A stretch of DNA of 63,614 bases, counting the filler, from Hyphochytrium catenoides (Eukaryota; Protista; Hyphochytriomycota), in the NCBI GenBank assembly GCA_900088475.1. It is 13 parts of 13 records of this genome, joined end to end, with 100 filler letters (N's around TTAATTAATTAA, not from the genome) between each part and the next. Parts side by side here need not be neighbours in the genome. Positions count along the whole stretch, not along the records: positions 52,754 to 55,141 come from FLMG01002956.1; 12 more parts are not named here. One strand, written 5' to 3'. The notes below the pieces were generated by a model, which saw only the letters and a program-made list of their open reading frames with translations, was not told the origin of the DNA and searched no databases. Position 1 is the stretch's first letter. The number at the start of each line of letters is the position of its first letter. Shown in pieces: positions 1 through 63,614 of the stretch. The translations under genes were made by a program, and so were the position numbers.

Positions 1-958
1 AGCAAAGGTTCCTGCGCCATATGGTGATCCTCCGTGAACTTCGTCAAGGGAGAAGAGGAGAGGGGTCGCATAGCCAAGAGGGACGAAGACCATGCCGTGG
101 TGGGTGAGCTACAGAGAGAGAGAGAGAGAGAGAGAGAAGGTTAGCCGCTGGAGTTAGCATCAGGTCAGTTGTGGTTCGAGATTCTCTTCCGTTGACGAAC
201 CTGCGTGAGGGTGGTCAGGGCGGTGGTTTCCTGTCCTCCTCCAGCTGTGGCGGTGGACACGAAAATGCCAGCGGGCTTGCCGCTAAGAGATTGCCTGATA
301 AAGCGCAGCGGCAGCGAGACGAAGAAACGGGCAGTGAGACGTTAAGCAAAGAAACGCCCAAGAAAGACGAAGTTAAGGCGACAAAGAACTGGAGAGGGAA
401 GGAGTTTCCCAAGGGCAAGCCAGGCGAGAAGAAAGAAAGAGAGAGAGAAAGAGTGACCCAAAGACTCACTTAGCCCAGAGTTGCCCCGTGGCATCCCAGA
501 AGGCCTTCATCTGCGCTGGCATCTGTCCGAAACGGGTCGGGATGCCAAAGAGAAAGCCGTCCGCGTTGGGCAGATCGGCGACGTTGACAACCGGGACATC
601 CGGCTTGGCAGGCGCGTGCATCTTGCCGAGAATCTCGTCTGAGAGCGTCTCTGCCACTTGATAGAGGGTGACCTTCACACCAGGAACCTGCTCTGCGCCA
701 TCCTTGACAGCCTCGGCCATCTGGACAAAAGCGAAAGAGACGACATGGCGTCAGAAAAGGAGAAAGAGGAGTTCCTTCGTAGGTATCGGTTATGCAAGCA
801 GAGCAAGAATGAATAGAGAGAGAGAGAGAAGAAAGATAGAAAGGAGAAACAGAGAGAGAATATGTTTCTCCTGTCCAGCGTGTGGAGCTGCTGCCGCTTA
901 CCTTGTGGATATGCCCGTACATGGAATAGAAGATGAGATAAATGTGCGTCTCTGCCAT
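1..958 (-). CDS. wrbA: NAD(P)H:quinone oxidoreductase, WrbA/flavodoxin-like family (copy 1; 3' end runs off the window)
   Basis: Four GT-AG exons (958-902, 720-470, 294-201, 108-1) join in phase: [19 protein letters not shown]|MAEAVKDGA...[29 protein letters not shown]|[27 protein letters not shown]...|[13 protein letters not shown]...[14 protein letters not shown]. These are the WrbA/Pst2/FQR1 FMN-binding motifs. Confidence 0.95.
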
Positions 959-1158
959 TTCTGCTAAGTTTAGCTTAGGACTTCTTGTGAAGAGTTTTTG
1001 GAGTTGGACAGGAAGGAACGTGTCCAAGTCTTCGAAAGGGTGGGAGGACAGGAGCTCGAAGAAGAAAGTTGGCGACTGAAGATAGTCCTTCTTTCCTAGA
1101 GACCGCGTTGAGATGAGTAAGAGAAGAGAGGGAGAGAGGTCGGTAGGTCGGTAGCACA

Positions 1159-1206
<48 letters not shown>

Positions 1207-1564
1207 TGAGAGAGGGAAGAAGAAGAAAGATCGCTTCTTTGACCTTCGATCTTACAGGGCCGCAATAGAACAATAGAACTACTACGACCTCCTTGATATC
1301 TTCATGAGATTCAGATGGAAAGTGGATCTTACCCTTCGTCTCTCTCTTTCTGCCTCTCTCTCTAACGCTCTTCTCTCTTCTCTCTCCTTTTTTACTCTGT
1401 CTCTCTCTTCCAACTCTCATACTTGCTCCTCTTCACCTGTCATTTGCTCTACCTATTCTCTCTCTCTCTCCGTGTGTGTCTCCTCTGTCTGTTGCCGGTC
1501 TGTCTATCCGTCTATCCTGCTATCTGTCTGTCTTGCTACCTCTCTGTCTCTGTCTCTGTCTCTG

Positions 1565-1624
<60 letters not shown>

Positions 1625-1919
1625 CTTGCCCCTCAGCTGACAACAGCTTCTGACGTCAACCCTCCGCACCCTCCTGAAACGTCAGAAATCCCAAACACAC
1701 ATTGAAGGAGAACATCAACATCAAACGCATTTTAACCCAAAAGATACCTGCTAATAAAAGACTACACTAATCAAACGCAAACTCTAACCCAGAGTCATGT
1801 CAAGCTCAAACGTCTTTCATGAGTCGATGAAGCCAGCAAGCGGGCCTCCCCCATAATAATAGTATGCTTCTATCAGGTTCCTTTCACAGGTTAGAACTAA
1901 AGGATCCGCAGTAATAATG

Positions 1920-1990
1920 TCTAGTGAAGAGTCATTACCTTCCGAATATAAGACTCTAGTGAAGAGTCATTACCGTCCGAATATAAGAGT
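1920..1990. repeat. Two tandem copies of a ~35-bp unit (TCTAGTGAAGAGTCATTACC[T/G]TCCGAATATAAGA)
   Basis: Direct repeat visible in the sequence between the two wrbA paralogs. Confidence 0.85.
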
Positions 1991-2294
1991 CGTATGGCAC
2001 CCTAATAATTGACCCAAGATGACTCTTAAGTTTATCCGAGGTTTATAGCGCCTGGCCGAATATACCGGAAGGTGAGCATCGATGAGACAGAGCTCGAGAC
2101 AGAGGGAACTGAGCAAGTGTCTATATAAAGGGAGGACAAGGGAGAGAAACGAAGAGATACAGATATCTGAAGTCAAGGCGTGGAAGTAAAATGACCTTTG
2201 ATTGGCCATCAAAGAGAGAGAGAAAGAGAGAGAGGTAGAGCTAGAGAGAGAGAGAGAAAGAGAGGTAGAGCTAGAAAGAGAGAGAGAATAAGAA

Positions 2295-2341
<47 letters not shown>

Positions 2342-2381
2342 GAGGTAGAGCTAGAGAGAGAGAGAGAAAGAGAGAGAGAGA

Positions 2382-2429
<48 letters not shown>

Positions 2430-2441
2430 AAGAGAAAGAGA

Positions 2442-2481
<40 letters not shown>

Positions 2482-3390
2482 CAGTGGAGAGAGAAAGCAA
2501 AAGAATGGGAGAGAGAGAACAGAAAGCGGAGAACCCGGAGAGAGAAAGCGAGCGAGCGAGGCAGAAAGGTACTGGTGAGAGGTGAGGAGAAAGCAGGAAA
2601 GAGTAACGCAATGACACCATCAACAGCAGGAGGGAGGGCTCTCTGTTGGCTGATGCGCTGCTAGGAGAAGACGTGGCGTGGCGACAGCGGATAACGCCGC
2701 TGTCCTCAGCATTCTTTCTCAGTTCTTCCCCTTCCTCCTCATCCTCGCCACATTATCAGCTCCACGAGAGAGAGAGGGATAGCTCTCCTCCTGCTTGCGG
2801 AGCACTAGGAAGTGAAGAACTCTCCCCTCCGCGTCAACTGGTTTCTTGCCTCTTCTTTCGCCTTCTCTCTTTCTCTTTCCTCTTCTGTTTCTCACATGCA
2901 CAGGGGGACCCACGCGGCCGGTGCAGGGCCCAGTCTACTTCCTGAGTAGATGATGCGGGTCTTGCAGAAAGCGGCTCCTCGGCTTGAAGGACAAGAGAGA
3001 GAGTGTGAGTCTGTGAGAGAGAGAAAGAGAAAAGAGAGAGACGGCGCCCGTGCAGAAGAAGCTTCGTCTTTTGTCTTTAGATCTGCTGGGCCGATATAAG
3101 CATTAAGCAACGCTATATTCTGTCTCTTGGTTGTCACATGCTATCACCTACAGGTTCTCTTTTAGAGTCTCTCTCTTCTCCACCCACTCTTTGTTCTCTT
3201 CTTTCTCTCCCTCTCTCTTTTCTCCTCTCCCTCTTTCTGTGTCTCTCTCCCTCTTTCAGTCGCACACTCCCTTGCGTTCCGCTCTCCCGCCTTCTCTCTC
3301 TCTCTCTCCTCTCTGGGTCCCGCTGTCCTCTTTAGCATAACGCTTCGCTCTCTCTCCTTGCCGTCCCCCGCACTCTACACTGTCTTCTCT

Positions 3391-3618
3391 TTATGCTTTT
3401 GCTTTATCTTTTCCTCTCTTCATCTGCTTCGCGAACTTTGCAAAGCGCTGCCCTTGCTCCTTTGCCAGCTCGAGCTCCAGGTCCGAGGGCTGGCGGCTGC
3501 CGTCTCCGCCTGCCAAAGTGCCCGCGCCATAGGCGCTGCCGCCGTGCACTTCTTCAAGGCTCCGTTGCAATGGAGAAGGGTAGCCGAGAGGGACGAATAC
3601 TATTCCGTGGTGGGTGAG
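3391..3618 (-). CDS. wrbA: WrbA-family quinone oxidoreductase, copy 2, last exon only (not in the ORF track)
   Basis: After a TAG acceptor the frame reads LTHHGIVFVPLGYPSPLQRSLEEVHGGSAYGAGTLAGGDGSRQPSDLELELAKEQGQRFAKFAKQMKRGKDKAKA*. The intron position before LTHHG matches copy 1. Confidence 0.93.
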   Translation of the reverse strand, partial: LTHHGIVFVPLGYPSPLQRSLEEVHGGSAYGAGTLAGGDGSRQPSDLELELAKEQGQRFAKFAKQMKRGKDKAKA

Positions 3619-3780
3619 CTAGCGCGATGAGAAGAAGAAGAAGAAGAGGAAGAGAGAGAGCGAAACGGCAGAGAGAGAGAGAGAGACGGCAGAGAGAGAG
3701 AGAGTTACGGCAGAGAGAGAGAGAGAGACGGCAGAGAGAGAGAGAGTTACGGCAGAGAGAGAGAGAAAGAGAGAGAGAGA

Positions 3781-3880
3781 NNNNNNNNNNNNNNNNNNNN
3801 NNNNNNNNNNNNNNNNNNNNNNNNTTAATTAATTAANNNNNNNNNNNNNNNNNNNNNNNNNNNNNNNNNNNNNNNNNNNN
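3781..3880. other. Artificial contig linker N44-TTAATTAATTAA-N44; identical linkers at 6132-6231, 20726-20825, 31100-31199, 41734-41833, 43120-43219, 44366-44465, 52654-52753, 55142-55241, 56860-56959, 59774-59873, 62088-62187
   Basis: The same 100-nt structure, with stops in all six frames, occurs 12 times, and genes are truncated at these points. Confidence 0.98.
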
Positions 3881-4102
3881 TCTCTCTCTCTCTCTCTCTC
3901 TCGCGTCCATCATCTTCCCTCCAACACGATCCGAGTGAACTGCTGGACTTATACACATTCCTGACTCTCTACCTGTGTCTCTCTCTCTTCTCGTTATTCC
4001 TTTTACCTTCATCCTCTTTCTCTTCTGTGCGCCACTCACTCCTTCTCTTCCTCTCTCTCTCTCTGTATTACTCTTATTCGCTGCCTGGCCGTTCAGCTGC
4101 AG

Positions 4103-4745
4103 ATTGCTGACAGTTGGCAGTCTACGGACGTGGATCGGGAGTTATACTCCGCCATCTGTCGAAGAATAGAAGGTGCGCTGATAGAGTTGGAAGAGAAGGC
4201 ATACGCGACCCTTGACAACTATCAGCCCACTGCGCTAGAGATCTCCACTGAAAGGTAAGAACTCTCTCTCTCTTGCTCTCCCTTCTTGTTTAACCTCGTA
4301 TACATTGGAAGTGTCTCTCTGTCTCGCCTCTCCGCACTTTTCTCTTCTTCACCATTCAGCCGCTACCTCATAACCTTTGGATACATTAACTCTCCCTCTC
4401 TCTCGTCTCTCTCTCTCTTTTCTCTTCTTCACCATCCAAGCGCTCCTCCTATAGCCCTATGCTCATAGTGCTGTTTTTGACTCTACAACTCGCTGTTCCC
4501 ATGTACATCTCTGTCTCTCTTTCTGCTGCTATTGATGTGCTAAACGCCCAGCCCTAACGCTTCTTCCTCCAATGTCCTTGCTACCTCTGTGGCAGGTTCC
4601 GTCAGCGACTTTTGAATGACAAGGAGAGGGCCAAGGAACTGGCTGAGGGTGCTAAGAGAAAGCTAAAGGAGAAAAAGCAGATGCTGAATGACACGAAAGA
4701 CGCAATGGTGGCAGAGCAGCAGCAGGCTCTTGACCGATGTAAATA

Positions 4746-4746
<1 letters not shown>
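4103..4746 (+). CDS. 3' end of an unknown coiled-coil protein (2 exons)
   Basis: Exons 4103-4254 and 4596-4746 have CAG/GT boundaries, a CTAAC branch point and a phase-2 join: IADSWQSTDVDRELYSAICRRIEGALIELEEKAY...R|FRQRLLNDKERAKELAEGAKRKLKEKKQMLND...*. Confidence 0.65.
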
Positions 4747-4776
<30 letters not shown>

Positions 4777-4906
4777 CTGGCTCTTCTCAGCATTTCTTGT
4801 AGGACCAGCACTGCCACTAACATTTCATTATAATCGCTTAATCATCCTTCACTTCCATCACTCGCTTTCACTGCGGTTCCATCATCCTTGTTGCTGCGCC
4901 CAGTGA

Positions 4907-6024
4907 TCACTGGTCAGGGTCAGTAGAGTCAGCGCTGATGTTCATGTCCAGCTCTGAGTCGAAGATGCGTCGGTAGAGGTCCAGAACATCGTTCGCAGCG
5001 GTCTCAAAGTGACTGAGAAAGAGAGAGAACGGAAGAGGTGGCAGTGGATTGAGACAATGCGTTAGCGTTTGGGGCAAGCTGGAGATATCGTGAAAGCGCG
5101 CTCAGGGGGATAAGAGAGAACTAAAAGCAATGATGAAGGCGACGAAGAGAGAGAGAGACAGAGAGGTGGGACGATATGATACCTGGTAGCGTCATAGGAC
5201 TTGCTGATGTAGCAGTTGTCAATCTTTCCGCTGTCCACCGGCTCATACGTGTCCTCTACCGAGTCAAACCTGAAAGCACCGCATAAGCCACGTCAGCCAG
5301 AGCCCATCAGTTAAATGAAGAAGGAGCGTCTCGATAAAAAGGGGATAGGGAAAAGTGTAAGGGAGAGAGAAAGCGGGAACAAGGGAACAAATCGCAATGA
5401 GAGCAGAACAGTGCTCTCCGGTCTGGGTGTATGCGAAGAAGAGAAAGGGGCAAGAGAACGCTAACAGAATCACAAAGCACTCATTATCACATCGAAGTAC
5501 CAATGCGGATAAGCAAAGCATGCAGCAGAACGCACCTCTCTAGCACTGGCCCAAGGAGGTTGATGCCGCTCTGGACTTCAGCAATAGGGTCACCCGTCTC
5601 CACCTGCAAGAGAGAACAAGGAAAGAGAAAATGGAGTTACGAGGTGACAATGGTCGATTAGACATATCCTAGGCGGGTGATCCAAAGAAATGAACGACTG
5701 TGTGGAGTTCGCAAGACAGAGCGGGCGAGAGAGGGGGAGAAGGGAGAGTCCTCTTGGTAAGGTGTGGGCGACGCAGAAGAGACAACGTCCAAAGCCCACG
5801 ACCATAAATATTCCCATTAGAGAAACGCGTATATAAAATCCACATAAGAAGGGAGGAGGACGAGGAAGAGAAAGACAGAAGGAGAGAGAGTGAGAAACAG
5901 AGAGAAAGAGAGACTTTGAAAGAGAGACAAGACAGCCCGTCTCCTACCGTGGTGCTGACAATTGCGATCCACACGTTCTTCGGTGCGACTTGATGTGCAT
6001 AGGACACAGAGGCTACGTAGACAT
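4907..6024 (-). CDS. GDI1: Rab GDP dissociation inhibitor, last four exons
   Basis: Exons 6024-5948, 5603-5536, 5269-5183 and 5012-4907 join in phase: VYVASVSYAHQVAPKNVWIAIVSTT|VETGDPIAEVQSGINLLGPVLER|FDSVEDTYEPVDSGKIDNCYISKSYDATS|HFETAANDVLDLYRRIFDSELDM...*. SYDATSHFE is the Rab-GDI C-terminal signature. Confidence 0.94.
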
Positions 6025-6329
6025 CTAAAACGTATCAAGGCAGCGGGACAAGAGGGAGGCAACGGCGTCAACAAAGACTTTTGAACTGATATGTAAAGAC
6101 AAAGAGCTCCACAACCGACTACTCTTGGAGGNNNNNNNNNNNNNNNNNNNNNNNNNNNNNNNNNNNNNNNNNNNNTTAATTAATTAANNNNNNNNNNNNN
6201 NNNNNNNNNNNNNNNNNNNNNNNNNNNNNNNGTTGGTTCTATGTACAAATGAAGCGTATTCTTCCTTCAGCAGTTGGAGCCGGCTCTTGCTGTGCATGAT
6301 TGAGCGCCATGTTGATGATAGTCTCAGCG

Positions 6330-9300
6330 CCACGCCCTCTTCTTCTTCTCCTTCGTCTTCTATCATTATTGCCGAGGAGGATGTTTACAAATGATTCTTC
6401 TTCCTTTTCCGAGGATGATGGTGGAGGAGGAGAGTGTGTTGAATAAGGAAGAGTCCAGGACTTTGTAGCTGTTGTCTCTTCTTCAACTTCTTTCTTCTTC
6501 TCGTCTACCTCTTCTTCTGTCCCTTCTTGTTCTTGTCCTTGTTCTTCTTTACTTCTTATTATAATCATTATTGCCGAGGATGTTCACAAATGATTCTTCT
6601 TCCTTTTCCGAGGATGATGGTGGAGGAGGAGAGTCTGTTGAATAAAGAAGAGTCCAGGACTTTGTAGCTGTTGGCTCTTCTTCAATTTCTTCTTCTTCTC
6701 GTCTCCTTCTTCTTCTGTCCCTTCTTCTTCTTGTCCTTGTTCTTCTTCTTTACTTTCTTATTAGTTATAAAGACTCGCTACAATGTATATAAAGCCTTCC
6801 TTCTAAGGAAGACGAAAGTCACTAGGTCAACAATGAGAAAAAAAAAGATTAAGAGGAAGAATGCTGCACAAAGAAACAACAAGGGTAGAAAGAGTGCTGT
6901 CCTTGGGCGCCATCGCGTCTTTTTCTTAGTTCTACTTTGACGCTGTGATAACCCTGATCATAAGGGAACTCTGATGGGACGTGAAGAGGGAGGAACAGTA
7001 GGGTGGTCATCACGTTCCTAGTTTACTACGGCGGCGCTGCTTACTTGCATTTTGTAGGTCAAGCATTCCTTTCTTTCCATTTTCGTTTATCATCATAACG
7101 AGCCTACTACGAGGAGGACATTGGGCAGCAGCTCTTCCTCATCCACAGCCACCGTCCAATGCCCCATACGTAAAAAGCGAGGTCGGGCCTCTGATGATGA
7201 TCGTCAACAACCTGCTGCCTGCTGCAGGAGAGTTGACAGCCTCTGTGCATATTTACATCTCCCTTTCCCACAGGACAACATATATAGCAGACTAACTGGG
7301 CGGCCAGAGCGTCAAACACATGCTTGAAGACTCCTCAACTCATTCTGACGCCGCGGGAATGGACAAAAAATGGACCAGGGGACCGGTCAGCCTCCTCTAT
7401 CATTATATGGCTTAAGATCCCATAGTGGAGTATGGCTACATGTTTGCTCTCCTGTACAGTTGTATGGTTAAGCTGCCCGAGAGGATGATTATTAGAAGGA
7501 GTATATAGCGAGCTGCAAGCTTGGCGGGCGGAGGGGTCCTTGTGATTTGTCTGTTTATCGTCCGTTCTTTCTATGCTGTTCTTGGTCTAATAATGCGTGA
7601 GGACCAAGAACCAACATGGTTGGGCTCTTCTCAGACCCGAGTGCATGACCAGAAGCGGAGCTCCGGAGTCATGATGGCCTGTAACTCCGACGGGCAATCC
7701 TTGCCATACAATCTTCAAACAAAATGAAGTTGTGACGTGCTACTACCGCCGAGACGTTCTGTGTGACAGCAGAATGACACACCACACCCTGACTCTATCA
7801 TTTTAATAAGCAGAAGTTTGGACAGAAGTAGAAGGAGAAACGAGTAGCACCATCGACAGAATGACAAATATTGGACCAGACGCACACAGCCACTCAGCTC
7901 GTCAAGGCTCAAACCTTCAACCCTTTGGCCCCTCCTCTTCTCCTCCTCCGTCTTCTATCGTTATTATTGCCGACGAAGAGTTCAACAATGATTCTTCTTC
8001 TTCCTTTTCTGAGGATGATGGTGGAGGAGGAGGAAAACGTGGTGAAGCAGAATCCAGGACTTTGTAGCTCGGGTCTCTTCTTCATTTTCTTCTCCTTCTT
8101 CTTCTCCTACTCCTCCTTCTTCTCTTTCTTCTCCTCCTTCTTCCTCTCCTCCTCCTTCTTCTTCTTCTCCTCCCTCTTCTTCTTCTGCTGTCCCTTCTTT
8201 ATCTGTTACTGTTTCTTCCTTCTTCTTTCTTCGTAGAATAACGATTAGGTCTTTCTTCATAGAATAATAACGATTAGGTCTTTCTTCTTTAAAGAGACTA
8301 CGAGGAGGAGCGAAGTTGGCAGCTCTTTCCTCTTCACCTAGAGCCTCCGTCGTCCCCATTCCCATCAGACAAACAAGAAGGAAGGGGGGGGTTCAGATCC
8401 TCCTCTGCTGCATAAAGAAGGAGGAGGATCGTCCGAGGCAGCAGCCTGCTGGAAGAGTAAATTCGGAGAGTCTGAGAGTTTCTTCTCTGCTCTCTTTCGT
8501 GAGCTCCTCTGTTTGTTGCCGTTCAGCTCTTACTTTAGGATCCAGAGTCTGTGATAAATCATAACTCCTCATTAGTCTCGGCGGATCATGTGAAAATGTG
8601 GAATATTAGGGAGGATGGGCCGATATCTAGGCTGGAATCGAGGACAACCTCGGTCGGCATGTCCATAATATTCGGCCCCGACCCAACAAACGGGACTCCG
8701 CATGCTACCTCCTCACAACTTTCGGTCTCTAGGAGCTATTATGACCGGTGACGATGGTTCATGGTCCTGCATACTGAAAACAGAAAGTTAAAGGAGCAGT
8801 TAGTTTCGTATTTTGGGATAGCTTTCCTTGTCGTTTTCATTGCCTATCTACCACTGCTCAAAAGGACGGAAGACGAACGCCAAGAAAAAGAAAAGGACAA
8901 GAGGATACCGAATTGAAGAGAAGAAGACAAACAAAAGAGAAAAGAAAGAAGACGAGGAAGAGAAGAAGGAAAAGAATGGAATGGAGAAGGGGAAGACGAA
9001 GAGAAGAAGAACAAGCATAAGGACAGAAAAAAGGAGGAGGAGAAAAGGAGGACAAAGAAAAGAAAAAAAGAAGAAAGAAAAAGAGGAGGAAGACGAAGAG
9101 AAGACGAACAAGTAAAAGGAAAGAATGAGAAGAGAAGAAAAGGAGGACGAAGAAAAGAAGAAAAAAAAAGAAAGAAGAGGAATTGGAAGACGGAGAGAAA
9201 AAGAACAAGCATAAGGAAAGAAAAAAGAAGAAGAAGAAAAGGAGGACAAAGAAAAGAAAGAAGAAAGAAAAAGCGGAGGAAGACGAAGAGAAGAAGAACA

Positions 9301-9710
9301 AGTAAAAGGAAAGAACGAAAACAGAAGAAAAGAAAAACAAAGAAAAGAAGAAAAAAGAAAGAAGAAGAAGAGGAAGGCGAAGAGAAAAAGAACAAGCATA
9401 AGGAAAGAAAAAAGAAGAAGAAACGGAGTACAAAGAAAAGAAAGAAAGAAAAAAGACAAAGAGGAGGAAGACGAAGAGAAGAAGAACAAGTAAAAGGAAA
9501 GAATGAGAACAAAAAAAGAAAAGGAGGACGGAGAAAAGAAGAGAAAAAAGAAAGAAGAAGAAGAGGAAGACGAAGAGAAGAAGAAAATAGAGAAACGACA
9601 GAAGAGGAAGAGGAAACAACTAGAGCCGCAAAAGTCTTGGTCTCTTCATCATCAGCTCTGTTCTTTTCTCCACCATCGTTATCCGAAGAAGAAGAATCAT
9701 AGTTGATCTT
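6330..9710. repeat. Degenerate dispersed repeat family (core AATGATTCTTCTTCCTTTTCCGAGGATGATGGTGGAGGAGGA...TCCAGGACTTTGTAGCT)
   Basis: Copies at about 6360-6470, 6565-6670 and 7950-8070 (+), with a diverged inverted copy at about 9620-9705. A second module is repeated at about 7105-7235 and 8296-8462. Confidence 0.8.
8990..9580. repeat. Purine-rich higher-order tandem repeat (~190-bp dimer of ~95-bp subunits)
   Basis: Anchors alternate between AACAAGCATAAGGA (about 9010, 9205, 9391) and AACAAGTAAAAGGA (about 9107, 9297, 9485). Confidence 0.8.
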
Positions 9711-10096
9711 ATCGTCCAAGGTGCCAGACGCCAGAAGGAGAACAAAAGCAAGAAGGCCAAAGACTAGCGGAAAGAAAGACAGGCTTTCTCTCTCTCCTCT
9801 CTCTTTGTGCCTTTGTCTCTCTCTGTTTATAGCTTTTACTACTCTGTCTCTTGATGGGATAATTCTATTAAGTAGCGTCGGCCTCTCTCTCTCTGCCATC
9901 TATCTCTTCAGCTCTATCTATCGCTCTATCTAGTCTTTCCCTCCGTCTCTATCTATCTCTCTCTCACGCGCGCGCTGTCTCTCTCTCTCTCCATCTCTCT
10001 GTCTCTCCCTGTCTCTCGGTCGCTCTCCTCCTCTTATCTCCATATAGGCTCTCTCTTCTCTCCGCTCTTGCTCTATATCCACTCTTCTTTCGCACG

Positions 10097-10155
<59 letters not shown>

Positions 10156-11130
10156 CTCTCTCTCTCTGTTTTGCCTGTTCAAGCCTCGGGATTTCTCTCC
10201 GTTTGTTCTCGATCTCTCTATTCTTTGTTCCCTCTCCTCTCTTTTCTGTCTAGTTTAACGATTCCTCTCTTCTCTTCTCTCTTCGGAAGCTATCCCTTCT
10301 TCATGCTTCTGCCACTTCGTCTGTCTAGTCCTCTTCTCTTTCGCTCTCTCTCCCCTCTCTGTCTCCTCTTCTGCCCTCTATCTCCTGAGCTCTCCCATTA
10401 CTTATCTTCTTCTACTCTCTCGTCTATTTCTTGTCTTCAAAAGTCTGATGGTCTGCCACTCTTGACGTTAGTTCTTACTCCCCTTCCCTCCCTCTCCCTC
10501 TCTGACTTTCCCTCTCACTTTTCTCTCTTCTGACTCGTATCTTCTCTCTCTTAATCAGTTCTGTTTCCATCTTCTTGCTTCTCTCTTCTCCACGTTTTCT
10601 TATCTAACTACCTATCACTGTTCTCTCTTCTCTCTCTCGTCCTCTCTCTTTCTTAACTGTCGTCTTCCCCTTCAACAACTACTCCATAAATCTATGAAGA
10701 AGGAGAAGAGAGAGAGGGCATAGCAACTTGTTAGAAGAGAGATAGATATGAGAGAAAGAAAGGAGAGAGAGAGAGTCAAACAGAATGTGGAAAGAAAGAG
10801 GCAGTAGATGAGGCACCGATAATCCACTAAAATTATGAGAGTCAGCCAAAGGCAATGAAGGAGATAGAGAGGCTCCTGTATGAGGTGAAAGGAGACATTG
10901 GAGAAGACAGCAATGGCAGAAACAAAATTTCTAACGGTAAATATTAGATATAGGGAGAGAGAGAGTGAGAGAGAGAGAGTGAGAGAGAGAGAGTGAGAGA
11001 GAGATGGAAAGGGGGAGAGAGAGAGAGAGGGAGACCAAAACTATATAGCAAGAGGAAATAAAAAAAAGAGAGCGGAGAGCACTTTTGAATGGAGAGAAAG
11101 CTCCAGANNNNNNNNCAGTATGTGCCAAAG

Positions 11131-11174
<44 letters not shown>

Positions 11175-12623
11175 CCGGCCTTTGGCTCTCTTCTCTTCTC
11201 TTCCCTCTCGCCCATTCCCCTTATTCTCATCGTCCATAGCATCCTCACCGAATTCTGGTAGACAGAGGAGAGATAAAATGGCTCAAACCCTATGGCTTTC
11301 TCCTTCTGCGAGAGGTGGTGGCAGGCGCCTTGAAAGGAGGAGAAAGTCGCTCTTTCTCCCTCTCTCCTATTGTTATAGCTGTAGGAGTCCTATGTCTCTT
11401 CCTATTCTAATAACGATGGTAGAGAAGGAGAAAAAGATGAGTTTCGTAGGTCTTGCCCCCTCTTTTCTTGTCTCTCTTTCTCCTTGTTCCTCTTCTTCTT
11501 CCCGTCTCCTCCTCCTCGGTCTTTTTCTTTTCTTCCTTCTTCCGTCCATCCCTCGTTTTCCCTTTCTTCATCTTCCTTCTTCTTCTTCTATTTTTTTGTT
11601 CCTTCTTCCCTGCTTCTTTATTATATTTTCTTTCGATCTTCTCCTTCTCTCCCTTTCCTCCGTCTCCTTCTTCTTCCTGGTTCCCTTTCTTCCCTTTTCT
11701 TCTTCTTCCTGTTTCTTCTTCTTCCTCCTCTTATTTTCTTCGTCTTCTCATCCTTCCTTTTCTTTTCTTTTTCCTCGTCCTCCTCTTCTTCTCTCTTCTT
11801 CTTCTTCTTCTTCTTCTTTTCTTCTTCTTCTTCTTCTTCTTCTTCTTCTTCTTCTTTTCTTCTTCTTCTTCTTCCTCTTCTTTTCTTCTTCTTCTTCTCA
11901 TTCTTCCTTCTTTTCGTTTTCCTCGTCCTCTTCCTCTTCCTTCTTCTTCTTCTTCTTCTTCTTCCTCCTCTTCTTTTCTTCTTCTTCTCCTTGTTTTTCT
12001 TCCTCTTCTTTTTCTTCTTCTTTTCCTTCTTCTTCGTAGTATTTGCTGGATTATTTTATCATCTTATAGAAAGGATTGAATAAAGGGAAATACGTCTTTG
12101 TCTTTGGCTCTCGCTCTCCGTCTGGGAGGGTGCGGGGAGTGACAATGGCGCGGGGGGAGGTGGTTGGGGGATTTGCACCGCAGGCAAGCTCTCTCTATTA
12201 CCAAGAGTAGTTAAGACGGTGAGGAACCCCGCTGCCCCCACCCTGCCGATTCCCCCTCCCAAGGAGTGCTTCCTAAGCAACAACACTCCTCGTAAGCGAT
12301 AAATCCTTATTAAACACACCTCCACCATACAGAATCACGCTGCAAACTCTAATATTCTCCATACAACGATCCACTTCCTTACCCCACTGCAATGGGGAGA
12401 AGAACCGCGGGTAATAAGCGCCAAGAAAAGCTGTGATGACCTAGGGTGGCATGGACTTTCCTCTGCGTGGCGTCCATGGGAACAGGTGACTCGCTGACCT
12501 CCCTCGTAAGGAGACATCTAGAAGAAGTACGGAAGAGCTCCATCCTCCATCATCCCCCGCTCCACCAGGAGACCCACTCTCTTTTCCCCGGAATATCCGG
12601 AGCTTCTAAGAGGTATAAGAGAG

Positions 12624-15600
12624 TTAGACCAGGCAGATCTTGCGAATTCTATGCCCTCCCCCGTCGGCGAGATATGCACAGGAGTCAACTGTCGCCAGTC
12701 CCCTTGGGTATGACAAATTAGCTCTGAACCCCAGGTTGTTACTGTCTTGTGTGCCTGGCTCGCCAGTTCCCGCCAGCAAACTCATCGTGCCAGACTGTAG
12801 GTTATAGCGTCCAACTCTATGGCTATTTACCCAGGAAAGATAGAGGAAAGATTGGGTGGCGTCAAAGCTGATGCCGTAGGGCGTGGCGTAGCTAGGAGTT
12901 GAGAAGAGAATCGTCACTTGTCTCTGTTGGGTCACGCGCACTATGCGATTGTTCCGCCCGTCGGTGATGTACACGGTCCCTTGTGTGTCCACCGCGACTC
13001 CCTTCGGACTAGACAGCTCTTCGGATGTGGTCCCGCGTGTCCCGCTTCCGTGAAAGGTGGACACTGTGCCATCCCGGGTAACCTTGCGGATGGCGTGGTT
13101 GTTATGATCCGCGACGTAGATGTCTCCCACAGGCATATGCAGAGCCAGGCCGTGAGGATAGTTAAACCTGGCGTTCAACCCAGGGCCGTTCAAATATCCA
13201 CTTTCCTTGGGCGCCCCAGCCAATGTGGACACGGTCCTGCCTGACAGGTTCAAGGATCGGATGACATGGCCGTCCATTTCAGCCACGTACAGAATGTTCC
13301 TGGTCACATCTAGGACCAGACCGTTTGGTGCCTGGAAGCGCGCATCAAGAAACGGTCCGTCTTCAACTTTCCCGTCTTGTGAACCACATTTGCCAGCGAT
13401 CGGGGAGAGTTCCTCGGTAAAGAGATTGAGAATCCGAATGCAGTTATTGTCGCTATCGCTGATGTAGAGCTGTTTGTTTGTTGCGTCCGGCATCACGGCC
13501 CTGGGCGTTTTTAAAATTCCAGTAGCTGTTGAGGCGACGGTGGAGACCGTGGCGAGGGTGTACGACGGCGACGGTGCGGGCGTTGAGGCAATGGTGGATG
13601 GTTCAAGGGTGGGCTGCGGTGTTGGCTGAGGAGTGGGCTGCGGTGTTGGCTGAGGAGTTGGCTGCGGTGTTGGCTGAGGAGTTGGCTGTGCTGATGGCTG
13701 TGGCGTTGGCTGTGGCGTTGGCTGTGACGTTGGCTGCGGCGTTGGCTGTGCTGTTGGCTGTGGCGTTGGCGGCTGCAGTGCTCGCCATCTTTGATAAAAG
13801 AGAAGCTGGAAAGCGTCCTGGATCTCGTTGAGTGCTAGCGGGAAATCTACTGCGCGTAGAGACTGGAGGGCCATCGTTGCGTAGCGATCGCCCTTCAGTG
13901 AGCGACCAACCACCGTGTAGTCGAAGATAACCTCTCCACGGGTCGCTAACGTTCCGCCTGACTCTAGAGTAGCCGTCACGGTAGTAGTGGTACGATTGTC
14001 TGCCAACGAAACGTTAGGAAGGCTGTCTCCTGGGGTGCCGTGCTGGATAGTGAAGGCAACGACGTCGGTAGTAGCATTGTAGACAACCGCAATGAAACTC
14101 CAGTGCGCCGCTGGGACACTGCTGGGTGGAGAGCTCACATTTACTACGGGAATGCCTTGAGTTTGAACGGAAAAAGTAACTTTCTCTCCGATCGCGTCCC
14201 ACGTCAAGGCGACGTTGTCCTCCTGTTCGCCCAGTGTCCCAAACTCTATAATAGGATCCTGCCTCTGCTCTTCTCCACTAGAGACTGAGGATGGGATGAA
14301 GTAGCAAACCAAAAAGAGAGAGAAGCCACCGTTAGAACCCATCCGCGTCACAGGCCGCCCTCTGGTGGTCTGGAGAAAGTGCCGTTGGGCACCATTGAAG
14401 ATTACGACAGCGTCCTCCCCAGCAGGAGAGAAGGAACTGATGTTTGCAGGTGAGGTTTTGACTTCTTCAAGAGCGTTTTCGCTTGTCCTACGGCCGAGGG
14501 TTGGTCGAGCAGAGGTGATCAGCTGCTCAAGAGAAAGAGACTGATCGCGGAGAGATCTCCAGCCATCTATCGCGTAGTACGTGAAGCTGACTTCCTCTCC
14601 ATTTGCGTCTTTTCCTTGCTGGGCGGAGAGAGTGAGAGAAGAGACTCGTTGTTGTTGGTCCAAGCTTGCATCCAAATACAAATCAAACGAGTTCGCAGAA
14701 GACGCTGGTATGGCTGCCATGAGAAGACTAGCTGTCAGCGTTGCAAGTGCTAGGTCTGGGAAGGGGACATCATAAACCTGAAAGGCAGCAAGATCCATAT
14801 TTGCAGGCTCAGGATCGTCCCCATCAGGAGATCGTCCGATCATCATCACTGCCAGTTGCGAGAAATCTTGCAGCGCCACACTTGGAGAGGAAGAAGAGGA
14901 AAAGAGAGTCTGCGAGGCTGCTCGCTTGCCATTGAGGAAGATCTCAGCGGTCTTAGTATGCGCCTTGTATCGTACGGTGACAACCATCCAGCTGCCCAGC
15001 ACGACGTTATCCGGACCCGTGGAGAGATTGATAAGCCTCACCGCCTCCCGCTTTTCTTCTTCTTTCTGCTGCTGGGAGCCATTGCTACTATTAGAAGAGG
15101 TCGCCGTGCCGTCGACAGCGGCTGTAAAGGTCAACCCATTGCATTCCCGATTAGGGCCGTCGGACTCAAGTCTGAGCGCCAATCTCCCGGCGGCGTTCGC
15201 TGTCCCATTCTTCTCCTCTTCCGCAGCCTGGAAGGCAAAGATAGTCTGTCTGCAGGCGGTGGGACTAAGCGAGCTGGCCATGAAGCGCACCAGGAGCGCC
15301 GCCGTGAAGCCTCCGTTACTCTGGAGACGGAGCGAGTGGCCGGACTGGGCATTATAAAGGTGTTGAAGGCCGTTACCAGCTTCCTGGCCGGCATTGAATG
15401 ACAAATAGCCGAGCTTGTCTCCTCCCCACCCGCCCGCCACAGACTCCGTACGATAGATTGGCCTAAGGCTGGGTGGGCCATCTTGGATGAAGCCATCGCC
15501 CCAAGAGAAGGACTGGAAAGAGTCGCTAACGGAAGGATTTCTCTCTACAGCGCAGCCGTGCAACTCCACGGCGAAGAGAGGGGAGGGAGAGAGAGGTGGA

Positions 15601-15929
15601 GAGGGAGAAGGGGAAGGAGAAGAAGTGGGAGAAGGAGAGAGAGAAGAAGAGAGTCTTCTCTGACCCTCTTTCTCTCCTGATACAAGCAAGAGGAAGGAGG
15701 AGTTGTCTCCTGCTTTTTGGGAGGAGGAAGAGAAGAGGAAGAGGAGTAGAAGGGGGAAGAAGAGAGGTGGGAAGAAAGAGCTCCTTATTAGGAAAGGAGA
15801 GAGTTTTCTGCGGCAAGTTGTTGTGGGAGAGACTCTTGTTTCTCTCTCTGCTGTTTCTCTCCGGCTCTTCTTTTGAGAAGCAAAAGAAGAGTAGACCTCG
15901 TGTCTTCCTCTCTTTTGCTGGAGCTCCAT
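12624..15929 (-). CDS. Intronless 1101-aa putative secreted/surface protein: hydrophobic N-terminal segment, two LamG/concanavalin-A-like domains, (PTPQ)n stalk, C-terminal NHL-repeat beta-propeller
   Basis: The frame is open for 3.3 kb. A duplicated motif set (NGGFTAALLVRF/NGGFSLFLVCYF; WMVVTVRY/WSFIAVVY; IGRS/VGRS) marks two related domains. NHL repeats include ARFQAPNGLVLD..LYVAE, ARFNYPHGLAL..IYVADHNNHAIRKV and LSSPKGVAVD..VYITDGRNNRIVRV. The true start codon is uncertain. Confidence 0.88.
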   Translation of the reverse strand: MELQQKRGRHEVYSSFASQKKSRRETAERETRVSPTTTCRRKLSPFLIRSSFFPPLFFPLLLLFLFSSSSQKAGDNSSFLLLVSGEKEGQRRLSSSLSPSPTSSPSPSPSPPLSPSPLFAVELHGCAVERNPSVSDSFQSFSWGDGFIQDGPPSLRPIYRTESVAGGWGGDKLGYLSFNAGQEAGNGLQHLYNAQSGHSLRLQSNGGFTAALLVRFMASSLSPTACRQTIFAFQAAEEEKNGTANAAGRLALRLESDGPNRECNGLTFTAAVDGTATSSNSSNGSQQQKEEEKREAVRLINLSTGPDNVVLGSWMVVTVRYKAHTKTAEIFLNGKRAASQTLFSSSSSPSVALQDFSQLAVMMIGRSPDGDDPEPANMDLAAFQVYDVPFPDLALATLTASLLMAAIPASSANSFDLYLDASLDQQQRVSSLTLSAQQGKDANGEEVSFTYYAIDGWRSLRDQSLSLEQLITSARPTLGRRTSENALEEVKTSPANISSFSPAGEDAVVIFNGAQRHFLQTTRGRPVTRMGSNGGFSLFLVCYFIPSSVSSGEEQRQDPIIEFGTLGEQEDNVALTWDAIGEKVTFSVQTQGIPVVNVSSPPSSVPAAHWSFIAVVYNATTDVVAFTIQHGTPGDSLPNVSLADNRTTTTVTATLESGGTLATRGEVIFDYTVVGRSLKGDRYATMALQSLRAVDFPLALNEIQDAFQLLFYQRWRALQPPTPQPTAQPTPQPTSQPTPQPTPQPSAQPTPQPTPQPTPQPTPQPTPQPTPQPTLEPSTIASTPAPSPSYTLATVSTVASTATGILKTPRAVMPDATNKQLYISDSDNNCIRILNLFTEELSPIAGKCGSQDGKVEDGPFLDARFQAPNGLVLDVTRNILYVAEMDGHVIRSLNLSGRTVSTLAGAPKESGYLNGPGLNARFNYPHGLALHMPVGDIYVADHNNHAIRKVTRDGTVSTFHGSGTRGTTSEELSSPKGVAVDTQGTVYITDGRNNRIVRVTQQRQVTILFSTPSYATPYGISFDATQSFLYLSWVNSHRVGRYNLQSGTMSLLAGTGEPGTQDSNNLGFRANLSYPRGLATVDSCAYLADGGGHRIRKICLV
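13608..13770 (-). repeat. Coding 12-bp minisatellite encoding about 13 x P-T-[PAS]-Q
   Basis: GTTGGCTG(TGGC/CGGT/AGGA) units on the + strand. Confidence 0.95.
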
Positions 15930-17355
15930 CGGGGAGAAGGTGGGGAAGAGGGTGAATTATTTAATAGAAAAAAGGAAAAGAAGAAGAATCCTAGAAAGAG
16001 GGGCGCGGAGCATCAGAGACGGAGAAGAGAGAGAGAAGAGAGAGAGAGAAAGAGAGAGATAAGGGGAGAGAGAAGAGGGACGACTGGCTTGACCAGAAGG
16101 GAGAACCTAAAAGGAGCAGGCAGAGAAATGGGGAGAGAGTGACCAGGCAGTGTAGAGGGAGAAGAAAGAGAGGCGAGAGGAGGACGGACTGAAGGAGAGA
16201 GAGAGAGAGAGCTGATCGCTAAGGAAAGTGTGGTCACCTGCCTTCTCAGGCCCAATGGAGAAGGGAAGAGAGAGAGAGAGAGAGAGACGATTTGAGGGGA
16301 TAGGGAGAGATTGCCGCTGATCTATAGAGCTTGCAGAGAGCAATAAGAGGACGGAGAGCATTAATAGGAGGGCAGAGAAAGAAAGAGCGAGATTGGGGAA
16401 AGAATGATAAGAGAAGAGAAATGAGCCAGTAGGCAGGAAGAGGGAGAGGAGTACGAGAGAGCGAGTCAGGAGAGAGACAGACCCAAAATGAGAGAGAGTG
16501 GGAGTGATTGCGGTTAGGGAGTGCCTGGAGAGCTGAAGAGCGCACAGCCCCTACACACCGAAGAGAAGAACGGGGAAACGGACAAACGTGTGTTAGTGGT
16601 ATGAAGATGGGAGCAGGGAGAGGGAAGGAGGTCGAGTAAGGCCAAGAAGGGAAGAGAGAGAGAGAAAAAAAAAGAGAGAGAGCGAGAGAGAAGAAGAAGA
16701 AGAAGAAAGAGAAAACTGGCACTGATGGTACCTAGGTGTGTTCCCTTGATAAAAAGAAATAGCTGAACAGCAATAGCCTCGGACGGCGGACTTCAGCTAG
16801 ATTGTCTGCAAAAGAGGAGAAAGAGAAGGACTAGAAGAGCAAGGAGACAAGAGAGCCTTCGCTATTTTTCCTCTTTTCTCCTATTACTCTTTACAGCCTC
16901 ACGCTCTCCTGCTTCCCGAAGCCTTTCTCCCTCTCTCAGCAGCCGTCAGTTCTTTCTCTCTCTCTCTCTCTCTCTCTGCTTCTCGTTCTCTCTCTCTCCT
17001 CCTCTCTTTTTCGGCCCCTATAATCAATGATTCTGCCCGCCGCTCCTAACCGCTTTGACTGCGCTGTTTTATCACTTGTGGCACCAGAGAAGAACAAACG
17101 AAGGCAGGAGGAGGCAGACAGAGAGCGAGAAAGTGGAGGAGGAAAAAGGGAAGGGAGAGAAGAGCGGGAGAGAGAGAGTGGGAGAGAAGTGGTGAAGGAG
17201 AGAGTGCGGGAGAGAGATAGTTGGAGAGTCGGAGAGTCAGTGAGAAGGAGAAGGGTTTTGAAGAGAGTGAGCGCAAACGAGAGTAACAGAGAGGAATCGC
17301 AAGAGAGAGTGATCGCGAAATAGAGAGCGATAGAGAGAGAGCGTGAGAGAGAGTG

Positions 17356-17399
<44 letters not shown>

Positions 17400-20300
17400 C
17401 GAGAGAGCGAAAAAGAGAGAGAGAGAGAGGGAGGGCGAGAGAGAGAGGAGAAAGAGACTGGTAGCGAGACTTTTGTTCAGTACCGTTACTCCCAGGCAGT
17501 GGTGCCTGTTTGTAACTCCCTGGCTCGCAGTACGTACTGCCAGCTGTACAACTCCATGACTGTCAAACTCTATGGCTTAGGGGTCCTGTCGGGAGCTAAC
17601 AACAACGACGAACCGGAACAGCATGTAACAACAGCAACAAGCTGACACTCTACCAGTACTAATGTCACACATTATTATTACCCCTAAATCTAAGGCCCTT
17701 TTACAGTACAGTAATCAGGTCGGTGTATCTTTGCTCCTATTCTAAATTATTCCTCCCATTAAGTGAATATCGTAAATAATGTACACGGGCTGTGACAGCT
17801 GCGGGTCTGACAGGAACAGTACTGGATTGTAGTTACGGATCTGTCTACAGTGCACTAGTTCTACTGCGGCTCATGGGCACGGAGGATGATGGTGCTCTAT
17901 GGTTTACCCGCCGCTTACCTCCTCCTCTTCATCATCATCGATCAGAGAAGAACGCAGTCCTTGCTTCTTCTGTGGCCGCAGGCAGTGGTGCTGCTGCGTG
18001 GTGTTTGATTATCTCCTGCCCCTGTCTTTAGATAAAAAAGATAGATGATATCGAGCGTACTTCAGTGGCCTCCTAAAAGGAGAAGAGTTGATGTTGGTTG
18101 CTTATGTTTGCTTGATGATGATGCCTCCTCTATTGAGAAAGAAAAGAACAAGAAGGGAGACTGAGTAAGTCGGTTCTTTCTGTCTCCGTTATTTTTCCTG
18201 TTTGTCCTCCGGACAATCCTTATGAGTTATACTTTTTCCTCGTACGAGGTCGTATTCTCCTTCTATGTCTTCTTCCTTTTCCCTTCTTCCAGCATATCAG
18301 GCTGCTAAGGTAGTTTATGATTAGTGATAATGATAAAGAAGGAAATACCATGCTAGTGCTACTACTACTGCGCTAGATGACACTAGAAATAATGGTGAAG
18401 AGTGCTATCCTACTAAAAAGAGAAAAGACCAAGGAACTATTTTTAAGGGTTATTAGAACAAAGCGATTCATCCAACCACCGCCCGGCGTACCAGGAACTT
18501 CGGTCAGGTAGGGACTCTTTCAACGCTTCGACATAATTTAGAGAAGAGGAAAGAAAAAGATGCCCCGATGATCGAGTACAACCGCGCTGCTGGGGACCAG
18601 AAAGATTCTTTTTACCGCTAGTTCTTCTATGATGTTTTGCTTTTACTTCGCATATGAAAGAAGAAACTGGAAGGCGGACAGAAAGAAAGCCAAGGAAGAA
18701 TGAAGGGCCAAAAAGGACGAGTTAGAGGAGGAGAAGAAGAAGAAGTGAAGGACAAGCTATGAAGTCGTTGAAGTCCTCAACTCTGTCTCTCAACATCATT
18801 CACCAGAGAAGAAAGACTCATCATGGGCGTTCTCCGTCCTCAACAAGTTTAATAAGAAAAAGAGAGGAAGAGTCCTGCCAGGCGACGTAGAGAGGAATTT
18901 AACCGCTGAAGAGGAGTGCGCTCTCGCATCTGTTCTCAAGTTACCTGCCGCTTTATTTTTTGTAGGCAGTTCCTAGCCAACCCAAGGCATGTGGTTACTG
19001 AGCTAAAGCTAGGAGACACTGCAGGTTGCTATGTATTCTTTGAACAAGAAAGAACTCTAAATACTCTCGCCATCCACCAATAATAGCAGTGGAACTAAGG
19101 TCCTTTACTTTTCCATGGCCTAACAAATTATCTAGATCTACTTAACTGAAAAGGACAAGAGGAAGATAGAAGAAGGAAAAGAAAAGCAACAAGAATGACG
19201 AGAACAGGCAGAAAAAGGAGAAGAAAGGAGAGCTTTCAGAGAGGGTCCTTCCTCCTTCCGCAAACAAAGATGAAGATAAAGGAGGAGAGATCAACCAAGG
19301 AGGACAAGCCACCTTCTGCTGCCAATTGAGCTCATGGCGCCACTCGTGTTCCAGAGAGAGTAAGAGAGGGCCGCCATCAGGAATGCAAGGCATGAGGAAG
19401 CCCTCTGTTATCTGTGTATCTCCTCTGACGGCTGCTAACCACCTGATGATTGCGCACTGGACACGATCGACCGGTGTATGGGATGTGACCTCCTCTCCTC
19501 TTTGAGAGGACTCTCAGGGCGGATAGTCCCGACTAGAGTCGGAAACGAATGGCTCTGAAGAAGGCTGATGCTCACTTCCTTTTCCCTTCCCCTCTTTCTC
19601 TTTGCATGTTATTAGAATAGCCTGTTGACACTACGTCTCTTGCATGTTACTCCTTTATCTTTGCAGTTCTCAGATAGACTGACTCTCTGCGTGGTGCTTG
19701 TCTGAACTGCGGCCTGGCCAGCCAAGGTACAGACAGAGCACCTTCTCTCTCTCTCACCTCTCTCGAGACCTGCAGCAGACTCTCATATTACACCCTCAAT
19801 TCATTACTCAGTTGTCCTCTAGCTCTTTGTGTTTGTTGCCGGTCATGACCCGCTTCTCTCTTCTTTTCTTTCTTCCTTCATTCTCCACAGCGCAGCAGCC
19901 ATGGTCCCAAGCGGTCTGATGACAGGATCATTATTGTTAGCAGTAGGTAGGACGGATACTACGGGGCTCGTCGACTGAGCTCTTCTCCTTCCTCTTTCTT
20001 CTTTCTCTTCTTCTTTTTCTTATTCCTTCTTCCACTTTTTGTTGTTTTTCTTCCTTTTTTTCTTCTTCTTCTCCTTCTTCCTTCTTCCGCCACTTCTTCT
20101 TCCTTATTTTCCTTCTTCTTCTTCCTTCTTTCCTTCTTCTTCTCTTTCTTCTCCTTCTCCTTCTCCTTCTTCTCCTCCATTACTGTTAATGACTGATGAT
20201 AAATAAGGACGGGCGCGGCGATAGCCAAAGAGACAGAAGGATGATAGAGAAAAGCCTGGATAGTAAAGATTTATCCCGAGGAAAGAACTTGCCAGCTTGA

Positions 20301-20522
20301 GCAAGCGTGAGACAGAGCTCAGTATAAGCTATGCATTGCAGGAATAGAGATTTACTGACGGACGAAGCTCCACTCTTGAAAGTCTCCTTAAAGGTGGTGG
20401 TGGTTAGAAAGGGATGGGAGAGAGACAGAGTGGGGAGAGAACCTATAGTTTGTGAGGGTGTCCGAGCAGAGTGAGATAAGGAAGTCTAAGAAGCAGGTAG
20501 AAGAGAGAAAGTGCAGACGAAG

Positions 20523-20569
<47 letters not shown>

Positions 20570-20840
20570 GCACTTGTCAAAGAGTAAGAGAGAGAGTCGC
20601 ACGAAGAGAGAAGCAGGGAGAAGGAGAGAGACCAACTTTTGAAAAAGAGTTGGTTAGTTTATACAGCGTGTAATATCAGAGTCGTGACGGGCTCTTAAGA
20701 GAGAGGAGACAGCGGAGTCGTTAGCNNNNNNNNNNNNNNNNNNNNNNNNNNNNNNNNNNNNNNNNNNNNTTAATTAATTAANNNNNNNNNNNNNNNNNNN
20801 NNNNNNNNNNNNNNNNNNNNNNNNNTCCTCTCTCCCTCTG

Positions 20841-20873
<33 letters not shown>

Positions 20874-22506
20874 CTCTCTCTCTCTCTCTCTCTCATGTCT
20901 CTCCCCCTCTCTGTCTCCAGCTCTTTCTCTCCACTGTTCCGTCTGTATGGTTGACTGTCCTACAGCTAATAACTGCCAAGAGACGTGCAGAGAGAGCGAG
21001 GCACGGCTTCTGATTCGCATCTTCTGCAGTGGTCGAAAGATGGTAATGGCTCTCTCTTTCTTCGTCCTCTGCTAATGTTCTCTCTCTCTCTCTCTCCTCT
21101 TCGCTCTCTCTCTCTCCTCTTCTCTCTCTCCTCTTTCTCTCTCTCCCTGCTGCTGTTGCATCAACGTTTCTGTTGTCTCCGGGTCACTCTCCTTCAACTC
21201 AAGGCGGGCTAACAAGCTCTTTCTTTTCTCCTTCCCATTCTTATTTCGTTTCTGTCTCTTACTGTCTCTTCTTTCTTTCTTATGTCTCTCTCTCTTTCTT
21301 CCTCACTCTTTCTCTCTCTCTCTCTCGTCTCTCTCTCTCTCTCTCTGTTTCTCTCTCTCTCTCTCTGTTTCTCTCTCTCTCTCTGTTTCTCTCTCTCTCT
21401 CTCTCCCTCTCTCTCTCTCTCTCTCCTCTTTCATGCAAGTTCCAGAAGTTCTATCATTACCTTGCTGCTTACTCTCTCACTCTGTCTCGCTAGCTGAGTC
21501 GTGATCTGGCTCTCTTCTCCGTCTCTCTCGTCACTCTGTCTCGCCCCTGACGCTTCAAGAATAAATGTCCAATAAACCAGAAAAGAATCTGTGAGACAGA
21601 CACCCATCAACATATCCAGTACCGCCACTGGATCACTGATAACGCTGACACTACACAATATATCCCCGAATAAGGAGCCAAACGGTCACATGGATCAGGA
21701 ATACGTCCTGAGTGGTGTCAGGTTCAAAAAAGAGTGTTCTTTTGCATTCCTAGTTTCTTCAAATAACTGTCCCAAAGCGACGAATTCAGGTATCAATCGT
21801 CACAGAGTACCGTACAGAATACCTTCCAGCAGTAATTTATTATTTATAGGTTTATCAGTCGTTTCTCGTAATAAACTTTCCAAAGAGACAATATTAGGTG
21901 CCAGCGTTTCCAAAGTACCTTCTGATAACTGTCTATTGATAACTTTCATAGGCTTTCTTCTACATTTCTCTATCATCCTTTCTTACTTCTTACGACGGTT
22001 CGTTCCCTGTCATTATGTTCCTCCGCGGCGCCGCCTGCACTTCAACAGCAGCAGCAGCGTTCTCTCGCTGGAACTCGCTACGAGGAGGTTCTATCGACCA
22101 GACAGAGCGCAAGGGCCACGGCCAGGGATGGATGAGCCTTCTATCGTCTTCTGGGACCGTCGCCGTGGCTACTGCCTGATGAGCTCATATAGAGCCTGAT
22201 CCTTTTTGTCGGACACGGCTCATTCATATCGACAGAGCCGACTTGGCAGATGCCGAAGCGAAAGAAACGCTGATAGCGGGAAGAAAGCATTGGTAGGCTA
22301 ATGAAGGACGCGAGTCTACCGACGGAAAGGAAGAGCAGCCGAAGGATAGAGCCTAAGCATATTGAAAAAGAAAGAGGAACACCCTTAAAAGTGTCATTGC
22401 ACTGAAGAGCCATCATAAAAGCTAAGCTTTGAACTATTTGAGGAATAGATGGGGCACGTTCCTAATGTTTCTATTGCTCGCATCTCGACTTTCAAGGCCC
22501 AACGCT

Positions 22507-25500
22507 TTAGAACAGTCCTTCAATCCGCTCTGTCTCAGGATCAATGTCAATGTCATAGAAGCAAGGCCGAGTGGGAAGGCCCGGCATGGTGCTCATGGTG
22601 CCACAAAGAGGATAAAGAAAACCTGCTCCTACGCTGGCCCTAATGTCCCGGATAGGAAGGATGAAGCCAGTAGGGACGCCCTTCTTAGTGGCATCATGAG
22701 AGAGAGAGAGATGCGTCTTCGCCATGCAAATGGGGAGCTTGTCAAATCCTTGCGACGTATAGAGCTCTATCTTCTTCTCGGCAGTAGGGAGAAGCTCAAT
22801 GCCATCAGCCCCATAGATCTCCACAGCTATCTTCTCAATCTTTTCTTTAATGGAGAGGCTCTTCGCGTCGTAGAGGAAGCGGAAAGAGGAAGACTCCTCG
22901 CGTTCCTTCTCCTCACAGACACGAGAAACGGCCAAAGCAAGATCTTTAGCACCCTCTCCTCCCTTCGCCCAGTGATCGCAGATGACGGCGTCCGCGGCTC
23001 CTTCCTCCAGCGCCTGGGAACGGACAATCTCCAGTTCCTGAGGGCTGTCCGAGGTCATTCGGTTGATAGCCACGACAACAGGCACACCAAAGGACCTGAG
23101 AGTTTGACAAAGCGAGGAAAAGAGATTATAAGTTATGAAGGTGGATTTTAGGGATCGTAAGACGGGGAGCTTGAAAGATAGACAGACAGACAAAGGAGAC
23201 CGCTGGAAAAGAGGAAAATTCCCTAAGAGGAATGCGGATAACAGTTGAGCATACTTGGCGATCTGGATATGCTTCCTCATGTTCTTGCTTCCTTCTTCCA
23301 CCAGCTTGAGGTTCTCTTCAGTATACTCTGACGGCAACGGCCGTCCTGCTTCTACCTTCGGTCCACCACCATGCATCTTCAAAGCGCGAACAGTCGTAAC
23401 CAGGACGGCGCAGGAAGGAATGTTGCCACTAAACCAGAGAGAGATAACCGTGCAACAGCACACTAATCAGCCGTTGGAAGAAAAGACCAAGCTTCTGCCT
23501 CTCCTTCTCACGCTTTTAGGCTTACTCTCTTCCCTTCCTTTCTTCTTCCCTCTAACTCCTTCTTACCTGTATCTGCACTTGATGTCAAAGAACTTTTCCA
23601 TGCCGATATCAGAGCCAAAGCCCGCTTCTGTTACGACGAAGCCGTCTTTGCCAACTAATTTCAACGCGATCTGATCGGCTAGCACGGAAGAGTTACCGTG
23701 CGCAATGTTTGCAAATGGTCCGGCGTGGACAAAGACAGGAGTTCCTTCGAGCGTCTGCATCAGGTTGGGTTTGATGGCATCCTTCATAAGGACGGCTAGT
23801 GCTCCCGTGATGCCGAGATCATCAATGGTGAGCGGCTGTCCGCTCGTAGAAGAAGCTAGACGGGTTTAAGGTTGTGGAGCATAGCAGGAGGAATGTCAAG
23901 CGGAAGACCAAACAGAAGAGGAGAGAAGGGAGAACAATCAGGGATGGAGGAGGAAGGGTACCAGAGAAAGAGACAGAGAGAAGGAAATGCACGTTAAGAG
24001 GAGAGGGGAGAAGGGTGGTTGAACATGGGAAGAGAGAGCAGAGGTTAGCGTGGCCACAGTCTTAGCAGAAGGTAACTCAGGAGAGGGCAGCAAAGATAAT
24101 CCAAGCCAAAGGCAACGTGACAAAGCGAATTCGTCTAGAAACTTGCATCAGAAAAGACGAGAAGACAGATTGCTCTTGCCCTCACGTTTATATCGCTAAA
24201 GCAAAGTGCAGAGCCGATATGGCATAGTGGCCTGTCCTACTTCTCTCTCTCTTCTCCTTTCGGCCTCTGTATACCTCCTTCTCCTTTGCATTGTGCCTGA
24301 AACTCTCTCTCTATTCTTACTTACCAAAGACCATTCTCCCGAACCTCTCCTTCATGTCCTTCAGACTGGTAGTAAGCGCTAAGATCGCCATTATCTCTGA
24401 AGCAACAGCAATGTCGAAACCTGTCTTCCTCGTTCTTCCTTTTTCTGCTTCTCCTTGTCCGATAGTAATGCTACGAAGGAACCTGACGGTGGACCAGTAA
24501 GAGAGCGGAAGACACAGAGAGACGAGGGACGATAGAGTGAGAGAGCCAAAGGGAAAGAGCGTGACATAACAGGGCGACTGGGCCTATAGACAGAGTGACA
24601 GCACCCAAAAAGACGGCAGACTAAAAGGAACCAAACCACCACACTGAGGACTTCAATGCCCAGTATCGCTCTCCGGGCCCTGTTAACCGTCGTGTCTTAT
24701 TCAAACCCTTTCCCACTTCCATTGTGTGTCGCGGTTCATAAGCTCTCCAGATATCTGCTCTCTCCTTGTTTACCTGTCATTGGTGTCTACCACCCTCTGC
24801 CAAGTGATGGTCTCCAGATCAATGTCAAGCCTGACAAACTTCCGAATCTCCTCCTCGGTCAGTGTGTCCGGATCCTCTTTCTCTATGCCCAATCTCTTCA
24901 GCCTACGTAGTTGAATGGGCGAGAACTTTCTAGTCCTTGTCTCTCCGCCTCCTTTCACAGGTACCAGTCGCTTGTAGAGATCCGCGTCATTCTGTGTGCT
25001 CTCATGGAAGTAGCGCGCGTCTATTGCCGCTGCCACCAGGTTATTAGCAGCTGTAATGGCATGAATGTCCCCAGTAAGGTGAAGATTGAACTCTTCCATA
25101 GGGATAACCTGAGAAAATTGGAGAGAGAGACAACTTAGAAAGTGCAGAGGAGAGAGAGAGTATGACAGTTGGAAGAAGCCTGGAGGAGGAGGGCAAGAGT
25201 GTTGTTGAAAGAGGAAAGGCCTAAGACGATGATAAGGAGGAAGACGGAGAGCAAGGGAAAGAATGGGCCAGCCGGCTTGAGGAGATGCGTCCACTAGCCG
25301 GAGATAGCAGGACTCGGGGGAGGAAAGAGCGGGAGAGGAAAGAGAAGAAGTGGCAGAGAGAGGTAGCCGTGCCAACCTGACTGTATCCTCCTCCTGCAGC
25401 CCCGCCCTTGATACCGAAGGTGGGCCCCTGAGACGGCTGACGGATGCAAGCGAAGACGTTCTTCTTCAGCGCAGCTAGAGAACCAGGCATGACACAGAAG

Positions 25501-28500
25501 AGTGAGTACTCATCATAAATGCAAAGAGTCTTCTAGCGAAGCATCGAAATGGAGAGAGAGACTTCCGCGGAAGTTATTTTTCTCCCTTGACTGGGAAATG
25601 CTACATCTCTATTTAGCAAACGTCTTCCTCGCGCTATCTGTCCTATATTCTCTTTCTATGAGTGCTTTGCTCTCTCCGTTTCCCCTCTCCTTTTCTTCTG
25701 CAGCTTCTTACCTCCTAGAGCCTGTACGAGGCCAATAGTAGTGGTGCTCTTCCCCTCTCCCAAAGGTGTGGGAGTGATCCCAGTCATCACGACATAGTGC
25801 CCATCTTTTCTATGCTTGAGCCTCTCCAGGAGAGAGAGCTTTATCTTCGCCTTGTAGTGGCCGTAGAGCTCAGCCTCTGTTGGGAGAATTTGCAGCTCCT
25901 CGATGAGCTCAGCAATGGGCTTTGGCCGGACGGACTGCGCGATCTCAATGTCCGAGGGAACAGGCACTTTGGGAGAAATGTTGAGATATCTGGCAAGTTG
26001 ATGTATGAGACAGAGCAGCGGGGCGAGAGAACGCGAAAGAAAAAGAGACAGAAGAACGGGAGAATATTAGGACGCAAGATAGCAGTACAAAGGCTCCGCA
26101 ACCGAGCTCAGGGAGAGATATCCAAGGAACCAGGGACTCCAGAGAATGGAAGGTCCAAAGTGCCAGCGAAGGATAGCACTGCCAAATAGGAGACAGACAG
26201 CACTGCGAGAGAACTTTGCCCCAGATTATTCATGTAGGCCATTTTTTCAGCGGGATAGATGCCTGGCTTCTATGAATTGCTGAGAGATCTCTTTCTCTTG
26301 AGCACATTCTCTCTCTTAGTCCACAATCACGGAGCTCTCTCTCTCTCTCTCCATCCTCGTTCGTCATACGTTTACCTGATGTCCCAGGTGGATTTCTTCT
26401 CTTTCTCTATCCTGCTTCTAAAGCTGATCATCGTGTTCTCAAGGAGCATTGCCACAGTCATAGGGCCCACTCCTCTGGGGACAGGAGTGATGAGAGAAGC
26501 AACAGAAGCAACCTCATCAAAGTCCACATCTCCCACAAGTCGCTTCCCTGACTTCTTAGTGGGATCTTCAATGCTGTTTATCCCTACATCTACCACGACT
26601 GCGCCAGGCTTGACCCAAGACTAACAGCCGAAGGCATTACAAGGATTAGAGTAATGGTATAACAGGAGGAGAGTCTAGGCTCGAGATAAGAAGACCTTTG
26701 AACAGCAAAGACGAGTATAGGTAAAGGGAGATCCGTTGGTGATAGCCTAGAGCGAGAAGGAAAGAAGAGAAGGAAGCAATGAGAAGAAAGAAAGCAAAAT
26801 GTTTTCAGTCCAACAGATACAAATAACCAAAAGTCCTTCTGTTTAATAAAGCAGATGAAGAGAAAGAAAGAGACGAGAGAGAACGAGTGAGAGAGGAGAA
26901 GAGCCTTCCGCCTTTACTTACCCCTTTCACCATCAATGGCTTTCCTACAGCTACCACAAGGATGTCAGCAGTTCGAGAAACAGAGGGCAGGTCCTCAGTC
27001 TTGGAGTGACAGAGCGTCACCGTGGCGTCCTCCTTCTCTAGAAGAGAGTACAGAGGACGACCGACGATGTTGCTTCTTCCTATTACAACGCAGTGCTTTC
27101 CTTTCAGAGGCACCTGGTAGTGCTTCAGCATCACCATCACTCCCTTGGGGGTGCAGGCAATGAAGGGCGTCTGTTCCGGAGAGGGGTGACAGTAAAAGAA
27201 GGAGAGAGAGAGAGAGACAGAGTGAGAGAGACAGAGAGACACAGACAGAGCGAGCGAGCGAGAGAGAGACACACAAGAGAAGAAAGGAGAGAGAGATACA
27301 GACAGGGACAGACAGGAATGAGGTGCCTATTTAAAGAAACAGCTATTGCTACGAAGTCAATCAACGATGGGGAAAGCACACCTTAGCGATGCGATTCCTT
27401 TGCTATCTACTTCTCTCATCTTTCTTTTCTCTCTCACTGTTTCTTTCTCTCCTAAACTTGTTGCTCGTTTGTGCCTTCTCGCTTCTCATTCCAGCCAATT
27501 CTGTCTCCTTTCCCTCATGTTCGCTCTCTTCCCCTCTCTGTCACCCTTTCCCTAGCTAGAGGAAGCTCTTACCATTTGGTCCTTGAAGAGCTTGCCTACA
27601 TTCACAGAATGAAAGCCGTCAACATCTTTCTGCGGGCTAACAGACTCTGCCACTCTCTCCGCGTCCAGGTGAGCGGGCAAAGGCATTTGCACAAGGATAC
27701 CGTCCACCGAAGGATCATTATTGTACTTCAGCGCAGAAAGAGAGAAAAGAGGAAAAAGGAAAGACAGGAGACAAAGCGAGAACAAAGAGAAGGACTCGTG
27801 TGAGAGAGAGAGAGATACGGAGAAAGATAAGGTCACGCCATGAGATAAGCAAGGGCAAAGAAAAATAGAAAAGAATCAGGAGGAGCCGACAGAAGGTAGG
27901 AGAGAAAGGGGTCGCCAAGAGAGAGATTATGAGCAGCTAGATCTGAATAAAACGTCGGCAACCACGACCTCCTCAGAGGCAAAGATTCAGATAAGAAGAA
28001 GAGTTATGGTCTGCACACATGGACTATTCACATGAAACGAGAGGAGAGAGGCTGACTATGTCTAATTTCTCTCTCTCTCTCTCTCTCTCTCTTCTCCCCC
28101 GAAATCTCTCTCTTCTCCGTCTTTCTCAGAGTGCAGAACTGTTTCTTACATCTTGAATGGCCTCAATAACCTCCTGGTTGGTCGTAGACGCAGGAAAGAC
28201 GCGATGCTCAAACAGCATCCCACCCTGGGGGAGAGAGGGAGAGGGAGAGATACATTCAGAGAAACGTGGACACAAAGGAAAGGGACACACACGACAGAAG
28301 ATGCAAGCATGAAAGGTAAAGAAACGTTGTCCACGGAAGAAGAGGAACGTTGGGATACTTAGAAGGACGAAAAGGAGAAATTTGAGAGAGAGACGGAGAG
28401 AGGGAGGCATAGGAGCGTCAGGTGGATAACTGACCTTCTCAGCTGCTTGTCTCTTCATCCTGATATAGACATTAGAGTCCTCTCTGTCGCCAACCTACAC

Positions 28501-28820
28501 GTCGCCATGAGCGTATGACGGAGAGATGTTGGTGTGAAAACTACAGCCAGGGTTATTATGCAGAGACTGGAGAGAGGCGAAGACCAGAAGAAGATGAGTG
28601 GGGAGAGAAGAGAAGAGACATGGGAGAAAGGTTGATCGATTGAAGAGCCAGCGAAGGAGAGTGGCCATAGGCTTCAAGAGCTGGAACACCCTTCTCGCAC
28701 CTGAACAACGACCAACTTAGGTGTGAGAGACGGGAAGTCTTCCTTGATTGCCTGAACCTCCTTCTTTAGCTCGTCACGGAGGCACTCGGCCAAGTCCGTG
28801 CCAATCATTAGAGTGGCCAT
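22507..28820 (-). CDS. MTHFD1: Trifunctional C1-tetrahydrofolate synthase (methylene-THF dehydrogenase/cyclohydrolase fused to formyl-THF synthetase), complete, 13 exons, ~940 aa
   Basis: Exons 28820-28701, 28494-28435, 28224-28150, 27725-27573, 27170-26922, 26620-26376, 25989-25712, 25474-25377, 25108-24774, 24482-24325, 23855-23567, 23428-23255 and 23095-22507 are all GT-AG and phase-consistent (2823 nt). Motifs include [70 protein letters not shown] and TMPGLPTRP. Confidence 0.97.
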
Positions 28821-29035
28821 GGCTCTCGTCCTAACAACTCTGCGGTCCTATCGATCAAGGAAGTGAGCCTCAGACCGCTGATGCTGAACGGAGGAGACTA
28901 ACCTGTCTTGGCCTGGGCTTCCCGCCGTCTTGTCAGATGGTGCAGTGCTATGAAGTGCGGGCTTCAACGTCTTGCACGGCTCGCTCTTTCTGGCTCATCA
29001 TGTCCCCTTTTATCTCTTCCATTGTTTCCCTCGCT

Positions 29036-29070
<35 letters not shown>

Positions 29071-29116
29071 NNNNNNNNNNNNNNNNNNCTCTCTCTCGCT
29101 CTCGCTCTCGCTCTCG

Positions 29117-29148
<32 letters not shown>

Positions 29149-29831
29149 CTCCGCGAAAGGCAGGCATCATGGTCATCACATCATCAAGCCAGCCGCCAAC
29201 CTCAACCATATCGACCAGGCATCTCGAGCCTTAACCCGGGTTAGAGCCGCTTATTACAGTAACAACCTTTACCATGAGTCAATAGACCCGGGATTAGTGA
29301 AAGTTTCTTACTAGAACACTGAGAGCTGTACTCCGTTGCACTCGAGTATAGGGCAATAGGCAGATGTAGTTTTGGCCACCACTTTAGGGAGATACGACCC
29401 GGGTACGGTACCTCCCGAATATCAAATCCAGATTGAGAGAGCAGTATTGATTATCATGCACTGGTTATCGCTTTCCTTGGATTCGATACTGTTTGTGAAG
29501 GTGAAATCTCTTTTCTGTGGGTTTGTGGCGGAGCTCGAAGTGAAGCTTTCTTATAGAGATTCTGAAGGGCGATAACAGAGCTCGCTGCCGATAGAGAGGC
29601 CGATTGAGAGCGGGAGGCAAAGGAGCTTTCTTCTGGACAAGGGAGGATCATAGTCAGCAGAGTGGGGATTGTAAGCCGTAGTTTTGTCTCTAGAAGGAGA
29701 GATGTCCTGAGAACGGACGGGAAAGGCTCAAACCTTCATCGGCAGAACGGAACGGGAAAGGTTCAAGTTATTGGGAGGACAGACCGTCACAAGCGACCTT
29801 ACGGCTGCGGTGTAGACAAAAATAAGGAAAG

Positions 29832-30863
29832 ATGTCTGCCGCCATCGAGCAGGTCAGGCATCATTGAGCAGCTGTTACTAGTTCCTTGTTGTTCGCAGTT
29901 TCCTTCGCCGCTCAAATGCCTATGATTTCGATCCATTTCTTTATGACTCCATCACTGAGCAGTCCTGGCCCACTTCACGTGATCTGCCTTTTGGCAGAGG
30001 CAGTTTGAGGTGGTGACGTGGAATGGCTAGCTGTAACCATCTTTGGACTAATCGCCTTCTGTTGTCTTGTTGCACAGAGAAACCAAGACGCCACTTGCTA
30101 TGTAGGAAACTTGGGAGACACAGTGACGGAGGAGCTCCTCTGGGAACTGATGGTGCAGGTACACACCGCCACCAGCATTATTGCTCTGATCCATTTTCTT
30201 AAGCAAAGCTTTGCTTCTTCATTGGGTTGCCTTTCTGAGAGGGAACGGGGACTGTCCTTTCTTCCCTAGTGCACCGGTGTCCTTTTAGAGGAGACTCGAT
30301 GTGGGGGACCGCGTAGGCCTTGAAGAGGCGGCGTTCTCTATCTCTGTACCTGGCGTCTCGTATAGTTCTAGTCAAGTCGTCTAGGCCACTAACTCTAGCT
30401 CTTCGAGAGAGCTCTATCCTTGTCTTTTTAGAGTGCTTTGCCAGTTACCTGACACCGCCGTGCTTGCCCCCTTAGGCAGGACCCGTAATGAATGTCCACA
30501 TGCCGAAGGACAAAGTAACGGGCTCCTACCAGGTAAAGCGAAAGTGTTGTCTCGCTCTCTCACCATGCGCTCACAGTCTTTCTTCCTCTCCGAGTATCTC
30601 CAAATCCTTTTGCAGCCGTATACAGCTGAAAGCACCTCGTCTTGTAGCTCTTTCTTCTAAGACCTACAGCTCTTCTCCTTGTTTCGGGGCGAGACGTTGT
30701 CTGATTCTTCACTGATCTGATGGTCGCCTCCTGCTGCTGCGATGCTATCTAGGGCTACGGCTTCGTAGAGTTCCGTAGCGAGGATGATGCCGAATACGCT
30801 ATCAAGATTATGAATATGATTTCTCTCTATGGCAAGCCCATCAGGGTGAATAAAGCATCTCAG
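29832..30863 (+). CDS. SF3B4: Splicing factor 3B subunit 4 (SAP49/Hsh49), first four exons (RRM1); truncated by linker
   Basis: Exons 29832-29852, 30078-30158, 30476-30532 and 30753-30863 give MSAAIEQ|[27 protein letters not shown]|[19 protein letters not shown]|[37 protein letters not shown]. Confidence 0.96.
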
Positions 30864-31199
30864 GTAGGATGCGTTCCTCTCCGCAATTGCTCTCAGTTCG
30901 GGCGGCGTGTTGTCAGCAGATCCATCTACGTGTTGCCAGCAGATCCATCCTACTTCTACCCCCACTGAGCTCTTTCCCTCGGCCATGCACGTCATGAACC
31001 ATGTGTAGCTGGCAGCGGCTATCCATTTTGTCCTCATTTATCCCTTCCTTCCCTGGACAGCTCACGCGAAGTACTTTTTGTGATGGCTCAGGCATGGGGN
31101 NNNNNNNNNNNNNNNNNNNNNNNNNNNNNNNNNNNNNNNNNNNTTAATTAATTAANNNNNNNNNNNNNNNNNNNNNNNNNNNNNNNNNNNNNNNNNNNN

Positions 31200-31232
<33 letters not shown>

Positions 31233-31759
31233 CTCTACATGTTGCAGCCATCTGCTCTGCCTCTTTCCTTCTCTCTCTCCGACGTCACTAGATCAAAGAG
31301 ATTCAAGGGTAGATAACAGTGTAGGAGCAGACACATCACTGTGGGCTCGTCACACAGATGGCGGCGCCAGAAAGAGAGAGCGCCTAGAACTACACAGCAA
31401 AGGCCGCAGACAGATCATGAGAGCAGCAGCCGTGAGCTTCACCTCTTTCTTGACCTCTTCATCGCCTCAGGCAGCAAAAACTTTTTCAAACTCTCTTCCT
31501 TAAATCTATTTTGTTCATTTCCTTCTCTTTTTCTCTTTCTCTCTTCACCCTCTCACTGTCTCTTTCCTATTTATATCCTCTCTCTGTCTGTCTTCTCCTT
31601 GCAGCTCTCCTGGGGCGGCAGGAGTGAGGACGATTCCTTAACTTAAGCCTGACCTTAGCAACAGCCTCTTCAAGATAATTGCTCTTATCCACTGAGAGAG
31701 AGAAAGAGCGAGAGAGAGAGAGAGAGAGTGCCCGGCTGTCTCTCCTCAGTTAGGTCACC

Positions 31760-34401
31760 ATGGCAAGCTCCTGCCTCGACACATTTGGTAGCTACTTCGG
31801 GACGCTGCCAGGAGGCGCTGAAGGGGCAAAGGAGTACTGCGAATGCACTGAGAAGGGAGGAGAAGCTGCAGAGGCGTGCAGTGACAAGCTTTTGGGAAGC
31901 TTCTGTGAGGCAAATGCCGGGGTTGGTGGGTTGGTCAAGGACCCCAAGGCTTACTGTCAGTGTGTGCTGAAGAATGTCCAGGGCTTTGGCGTGTCAACCC
32001 CTGGCTCTGTCAATGATGTGAGCAACTGGATGATGGAATGTTTGAATGCAGCAAACAGTGGGAAAAAAAACTCCTCTGGGTCCGCGTCTTCTTCTTCTCC
32101 GGACAGCAGTGCCGGAGGGCTCTCTACCGCTGCTCTTGCGGGCATTATCAGTGGAGGCGTAGTCCTTCTCCTTCTGTTGATCTACTGTCTTCTTCCTCGA
32201 AAAAGAGTAGTGAGGAGGCAAAGGGAGTCAAAGTCCATCGTAGACGAGGGAGTGGAGAAGATCCATCTGCAGCGTGGAGGTGAAGAGAGCGGGCTGTACA
32301 CGCCGGAGTATGTCTATCATCAGCAGAAGCAAGAACCGGCAATGGTAGACTATAATGTCGGAGTCATGCTGCACCAAACAGGAGAAGAACAGGTAAGCAA
32401 GAGGAGCAGGTGTGAATGGGGAACCACACGTAGATGAAGCCAAGAAGAGGGACCAAGCAGAGAGAGAGAGAAAGGGAGGGAAGGGAAGGAAAGGGAAAGA
32501 CCTTGACGTCCTCCTAGATATCCTGCCTGCACTTGTTCTCACTATTATTTCCTATTCTCTCCTACGCTGAAGAATTTTCCTCATTCGCTGTCAGTGCTCA
32601 TCTACTTTCTTATCATCCTCTCTCCGTTTCTGACCGTCAGGCTTGTTCTCGCCGGTCCGATGTAGTTAGTGCTTCCTCCTAATTATTCTGTTTCCTATTT
32701 TGCTCTAATGTGCAGGTACCATCTGCCCCTTCGCCCATCGCCGTCCGCCTGATGGGCCAAGTTGTCCATCAATCCTGCGCAACGCCTCCTCTGCCTCCTT
32801 CATACAATACCTCTGGGCCTCTGTCATCTCTCTCGGGATCTTATACCACGGCTGTTGAGGGTCACGGACCATCTGCTCCCCTTAACGCCGGCACTGGTTC
32901 TTCCACATCCGTTTCCTCCACTTTCTTGCCAGTGCAGCATACTTCTCCTCCTTCCTCTAGCTCTACTTCTTATACGTCCTCGTCTCCCAGCTCCCATTCT
33001 TCCTACCCTTCTTTTCCCTCCTCAGGGGCGCCTGTCGGTATTTCAGTCTCTTCTGCTACTTCGGAAGCCCAGTTTCTAGCTCCCTCTTCATCTACCTCTC
33101 CTTCTTCTTCCCGGTCACCTCCTATCCACGCTAGGTCACAGCGCTTCTGTTCTACGTGTGGGGCTCGTCTTGGAGAGGAATGCGTCGTCTTCTGTCCTTC
33201 CTGTGGGGAGAGACTGAATGATCCGCTTCCATCTGACTCTTCTTCTACATCGTCCCATGCGGTCGCTGAGCCTCTTGTCCTTTCTTCTCCGGTGGTAAAC
33301 TCTGTCCCACATTTCTTGGTAGACAACATTGGCTCTGTTCCCGTTTCTTCCTTGTCTGGATCTTCCTCTCGTCCAGCAAGAAGCGTAGGAGGAGGACCGT
33401 CCACAACGGGGCTAGTAGGTAGAGAGAGGATGAGAGAGAGGAAAAGAGCGGTGAAGAGAGAGGAGAAGGAGAGAAGAGACGTACATCGAAAAAGGGAGTT
33501 CATCTCTAGGAACATAGAGGGAGATGAAGGAGAGGAGCTACTAGAGGATAGCGGACTTGTTGATAACGCTTACGCGAGGAAACAGCGCCTCCTAGACCGC
33601 TACGTGGAAGGAGGAAATCAAGATATTCTCTCTCTCTCGGGTTTGGATGACACGACCTACGAAGCTAGAGTCCGAAGGAAGAAGGACTTCATCTCCCAGC
33701 ACGTCGAGGAGGAAGAGAAGCGAGACCTCAACAGAGAAGAAGATATACTACAGATAAGCGAACTGCATGACAGAGACTACACAGAGCGACTTAAAAGGAA
33801 AGAAAGGCTTATCTCTCGGCACCTGGACGGAGAAGAGGGAGACAGAATCCTTGCAGAAAGTGGTCTTCAAGACATGAGAGAGATAAGAGGAAGAAATCCA
33901 ATAGAGCTACAAGACGATAATGGTAGGCAAAGGGCGCCGGGAGGAGGAAGGAGAGGAGACCAAGCACTAGCGGCGGCGAAAGGGACTCTACAGCACACAA
34001 AGGGAGAAAGAAGCAAGGATTATGCCGCAGCGTCGGCACCGTCAATGGATGGGGCTTATTCATCAAGAGGAGGACCAGATGAGCGCTCAAGAGGAGGAAT
34101 GGCTCTTGCTGTTCCCCATCATGCTCCTTCGTCATCGCCCACATCTCGTCCATCCTCTGGTGCAGACTTAGGCAGCGTCAGTAGAAAAAAGAGAGAGAAC
34201 CTTGCGCGCCAAGTGCAAGGAGGCAAAAAGAGCTCCACGACCTCGACTACTGGGAAAGCTGCGACGCTAAAGAAGAAGGAAAAAACGACGACAAAGACAA
34301 GAACGGATCCGTACGACGAGGCCACAGCTCCCTCTTTTCATAAGAAAGAAGAGGTGGTTGATCGGTTCTCCATTGATGAAACAGTAGAATATGAGATGTA
34401 A
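31760..34401 (+). CDS. Unknown single-pass membrane protein (~772 aa, 2 exons): Cys-rich N-terminal domain, TM helix, Ser/Pro-rich linker, zinc ribbon, 4x charged repeat
   Basis: Exons 31760-32392 (CAG|GTAAGC donor) and 32716-34401 (CTAAT...TGCAG acceptor) join at phase 0. The TM segment AALAGIISGGVVLLLLLIYCLL is followed by PRKR. The zinc ribbon reads FCSTCGARLGEECVVFCPSCGERL. Confidence 0.8.
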
Positions 34402-35551
34402 GCTTGACGGAGGAGAGAAAAGGGAAGAATGCTAGACTTATTGTTGACTGTTAGTTCTTTGCTCTCTCCACGTACCACCGTACGATCTATGCCATATAAT
34501 TTTTCAGATCTATTACGTCCAAGGATAGAAATAGCAGGAGACTCAACCTACGAGGGCCCAGCTAGCTGAGGGACACACAGGTGCTCTCAAAACCATCACT
34601 CCTGGCACAACGTCATCCAAGACCCAGCTGAGAAGCAGCCCGGCTGCCGTGGTAATAAGAGTGAGAGCTCAGACATTATCAAGTGACATTGCTGAGGCTC
34701 CATCGAGCCAATGCACGAGCTTGGAGGCGGAGCTACTATTCTTAGGCTCGCACTGCCGTGCTCCTACGACTCTTGAAGTTCAGTTCAAGGACAAAGCTCT
34801 TTTCCTTCTCTTCGTCTGGATGCCCAGTCCTTGTCAAAATGACCGAGACCGTGGCCACGCTCATGAGAAGGGCTAGGTGGCTCTCTCCGTTGCTCCCACC
34901 GTAGTCTCGCTTGCGTTTTGCCATGTTTGTCGCGCTGGATTAGGTCTACAAGTTCTTAGTCCGAAGTGGTTCTGTTCTCTAGCTTGATCCTCAGGAACAT
35001 CATTTGGTCTCCATTCTGCTTTGTTCATAGGGCAAGTCTTAATATGGCTTGACTGGTGGCACCGTTGAAGGTGAAATTGAGAGAGAGAAAAGATAGAGGG
35101 GAGGTTGGAAGGTGCCAGATGTATTTGGCATGCTGCTACTGGATGTTGAATTGTGCAGGTAGGTTAGGCTGCTGATATGCTGGACGCTGAAAGGAAGATG
35201 ATGATGTCAGGGCACTCTGCGGCCATGTCTGGACTGCGAAGGGCCTACGCCAGTTCCATCAATGCGATGATATCTGCTGCGCTTATGAACTTGGTTGGCG
35301 CTAACGCTCTGTCGCTGCTGCCGGAGTGATCTCAAGCCGCGATGAACGGCGCTTATATATCTGCACTCCTCCATTGATGCCCTGAGACGTAGAAGGCGAG
35401 GGTTGACGAAAGATCATGCCTCGTCCCCTGTGCTGTCTGCTGGCATTATCTGAGAGTTCTCTAGCTTCAAAAGTGTCTTCGTAAACGGTCTCCGGGTAGT
35501 GTGACAAAGGAGTCCATAGAGTCTAGAACAACTTAGGCGAAAGACAGAGCC

Positions 35552-36670
35552 TCAAGCCTTCGGCGGGAGCTCAAGTACTCTCACGCGGCTCTTGATAAGA
35601 ACACAATCTGCGGGATACTTCGTTGCAAGGTAAGCGATTCTAAGCATCAAAGCCAGGATCGTAAGACCTCGGTTGATGCAGAACTCCAAGAGAGAGAAGC
35701 TCCACCTTGACTTTTCCTTCAGCTCGTGCTCTTCATCTTCCGTCATAAGGCCATGAACTAAGTTAAGTCGATAGTAGCACATGTGCGTCGGCACTCGCGC
35801 ATAGTAGAGAACCAGCGTGGAGCCGAGGAAAGCGCATCCTATCCAGAAGAGGCTCGTCCCAAGCCTTTTCCTTGCAAAGCTCGGATAGCTGTCATATACC
35901 AGGAAGCTTGAAAGTCTAAGAAAGGCATTGACAGCGTACAGCACTGCAGACAACCGGAAGCAGAATAAGGAAATGATGGAGAAAGCAAACAATGCCAGCT
36001 CTGCCAGAAAGATTGCACCGTCAAAGGTCCTTAAGGAGCGCTTCAGAAGCCAGAAGTTCATTACGATAGCCAGTCGTAGCGCCTCAATAGTGCTGGTGAG
36101 GATCAAGATTGCTGCTAAGCCAGCCCGTTGCGACTCCTGGAGATCAAGAGCAATGAAGAGATATGTCGCTAGAATGTTTATAACGTTCATGAACACGCCG
36201 AGGCGAGACCATACAGCTCTCCGCTGCCAGCACCAGCGGTACACCGTGCTTCCTAGGTATCTCTCCATGGCCGTAGTGTTGCTTTGACTCTGTGTCAGCT
36301 CGACGTAGGAGAGTAGAGACACCATGACTCGCCTCTTCTCTCTTGGGCGCCCCTGGCTGCTGATAGAGCTGTCGTCGGCACTATTAGCCATCAGACTCAC
36401 GACCTGCCCTCTACCCTTGGCCTTGACTACAGCTGTCCCATCGCGCACCTTCAGTGCGTCATCGATCTGAGCGCGTAGCCGTAGCAAAGATGAGTATGAA
36501 GACTCGTCCAGCTGCCGTCCCATCTGCAGGGACTCGACTAACGGCTCACATAGCTCTGGAATGGTCCGCCGTTCTGCCTCTGTAGTAGCATGTTCTGCCG
36601 TGGAAGAAGAGGAGGAGGCGGCCATCATCCCGCGAAGGGCACTTTGCCGTCTAACCACGGGAAGCAGCAC
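35552..36670 (-). CDS. Intronless multipass membrane protein of unknown function (start more likely at the internal MM)
   Basis: 372-aa high-complexity ORF with about 6 hydrophobic helices in its C-terminal two thirds. Confidence 0.75.
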   Translation of the reverse strand: MLLPVVRRQSALRGMMAASSSSSTAEHATTEAERRTIPELCEPLVESLQMGRQLDESSYSSLLRLRAQIDDALKVRDGTAVVKAKGRGQVVSLMANSADDSSISSQGRPREKRRVMVSLLSYVELTQSQSNTTAMERYLGSTVYRWCWQRRAVWSRLGVFMNVINILATYLFIALDLQESQRAGLAAILILTSTIEALRLAIVMNFWLLKRSLRTFDGAIFLAELALFAFSIISLFCFRLSAVLYAVNAFLRLSSFLVYDSYPSFARKRLGTSLFWIGCAFLGSTLVLYYARVPTHMCYYRLNLVHGLMTEDEEHELKEKSRWSFSLLEFCINRGLTILALMLRIAYLATKYPADCVLIKSRVRVLELPPKA

Positions 36671-38604
36671 ACCGTTCTCTCACCACTACCTTCCTTCCAC
36701 TGTCCTCTGTGCGGCAGGTCATAAGGTTGGCCAATACTCTGTTGCTGCCTGCTAATAACTCTCAAGAAGAGGCGAGCTTCGTGCAGCAGCGGCGGCAATC
36801 AGTCTGGGGTTTGCTGCTTTACCCGCAATAGTCTGGGCTTGACTCGACTGCCGTCAGCGAAGAAGCCTGGCCGGCAGAAGAAGAAACTCTACCTTTGAAC
36901 CCTTCAAGAAGAGTCTCTGACAACCCGGTCTTACTATACGGACATTGGAATTTTTATGATCTTACTTTAAGAAGCTGCAAGCTCCCGGCAGACATCTCTC
37001 TCTCTCTCTCTCTGTCCTCTCTCTCTCTCCCTCTCCCCAATCTCTGCCCGAACTAGAAGAAGACTGCAAATTGAGCCTCTAACGAATGGGAGACCGCCAC
37101 ACAGCAGGCGAAGAAGAGAGAAGATAAAGCTTCTGTATGTTTGCTGCTCTCTTCTTCCGCGCCGGTCGACTTCTTGTTTACTCGGCATGGACGCTGAGGG
37201 AACCAAGGCCAAGAGCTGAGGTGAATCCGGGAGGTAGATGAGAGAAGAGGAAAACAAATGGGAGGGTGAACAAAGGAGGGGAGACAGGCCTAGGTAGTAG
37301 TAGTTCAGGGGACAAGAGAGCCACCAGCAGTGCGCTTGGAGATGATGAAAGACAGGAGAGGACAAGAAAGANNNNNNNNNNNNNNNNNNNNNNNNNNNNN
37401 NNNNNNNNNNNNNNNNNNNNNNNNNNNNNNNNNNNNNNNNNNNNNNNNNNNNNNNNNNNNNNNNNNNNNNNNNNNNNNNNGACAGACAGAGAGAGAGAGA
37501 GAGAGACAGTGAGAGAGAGAGACAGAGAGAGAGAGACAGAAAGAGAGAGAGACAGAGAGAAAGAGAAAAGGCAAAAGAGACCAACCAGTAAGGGAGAGAG
37601 ATACAGAGAGAGAGACAGAGTTAGAGAGAGAAAAAGATGGCGGGAGAAAGGAAAACACACCAACAGACACAGACCGTTTCACTGCAACCCAGGTCAACCC
37701 CTCAGTTACCAAGACAGTGATTCTTATAATCACTCGCGGTAAGGAAGACAATGATGGAAGAAGAAACGGACGAGGAGGCGGTGGCGGTGGAGCCCCAGCA
37801 TCGGTCTGAGAGACTTCGACAGCGTCACAGCTGGCAACGGAGGAGAGTGAAGATGATGGGAGGAAGACAGGGAGGAGGAGCTGCTTGGCTGGGCCGCTTA
37901 TAGAGAAGAGCTGGCTCTTCTCTGGCTTCTTCTCGTTTTCCTGGTTGGCCTGCTATCAGCAGTGCGACGAGTCTTTCTCTCTTTCTTCCTCCTCCGTCCT
38001 CTGCCGCGTGCTGCTGCCAAGGGGAACAAGGGGGAAGGAGGGGGGTCCGCCTGGTGCGTGGCAAGCTGGGAGACAAGAGAAGGAAGTTTCAATCTGTATG
38101 TACGGCTAGTAGTAAAGGAAGTCGGTATCATAAAGCATCAGGAAAAGGTAGATAGGGCCATGACTGCTTCCGTCGACTGTCATCAGTTCTAAGTGAAGCG
38201 ACGAAGAGTCGGTCCTTGCTTTTGGGGCTGCGATAACGCACTTAGATGATGAACTCGTCTTCCATTGACTCTTGAATTTGGCATACTTCTCCCGCCCCAT
38301 TGACAGATCTCGACGCAAAGAAAGGAGTTTATAAGACCGATGCTGCAGGTTGCTAAGCTAGCTTCTGCGCCGTTGCTATATATATCATTTTTTCTCTTTT
38401 CAAAGGGCCGGGAGCCTGGATCGAGAAGAAAGAGGGAGATGCTTAACGCTACTAAGTATCGCTCTGCTTAGAATATTCACCATCATCTTAAGTCTTCCGG
38501 CAGTAACAACAGCGGAAGAAGAAGAGGAGAAGATGCGTCGCCAGTGACCTGGTATAGGGAACGCCCTTCTCACACCACTGTTCTCAGCCCGTCTCGCTGC
38601 TGAT

Positions 38605-40200
38605 GTGAGTCCCCTACACCGCCACCACTTCTTGGCCATGGTTCGGCCGGAACCAGTGCTGCGAGACAATAACAAGTTTTGCAAGCCGGTGACAGTCCTG
38701 CTGCGCCTGCGTAGGATATTGACGACGAGCCCGATACGGCTCATATGGCAAGACTTGGCGTTTGTGCTCCTGGGATTCTGTATGTGCAGCCTCTACCTGG
38801 CACTGTTCTCCGCCATGACAGTGCCGTCAATCCGTGTCCCTTTCCATGCGATCCAGACAGGCAGAGAGGGAAAGCAAGAAGCTGTACGACAGTTGGAGGA
38901 ACGCTGTCGAATGTACTTGGACGACGCAAAAGAAGAAGTTGTGCCAGGATGGCTGGGATGGATGACAGATGAGTCTTTACACGGAGACTTTGCTCCTGGC
39001 TCACTGGCGCAACTAAAGTGCCTCGTGTTTGACTCTATCTCTAACTTTGGCAAGTTCCTCTTCTCCTTCTGCATCAACACGCCGTTGTACCTAGCGGGTG
39101 CGGTTTACCAGATCTCTGAGGTATTTCCAGAAGCAAAGGAGAAACCTTTCAAGAAGCGGTGTATAGCTGCATATCTTACGTTTCTGTCGGTCTCCTGGGC
39201 GCTGTACTTGTGCCATGTGGTCCTGCAGTCGGAAGAGATAAGCTACATGGGTTACATCTTGCAGGTATTGCTTATGGGCACCCTGCTGTTTATCCTACAG
39301 AAGCCTGTCAGTCAACAGCTTGCAGTGCTTGGGGCCACTATCGTTCCACCAGTCGCTTGTACGGTGGCACTGAATGGGCTTTTCTATTATATCCTTTTCA
39401 AGAGGAGTCAGACCTTGTCAAGAGTCCTCTTCTCAGTGTTACTTCCAGTGCTTTTCTTTGGACTGACGACTTTGATGGAGCACTGTTTGCTTCGAAGGGC
39501 TGTCCTTGGGGCAAAGGGTACGGCCACAAGCGTCTTATTCTCCATGTATATGGCCAGCGGCCTCCTCCAAATGGTTCCCACTCTGAGATTGGGGGCAGAC
39601 GCCTTGGAGGTCATCTCTGTTTCTACACTTTGCTCCTCAATCTCCAGTGTTGCTATGCTACTCTGGTCAAAGCGACGGGTCCACGTTAGGGCAATTACTC
39701 GGAGAGTAATAAACATTGTCTCCGTCTCAACCAAACAAGGGCGGCAGACGCGACCTGCAATCCCTTCTTCCTCTACCTCTTCCCCATCATCAAACGTGGC
39801 AAAAGAAGCCTTCGAGAACTGGAAGGTCATGTACATCAGTCTCATGAGTGCCACCCTATGCAGCGTGGGAAGTCTGGTGGCGCTGATCCTCTTCCGTAAC
39901 CTATTCCAGACACGCTTCTATCGACATGGACCATCTACACAGTGCTTCGACACCAAGCTACCTCTTCTCCGGTCACTGAGGTTCCACCACGAGTATCTTC
40001 TTTATATCGCTGCCGTCGTGATCCAGACTGTCGGTCTAAGCCTTCTGCTCGATTCCCGACTCAAGATTCCCATAGTTCAGTTGCTCGAGAGCAAATGGAC
40101 GAACAACCTTCGCTGTGTGTTCTTCATTCAACTGTTCTTTGGTCCCTTCCTCTATCCGTGGCTTCTGCACGAGCTGTTACATATAGAGCTCCTGTGCTAA
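38605..40200 (+). CDS. Intronless multipass membrane protein of unknown function
   Basis: 531-aa ORF with about 10 or more hydrophobic segments and no microsatellite content. Confidence 0.75.
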   Translation: MSPLHRHHFLAMVRPEPVLRDNNKFCKPVTVLLRLRRILTTSPIRLIWQDLAFVLLGFCMCSLYLALFSAMTVPSIRVPFHAIQTGREGKQEAVRQLEERCRMYLDDAKEEVVPGWLGWMTDESLHGDFAPGSLAQLKCLVFDSISNFGKFLFSFCINTPLYLAGAVYQISEVFPEAKEKPFKKRCIAAYLTFLSVSWALYLCHVVLQSEEISYMGYILQVLLMGTLLFILQKPVSQQLAVLGATIVPPVACTVALNGLFYYILFKRSQTLSRVLFSVLLPVLFFGLTTLMEHCLLRRAVLGAKGTATSVLFSMYMASGLLQMVPTLRLGADALEVISVSTLCSSISSVAMLLWSKRRVHVRAITRRVINIVSVSTKQGRQTRPAIPSSSTSSPSSNVAKEAFENWKVMYISLMSATLCSVGSLVALILFRNLFQTRFYRHGPSTQCFDTKLPLLRSLRFHHEYLLYIAAVVIQTVGLSLLLDSRLKIPIVQLLESKWTNNLRCVFFIQLFFGPFLYPWLLHELLHIELLC

Positions 40201-41833
40201 CCAATGTAGCTTAAGACTGAGCTTCATATAGTGATGCTGCTTTTCTCGGATTTAGCTCTCACCTTAAGGTTATACAAAGCAGCTTTTTTGACCTTGAAGC
40301 TATGAGGTCATCATACGCCTCACACCGATGGGAGGAGCAGCCGTGCCTCCCGCCGTGATACTAGCGCGGGGTCAACTCTATTCTCTCGATCTCCTTTGTG
40401 ACACCGTCTGCCAACGTTCTCCGGCCTTGTTAAAATAAAACGAGTGGCATCGGCATCAGTTCGCTCGCGCGCAGCACACCAGGTTTCCACATCTGCCTGG
40501 CGTTCCCTAGGGATTGACGGCACGGGACTTTACTGATGTCATTAATTACTTTGTCTTCTCCTCATGCTTGTCCTACATCGGGACTGCGTCGTATCATGAG
40601 GGGTGGCCTGTTCCTCTTCCGCTACTACTGTCCCGGCTTTCGACCTGCTTCCCGTCGTTGCATCAATAGAATTGTTGGGGTCGGAGGAAGAGGCGAATGT
40701 GTTTGAGATCCGGCTTCTTGTGTTGCTCCACACCTCACCAAAAGATGTGTCCGTTCGAGGATCTAACACTAGTAGCTTCAACTGAATGGAGGCTGTACTA
40801 CGAACTGTCAGCAGCATATGGTGCCGCAGTGGCCCTAATAACCCGTGATGCCACTGGCATCGTGCCATCCTGTCGCACCATTATCATCATCATCCTGATG
40901 AGCTCAACGAAGAACAACCAACTCCAGTGGCGGGTTCTAGAGTTCAATGAAGGTCATCGTCCAAGTCAAGGACGACAAATTGGCGGTGTTTCACAGAAGT
41001 GGGGCTTCAGAAGAACGGAACGAAGCCTCGATAGCTAACGAAGCTGCATCCTGGTTGAGCCAATGTGACAGTAGTAGCAGCATGTACGACGAAGATTAGC
41101 AACCATCGTTTTCCTCACAAAATTTGAAGTCAATTTTATTACCTATATGTCGTCAGAGCACAGCAGCAGGCCCTTCCAGCCCCCCTCCTCCTCCCCGTTT
41201 TGGCTTAATTCCGTAAAGCCGGCCTGTCGTCGGGGAACAGCAGGTTCACTGGAAAGCGTAGTTCATCATGACAAGGTTTTCCGGAAGGAGGAGATGATGC
41301 CGCGCGCACAACAGAAGAACGCTTATTGCTGACTGAAAGACGCTGATCATCGACCCTACGACTACCCGATGGGCCCGGCAGTCCCGCCGACTGCTATGCT
41401 ACATTATTCCTTTGGCTCCTCCTCGTCCTCTCCTCCTCCCTCGCTCGCTGCTTGCTCCTCCTCTTCGTTCTCTGCTGCTGACGGCGGCTTACCACCCAGC
41501 GCTAGCCATCCTGTCCCCTATTATTATGCTATTATTCCAACGATCTGCCGGTACTGAACATCGCGCAGCAGCCTGTTGACCAGCCAGCTAGTGGTGACCG
41601 TCCAGCAGCCACTTAGTATGATAAGCACCATTCTCTTCCTCCTGTCTTCTTCTTCATTGAGGGGGCTACAAGGTTGCGGGCCTGAAGCAGCAGCAGCAGT
41701 GGAAGCAGCAGCAGTGGAAGCAGCAGCAGTGGANNNNNNNNNNNNNNNNNNNNNNNNNNNNNNNNNNNNNNNNNNNNTTAATTAATTAANNNNNNNNNNN
41801 NNNNNNNNNNNNNNNNNNNNNNNNNNNNNNNNN

Positions 41834-42047
41834 CATTTCCATCGGCCCTGGGTGATCTTTCTCATCTCTACCGTTATAACCCTGGTGTCCAATCTGTTCA
41901 TCATATTAAGAAGTATCAACCTTCCGTAAAGCGAGATCTCTTCGCTGACAGAAGAGCTCTCATCATAGCGTAACGATATAATGACAACATGCTTCATTCT
42001 GAGCTCCTGGCATTCTGCGATATAATCAATCTCTGCTCTGCTCTTGT
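41834..42047 (-). CDS. Possible coding exon of an unknown gene, truncated at the linker
   Basis: The frame is open after a CAG: DKSRAEIDYIAECQELRMKHVVIISLRYDESSSVSEEISLYGRLILLNMMNRLDTRVITVEMRKITQGRWK. No homology was recognised. Confidence 0.3.
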
Positions 42048-42158
42048 CCTGTGCCGGAGGGAGTCCTCTGGAAGAAAAGTCATAACTTTACGTTTCCTCT
42101 GTCATGTTGGGGAAGTGATGATGCGCTTCCTCTAAGGCACTCGCTACAATCAGAGGGG

Positions 42159-42194
<36 letters not shown>

Positions 42195-42261
42195 CAGCGA
42201 GAAAGAGGAGGGGGGGGAGAGAATGAGAGAGAAAGAAAGAAAGAGAGAGGAGAGAGAGAGG

Positions 42262-42313
<52 letters not shown>

Positions 42314-43493
42314 AGCTGAGAGACCCCCCACTTGTGTGCTTGCTCAGTTGTTCTTCCTACTACTGTTGCAGTACGCCTTCCTTCCTTCTTGATTTCTCAT
42401 TGGTAGTACAAGTAGTTGTAAACAGTAGAACAGTAGTAGTCGCCACTGATTACCAAAGCAAAGTTTACATTGGTTATCAGTATGGGATCTGCTGGATTGA
42501 AGCAAGAACTGAAGAAGCGGGGAAAGGAAAGTGGGAGCGAAAGGATGCCAAGTCTCTCTCTCTCTCTCTCTCTCTCTCCCTCNNNNNNNNNNNCTCTCTC
42601 TCTCTCTCTCTCTCGTTTCTTCTCTCTCTCTTTGGGTCTCTGTCCTCTCTCTTGTGTCTCTCTTCCTTTTCTCTCTGTTTTTTTCTCTCTCTTCCGGGAT
42701 GGCCGATGATAGCACCCGCAGTCTCGTGCTCTGTCTCTTCCCTGCCGCTGTTCTTCGTCGCTAGAGAACCTCTTCCTCTTCTTGTCCTCTTTCTTCCTCC
42801 CTCTCTCTCCTTTATTTCACTGTCTTTCACTTCTCTGTCTCACTCTCTCTCTTCTCCTCTCTCTTTCCTACTCTCCCTGTCTCTCTCGCTCGCTGCGGGA
42901 TCGCGTCTCTCTTCTCCCATCACTGCTCTTCTTCAGTCACAGCTCCTCGCCCTTCCACATAAGTACGATACAAGAGAGAGAGAAGGAGACTGACGACGGA
43001 GCTGAGGAAAAAAAAGAGGGAGAGGAAAGGAGGGAACTTAAGAGAGAGAGAAAAGCAATAGACGGAGAGAGCAATAGACCAAGAGAGAGAGAGCGATGGG
43101 CGGAGAGTGAGAACAGAGANNNNNNNNNNNNNNNNNNNNNNNNNNNNNNNNNNNNNNNNNNNNTTAATTAATTAANNNNNNNNNNNNNNNNNNNNNNNNN
43201 NNNNNNNNNNNNNNNNNNNAGTTCTCTCTGCCTCTCTCTGTCTCTTTCTCTCTTCCTTTCTCTCTTCCTTTCTCTCGCGTTTGTTTTCGTCCCAATGGGT
43301 TTTCGTTGCTCAAGTCTTTTCTCTCTCTCTCTTCCACTCACACACTTGCCAGCTTCTCTATCCTCTCTGCCTTCACACTGCTCTTCTTCCATGTGTTGTT
43401 CCTACAGAAGCCTCATCACTCTCAAAGTGGCAGCTTCTCTTTCTCTCTCTCTCTCTCTCNNNNNNNNNNNNNNNNNNNNNNNNNNNNNNNNNN

Positions 43494-43897
43494 GAGATGG
43501 CTGCGGTGTGGTGGGAGCCACAAGCGATGGCGCGGAGAGGAATCTGCAGCTTCTGCAGCGCAGTGGCCGGCGCTGGCCGGAGAGAGATCTGAATGTCTCC
43601 TCCCTGGCCCAGCTGACCGTGATAGCCTGAGCCCCAGCTGTACAGCTAGAGAGAGAGAGAGAAAGAGAGAGAGACAGAAAATATGTTAGTACTGAGTGAA
43701 CAGAGAGAGAGAAAAGTGTGATAAGAGAGAATGAGGACTACCCTGGGGAGAGAGAGCCAGAGAAGGGAAAGGTAGTGGAAGTCAGCAGAGAGAAAACGAG
43801 AGAGAGAGAGCCAAATTTGGAAGGACCTGCACTTGCACAGATTTTGAAAGCGGAGCTAGAAGGTTGTACATGCTATAGAAGGAAAAGAGAGTGAGCG

Positions 43898-43928
<31 letters not shown>

Positions 43929-44099
43929 GAGAAAGAAGAGAGAGGGTTACCCATCCACAATCAATCATAGGCGGGGGCACGACAATGGCGGCGGAGTGCC
44001 AGGTTCCGGCGGCGAGAGAGAGAATGTGCTTTCCATCGAACTCTGAAAGGCGACAGGGCACGCGGCGGTCCTTCGTGTCTCCCAAGCCCAGGCGACCGC
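43494..44099 (-). CDS. RCC1-repeat protein fragment (2 exons between gaps)
   Basis: Exon 44099-43951 reads GRLGLGDTKDRRVPCRLSEFDGKHILSLAAGTWHSAAIV...CGW. Exon 43645-43494 reads LYSWGSGYHGQLGQGG...LRAIACGSHHTAAIS. Both fit the RCC1 blade consensus. Confidence 0.9.
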
Positions 44100-44135
44100 N
44101 NNNNNNNNNNNNNNNNNNNNNNNNNNNNNNNNNNN

Positions 44136-44166
<31 letters not shown>

Positions 44167-44671
44167 CAATGAGTAAGAGAGAAGATGGGTACTAAGTGAG
44201 AAAGACACATGAGTGGGAGTGAATGTCTGCAATGGAGCCAAGGGAGAGAGAGAGAGAGAGAGAGAAATGTTGCTGTCAAAGCGAACAGGATGCTCTGAAG
44301 AAGACCGAGAAAGAGCAAGCGAGAGAGAGAGAGATTTGTTTGCGCAGCGAGAAAGAGGAAGATATNNNNNNNNNNNNNNNNNNNNNNNNNNNNNNNNNNN
44401 NNNNNNNNNTTAATTAATTAANNNNNNNNNNNNNNNNNNNNNNNNNNNNNNNNNNNNNNNNNNNNAGTTACGATAAGAGATAGCGACACAGCGGGAGAGA
44501 GAAAGAGAGAAGGAAAGAGAGGGAGTGTGAGAAAGAAGGAATGAGAAAAGGTCATTGACAAGAGGAGACGTCACACCCGCTAATTCACTCGCTCTCCATC
44601 TCATCCTGAGCTGGCTTGAAGTCTTTCTCACAATGTTCTCTGACCTGCATTTTTGCTTGCTCTTCTAACAG

Positions 44672-45306
44672 AAAGAGGAAATGAAAGCGCGAGTGCAAGA
44701 CAGAATTGATCTTCTATTGGAAGAAGTACTACGACGGGTGATCCGTAAGAAGAGAGAGATAGAAAAGAGAGGAGTCTTCCAAGGGGAAACCAATGCTGCC
44801 AGAATCCAGGCTATGCTTCTCGTGGAAATGCAGAGAAGGTGTGCTCTTCCCTGTTATCTCACTCTTTCTTCTAGAGCTCCCCGCTGTCTCTCCCTCTTTC
44901 TCTCTCTCTCTCTCTGTCTCCCTTCCAGTTTCTTTCTTCCACTTTTTGCATTGCTCTAAATAAATGTTTCTTTTCTCTACAGAGCATTTCTTCTCTCGCC
45001 ACCTGCACATGGTTCTCGTAAATTCTCTCTCACACTCTTCCTCTCTCCTTCTCTTTCCGGCTGCTCTTTCTCCTTTCTCCCTTCTGCGCTCTCGGGCTGG
45101 TGCGGCACTTTCCATTGATTTATTAACTTCTTGTCTCTTCCTAATGAAAGCATCAAAGTCGGGGACATCCAGGATGAGGTTCTTCAAGAATTGCAAGCAG
45201 AAGCCCAAGGAGCGCCAAAGTATTAGAATAGAGAGCAGTTCTGTTGCCTCTCTCTCCTTCTCTTCTTTTTCTCTCCATTGTCCGTTACACTCTCTACTTT
45301 CAAGCT

Positions 45307-45360
<54 letters not shown>

Positions 45361-46350
45361 GCTCTCCTTTGTTCGCCACTCTACTTGTGCCTTCTTCTTT
45401 GTCTGTCTCTCTTTCCCCTCTCCCTCCGCTTTCTCTCTCTGTTTCCACTCTCTCTCTCTCTTCTCCCCCTATTGCTCAACGCATTGCCTTGTTTGTCGTG
45501 TTCACCTAATCCTCAGCTTTCTATTTCTCCTCGAACTTTTCCCTCTTCTCTATCTTCTTACATCTGTTTCTCTAGGCACTCCGTCCTTGGCCGTGCGGCG
45601 ATGCTGAGTATGTCTGAAGATTTGCAGAAGCAACTGACAAGAAAAAAAGTCTCTCACACTCGAGAAAGTATGATCGCCATCCTAGATAAGGAGAGAGAGC
45701 TTGCCAAGGTAAAGCGGGGGCGGTGATTGCATGAGAGAGAGAGACAGAGAGCAATTGAGAGAAGAAAAGGATGAGAAACACATTGGGAGAAAGAGAGGCG
45801 AGAAAGAGTGTAGGTGAAAGGAAGAAAGAAGAGAGGAGAGAAAGAGATAAGGAGCCATGTTCTCAGAAGATAAAATATTCCAAGGTTGGAACGAAGAAGT
45901 GAGATGAGGAGAGGCGAGAGGTAGGAAAGAGAGAGAACGTCAGATTGAAGAGGATACCAAGGATAGAGAGGAAGAAGGGAAGACGTAGCTTCTGCGTGAA
46001 GTTCTCGTTATGTGTTTCTCTCCTTACCTCTTTCTCTCTCTCTCTCTCTTCTCTTTTTCCGCTATTGCTGTGTAGGGAACAGGGACTGAGGAACCACCTG
46101 AGCGGAGGGATCCATCTCTGAGGAAGAGAGAAGAAGAGGAAAGAACGGGGGAGCGGTAAACTCTAAGACACTTTCTTTTCCAATCAACATTCGGTTTGAT
46201 AAAGGTCTGACCTGCAGGAAAGAGAAAGGAGAGAGACAGATCGACGACCAGCGGACCGTGAGTGAGGCAATGAGGATTAGAGCTCTCGGTACTGCACAGA
46301 GAACAAAGGTAGACTTTAGCAAGGTAAAGATCATAACCGTGTGTGTGTGC

Positions 46351-46411
<61 letters not shown>

Positions 46412-47521
46412 GAACAGGAGAACGAGAACCCGAGAGACAGGAGGAGATAGAGAGAAGACGAGGAAGAGAAAGGGAGGATGAGAAACGGAGCGACAGAAGA
46501 GAGAGAGAAAGGAGAGAGAGAGAATAAAACATAGATAACAGAGAGAGTGAGATAGAGAGAAAGAGAGAGGAGGGAGGAGGGAGGAAAGAGATTGGAAAGG
46601 GAAAGGACACAGAGAAAAATGACAAAGAGAGACAGAAAGACGAGCCGGCCGAGGAAGAGAGACGAGAGAAAGGGAAATGCTGGTGTAAGAGAGACAGAAG
46701 GGTCGCGTATCCCGAGGAAAAGGAGTCCCATGAGCTTTTATGGGCATAAAGGGTAAAGCCAAGGAACAGGGACGAACCGTGTGTCAGGCTGGCAGAAGCG
46801 AGAGGCCTCGGGCCGAGGAACAAGAAGAGAGAGAAAGGGAGAGAAAGACAGAGAGCATACCAGGGAATATAGCGAAAAGAGTCGCACACGGCTGACTTTC
46901 CTGACTCTCTTTTCGGTCCATAGAGAGAGAAAAGAAGAGAGAGGAGAAACAAAGCTCAAGGTTCTTCCAATAGCAAGACCGACGACCTTTCATCCAAATC
47001 GAGGGAAGAGCAAGAAGATCTTCAAAAACAGGAAAGAGAGCAAACTACTTTTCCTCAAAGAGAGAAAAGAGAGACACAAGACTCTTCTCTCTCCCGTCAG
47101 CCTGTGGAGGATCACTCCATGGACGAAACAAGAGCTCCGGCCTCTGTCTGCCTCAGTGCGGCCAGTCCTAGGCATCAGATAGGAAACTCGACCAATGGTC
47201 AGTGATATCTNNNNNNNNNNNNNNNNNNNNNNNNNNNNNNNNNNNNNNNNNNNNNNNNNNNNNNNNNNNNNNGACTTGGTAGGCTCTCCCCGCCGGGGAT
47301 CTGTCTCCTCTTTGCAGAGCGAACAGTCATCTCTCCAGCCTCGACTTGAGGCTTTGTGGGAGAAGCTTCAGGTAGATGTTCATAGCTGGCTCTGGCCCTC
47401 TGACCTCCATCAAACCTAAGTCTCTACTTTGTCTTCGTCGGCCTCTGTCTCTCTGTCTCTCTCTCTGTCTCTCTCTGTCTCTCTCTCTCTGTCTCTCTCT
47501 GTCTCTCTCTCTCCCTCTCTC

Positions 47522-47552
<31 letters not shown>

Positions 47553-48217
47553 CCCTATGAGATCTCACATTCTTTTCTCTACTTTGTCTTCGTCGGCCTC
47601 TGTCTCTCTCTGTCTCTGTCTCTTTCTCTGTCTCTGTCTCTCTCTCTGTCTCTCTCTCCCTCTTTCTCTCCCTCTCTCTCTCTCTCCCTCTCTCCCTATG
47701 AGATCTCACATTCTTTTCTTTTCTTTTCCTTTCCGTCCTTACTTCATACCCTCTCTGTGTCTCTCCAGTGTCCTTCTTCTGTTTCTGTCTGGAATGAACG
47801 GTGCAGGTCATTGGTTTGCAGATATCGCTACTCTTTCTCAAGCTCTCTTACATGTCTAACCTTGCCATCGCCTCCATCCACTCTCCGTAGATGCCCTTCA
47901 AGCAGAAGCTGGCTTTTGTGGAGAAGTATTGTCAAAAAGATGCCGCCGCCAGCTTAAGGAAGAGCGTAGAACTCTGGGAAAAAGCGGCAGAGATGGTGGC
48001 TATGAGAGAGCGGCTTCTCCAGGTACTGGCGTCGCTTTCTACGTATCTCTTTTTCTCTCTCTTTCCCGATCTCTCTCTCTCTCTCTCTCTCTACTTCTTC
48101 CAATCTCTTAAACTCCATTAAGGTACTCTATCAGCCCCGCAATAATCATCCTCCTTCGTTTTCTCTCTTTCCTGACCCTTCCCATAACCCTTTCCTTTCT
48201 ATAAGCCTCTTTCTCTT

Positions 48218-48254
<37 letters not shown>

Positions 48255-49021
48255 TTGCCCTTCTTATGTTCCTCTCTTTCACAATCAACGTTCACTCCTT
48301 TTTCCGCCGCAGGCGATTAAAAAGGTAGAAAGTGGGCTACTGAAGGAGTCGGAGCTAGCTCTATCGCCACACTGCGTCGATTACCTGCAATCCTTAAAGG
48401 TGTATCGCCCTCCTCTCTCGTCTGGATCAGCAAAAAAGATCTGGGTCCAGTCCCTGGCTGAGAGGCTTTCAATTATTCTCTTTTCTGTCCTGACGGAGTT
48501 GGAAGAGAAGACCAACGACACTCTTTCGTACAAGGGTATAAATGCATTGTCTCTTTGTCTCTCTTTCTTGTTATTTCTGTCTCTCTCTCTCTCCTTTTTC
48601 CCGTTCCTCTCTCTGCCGTGATATCTTGTTTTGCCCCCAAAAGACTACAGGGGCGCTGTTGTCTTTCTCGACTGCGGATATGTTTCTCTCTACCTCTTCT
48701 CTAGTGTCGTTTTGCACAAGAGCACGCTACACAGGCCTCAGCCCTTGACTTGTGCTTATCGCTCGCCTTTGTTATGAATCCGTAGGCAACGACTACATCC
48801 GGATTCTCCAGTCAGAGTCCCGCGCAGTCCAACAGCTGAAGCAGCAGATGCATAATTTGCCGCCGGCGTCGTCTCCATCTCTCCTTCTCACTCTGCCAGC
48901 TGCTACCGCTATTATGTCTCTTGAGGATGAGCTTCTTGCCTCTAATCCCTTGACGACCAGATCAGCTAGCAATCCCTCAGTAGTGCCACCTCGCCTGAAC
49001 TCAGCCAGAAGCAAGAGCTAG
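44672..49021 (+). CDS. CCDC87-like coiled-coil protein (partial; middle exons unresolved)
   Basis: Phase-consistent exons at 44672-44838, 45151-45219, 45576-45708, ..-47371, 47891-48022, 48313-48535 and 48786-49021. The C-terminal LQPRLEALWEKLQ|MPFKQKLAFVEKY...VELWEKAAEMVAMRERLL...TNDTLSYKG|NDYIRIL parallels the CCDC87 C-terminal pattern as I recall it. Confidence 0.6.
47422..47720. repeat. Intronic ~155-bp tandem duplication built around a CT microsatellite
   Basis: CTCTACTTTGTCTTCGTCGGCCTCTGTCTC...CTCCCTATGAGATCTCACATTCTTTTCT occurs twice. Confidence 0.8.
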
Positions 49022-49787
49022 CGCTGAATCATAAAGCAAAAGTGAAAAAAGCATACGAGATAGGGAACTAGGGTAAAAGGAGAGAGGAGGAGGGAAAGGA
49101 AAGAGTAAGGGCGCGTCAAACTGTCTCCTGTGGCAATCACTATCTGCAGACAGCAACATTAATGAGTCACCCATTGTCAGATTCTACTACTAACCTGCTC
49201 CTGTGAAGACCGTTTTACCGGCTGCTGCTTGTTGGCAGCTTTGTCCGATTATTCCTCTTCGTCTGCTCTCGTTTAAGGTTTGACGAGGTTCCTCAGCAAA
49301 GATAGGAGTTGAAGAAACCTCGACTCTTCTCCTGCCTTATATGACACAAGGACTTCTGACTATGATTTTTGCTACACCTTCCACTGAAGAAAGACGGATC
49401 GCAGACGACGCTGCGACGTAACAACCTGCATTTGCTGCACACTTGACGTTTTGCTTCAGACAAGCAGGCACATCTGGCTCAGGGACAACCTCCTATCATT
49501 TCAGTCTCAGGCATGAGCTTCTTACCGTCGCCTTTGAACGATCTGCAATAAATGCAGGTGCCTTGGATACATCCAATGCCATTATGGCAAGATAAACAGA
49601 CAGCCATTGAAGAAGTAGGCTAGGATAACAGTGGGCAAGCATACTTCCATGCCATAAGGGTCAGCTAGAATAATGGCCATTGAGCTAACGAGAATGAATA
49701 AAAGTGTATGATTGGGCTAATAAGTTGGTCTAACGATGGGGTCATCTACCCCCATGGCAAAAAGCAATTGTGGAAGCTGGCTCTGCC

Positions 49788-49986
49788 CTGCCCTTCTTGA
49801 AGAATAGAAGAGAAGAACTTGAGCTTATTTAATCCAATAATCTGCAGAATGGAAGAGAACTTGAGCTTATTTAATCCAATAATCTGCAGAATAGGGAGAG
49901 AAGTTGAGCGGATATGATAGAAAGTGCTATATTGTTGGATTAAATAAGCTCAAGTTCTTCTCTTCTATTCTTCAGAAGAAGGGCAG
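49788..49986. repeat. Near-perfect ~55-bp inverted repeat with an internal ~43-bp tandem duplication (hairpin/MITE-like)
   Basis: Arm 49788-49841 (CTGCCCTTCTTGAAGAATAGAAGAGAAGAACTTGAGCTTATTTAATCCAATAAT) is nearly the reverse complement of 49931-49986. Confidence 0.88.
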
Positions 49987-50440
49987 ATTCTCACACCTCT
50001 TGCCCTCGTGGCAACCTGAGATGTGCATCTTGAACCAGACTTTCTGCACTTACAATGGTGACCTCTACACCCAGCAGACCGACAACCGCAGCGTCCGTGC
50101 CGTCTAGTGAAAGTTGTCAGTTTGGTAGCCACTTCATATGGGTCACCTTAGGTAGCAATGACAGGTTCGTACCGGGGAGTATGGGGTCGAACAGGACTGA
50201 GGCCCGCTAAGCTCGTGAAGATCAGAGCTTGGATATGAGGGCCCAAACTCGCATTGCAGTGTGTAGGAGTCTCCTGTTCTCTCCATCACACGGCAGGGGA
50301 TCGCTTTAGCGTCAAATTTGCCAGGGCGGTCCACCTTAGTCTTCTTTAGTCAGGACTGAGGCCCGCTAAGCCCGTGAAGATCAGAGCTTTGGATACTGAG
50401 GCCCGCTAAGGTCGTGAAGATCAGAGCTTGGATATCGGGG
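49987..50440 (-). mobile_element. Degenerate C-terminus of an integrase-type (Ginger2/KRBA2-like) transposase with a CXC-type Cys-rich tail
   Basis: VDRPGKFDAKAIPCRVME..DSYTLQCEFG..YPSSDL is followed, across frameshifts, by CGCRSAGCRGHHCKCRKSGSRCTS/GCHEGKRCEN. A ~44-bp segment occurs three times (about 50191, 50352, 50395). Confidence 0.55.
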
Positions 50441-51675
50441 ACCAAAGCGCCAACTTCATAAACGGCGCCGCCTAGGGTTAGGAGACGGATCTAGGTAGCT
50501 TCAGTTCAAAGGAGCTCTTTACGGAGCTCACAGAGCTGGAGTCCAGAATGAGCGATAGGCAGAAAGAAGAAGAAGGATGGCAGATGTTTTCCCTAACAAC
50601 TCTCTACCGATTTCTTGACAAGGAGCCCATACGTTCCTCGAAAAGGCAGGAAACTAGTCGCACTCTGGCTGGAAACTGTCATTCGGGAATATGATCTGCA
50701 GAAGGTAGTATCTAGTGATGAGGATGATGATCAAGCTCAAGACTCAGATGATGACCCTGCTGAGGAAAGAGAGGTGGAAAGGACAGCTCAGTGGATGGCG
50801 CTCCTTCTTCGAAGGAGACGGAAGCAATCCTGGCTAAGAGAAGGAGGTGGGGCGAAAGGAAAGAGGAGGAGAAGATGAAACACTATTTTAAGCAGCAGCT
50901 GATGGTTTCCCCAGCAATGGTCGACCGTCCGTCGTCAGTAGGAAGGATGGCAAGCTATTTGCTCCTTGATAACCACAAGATCTCAATAAAGCAGACTTCT
51001 ACTTATCAGAAAGCTTTTCCCGCCTCTCGTTGTGATGGACAACATTATTGAAGACACACATCCTGCCGAAATCCTTCATGGCATGCTGCTAGGTACTTCT
51101 TTTGATGAAGACCTCATCAGCCTGATAGTCTTTCCATTTTTCCTGCTGGTGCTCCCTCCTCTGCGATCTTCAACGGTACTACTTTCTATTCATGCTCTCG
51201 CTGCTCCATCAGCACCCACAACTAGCGCTACTTACTGTCTAGAAGTAGCATCACTGCATCAGCGACGGCGGAGAAAGACCGCCAACCCACTCTATGACGC
51301 TACGAAGAAGGAGAATAAAAGCTAGAATGATTGGCAGCAGCAAAGCATTTTTCAATTTTGAGATCATCGAATCGCAGCGTTTCCAAGACGTCCAGAAACT
51401 GAACTCCGCTTTTCACCGATCGCAGAGATTCGTCGTAGAGAATGTATATTGTCGTACAGTATGTGGAAATCTCTGTAAAGAGCAGAGATTTCAGTGTTCT
51501 ACCATGTGAAATGCTCTACCCACGTGTTTTTGTGGAGAACATTTGTATAGAAATATAGGACACAAACAGACTGAAGAAGGACTGCTGAAGACAAAGAAGA
51601 CAGTCTTGGATCTTGGGATCTTGGGTCTTGGAAAACTGATGGCTGATGATAATCACCGGCGTAAAAATCAAATCA

Positions 51676-51917
51676 ATCCAAGCTAGACGACTGATAACCG
51701 GTGTTGCTTGTAATTCTTTGGTTTTTTAGCCTTGGTTAACTAGGGTGTGGAGCATTCCAGGATTCCAAGCTAGACGACTGATAACCAGTGTTGCTTGTAT
51801 TTCTTTGGTTTTTTGACCTTGGTAACTAGGGTGTGGAGCAATCCAAGCTAGACAACTGATAACCAGTGTTGCTTGTATTTCTTTGATTTTTTAACCTTGG
51901 TAACTAGGGTGTGGAGC
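51676..51917. repeat. Three tandem copies of a ~78-bp unit
   Basis: The unit CCAAGCTAGACGACTGATAACCAGTGTTGCTTGTATTTCTTTGGTTTTTT..CCTTGGTAACTAGGGTGTGGAGCA has no unique spacers. Confidence 0.92.
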
Positions 51918-52591
51918 TGGACCTGAGACAGGAGCATATTATTACTATTCCTACTTGTAAGGAGTAGAAACTATTAGCAACATGAGGCCTCGTATTACTG
52001 CTTCTCAAGGGTCAGAAACAGAGAAACCTAAGATTTTTTTGTTCATCTTGTAGCAGAAGGTCTCAGAAACACGGAATATCTTCAGGCGACTGACAGGTTG
52101 AGGGAAGGGTGGAGTGATCGCGGGAGTCCAAAACTTGAGAGCGGTCTTCTCTAACCTTTAGGGGGAATACGATCAGTTTGGCTTGAACAACAAGAAAGGA
52201 AGCAGAGGGGAAACAATCAGGACTTGGATGGATTGGAGTCAAAAAAACGAATGGGAAGATGGCTATTACGGTAGATACCGCGGGTGTTTTATCGAAGTGC
52301 CAGAGTTCAATATCCAACCTCAATATTACGAATACTATTCCATCTAATGCCCTTTATCATGACGTGTAGGCAATAAACTGTATAGATTTAAAATATGACT
52401 ACCAACTACTAGGATAAAGTTAGTGACGAGTATTGACTGAAAGTTCATATTACACCGACTACGAGAGTGGTATATAACGCACAAGGTGATAGTTACCATG
52501 GAGGTGGAAGAAGAGTCAGAAGTCAAGGAAGAAGTGCATGTTTTCCTAGATGATTGATGGCTCGTCATCTCTCTCTCTCTCACTCTCTCTG

Positions 52592-52629
<38 letters not shown>

Positions 52630-52753
52630 CCTCTTTCTCTCTCTCTCTCTCTTNNNNNNNNNNNNNNNNNNNNNNNNNNNNNNNNNNNNNNNNNNNNTTA
52701 ATTAATTAANNNNNNNNNNNNNNNNNNNNNNNNNNNNNNNNNNNNNNNNNNNN

Positions 52754-52786
<33 letters not shown>

Positions 52787-52860
52787 CATCCTCTGTCTGT
52801 CTCGCTTTCTTCCATTATCATTAATAAGACTTGTCCCTTGGGTTCTCCCGCTTTCCTTAG

Positions 52861-52968
52861 GCAAATACGGAGGGCTTGCATCTCGAAAAGGTCGGGGTGG
52901 CAACTGACGCACATGGCCTTATCGCTGTTAACAGCAACTATCAGACTGAAAAGACTCATATGTAAGCG

Positions 52969-53015
<47 letters not shown>

Positions 53016-54837
53016 GTCGTCCCTTCTCTCCCTCTCTCCCTCCCTGGGTTGAAATGTTTGGTTTGTCACTTTCTTTCAAACTCTCTACCCAAGAGGACAA
53101 CAGAGCTGTGGAAGAGAAAGAAGAGACTGAGCACATTGAAATGAGAGAGACTGGGGAATGGTGTGTTGTGGGACTTTACCTTGAGAATGTATGCAAAAGC
53201 TTGATACGCAAGCGCCAGAGCTTTGGTTGCGATAGAAAACAATTTATCTAGAAGAGATGAGGGATCAGCTGCGGATAAGAAAGTACCCCAGTCCTGACTC
53301 GTGTCTTCCTCTCTCCGCAGTTATGCGGGCGGCGATTGTATCGGCTTCCCAGCTCTGGCTTCTACTTCTAACGAGCAGGGTCGCTTAGCTTCTATCCACA
53401 TGTGGGAGGGCATAGAACCGGTGAGAGAAGGCGATAGCCCGATAACAGATGGGAGAAAGACAGAGAGACAGATCAATTACCAAAGGATAGACATAGAGTC
53501 ATTAACAACGAGAGGTAAAAGAGAGAGAAGGGGAGAATGAGCGAGAGAAACAATTCAAAGAGTGACCTTTTGCCGGCGTTTACCCTCTCTTCCATTCCGC
53601 AGCGAGCGGTCCGCGACAGTCAGTTGGTCCTAAATAACTTTCCGTACGGCGTGTACACGGTGCCTGAGATGTCGATGGTGGGGAGGACAGAGGAAGAACT
53701 CACCAAGATGAACATCCGATACGAGGTAGGCCGACTAATCCTTTCGCAGTGTTTCCTCTCTCTCTCTCCAGGAGCTCATTTCTCTGATAATGGGGACTGA
53801 TAACCTCTACGATGTTTCTTCAATCTTCTCGGGAGAAACTGTCCCTTCCATTCCGTGTCCTCTGTCTGCTGTTTTCCTATTCTTTTCTACCTCATCCTCA
53901 CGCTTTACCTCTCTTTGTCATGCTCTCTCTCTTCACGGTTCCTATTGTCACTCATTATGTGTGTGTGTGTCTCTCTCTCTGGTGCAGGTGGGCACTGCAA
54001 ACTTCAATGAGCTAGCGAAGGCACAGATGCTTGGGGGGAACGCGGGGTTGCTTAAGCTCATCTTTGACCCCAAGACATTAGAGGTACGACCCAATTATCA
54101 CTAAGATGAGAAAGAGACAGCATAGCTCGCAACCATTGCTCGACCTTGTGGTGACGGGGTAAAGAGATAAAGGAAGACGGCCTACGCTTTCACTATCTCT
54201 CTCTCTCTCTCTCTTTGTCTCTCTCTTTCTCTCTCCATATCCTTTTCCCAATTCGGGTTGCAGTCCGCTCTCTCACTCACTCTCTCTATACGATCCACAT
54301 CCTCTCTCCACAGCCAGTCTCTATTTTGTTCCCCTCGGGTTTTCGTCAATCTTTCTCTGGCTAATATTCCCGTCAATTAGCTCTACGGCGTTCATGTTGT
54401 CGGAGAGGGTGCGACCGAGATTGTTCACATTGGCCAGGCGGCCATTGCAATGAAGACAACCATAGAATTCTTCAGAGATGCAGTCTTCAACTATCCCACA
54501 CTGGCAGAGGTCTCTCTCTCTCTCTCTCGCCCTCATCTCTTGTGACCGCAATTCCCTACTGCTCTGTTACGTCCCTCTTCTTTCTTTAGCGGCCTTACTA
54601 AATCGTCTCCGTCGCCTTGGCTTGCTCAGCGCTCGACACCTGTTTGGTTTTCTCTTTTAGCTGGACCGTGACGCCCGCCAATTTATGAACTTAATCCCTT
54701 CTTCCCTCTCTCTCGCGCGCGGTATGTTGTCTTTTCCTATATCTTCGCCCTCACCCATTTTATTTTGTCTCTCTTCTGATGCTCAGGCATACCGCGTAGC
54801 TGCCTTGGATGGGCTAGGCAAAGTGAGGAGGTCCTAA
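52861..54837 (+). CDS. sthA: Soluble pyridine nucleotide transhydrogenase (SthA/UdhA family), last six exons
   Basis: Exons 52861-52961, 53321-53420, 53603-53725, 53988-54083, 54381-54509 and 54787-54837 give ANTEGLHLEKVGVATDAHGLIAVNSNYQTEKTHI|YAGGDCIGFPALASTSNEQGRLA...|FPYGVYTVPEMSMVGRTEEELT..YE|VGTANFNELAKAQMLG..LLKLIFD|LYGVHVVGEGATEIVHIGQA...DAVFNYPTLAE|AYRVAALDGL..*. FNYPT.AEAYRVAAL.GL is the STH C-terminus; lipoamide dehydrogenase and glutathione reductase have HPT..E there. Confidence 0.9.
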
Positions 54838-55356
54838 GAAGAAGAAAGAGACACCCTTCATCACAAGATAGACATCCAACTTCTTCTGTGTGTCTCTCTC
54901 TTTGTTCCACGAAGTCCAAGTCATTCTTCTCGACAACGCTCCCTCGTTTCCAATACATTTACTCGATGTCCGGGGCACAAGGTTTCCATTGTTTGCGCCC
55001 ATATTTGACGTATATTTATAAGGCTCACCCCGCGCCTATAATCATGAGCACGCCAATAGCCCGTCACACTTTGTTCCTACATCCTGCTCTTCGCCATATC
55101 GCCAGTCTCATGCCCTAGCTCCCCTGGCCTCCGCTAATCTANNNNNNNNNNNNNNNNNNNNNNNNNNNNNNNNNNNNNNNNNNNNTTAATTAATTAANNN
55201 NNNNNNNNNNNNNNNNNNNNNNNNNNNNNNNNNNNNNNNNNGTAATGCCAAGAGTAAAGATATGGAATCAAAGCGAATGGCAGCGGCCGAAGGCTCTAAG
55301 TAGACGAAGGTAGCTTGTCAGCATCTCCACTCAGACAGAGGTGGCGCCAGACTTAC

Positions 55357-56859
<1,503 letters not shown>

Positions 56860-58833
56860 NNNNNNNNNNNNNNNNNNNNNNNNNNNNNNNNNNNNNNNNN
56901 NNNTTAATTAATTAANNNNNNNNNNNNNNNNNNNNNNNNNNNNNNNNNNNNNNNNNNNNCTTGATGAAGTCTATCTTGCGCATTCTTCGCATGCTCCCCT
57001 TCGCGTTCGAACGCACGAGTCTCTGAACTCTTCTTTCCATCGTAAGAATGGCAGGGGGCACTTCGGAATGGCCCCTGTTGGATTTCAAAGAGCGATTCTG
57101 GGAGGTATCCATTATATATTCAGGAGGACTATACTCTAGATGACATCTTCTACCCAATGCTCACTCTTTCTCAAGCTTCAGTTATCCAGCTGGAGGGCAT
57201 AACACCAGGAGAAGTCTTTGTTGACGTTCACTGATATGTGGGACATGTTCGAGGTCTTTAACACGCCTGGAAAGGCGTTGACAGCGGGCAAACAAATTCG
57301 CGTCCATGGATTGCTGTCTCCACTTTGGAAGGGAAGAAGAGTGAGGAGGGTCCGGCTTGATGGTCCGCTGGGGAGCGACGCTGGATGCTCCCTCCTCAAG
57401 TACACGACTAGCTGCTTCTACTGTTATAAACAAAGCGGCCCACTCACCATCACAAGGAACCTTCCTCCATGAGGGCACCTTCCTCAATCACGTGCACTTT
57501 GCTGGTACTGCTGCCTTCCTTGTTGCTCTCGTGTCACAATACCAGTTTCAAATGGAAGGTTATCTGCCAGACATGGCTGTCCAGGGTGGGCCAATGTTAG
57601 GCTTACTGTCGGGATCAAGGAATACACTGACCAGACATGCCTCTTACATATGGATTGCTCTTAAACCTTCCTGACGTGCAGGTCCTGGTGCATTCTCCAT
57701 GAGCCATTGATCCATCATGCTGGCGGACATCCCGATAGAGGCGAGAAAGGCCCAGACGTCCTCCTTTCCCGCGTCTGGGCGCATCAAGAGCCACTTTTGC
57801 CACCATTTGACCTCATGTCGTAGCTGTGTGCCAAAGGAAGCTCCAGAATTCTCTTTCCCCCGATTGTAGGTTTCTCTCGTTTTCTCACTCTTCTCTTTAA
57901 TCCATACATATCTATATGTATATCTGTCAATGTATCCATTTATCTTTGTATCCTTTTCTCTCCCTTTCGCGATAACATCTCTCATGAGGACTACCTTACT
58001 GCCGTTAGGCGTGCACACCCGACAAGATTTTCAATCCTGAAGCCATTAGTAAGCCATCAGTTGTTAGTCCATGGATATCGCTCAGGGCGAGGGAAGCCAA
58101 AGGAGAGCCAGTGGGAGTATCCAAAGCCTCAGGAGGAGTTGAAGGACATGGGTGAGCAGGACTTTGATGCGATGTAGATAGATGAGAGAACCGAAGACGG
58201 GTGTACTGGGCCCACCGGTAGAGAGGGGCCAGAAGCTGATAATTGGCCGAGGAGCTGAAAGCAGGAAGATCTAGGGAGACCTGGGCAAGAATGAGGGATG
58301 ATTTATCTTCAGTATCTGAGTAGAATAGTTAGCTCCAGAGCGTTGGCCACTGAGTTCTAGCGACCCATTTCAAGTCTTTCACAGGACCTTCAGTTCACCT
58401 GCAAGAGGAGCTAACCTCGGTACAGCTGGACACAGCGTGTTGCAGATGCAGCGTCTCGAGAACCCCACCACCCTGGCCTTGCACTGGTTGGCTGAGAGCT
58501 GGCTCGTGAGTTGCTTGGCATCAGCGGCCTGCGTGCCTATCCAGTCGCTCCACCTCACACACCATTGGTGGCGGATGCATCACTTCAACCAGGGGCCTGA
58601 CGTGGAAGGGCACTGCATGTAGCTACAAGGACAATTTTGTTCCGCTGGCATCGCCGGTAACAAGGTAACCATAGCCGAACTTCGTAGTGAAGCTGACCAA
58701 TGACACAGACTGCTGCTCCCACAGCATTTGAAGGGGTTCCTGGCGAGTGCAACTCCTGGCGGTTGGCGACTTCATTAGGCGGGCCTCCCTAAGCTTTGCA
58801 AGAGTCCAGCTTTTCCCTTTAAGCTTCGACGAC

Positions 58834-59772
58834 TTAGCCACGAGATGCCATCCACTGCCAACCCGTGGAGTCCAGCGCTGCTGCAGCCTCCATAACCTCG
58901 GCAGTGAAGTGACCAGGATAATTCAAATGAAGCCAATCGAGCACTTCCCATTTACGCCGACATAACGCCGCCTCTGCCGTGGTAGCGCTGAAGGCCTCAG
59001 AAAGGCCCGACTTATGGATCCGCTTCAATGTTTCCAGGTCCCCGCGGGAGGCAGCTCTCACAGTGTTTGCAGTTGTGACGCACTCTGGTGCCTTCTCAAT
59101 CAGCCAATTGTACAGATGGTTTGACTCTGGAATCTCAGTGGCGTGAACAATGAGGCTATGGTTTCCATCAAAGGCCTCTGCTCGCTGGCTCTTCAGTAGT
59201 TCCTCCAAGACTCCTAGATGTTGATGCCGACCAGCCCAGGCAGCTAATTCTTTCGGACAGAGATCTTTCCTTGCATTATGCAAATGCAGAATCATCTCGC
59301 CGTCGTTGCACTGGATATAGTGCTGCACGACCTCTCTGGGGAGCAGGTCCGGTCGATGAGTAGCGGTAAATTTGATAAACTCAGTTTCTCGTCGTCGTGC
59401 AGCTTTCAAGAGCTGCTCTTTCAGGGTTATTGATGGCTGGCCTTGAACTGGCGGAAGGAGATTGTAGAGATAGAGAGGTACTTCAAAGTTGTGTCCATAT
59501 GTCAGGGCCATCTCTAGTGTCTCGTATGTAAGAAGATGAGGCAGATGGTCCCCAACGGCCTGCAATATGGCAAGCCGCCCATTGGAGGCAGCTTCTGCAA
59601 CCGCTGCCAAAAGAGAGTCTGGTCTTGGAACACTTTTCTCCTTGAGAGTCTTCACGCATAGAACCTTCCCAAGAGTCCGAATAAGCCCTATTTGTTGACG
59701 GCGAATTGCATTTTCAAGCATCTTGGGGGTAAAGAAGTCCGGCCAGTACGGACCTACACAGTCAATAACCCT
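58834..59772 (-). CDS. Degenerate ankyrin-like repeat protein (5' truncated; frame open to the contig edge)
   Basis: Repeated helical motifs include AASNGRLAILQAV, AGRHQHLGVLEEL, AASRGDLETLKRIH and AALCRRKWEVLDWLH..FTAEVMEAAA. Confidence 0.7.
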   Translation of the reverse strand, partial: RVIDCVGPYWPDFFTPKMLENAIRRQQIGLIRTLGKVLCVKTLKEKSVPRPDSLLAAVAEAASNGRLAILQAVGDHLPHLLTYETLEMALTYGHNFEVPLYLYNLLPPVQGQPSITLKEQLLKAARRRETEFIKFTATHRPDLLPREVVQHYIQCNDGEMILHLHNARKDLCPKELAAWAGRHQHLGVLEELLKSQRAEAFDGNHSLIVHATEIPESNHLYNWLIEKAPECVTTANTVRAASRGDLETLKRIHKSGLSEAFSATTAEAALCRRKWEVLDWLHLNYPGHFTAEVMEAAAALDSTGWQWMASRG

Positions 59773-59873
59773 TNNNNNNNNNNNNNNNNNNNNNNNNNNN
59801 NNNNNNNNNNNNNNNNNTTAATTAATTAANNNNNNNNNNNNNNNNNNNNNNNNNNNNNNNNNNNNNNNNNNNN

Positions 59874-60223
59874 GGTAAGAGTAGTCACAATGTTGTTTGC
59901 GCTTCTGCTCTCAAAAGTTCTTCCAATTTGAGCCAAGCTTCTCTCGCAGTTCCTCTACGAGGTAGAAGCGGGATAATGTTGTCAGCCACTGCCAAAACAA
60001 TCTTGTTGAACGCCCTTTTGTCATTCTTTAGCCAAGAAGACTGCATCGTAGCCTTAGACGTAGACATGGACTTGTTCTTTGAGGAGATATCAGGGGATCG
60101 TTGGCTCCCGTCAACATGATGAAGGAGGTTCAGTTCATCGAGATAAGCCTCCATCTTCAATCGCCAAACAGGGTAGTCCTCCATCCCTTGTAGCTTTGAT
60201 CTCGTAACCAGGTAAGAGCTCAT
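59874..60223 (-). mobile_element. gag: Ty1/copia gag N-terminus with a frameshift near 59913
   Basis: KLQGMEDYPVWRLKMEAYLDELNLLHHVDG...WLKNDKRAFNKIVLAVADNII...TAREAWLKLEEL matches the copia gag pattern. One extra T in the CTTTT run restores LFESRSANNIVTTLT. Confidence 0.88.
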
Positions 60224-60805
60224 TATGTTGATGATTCTGGGGGCTTGATATAGGTCTTGATGATGAGAATGGAAAGAGAAATGGACAATAGTAGACTTTG
60301 TGTCCGTAGGATTTGATGTTCTGCTTGCCCTGATAAATGGGACGATACCTCCAAAACGAGGCGGTTTCAGAAGAAAATGATGGCACCAATGAACTCAGCG
60401 ATGCCGATTTACCCCCTGCCACTCTTTGAAAGCTCCGAAAAGAGTTAATTGGGTCGAAATCGTTCTTGAAACTTTCCCTTTAGATGATGCTCATATGGTT
60501 GAAATTATCGGTCGAGGGGTTGAAATTTATACCGAAATTTTGGATGAAACTTTTCATTGGTTTAAATGTTTCCTTGAAGCTTTCGCTGAAATATTTCCGA
60601 AAGTTTCAATGGAACAGGATTGCCGTTAGCAGCTATATGACTGTACCGGTAGCCGGTACTGGCTAGTTGTTTTGGAAGCCGGCGGGACCGGGTAGACGTT
60701 AATGCCCAGTGAAGCTCGTTGGCTGCTCCAGGGGGCCGACTTGATCTTGGTCTTGATCGTGGTTGGCTCAGAGGCCTCAGAACAGGTTTCCGAGTCCTGG
60801 GGGAC

Positions 60806-60823
60806 GCGTGGGCCCATAACCTG
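60806..60823 (-). promoter_or_regulatory. LTR 3' end (..CA) plus primer-binding site GGTTATGGGCCCACGC (initiator-tRNA half-molecule type), copy B
   Basis: The minus strand reads ATCCCATACAAATCCAACA-GGTTATGGGCCCACGC, complementary to the tRNAiMet anticodon arm, about 600 bp upstream of gag. Confidence 0.85.
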
Positions 60824-61688
60824 TTGGATTTGTATGGGATGATTGGACAATGTCATTAGATGAGAGTGCTCTACTTATACGCCCAACTGGGGTCCCATAA
60901 CCTAGAGCTATTCTGACTATGCCAACTATTCCAATAAACCCTAAGATATTCAGTCATAGAGAAATCCCTGTCTAGAACAGTCAGTCCTGAAGGTATTCCG
61001 GGATACTGACCATAAGCCATAGATATAAACAGGGGCATTTCGTTTGCTTCATATCTCGGCTTCTACGGGGAGTTTGGAGCTGAAACTTGGGTAGTTAAGC
61101 TTGCCAGCTTGTGGTCCACATAGCTGTGCCCTCAGACTCTAACACTTGAAGCTTGTTGATGGATAGAGAGCCTGAGGGCTGAGAGTCAATTTTTCTCCAA
61201 AAGTAGAGGGGATACGCGAGTTTTGACTGCAGAATCGTAATTCTCCGTAAATATCTGGGTATTCCGGTAGTTGTTGATAAAATTGTTGACAAAATCTCAC
61301 AAATGGTGCTCCAAATGGTGTCAAATAAGGTATATTTTCACACCTCACACTGGTATAATTGACACGATTTGTGAATTAAGAGCTTCGGCTGTCAATTCAC
61401 AAAAGTGTCAAATATGTTCAATTACTGTCAAACATCCTGTCAAATATCGGGGATCATTGACCAAAAAATGGCGATAATTGACACGAAGCTGACAAATACA
61501 CCGTTGAGTGTGAATTCACAACTGGGGATGATAACGGCAATGGTCTTCAGGTTCCGATCCTGAAGGAGAGTTGGATACTCCACGGGTGGTCTTGGTCTTG
61601 ATCCTGGGGGAGAGTTGGTTACTCCAGGGAGTAATTCTTGTTCTTGGTCTTGGTTTGGTTGGTCCAGAGAGCTCGCTGAAGTCCTGGA

Positions 61689-61710
61689 GGAAGCGTGGGC
61701 CCATAACCTG
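61689..61710 (-). promoter_or_regulatory. LTR 3' end plus primer-binding site GGTTATGGGCCCACGCTTCC, copy A
   Basis: The minus strand reads ATCCCATACATTATAACA-GGTTATGGGCCCACGCTTCC, with flanks homologous to copy B. Confidence 0.85.
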
Positions 61711-63614
61711 TTATAATGTATGGGATTTGAAGGCACTCTTATTTAGGTTATGTGGTCTACTGATATATCGAAGTGAGTATAAGAGCTTATGGGACCCTGT
61801 TTCCTAGTTATCACGTTGTCTAGTTGTTCTGGAGAGTAACTGTGTCTCGAATAAACTACTAGACCCAGTTACTACTTCTTGACGTCATATGATGACTTAC
61901 CTGATGATAATAATCTAGTTATCAATACAGCAGGCAAGCCTGAGGGCTCGCCCTTTTAGATATGGGTAATCCAGCCTTGACCGGCAGGATTATTTGTATA
62001 AGTACACCGTACTTTACTTGCTCAAGCAGGCTTAGACCATATTACTCCGTTATTTATTAGATTAGAGCCTCTTTTAGAGACTATTAANNNNNNNNNNNNN
62101 NNNNNNNNNNNNNNNNNNNNNNNNNNNNNNNTTAATTAATTAANNNNNNNNNNNNNNNNNNNNNNNNNNNNNNNNNNNNNNNNNNNNATACAGTTCCAAG
62201 GGGCCGATTGAGTGAAGGGGTAGAGCTAGAGATAAACAGTGTTAGCCTACACGCATGTACCTTTCCAACTTCTACATCCTAAATCGGCATAAGGTACATT
62301 CCAATCCTGTCTTGAGCGATGTTCGCTACAGTACAATACAATAACTCACAGAGAATGAGGCGGCGTGGAGCTGATGATGGCACACTGATGAGTGATTCAT
62401 CGCCCTGGTCAGCAAGCAGGAGCGAGAATGATATCAAAAGTAATGACCTTGGTCGGCTAGTAAACAAAGTAGGTAATCGCTATAGTCTCGGTCCCCATCA
62501 AGAGAAAGTGGGCACCATGCATAAGCAACCAGGGCTTCCGGCTAGCGCTGCGCGAGACTGGAACAGAGGAACGTAAGGGGATGACAAGCAGCGAGTCGCA
62601 ACCTACAACCCTTTAGCGTGGGCTTACTCTGGGTTTGTGTGCTGGCTATGGAGAGACATGGTGAAGAACCGCCGTCATCGGGATGAATGAAAAGTGGTCG
62701 CAATATTAACCGTGGATATTGGATAATATGGTGCACATTGGAGTTACTACTGGTACGCAAGAAGGAAGAGGTGGGCGCTGGGTCCCATACCTCAGGTTAG
62801 TAATTATTAGGATCGACTCCTTAGTGAAAAACATGACTCATGGCCCATTGCACCACCCACCAATGGCGACCTGTACTACTAAGCTTGCAACGAAGGGTAG
62901 TCGCGGCATACTTTCAGTGGGATAGCCGAGACAATCAATAGGTTATTAGAGCGCTGCTCGAGCGCATTCGTACCTCCAAAATAAGGGCAGGGAGGTTGAG
63001 GCAAGCTCATCGGAGGAGTGGACCGCTCAACCGCATCTCTACTCAATAAGTTATCGAAAACGTTAAAGGTATCGAAAAGTGTTAAAAGGAGCTTCTTCTC
63101 CCTCGGTCTGATTTGCATTAAGCAGTGCAAACGCTGCCCCTATTTGCAACAGTACCCCTGCGATGCCAATAGCTATTGTGGTTACGACCTAAGCTGTCGC
63201 GCGAGAATTGGCATAGCCTTCGCATCTGCCAGCTCCAATCACCCCTACCCCTTTTAGAGAGCGCTGTGTTCTTTAGAGTTCACTCATTGCCATCAGTGAC
63301 TCATCATCTCATCATCGCTCATCCCTCGCTCCATACGCCATTCTCATAATACAGAGAGAAGACTTGCTTGATAAACCGCAAGAAGCCAAACAAGCCCCAT
63401 GCTCTTCTTCGTACCTGGATTCTGATCATCAGCTCATTTCTCGATAGAGTGCCAAGGCCTGAACAGAGTTTTGAAGACTACAACTGGAGTTGCACGGAAA
63501 CTGACAAAATGTTATAGGGGGAGAAAGGACAAAGAGACAGAGAGAGAAGAGATGGGCGAAGGTAGACAAAGGATATAAAGGAAAGGAGACAGAGACAAGG
63601 AGAGAAAGGACCAG

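What the first reader, a model, noticed from the sequence alone, without database searches (positions are those of the whole stretch)
52861..54837. Bacterial-type soluble transhydrogenase (SthA/UdhA) as an intron-rich eukaryotic gene
Seen: six phase-consistent exons (five GT-AG introns with this genome's CT/GA microsatellites) encode the STH C-terminal half, ending FNYPTLAEAYRVAALDGL. Established: soluble transhydrogenase is characterised in bacteria, where it transfers hydride from NADPH to NAD+; studied eukaryotes use the unrelated membrane-bound NNT or lack the activity. Inference: this is an old, fully domesticated bacteria-to-protist transfer that gives an energy-independent NADPH overflow valve. 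The introns rule out bacterial contamination.
Basis: partly seen in the sequence, partly recalled or inferred. Interest (0 to 1): 0.75.

Follow-up and report, generated by a model that had tools for sequence, protein, structure and literature searches.

The report
Soluble transhydrogenase gene in a protist
This is the intron-interrupted 3' half of a real eukaryotic gene for an SthA-type soluble NAD(P) transhydrogenase, but it is one more member of a family already annotated in several eukaryotic lineages, not a new bacteria-to-protist transfer.

Summary
Window 52861-54837 (+) carries six phase-consistent exons separated by five GT-AG introns with CT/GA microsatellites. They encode 199 residues and end at a TAA stop. 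Each of the five exons long enough to scan scores best against NCBIfam NF003585 (Si-specific NAD(P)+ transhydrogenase), in colinear order, and all six score far better against E. coli SthA than against Lpd or Gor. The Lpd/GR catalytic His is Tyr (FNYPTLAE), as in solved SthA. All four exonic variants in the source organism's DNA runs are synonymous, so the gene looks functional. The introns exclude bacterial contamination.

SthA homologues are annotated in every oomycete genus listed (two paralogues, shown for several genera), brown algae, Chrysoparadoxa, Nannochloropsis, three holozoan protists and Rhodelphis. In my trees they form one clade (SH-aLRT 99), and the window exons side with that clade.

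Eukaryotic homologues carry mitochondrial-presequence-like N-termini, but this gene's 5' half lies off the contig. Two points remain of interest: no paper found in the searched library describes a eukaryotic SthA experimentally, and a 2025 preprint still calls SthA bacteria-only. Activity, location and expression were not tested here.

The parts
52754..52860 (+). 3' end of the upstream intron. It holds a (CT)15 microsatellite at the contig edge, a pyrimidine tract and the acceptor AG at 52859-52860. The 5' half of the gene lies beyond the piece.
   Evidence: An in-frame TAG at 52858-52860 stops any upstream extension of E1. Logan contigs break at this repeat.
52861..52961 (+). Exon 1 (33 codons plus 2 nt), ANTEGLHLEKVGVATDAHGLIAVNSNYQTEKTH(I). 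It covers the end of the NAD(P)-binding domain and the lead-in to the FAD 'GD' motif.
   Evidence: NF003585 positions 273-305, E 6e-6. E. coli SthA residues 274-305, 36.6 bits, against Gor 20.8 and Lpd 13.9.
52962..53320 (+). Intron 1, 359 nt, GTAAGC..CCGCAG, phase 2, with a long CT microsatellite.
53321..53420 (+). Exon 2 (1 nt plus 33 codons), YAGGDCIGFPALASTSNEQGRLASIHMWEGIEP. It contains the second FAD-binding (GD) motif.
   Evidence: NF003585 positions 307-335, E 9e-9. 85% identical to Pythium insidiosum P0038 over 27 aa.
53421..53602 (+). Intron 2, 182 nt, GTGAGA..CCGCAG, purine-rich. Two haplotype contigs cover it in all three DNA runs.
53603..53725 (+). Exon 3 (41 codons), the linker plus the start of the dimerisation domain (FPYGVYTVPEMSMVGRTEEEL...). 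An alternative in-frame acceptor lies at 53622-53623.
   Evidence: NF003585 positions 338-373, E 2e-10. Pyr_redox_dim positions 2-28. The variant at 53683 is synonymous.
53726..53987 (+). Intron 3, 262 nt, GTAGGC..GTGCAG, 69% pyrimidine.
53988..54083 (+). Exon 4 (32 codons), VGTANFNELAKAQMLGGNAGLLKLIFDPKTLE.
   Evidence: NF003585 positions 374-405, E 9e-6. Pyr_redox_dim positions 31-59. The variant at 54048 is synonymous.
54084..54380 (+). Intron 4, 297 nt, GTACGA..AATTAG, with a TC microsatellite at 54196-54235.
54381..54509 (+). Exon 5 (43 codons), LYGVHVVGEGATEIVHIGQAAIAMKTTIEFFRDAVFNYPTLAE. Tyr stands where Lpd and GR have the catalytic His.
   Evidence: NF003585 positions 407-448, E 7e-17. 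Pfam Pyr_redox_dim E 4e-9. The best PDB hit is 9n4y, a soluble pyridine nucleotide transhydrogenase; the alignment shows FNYPT against Lpd F(G/S)HPT. The variants at 54470 and 54500 are synonymous.
54510..54786 (+). Intron 5, 277 nt, GTCTCT..GCTCAG, 73% pyrimidine, with a TC repeat at its 5' end.
54787..54837 (+). Exon 6 coding part (16 codons plus TAA), AYRVAALDGLGKVRRS*.
   Evidence: Matches E. coli SthA residues 453-465 and P0038 residues 492-504.
54838..55141 (+). 3' untranslated or downstream sequence to the end of the piece. No further feature was recognised.
   Evidence: No Rfam match. Only short ORFs without support.

Best explanation
The piece holds the last six exons (199 codons, about 43% of the protein) of a nuclear, intron-rich eukaryotic gene. 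It encodes a flavoprotein of the SthA/UdhA family: soluble, energy-independent, Si-specific NAD(P)+ transhydrogenase, EC 1.6.1.1.

Shown by the sequence: the second FAD-binding GD motif (YAGGDCIG), the complete C-terminal dimerisation domain, and Tyr in place of the His of the His-Glu dyad that disulfide reductases need.

Inferred from E. coli and Azotobacter SthA: an FAD-containing oligomer that passes a hydride between NADPH and NAD+ through the flavin without coupling to a proton gradient, so it equilibrates the two pools (NADPH to NADH when NADPH is in excess).

The gene belongs to a clade of eukaryotic SthA homologues that is already in the databases (oomycetes, ochrophyte algae, ichthyosporeans, Corallochytrium, Rhodelphis). 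This fits one old acquisition followed by descent, intron gain and loss in many lineages. It does not fit a transfer peculiar to this organism. Most of these homologues carry N-terminal extensions that look like mitochondrial presequences, so a mitochondrial site of action is the best guess here too. This gene's own N-terminus is not in the piece.
For: - **Family:** each of the five scanned exons has NF003585 as its best NCBIfam hit, colinear over profile positions 273-448 and summing to about 185 bits. The next best families (MerA, Lpd, GR) trail by 5-40 bits per exon.
- **E. coli comparison:** SthA beats Lpd and Gor on all six exons, about 223 bits in total.
- **Pfam and PDB:** Pyr_redox_dim hits E3-E5. 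The best PDB match is the SthA entry 9n4y, and the alignment shows His replaced by Tyr.
- **Eukaryotic gene:** five GT-AG introns with consistent phases.
- **Functional gene:** there are no in-frame stops. All 4 exonic variants among 26 in the DNA runs are synonymous, with p about 0.003 under neutrality.
- **Eukaryotic clade:** named homologues appear. All 27 eukaryotic-clade rows (most named, some unnamed metagenomic) form one clade with SH-aLRT 99 when rooted on Lpd/Gor. In the unrooted tree the 24 sampled bacterial sequences lie on one side of a branch with support 99.
- **Window exons in that clade:** added one at a time, they show the eukaryotic state at 3 of 5 diagnostic columns, including a W and a G never seen in the bacterial set. 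Every exon has positive log-odds, +54 bits in total. The best-scoring group is oomycete paralogue B, about 63% identity.
- **Presequence-like extensions:** homologues carry 22-78 extra N-terminal residues rich in R, S, A and L.
- **Expression in a eukaryote:** the Nannochloropsis homologue was detected in a proteome (PMC7554720).
Against: - The N-terminal 57% is missing. That includes the Rossmann motifs, the single-Cys GGxCxxxGT signature and any targeting peptide.
- No RNA run was found, so the splice junctions and expression are unconfirmed.
- No paper found in the searched library reports an assay of a eukaryotic SthA, so the activity is extrapolated from bacteria.
- The window gene is only about 60-63% identical to eukaryotic homologues and about 56-60% to the nearest bacterial ones. 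Its clade membership rests on column states, not on a tree that contains it.
- The trees used a quick search, a bacterial sample biased towards the nearest relatives, and very long outgroup branches (warns of this).
- Intron positions are not shared with Ectocarpus, so introns give no positive evidence for common descent.
Confidence: 0.85

Rival explanations
1. One reading: an independent, lineage-specific transfer of sthA from a bacterium into this protist, later colonised by introns, and unrelated to the SthA genes of other eukaryotes.
For: The window exons are nearly as similar to the Acidobacteriota-like bacterial SthA (up to 120 of 198 identities) as to eukaryotic ones (up to 126 of 198). 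At one diagnostic column the window has the bacterial state. No intron position is shared with Ectocarpus.
Against: Every exon has positive log-odds for the eukaryotic clade, +54 bits in total, and the window has W and G states that were absent from all 23 sampled bacteria. The eukaryotic homologues themselves form one clade, so one origin is enough to explain them.
Confidence: 0.08
2. A true member of the SthA family by descent whose role in eukaryotes is not NADPH/NAD+ transhydrogenation. It could be, for example, a mitochondrial NAD(P)H dehydrogenase or diaphorase acting on another acceptor.
For: The searched literature holds no assay of any eukaryotic member. Oomycetes keep two paralogues only about 55-58% identical, which hints at divergent roles. 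Flavoprotein oxidoreductases of this fold often change acceptor.
Against: The match to the equivalog model is strong, and the SthA-specific motifs are kept in the window (FNYPTLAE) and in the homologues (GGVCVHTGT(I/V)PSK). Homologues are 55-59% identical to bacterial SthA over the full length.
Confidence: 0.1
3. A decaying or unexpressed pseudogene copy.
For: There is no RNA evidence. Only part of the gene is visible. The contig is short and bounded by microsatellites.
Against: All six exons are open with consistent phases and canonical splice sites. The conserved motifs are intact. All 4 exonic polymorphisms are synonymous, while 22 variants lie in introns or the UTR.
Confidence: 0.04
4. Bacterial contamination, or a different disulfide oxidoreductase (Lpd, GR or MerA) mistaken for SthA.
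For: The fold family is shared, and weak hits to Lpd, MerA and GR models exist for most exons.
Against: Five introns interrupt the frame. SthA is the top hit for every exon by wide margins. The catalytic His is replaced by Tyr.
Confidence: 0.01

Closest known systems
E. coli SthA/UdhA (b3962) and Azotobacter vinelandii SthA (PDB 9n4y)
   Same: The C-terminal architecture is the same: GD motif, dimerisation domain and FNYPT(M/L)AEAYRVAAL tail. Tyr replaces the Lpd/GR catalytic His. About 50% of aligned positions are identical to E. coli SthA across the six exons.
   Different: The window gene is nuclear and has at least five spliceosomal-type introns. The linker between HMW and FPYG is 7 residues longer than in the nearest bacterial sequence (P0260). 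The N-terminal half was not seen. Filament or oligomer formation and activity are unknown.
Eukaryotic 'NAD(P)(+) transhydrogenase (Si-specific)' proteins, e.g. oomycete paralogue B (Pythium insidiosum P0202, Pythium oligandrum P0198), paralogue A (P0038), Ectocarpus P0193, Chromosphaera P0183, Rhodelphis P0217
   Same: They belong to the same family, and the window shows the eukaryotic clade's column states. Identity is 60-63% over the 198 compared residues. The FNYPTLAE motif is identical.
   Different: The window gene is not close to any sampled lineage; the best match is 126 of 198 identities. It is much more intron-rich than the intronless homologue examined (P0230 on L002). Its intron positions differ from those of Ectocarpus.
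Membrane-bound proton-translocating transhydrogenase (NNT/PntAB)
   Same: It catalyses the same overall hydride exchange between the NAD and NADP pools. It is the enzyme usually credited with this job in eukaryotic mitochondria.
   Different: It is an unrelated fold, membrane-integral, coupled to the proton gradient and not a flavoprotein. I did not test whether this genome also has NNT, because only this piece was available.
Dihydrolipoamide dehydrogenase and glutathione reductase (E. coli Lpd, Gor)
   Same: They share the two-dinucleotide-binding-domain flavoprotein fold and the Pyr_redox_dim domain.
   Different: Every exon scores far lower against them. They have the HPT(x)xE catalytic His, where the window has Tyr.

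Membership tests
SthA/UdhA, Si-specific NAD(P)+ transhydrogenase (NCBIfam NF003585, EC 1.6.1.1) | Whole-protein score above the equivalog cut-off (465 bits) | tested here: inconclusive
Only profile positions 273-464 are present in the piece. The exon-wise scores (25.1, 34.5, 39.7, 24.6 and 61.3 bits) sum to about 185 bits for 43% of the model.
SthA/UdhA, Si-specific NAD(P)+ transhydrogenase (NCBIfam NF003585, EC 1.6.1.1) | Best match within the pyridine nucleotide-disulfide oxidoreductase superfamily is SthA, in colinear order | tested here: met
   NF003585 is the top hit for all five scanned exons. E. coli SthA scores above Lpd and Gor for all six exons. The best PDB hit is SthA 9n4y.
SthA/UdhA, Si-specific NAD(P)+ transhydrogenase (NCBIfam NF003585, EC 1.6.1.1) | Catalytic His of the C-terminal HPTxxE motif replaced by Tyr (FNYPTxAE) | tested here: met
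   The window has FNYPTLAE. Solved SthA has FNYPTMAE. Lpd chains have FGHPTFSE or FSHPTLSE.
SthA/UdhA, Si-specific NAD(P)+ transhydrogenase (NCBIfam NF003585, EC 1.6.1.1) | Redox-active CxxxxC disulfide reduced to a single Cys (GGxCxxxGT(I/V)PSK) | not testable with these tools
   That region lies in the missing 5' half of the gene. All 22 homologues checked have the single-Cys form.
SthA/UdhA, Si-specific NAD(P)+ transhydrogenase (NCBIfam NF003585, EC 1.6.1.1) | Second FAD-binding GD motif and C-terminal dimerisation domain | tested here: met
   YAGGDCIG in E2 aligns to YAAGDC(V/I)G of the homologues. Pyr_redox_dim covers E3-E5, with E 4e-9 for E5.
SthA/UdhA, Si-specific NAD(P)+ transhydrogenase (NCBIfam NF003585, EC 1.6.1.1) | FAD-dependent NADPH:NAD+ (thio-NAD+) transhydrogenase activity | not testable with these tools
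   This needs an enzyme assay. No paper found in the searched library reports an assay of a eukaryotic member.
Eukaryotic SthA clade (oomycetes, ochrophytes, Holozoa protists, Rhodelphis) | Groups with the eukaryotic sequences rather than with the nearest bacterial ones | tested here: inconclusive
   Exon-by-exon column analysis favours the clade: 3 of 5 diagnostic columns and +54 bits, with every exon positive. No tree containing the window gene was built, because the joined peptide was left out.
Dihydrolipoamide dehydrogenase / glutathione reductase / MerA | C-terminal His-Glu catalytic dyad (HPTxxE) | tested here: not met
   Tyr stands at the His position. The models for these families score 5-40 bits lower per exon.

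The most novel reading that the evidence does not exclude
Contrary to the current literature statement that SthA occurs only in certain bacteria, eukaryotes hold an old, single-origin, probably mitochondrion-targeted clade of soluble transhydrogenases. It spans stramenopiles, holozoan protists, Rhodelphis and this intron-rich protist. In these organisms it provides an energy-independent NADPH/NADH exchange alongside or instead of NNT. The window gene would be a new, deeply diverged member, and no member has yet been studied experimentally.
Probability: 0.55. Interest if true: 0.45.

Novelty: new member of a known kind. Interest (0 to 1): 0.3.

Why it matters
For this genome the result is an ordinary annotation: a partial SthA-family gene that is correctly recognised and probably functional. 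The wider point is modest but real. Reviews and a 2025 structural preprint (10.1101/2025.02.04.636493) still describe soluble transhydrogenase as confined to some bacteria. Sequence databases, however, already hold a coherent eukaryotic clade with mitochondrial-type leaders, and in the searched literature none of these proteins has been assayed or localised. If they are active transhydrogenases in mitochondria, models of NADPH supply in oomycete pathogens, brown algae, oleaginous algae such as Nannochloropsis and early-branching holozoans would need an extra uncoupled route between the NADH and NADPH pools. This window adds another lineage but does not open that question by itself.

Tried and rejected
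- **Recovering the 5' half or the organism:** exact look-up of two window ORFs among called genes found nothing. The run search returned only coded DNA runs of one study and no RNA. The Logan contigs are 100-900 nt and break at the microsatellites, so they do not extend the gene.
- **Finding this organism's own protein:** the best match of any fetched protein or fragment over whole tblastn matches is about 71% identity (up to 74% within exon 5 alone), so it is not in what I retrieved.
- **Shared intron positions with Ectocarpus as a test of common descent:** the positions differ. The possible exception in the variable linker cannot be aligned reliably. The Ectocarpus model also looks imperfect there. 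The test gave nothing either way.
- **Contaminant or Lpd/GR/MerA reading:** rejected.
- **Rfam scan of the piece:** no match.
- **Literature on eukaryotic SthA:** five targeted searches returned no study of it. One search was badly framed and gave only noise.
- **Costly representative search:** I used it once, with exon 5.
- **Joined peptide:** I never built or searched the joined 199-aa peptide. In one search the coding nucleotides were strung together inside a script only to count length (600 nt) and GC (52.8%). They were not translated, saved or sent anywhere.
Full report
**What is in the sequence**

The piece 52754-55141 starts inside an intron. It opens with a (CT)15 repeat at the contig edge, followed by a pyrimidine tract and an AG at 52859-52860, with an in-frame TAG just before the first coding base.

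Six coding segments follow on the + strand:

| Exon | Coordinates |
|---|---|
| E1 | 52861-52961 |
| E2 | 53321-53420 |
| E3 | 53603-53725 |
| E4 | 53988-54083 |
| E5 | 54381-54509 |
| E6 | 54787-54837, ending in TAA |

The five introns are 359, 182, 262, 297 and 277 nt, and all begin GT and end AG. Intron 1 splits a codon after its second base; the other four lie between codons. Several introns carry CT/TC microsatellites and are 64-73% pyrimidine on the coding strand, while intron 2 is purine-rich.

The only ambiguity I see is a second in-frame AG 21 nt into E3 (53622-53623). Using it would shorten the variable linker to the length seen in the nearest bacterial sequence (P0260). The first AG directly follows the pyrimidine tract and is the more likely acceptor. 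No RNA data exist to decide.

**Family assignment**

- **NCBIfam:** the top hit of each of the five exons long enough to scan is NF003585, Si-specific NAD(P)+ transhydrogenase. The matches are strictly colinear (profile positions 273-305, 307-335, 338-373, 374-405, 407-448 of 464), with E-values from 6e-6 to 7e-17. MerA, Lpd and GR models trail far behind.
- **Pfam:** Pyr_redox_dim lies on E3-E5.
- **E. coli K-12 proteins** fetched from the annotated genome: SthA wins on all six exons, with about 223 bits in total. On E5, for example, SthA scores 51 bits against 27 for Gor and 17 for Lpd.
- **PDB:** the best chain for E5 is 9n4y, a soluble pyridine nucleotide transhydrogenase. The printed alignments show that lipoamide dehydrogenases have the catalytic His (FGHPTFSE, FSHPTLSE) where the window and the solved SthA have Tyr (FNYPTLAE, FNYPTMAE).

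So the peptide does not group with Lpd or GR.

**Is it a live eukaryotic gene?**

Five introns that interrupt an otherwise continuous match exclude a bacterial contaminant.

Three DNA runs of the same coded organism (two samples, one study) hold the piece as short contigs that break at the microsatellites. Against the window they show 26 single-base differences. Only four lie in exons, and all four are synonymous (GGG>GGA, TTG>CTG, TTC>TTT, ACA>ACG). With 23% of possible coding changes being synonymous, four out of four has p of about 0.003 under neutrality. That supports purifying selection. No RNA run was found, so expression and the junctions remain unconfirmed.

**Is it unusual for a eukaryote?**

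A full-library search with E5 gave Pythium and Phytophthora proteins of about 520 aa as its best named full-length hits. Two word searches seeded with the Pythium protein and with a Chromosphaera protein gave many named eukaryotic homologues:

- Every oomycete genus listed: Pythium, Globisporangium, Phytophthora, Peronospora, Hyaloperonospora, Bremia, Plasmopara, Peronosclerospora, Lagenidium, Saprolegnia and Aphanomyces. Two paralogue groups are present, shown for several of these genera, and many proteins are named 'NAD(P)(+) transhydrogenase (Si-specific)' or 'soluble pyridine nucleotide transhydrogenase'.
- Brown algae: Ectocarpus, Ascophyllum and Undaria.
- Chrysoparadoxa.
- The ichthyosporeans Chromosphaera perkinsii and Amoebidium parasiticum.
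- Corallochytrium limacisporum.
- Rhodelphis marinus.

The identifier prefixes Nk52_ and Clim_ were checked in PMC6981761. A Nannochloropsis gaditana protein of this name was detected in a proteome (PMC7554720). The Ectocarpus gene spans 5.8 kb with many introns.

All homologues checked have the SthA single-Cys motif GGVC(V/I/L)(H/N)TGT(I/V)PSK, and all but one have FNYPT(L/M/F)AE.

**Phylogeny**

A 60-sequence tree puts the 24 sampled bacterial sequences on one side of a branch with SH-aLRT 99. These are the nearest ones found, and the named members are Acidobacteriota.

A 47-sequence tree rooted on E. coli Lpd and Gor shows this order:

1. E. coli SthA branches first.
2. The Acidobacteriota-like bacteria come next.
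3. All 27 eukaryotic-clade rows form one clade with SH-aLRT 99.
4. An unnamed metagenomic group with long S/P/Q-rich leaders is its sister.

Caveats: the search was quick, the bacterial sample is biased, and the outgroup branches are very long.

I did not put the window gene in a tree, because that needs the joined peptide. Instead each exon was added on its own to the reference alignment. At the five columns that separate the eukaryotic clade from the bacteria, the window has the eukaryotic state at three, including a Trp and a Gly never seen in the bacterial set. It has the bacterial state at one and neither state at one. The log-odds of the window's residues under eukaryotic versus bacterial column frequencies are positive for every exon and sum to +54 bits.

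By identity the closest group is oomycete paralogue B, at about 63%. No sampled lineage is close, so the organism remains unidentified and the gene is a deep branch.

**What this does to the interpretation**

The gene is real and correctly named. The idea of a remarkable transfer peculiar to this protist is not supported.

The family is spread over at least three major eukaryotic groups, is monophyletic as far as I could test, and is already labelled in UniProt and NCBI. An old bacterial origin of the whole eukaryotic clade remains plausible, with Acidobacteriota-like sequences nearest among those sampled. It is a property of the clade, not of this gene.

Intron positions are not shared with Ectocarpus. 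This fits lineage-specific intron gain and says nothing decisive about descent.

**Mechanism**

Shown: the FAD GD motif, the dimerisation domain and loss of the disulfide-reductase His.

Inferred from bacterial SthA (Sauer et al. 2004, as cited, and the A. vinelandii filament structure): an FAD-mediated, uncoupled hydride exchange between NADPH and NAD+.

Most eukaryotic homologues have 22-78 extra N-terminal residues rich in Arg, Ser, Ala and Leu with few acidic residues, for example MLSALYRRRSLGSSAARLF in Aphanomyces and MLTKLTRRPNLRSLATRH in Saprolegnia. By eye these look like mitochondrial presequences; no predictor was run. A mitochondrial matrix enzyme is therefore my best guess for the clade, at about 60%. 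For this gene the N-terminus is off the contig.

**Novelty and interest**

This is a new member of a known kind. What keeps it above the floor is a gap between databases and literature. [quoted passage not shown] That gap concerns the whole clade and can be addressed better in tractable organisms than from this 2.4-kb fragment.

**Left out**

Structure prediction was not attempted, because a half-protein of a well-known fold would add nothing.

Noticed in passing
window 53408-53547 (intron 2): All three DNA runs hold two alternative contigs over this stretch. One is identical to the window; the other has 6 substitutions and a 1-nt insertion. This suggests two alleles (a heterozygous diploid) or two strains in the cultures.
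   Followed up: partly
window 52754-52791, 52963-53049, 53948-53986, about 54180-54248: Logan contigs of every run end at the CT/GA or GT microsatellites. These repeats fragment the assembly, which is probably why the window piece itself stops at a (CT)15 run in the middle of the gene.
   Followed up: partly
window 53603-53623: A second in-frame AG lies 21 nt inside exon 3. Using it would remove RAVRDSQ and give a linker of the same length as in the nearest bacterial sequence (P0260). It is a possible alternative or true acceptor.
   Followed up: no
L001 (Ectocarpus siliculosus FN649751.1) 6884-7537: The deposited Ectocarpus model (P0193, 612 aa) seems to skip about 11 conserved residues (xYEVGxAxFxE) and carries a roughly 100-aa insert after the HMW motif. 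A bacterial or Pythium protein aligned to the DNA runs into a stop at the exon edge. The gene model may be imperfect there.
   Followed up: partly
P0038-type and P0202-type proteins: Oomycetes keep two SthA paralogues (A and B, about 55-58% identical). Each forms a clade with support 100 and both have presequence-like N-termini. In the tree, paralogue A groups with the ochrophyte algal sequences and B does not.
   Followed up: partly
L006 (ENA contig NODE_1062, 30 kb) 6001-8073; proteins P0255, P0285, P0307, P0325, P0136: An unnamed metagenomic group of SthA homologues is sister to the named eukaryotic clade. Some have roughly 200-aa S/P/Q-rich N-terminal extensions, and the gene on L006 is intronless. 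They are probably eukaryotic (fungus-like?), but the organism is unknown.
   Followed up: partly
L002 (ENA contig_107, 1.59 Mb) 2001-3650: An intronless SthA homologue (P0230, 549 aa) sits next to a tubulin-tyrosine-ligase family gene on a 1.6-Mb contig of an unnamed organism. It groups weakly with oomycete paralogue B.
   Followed up: no
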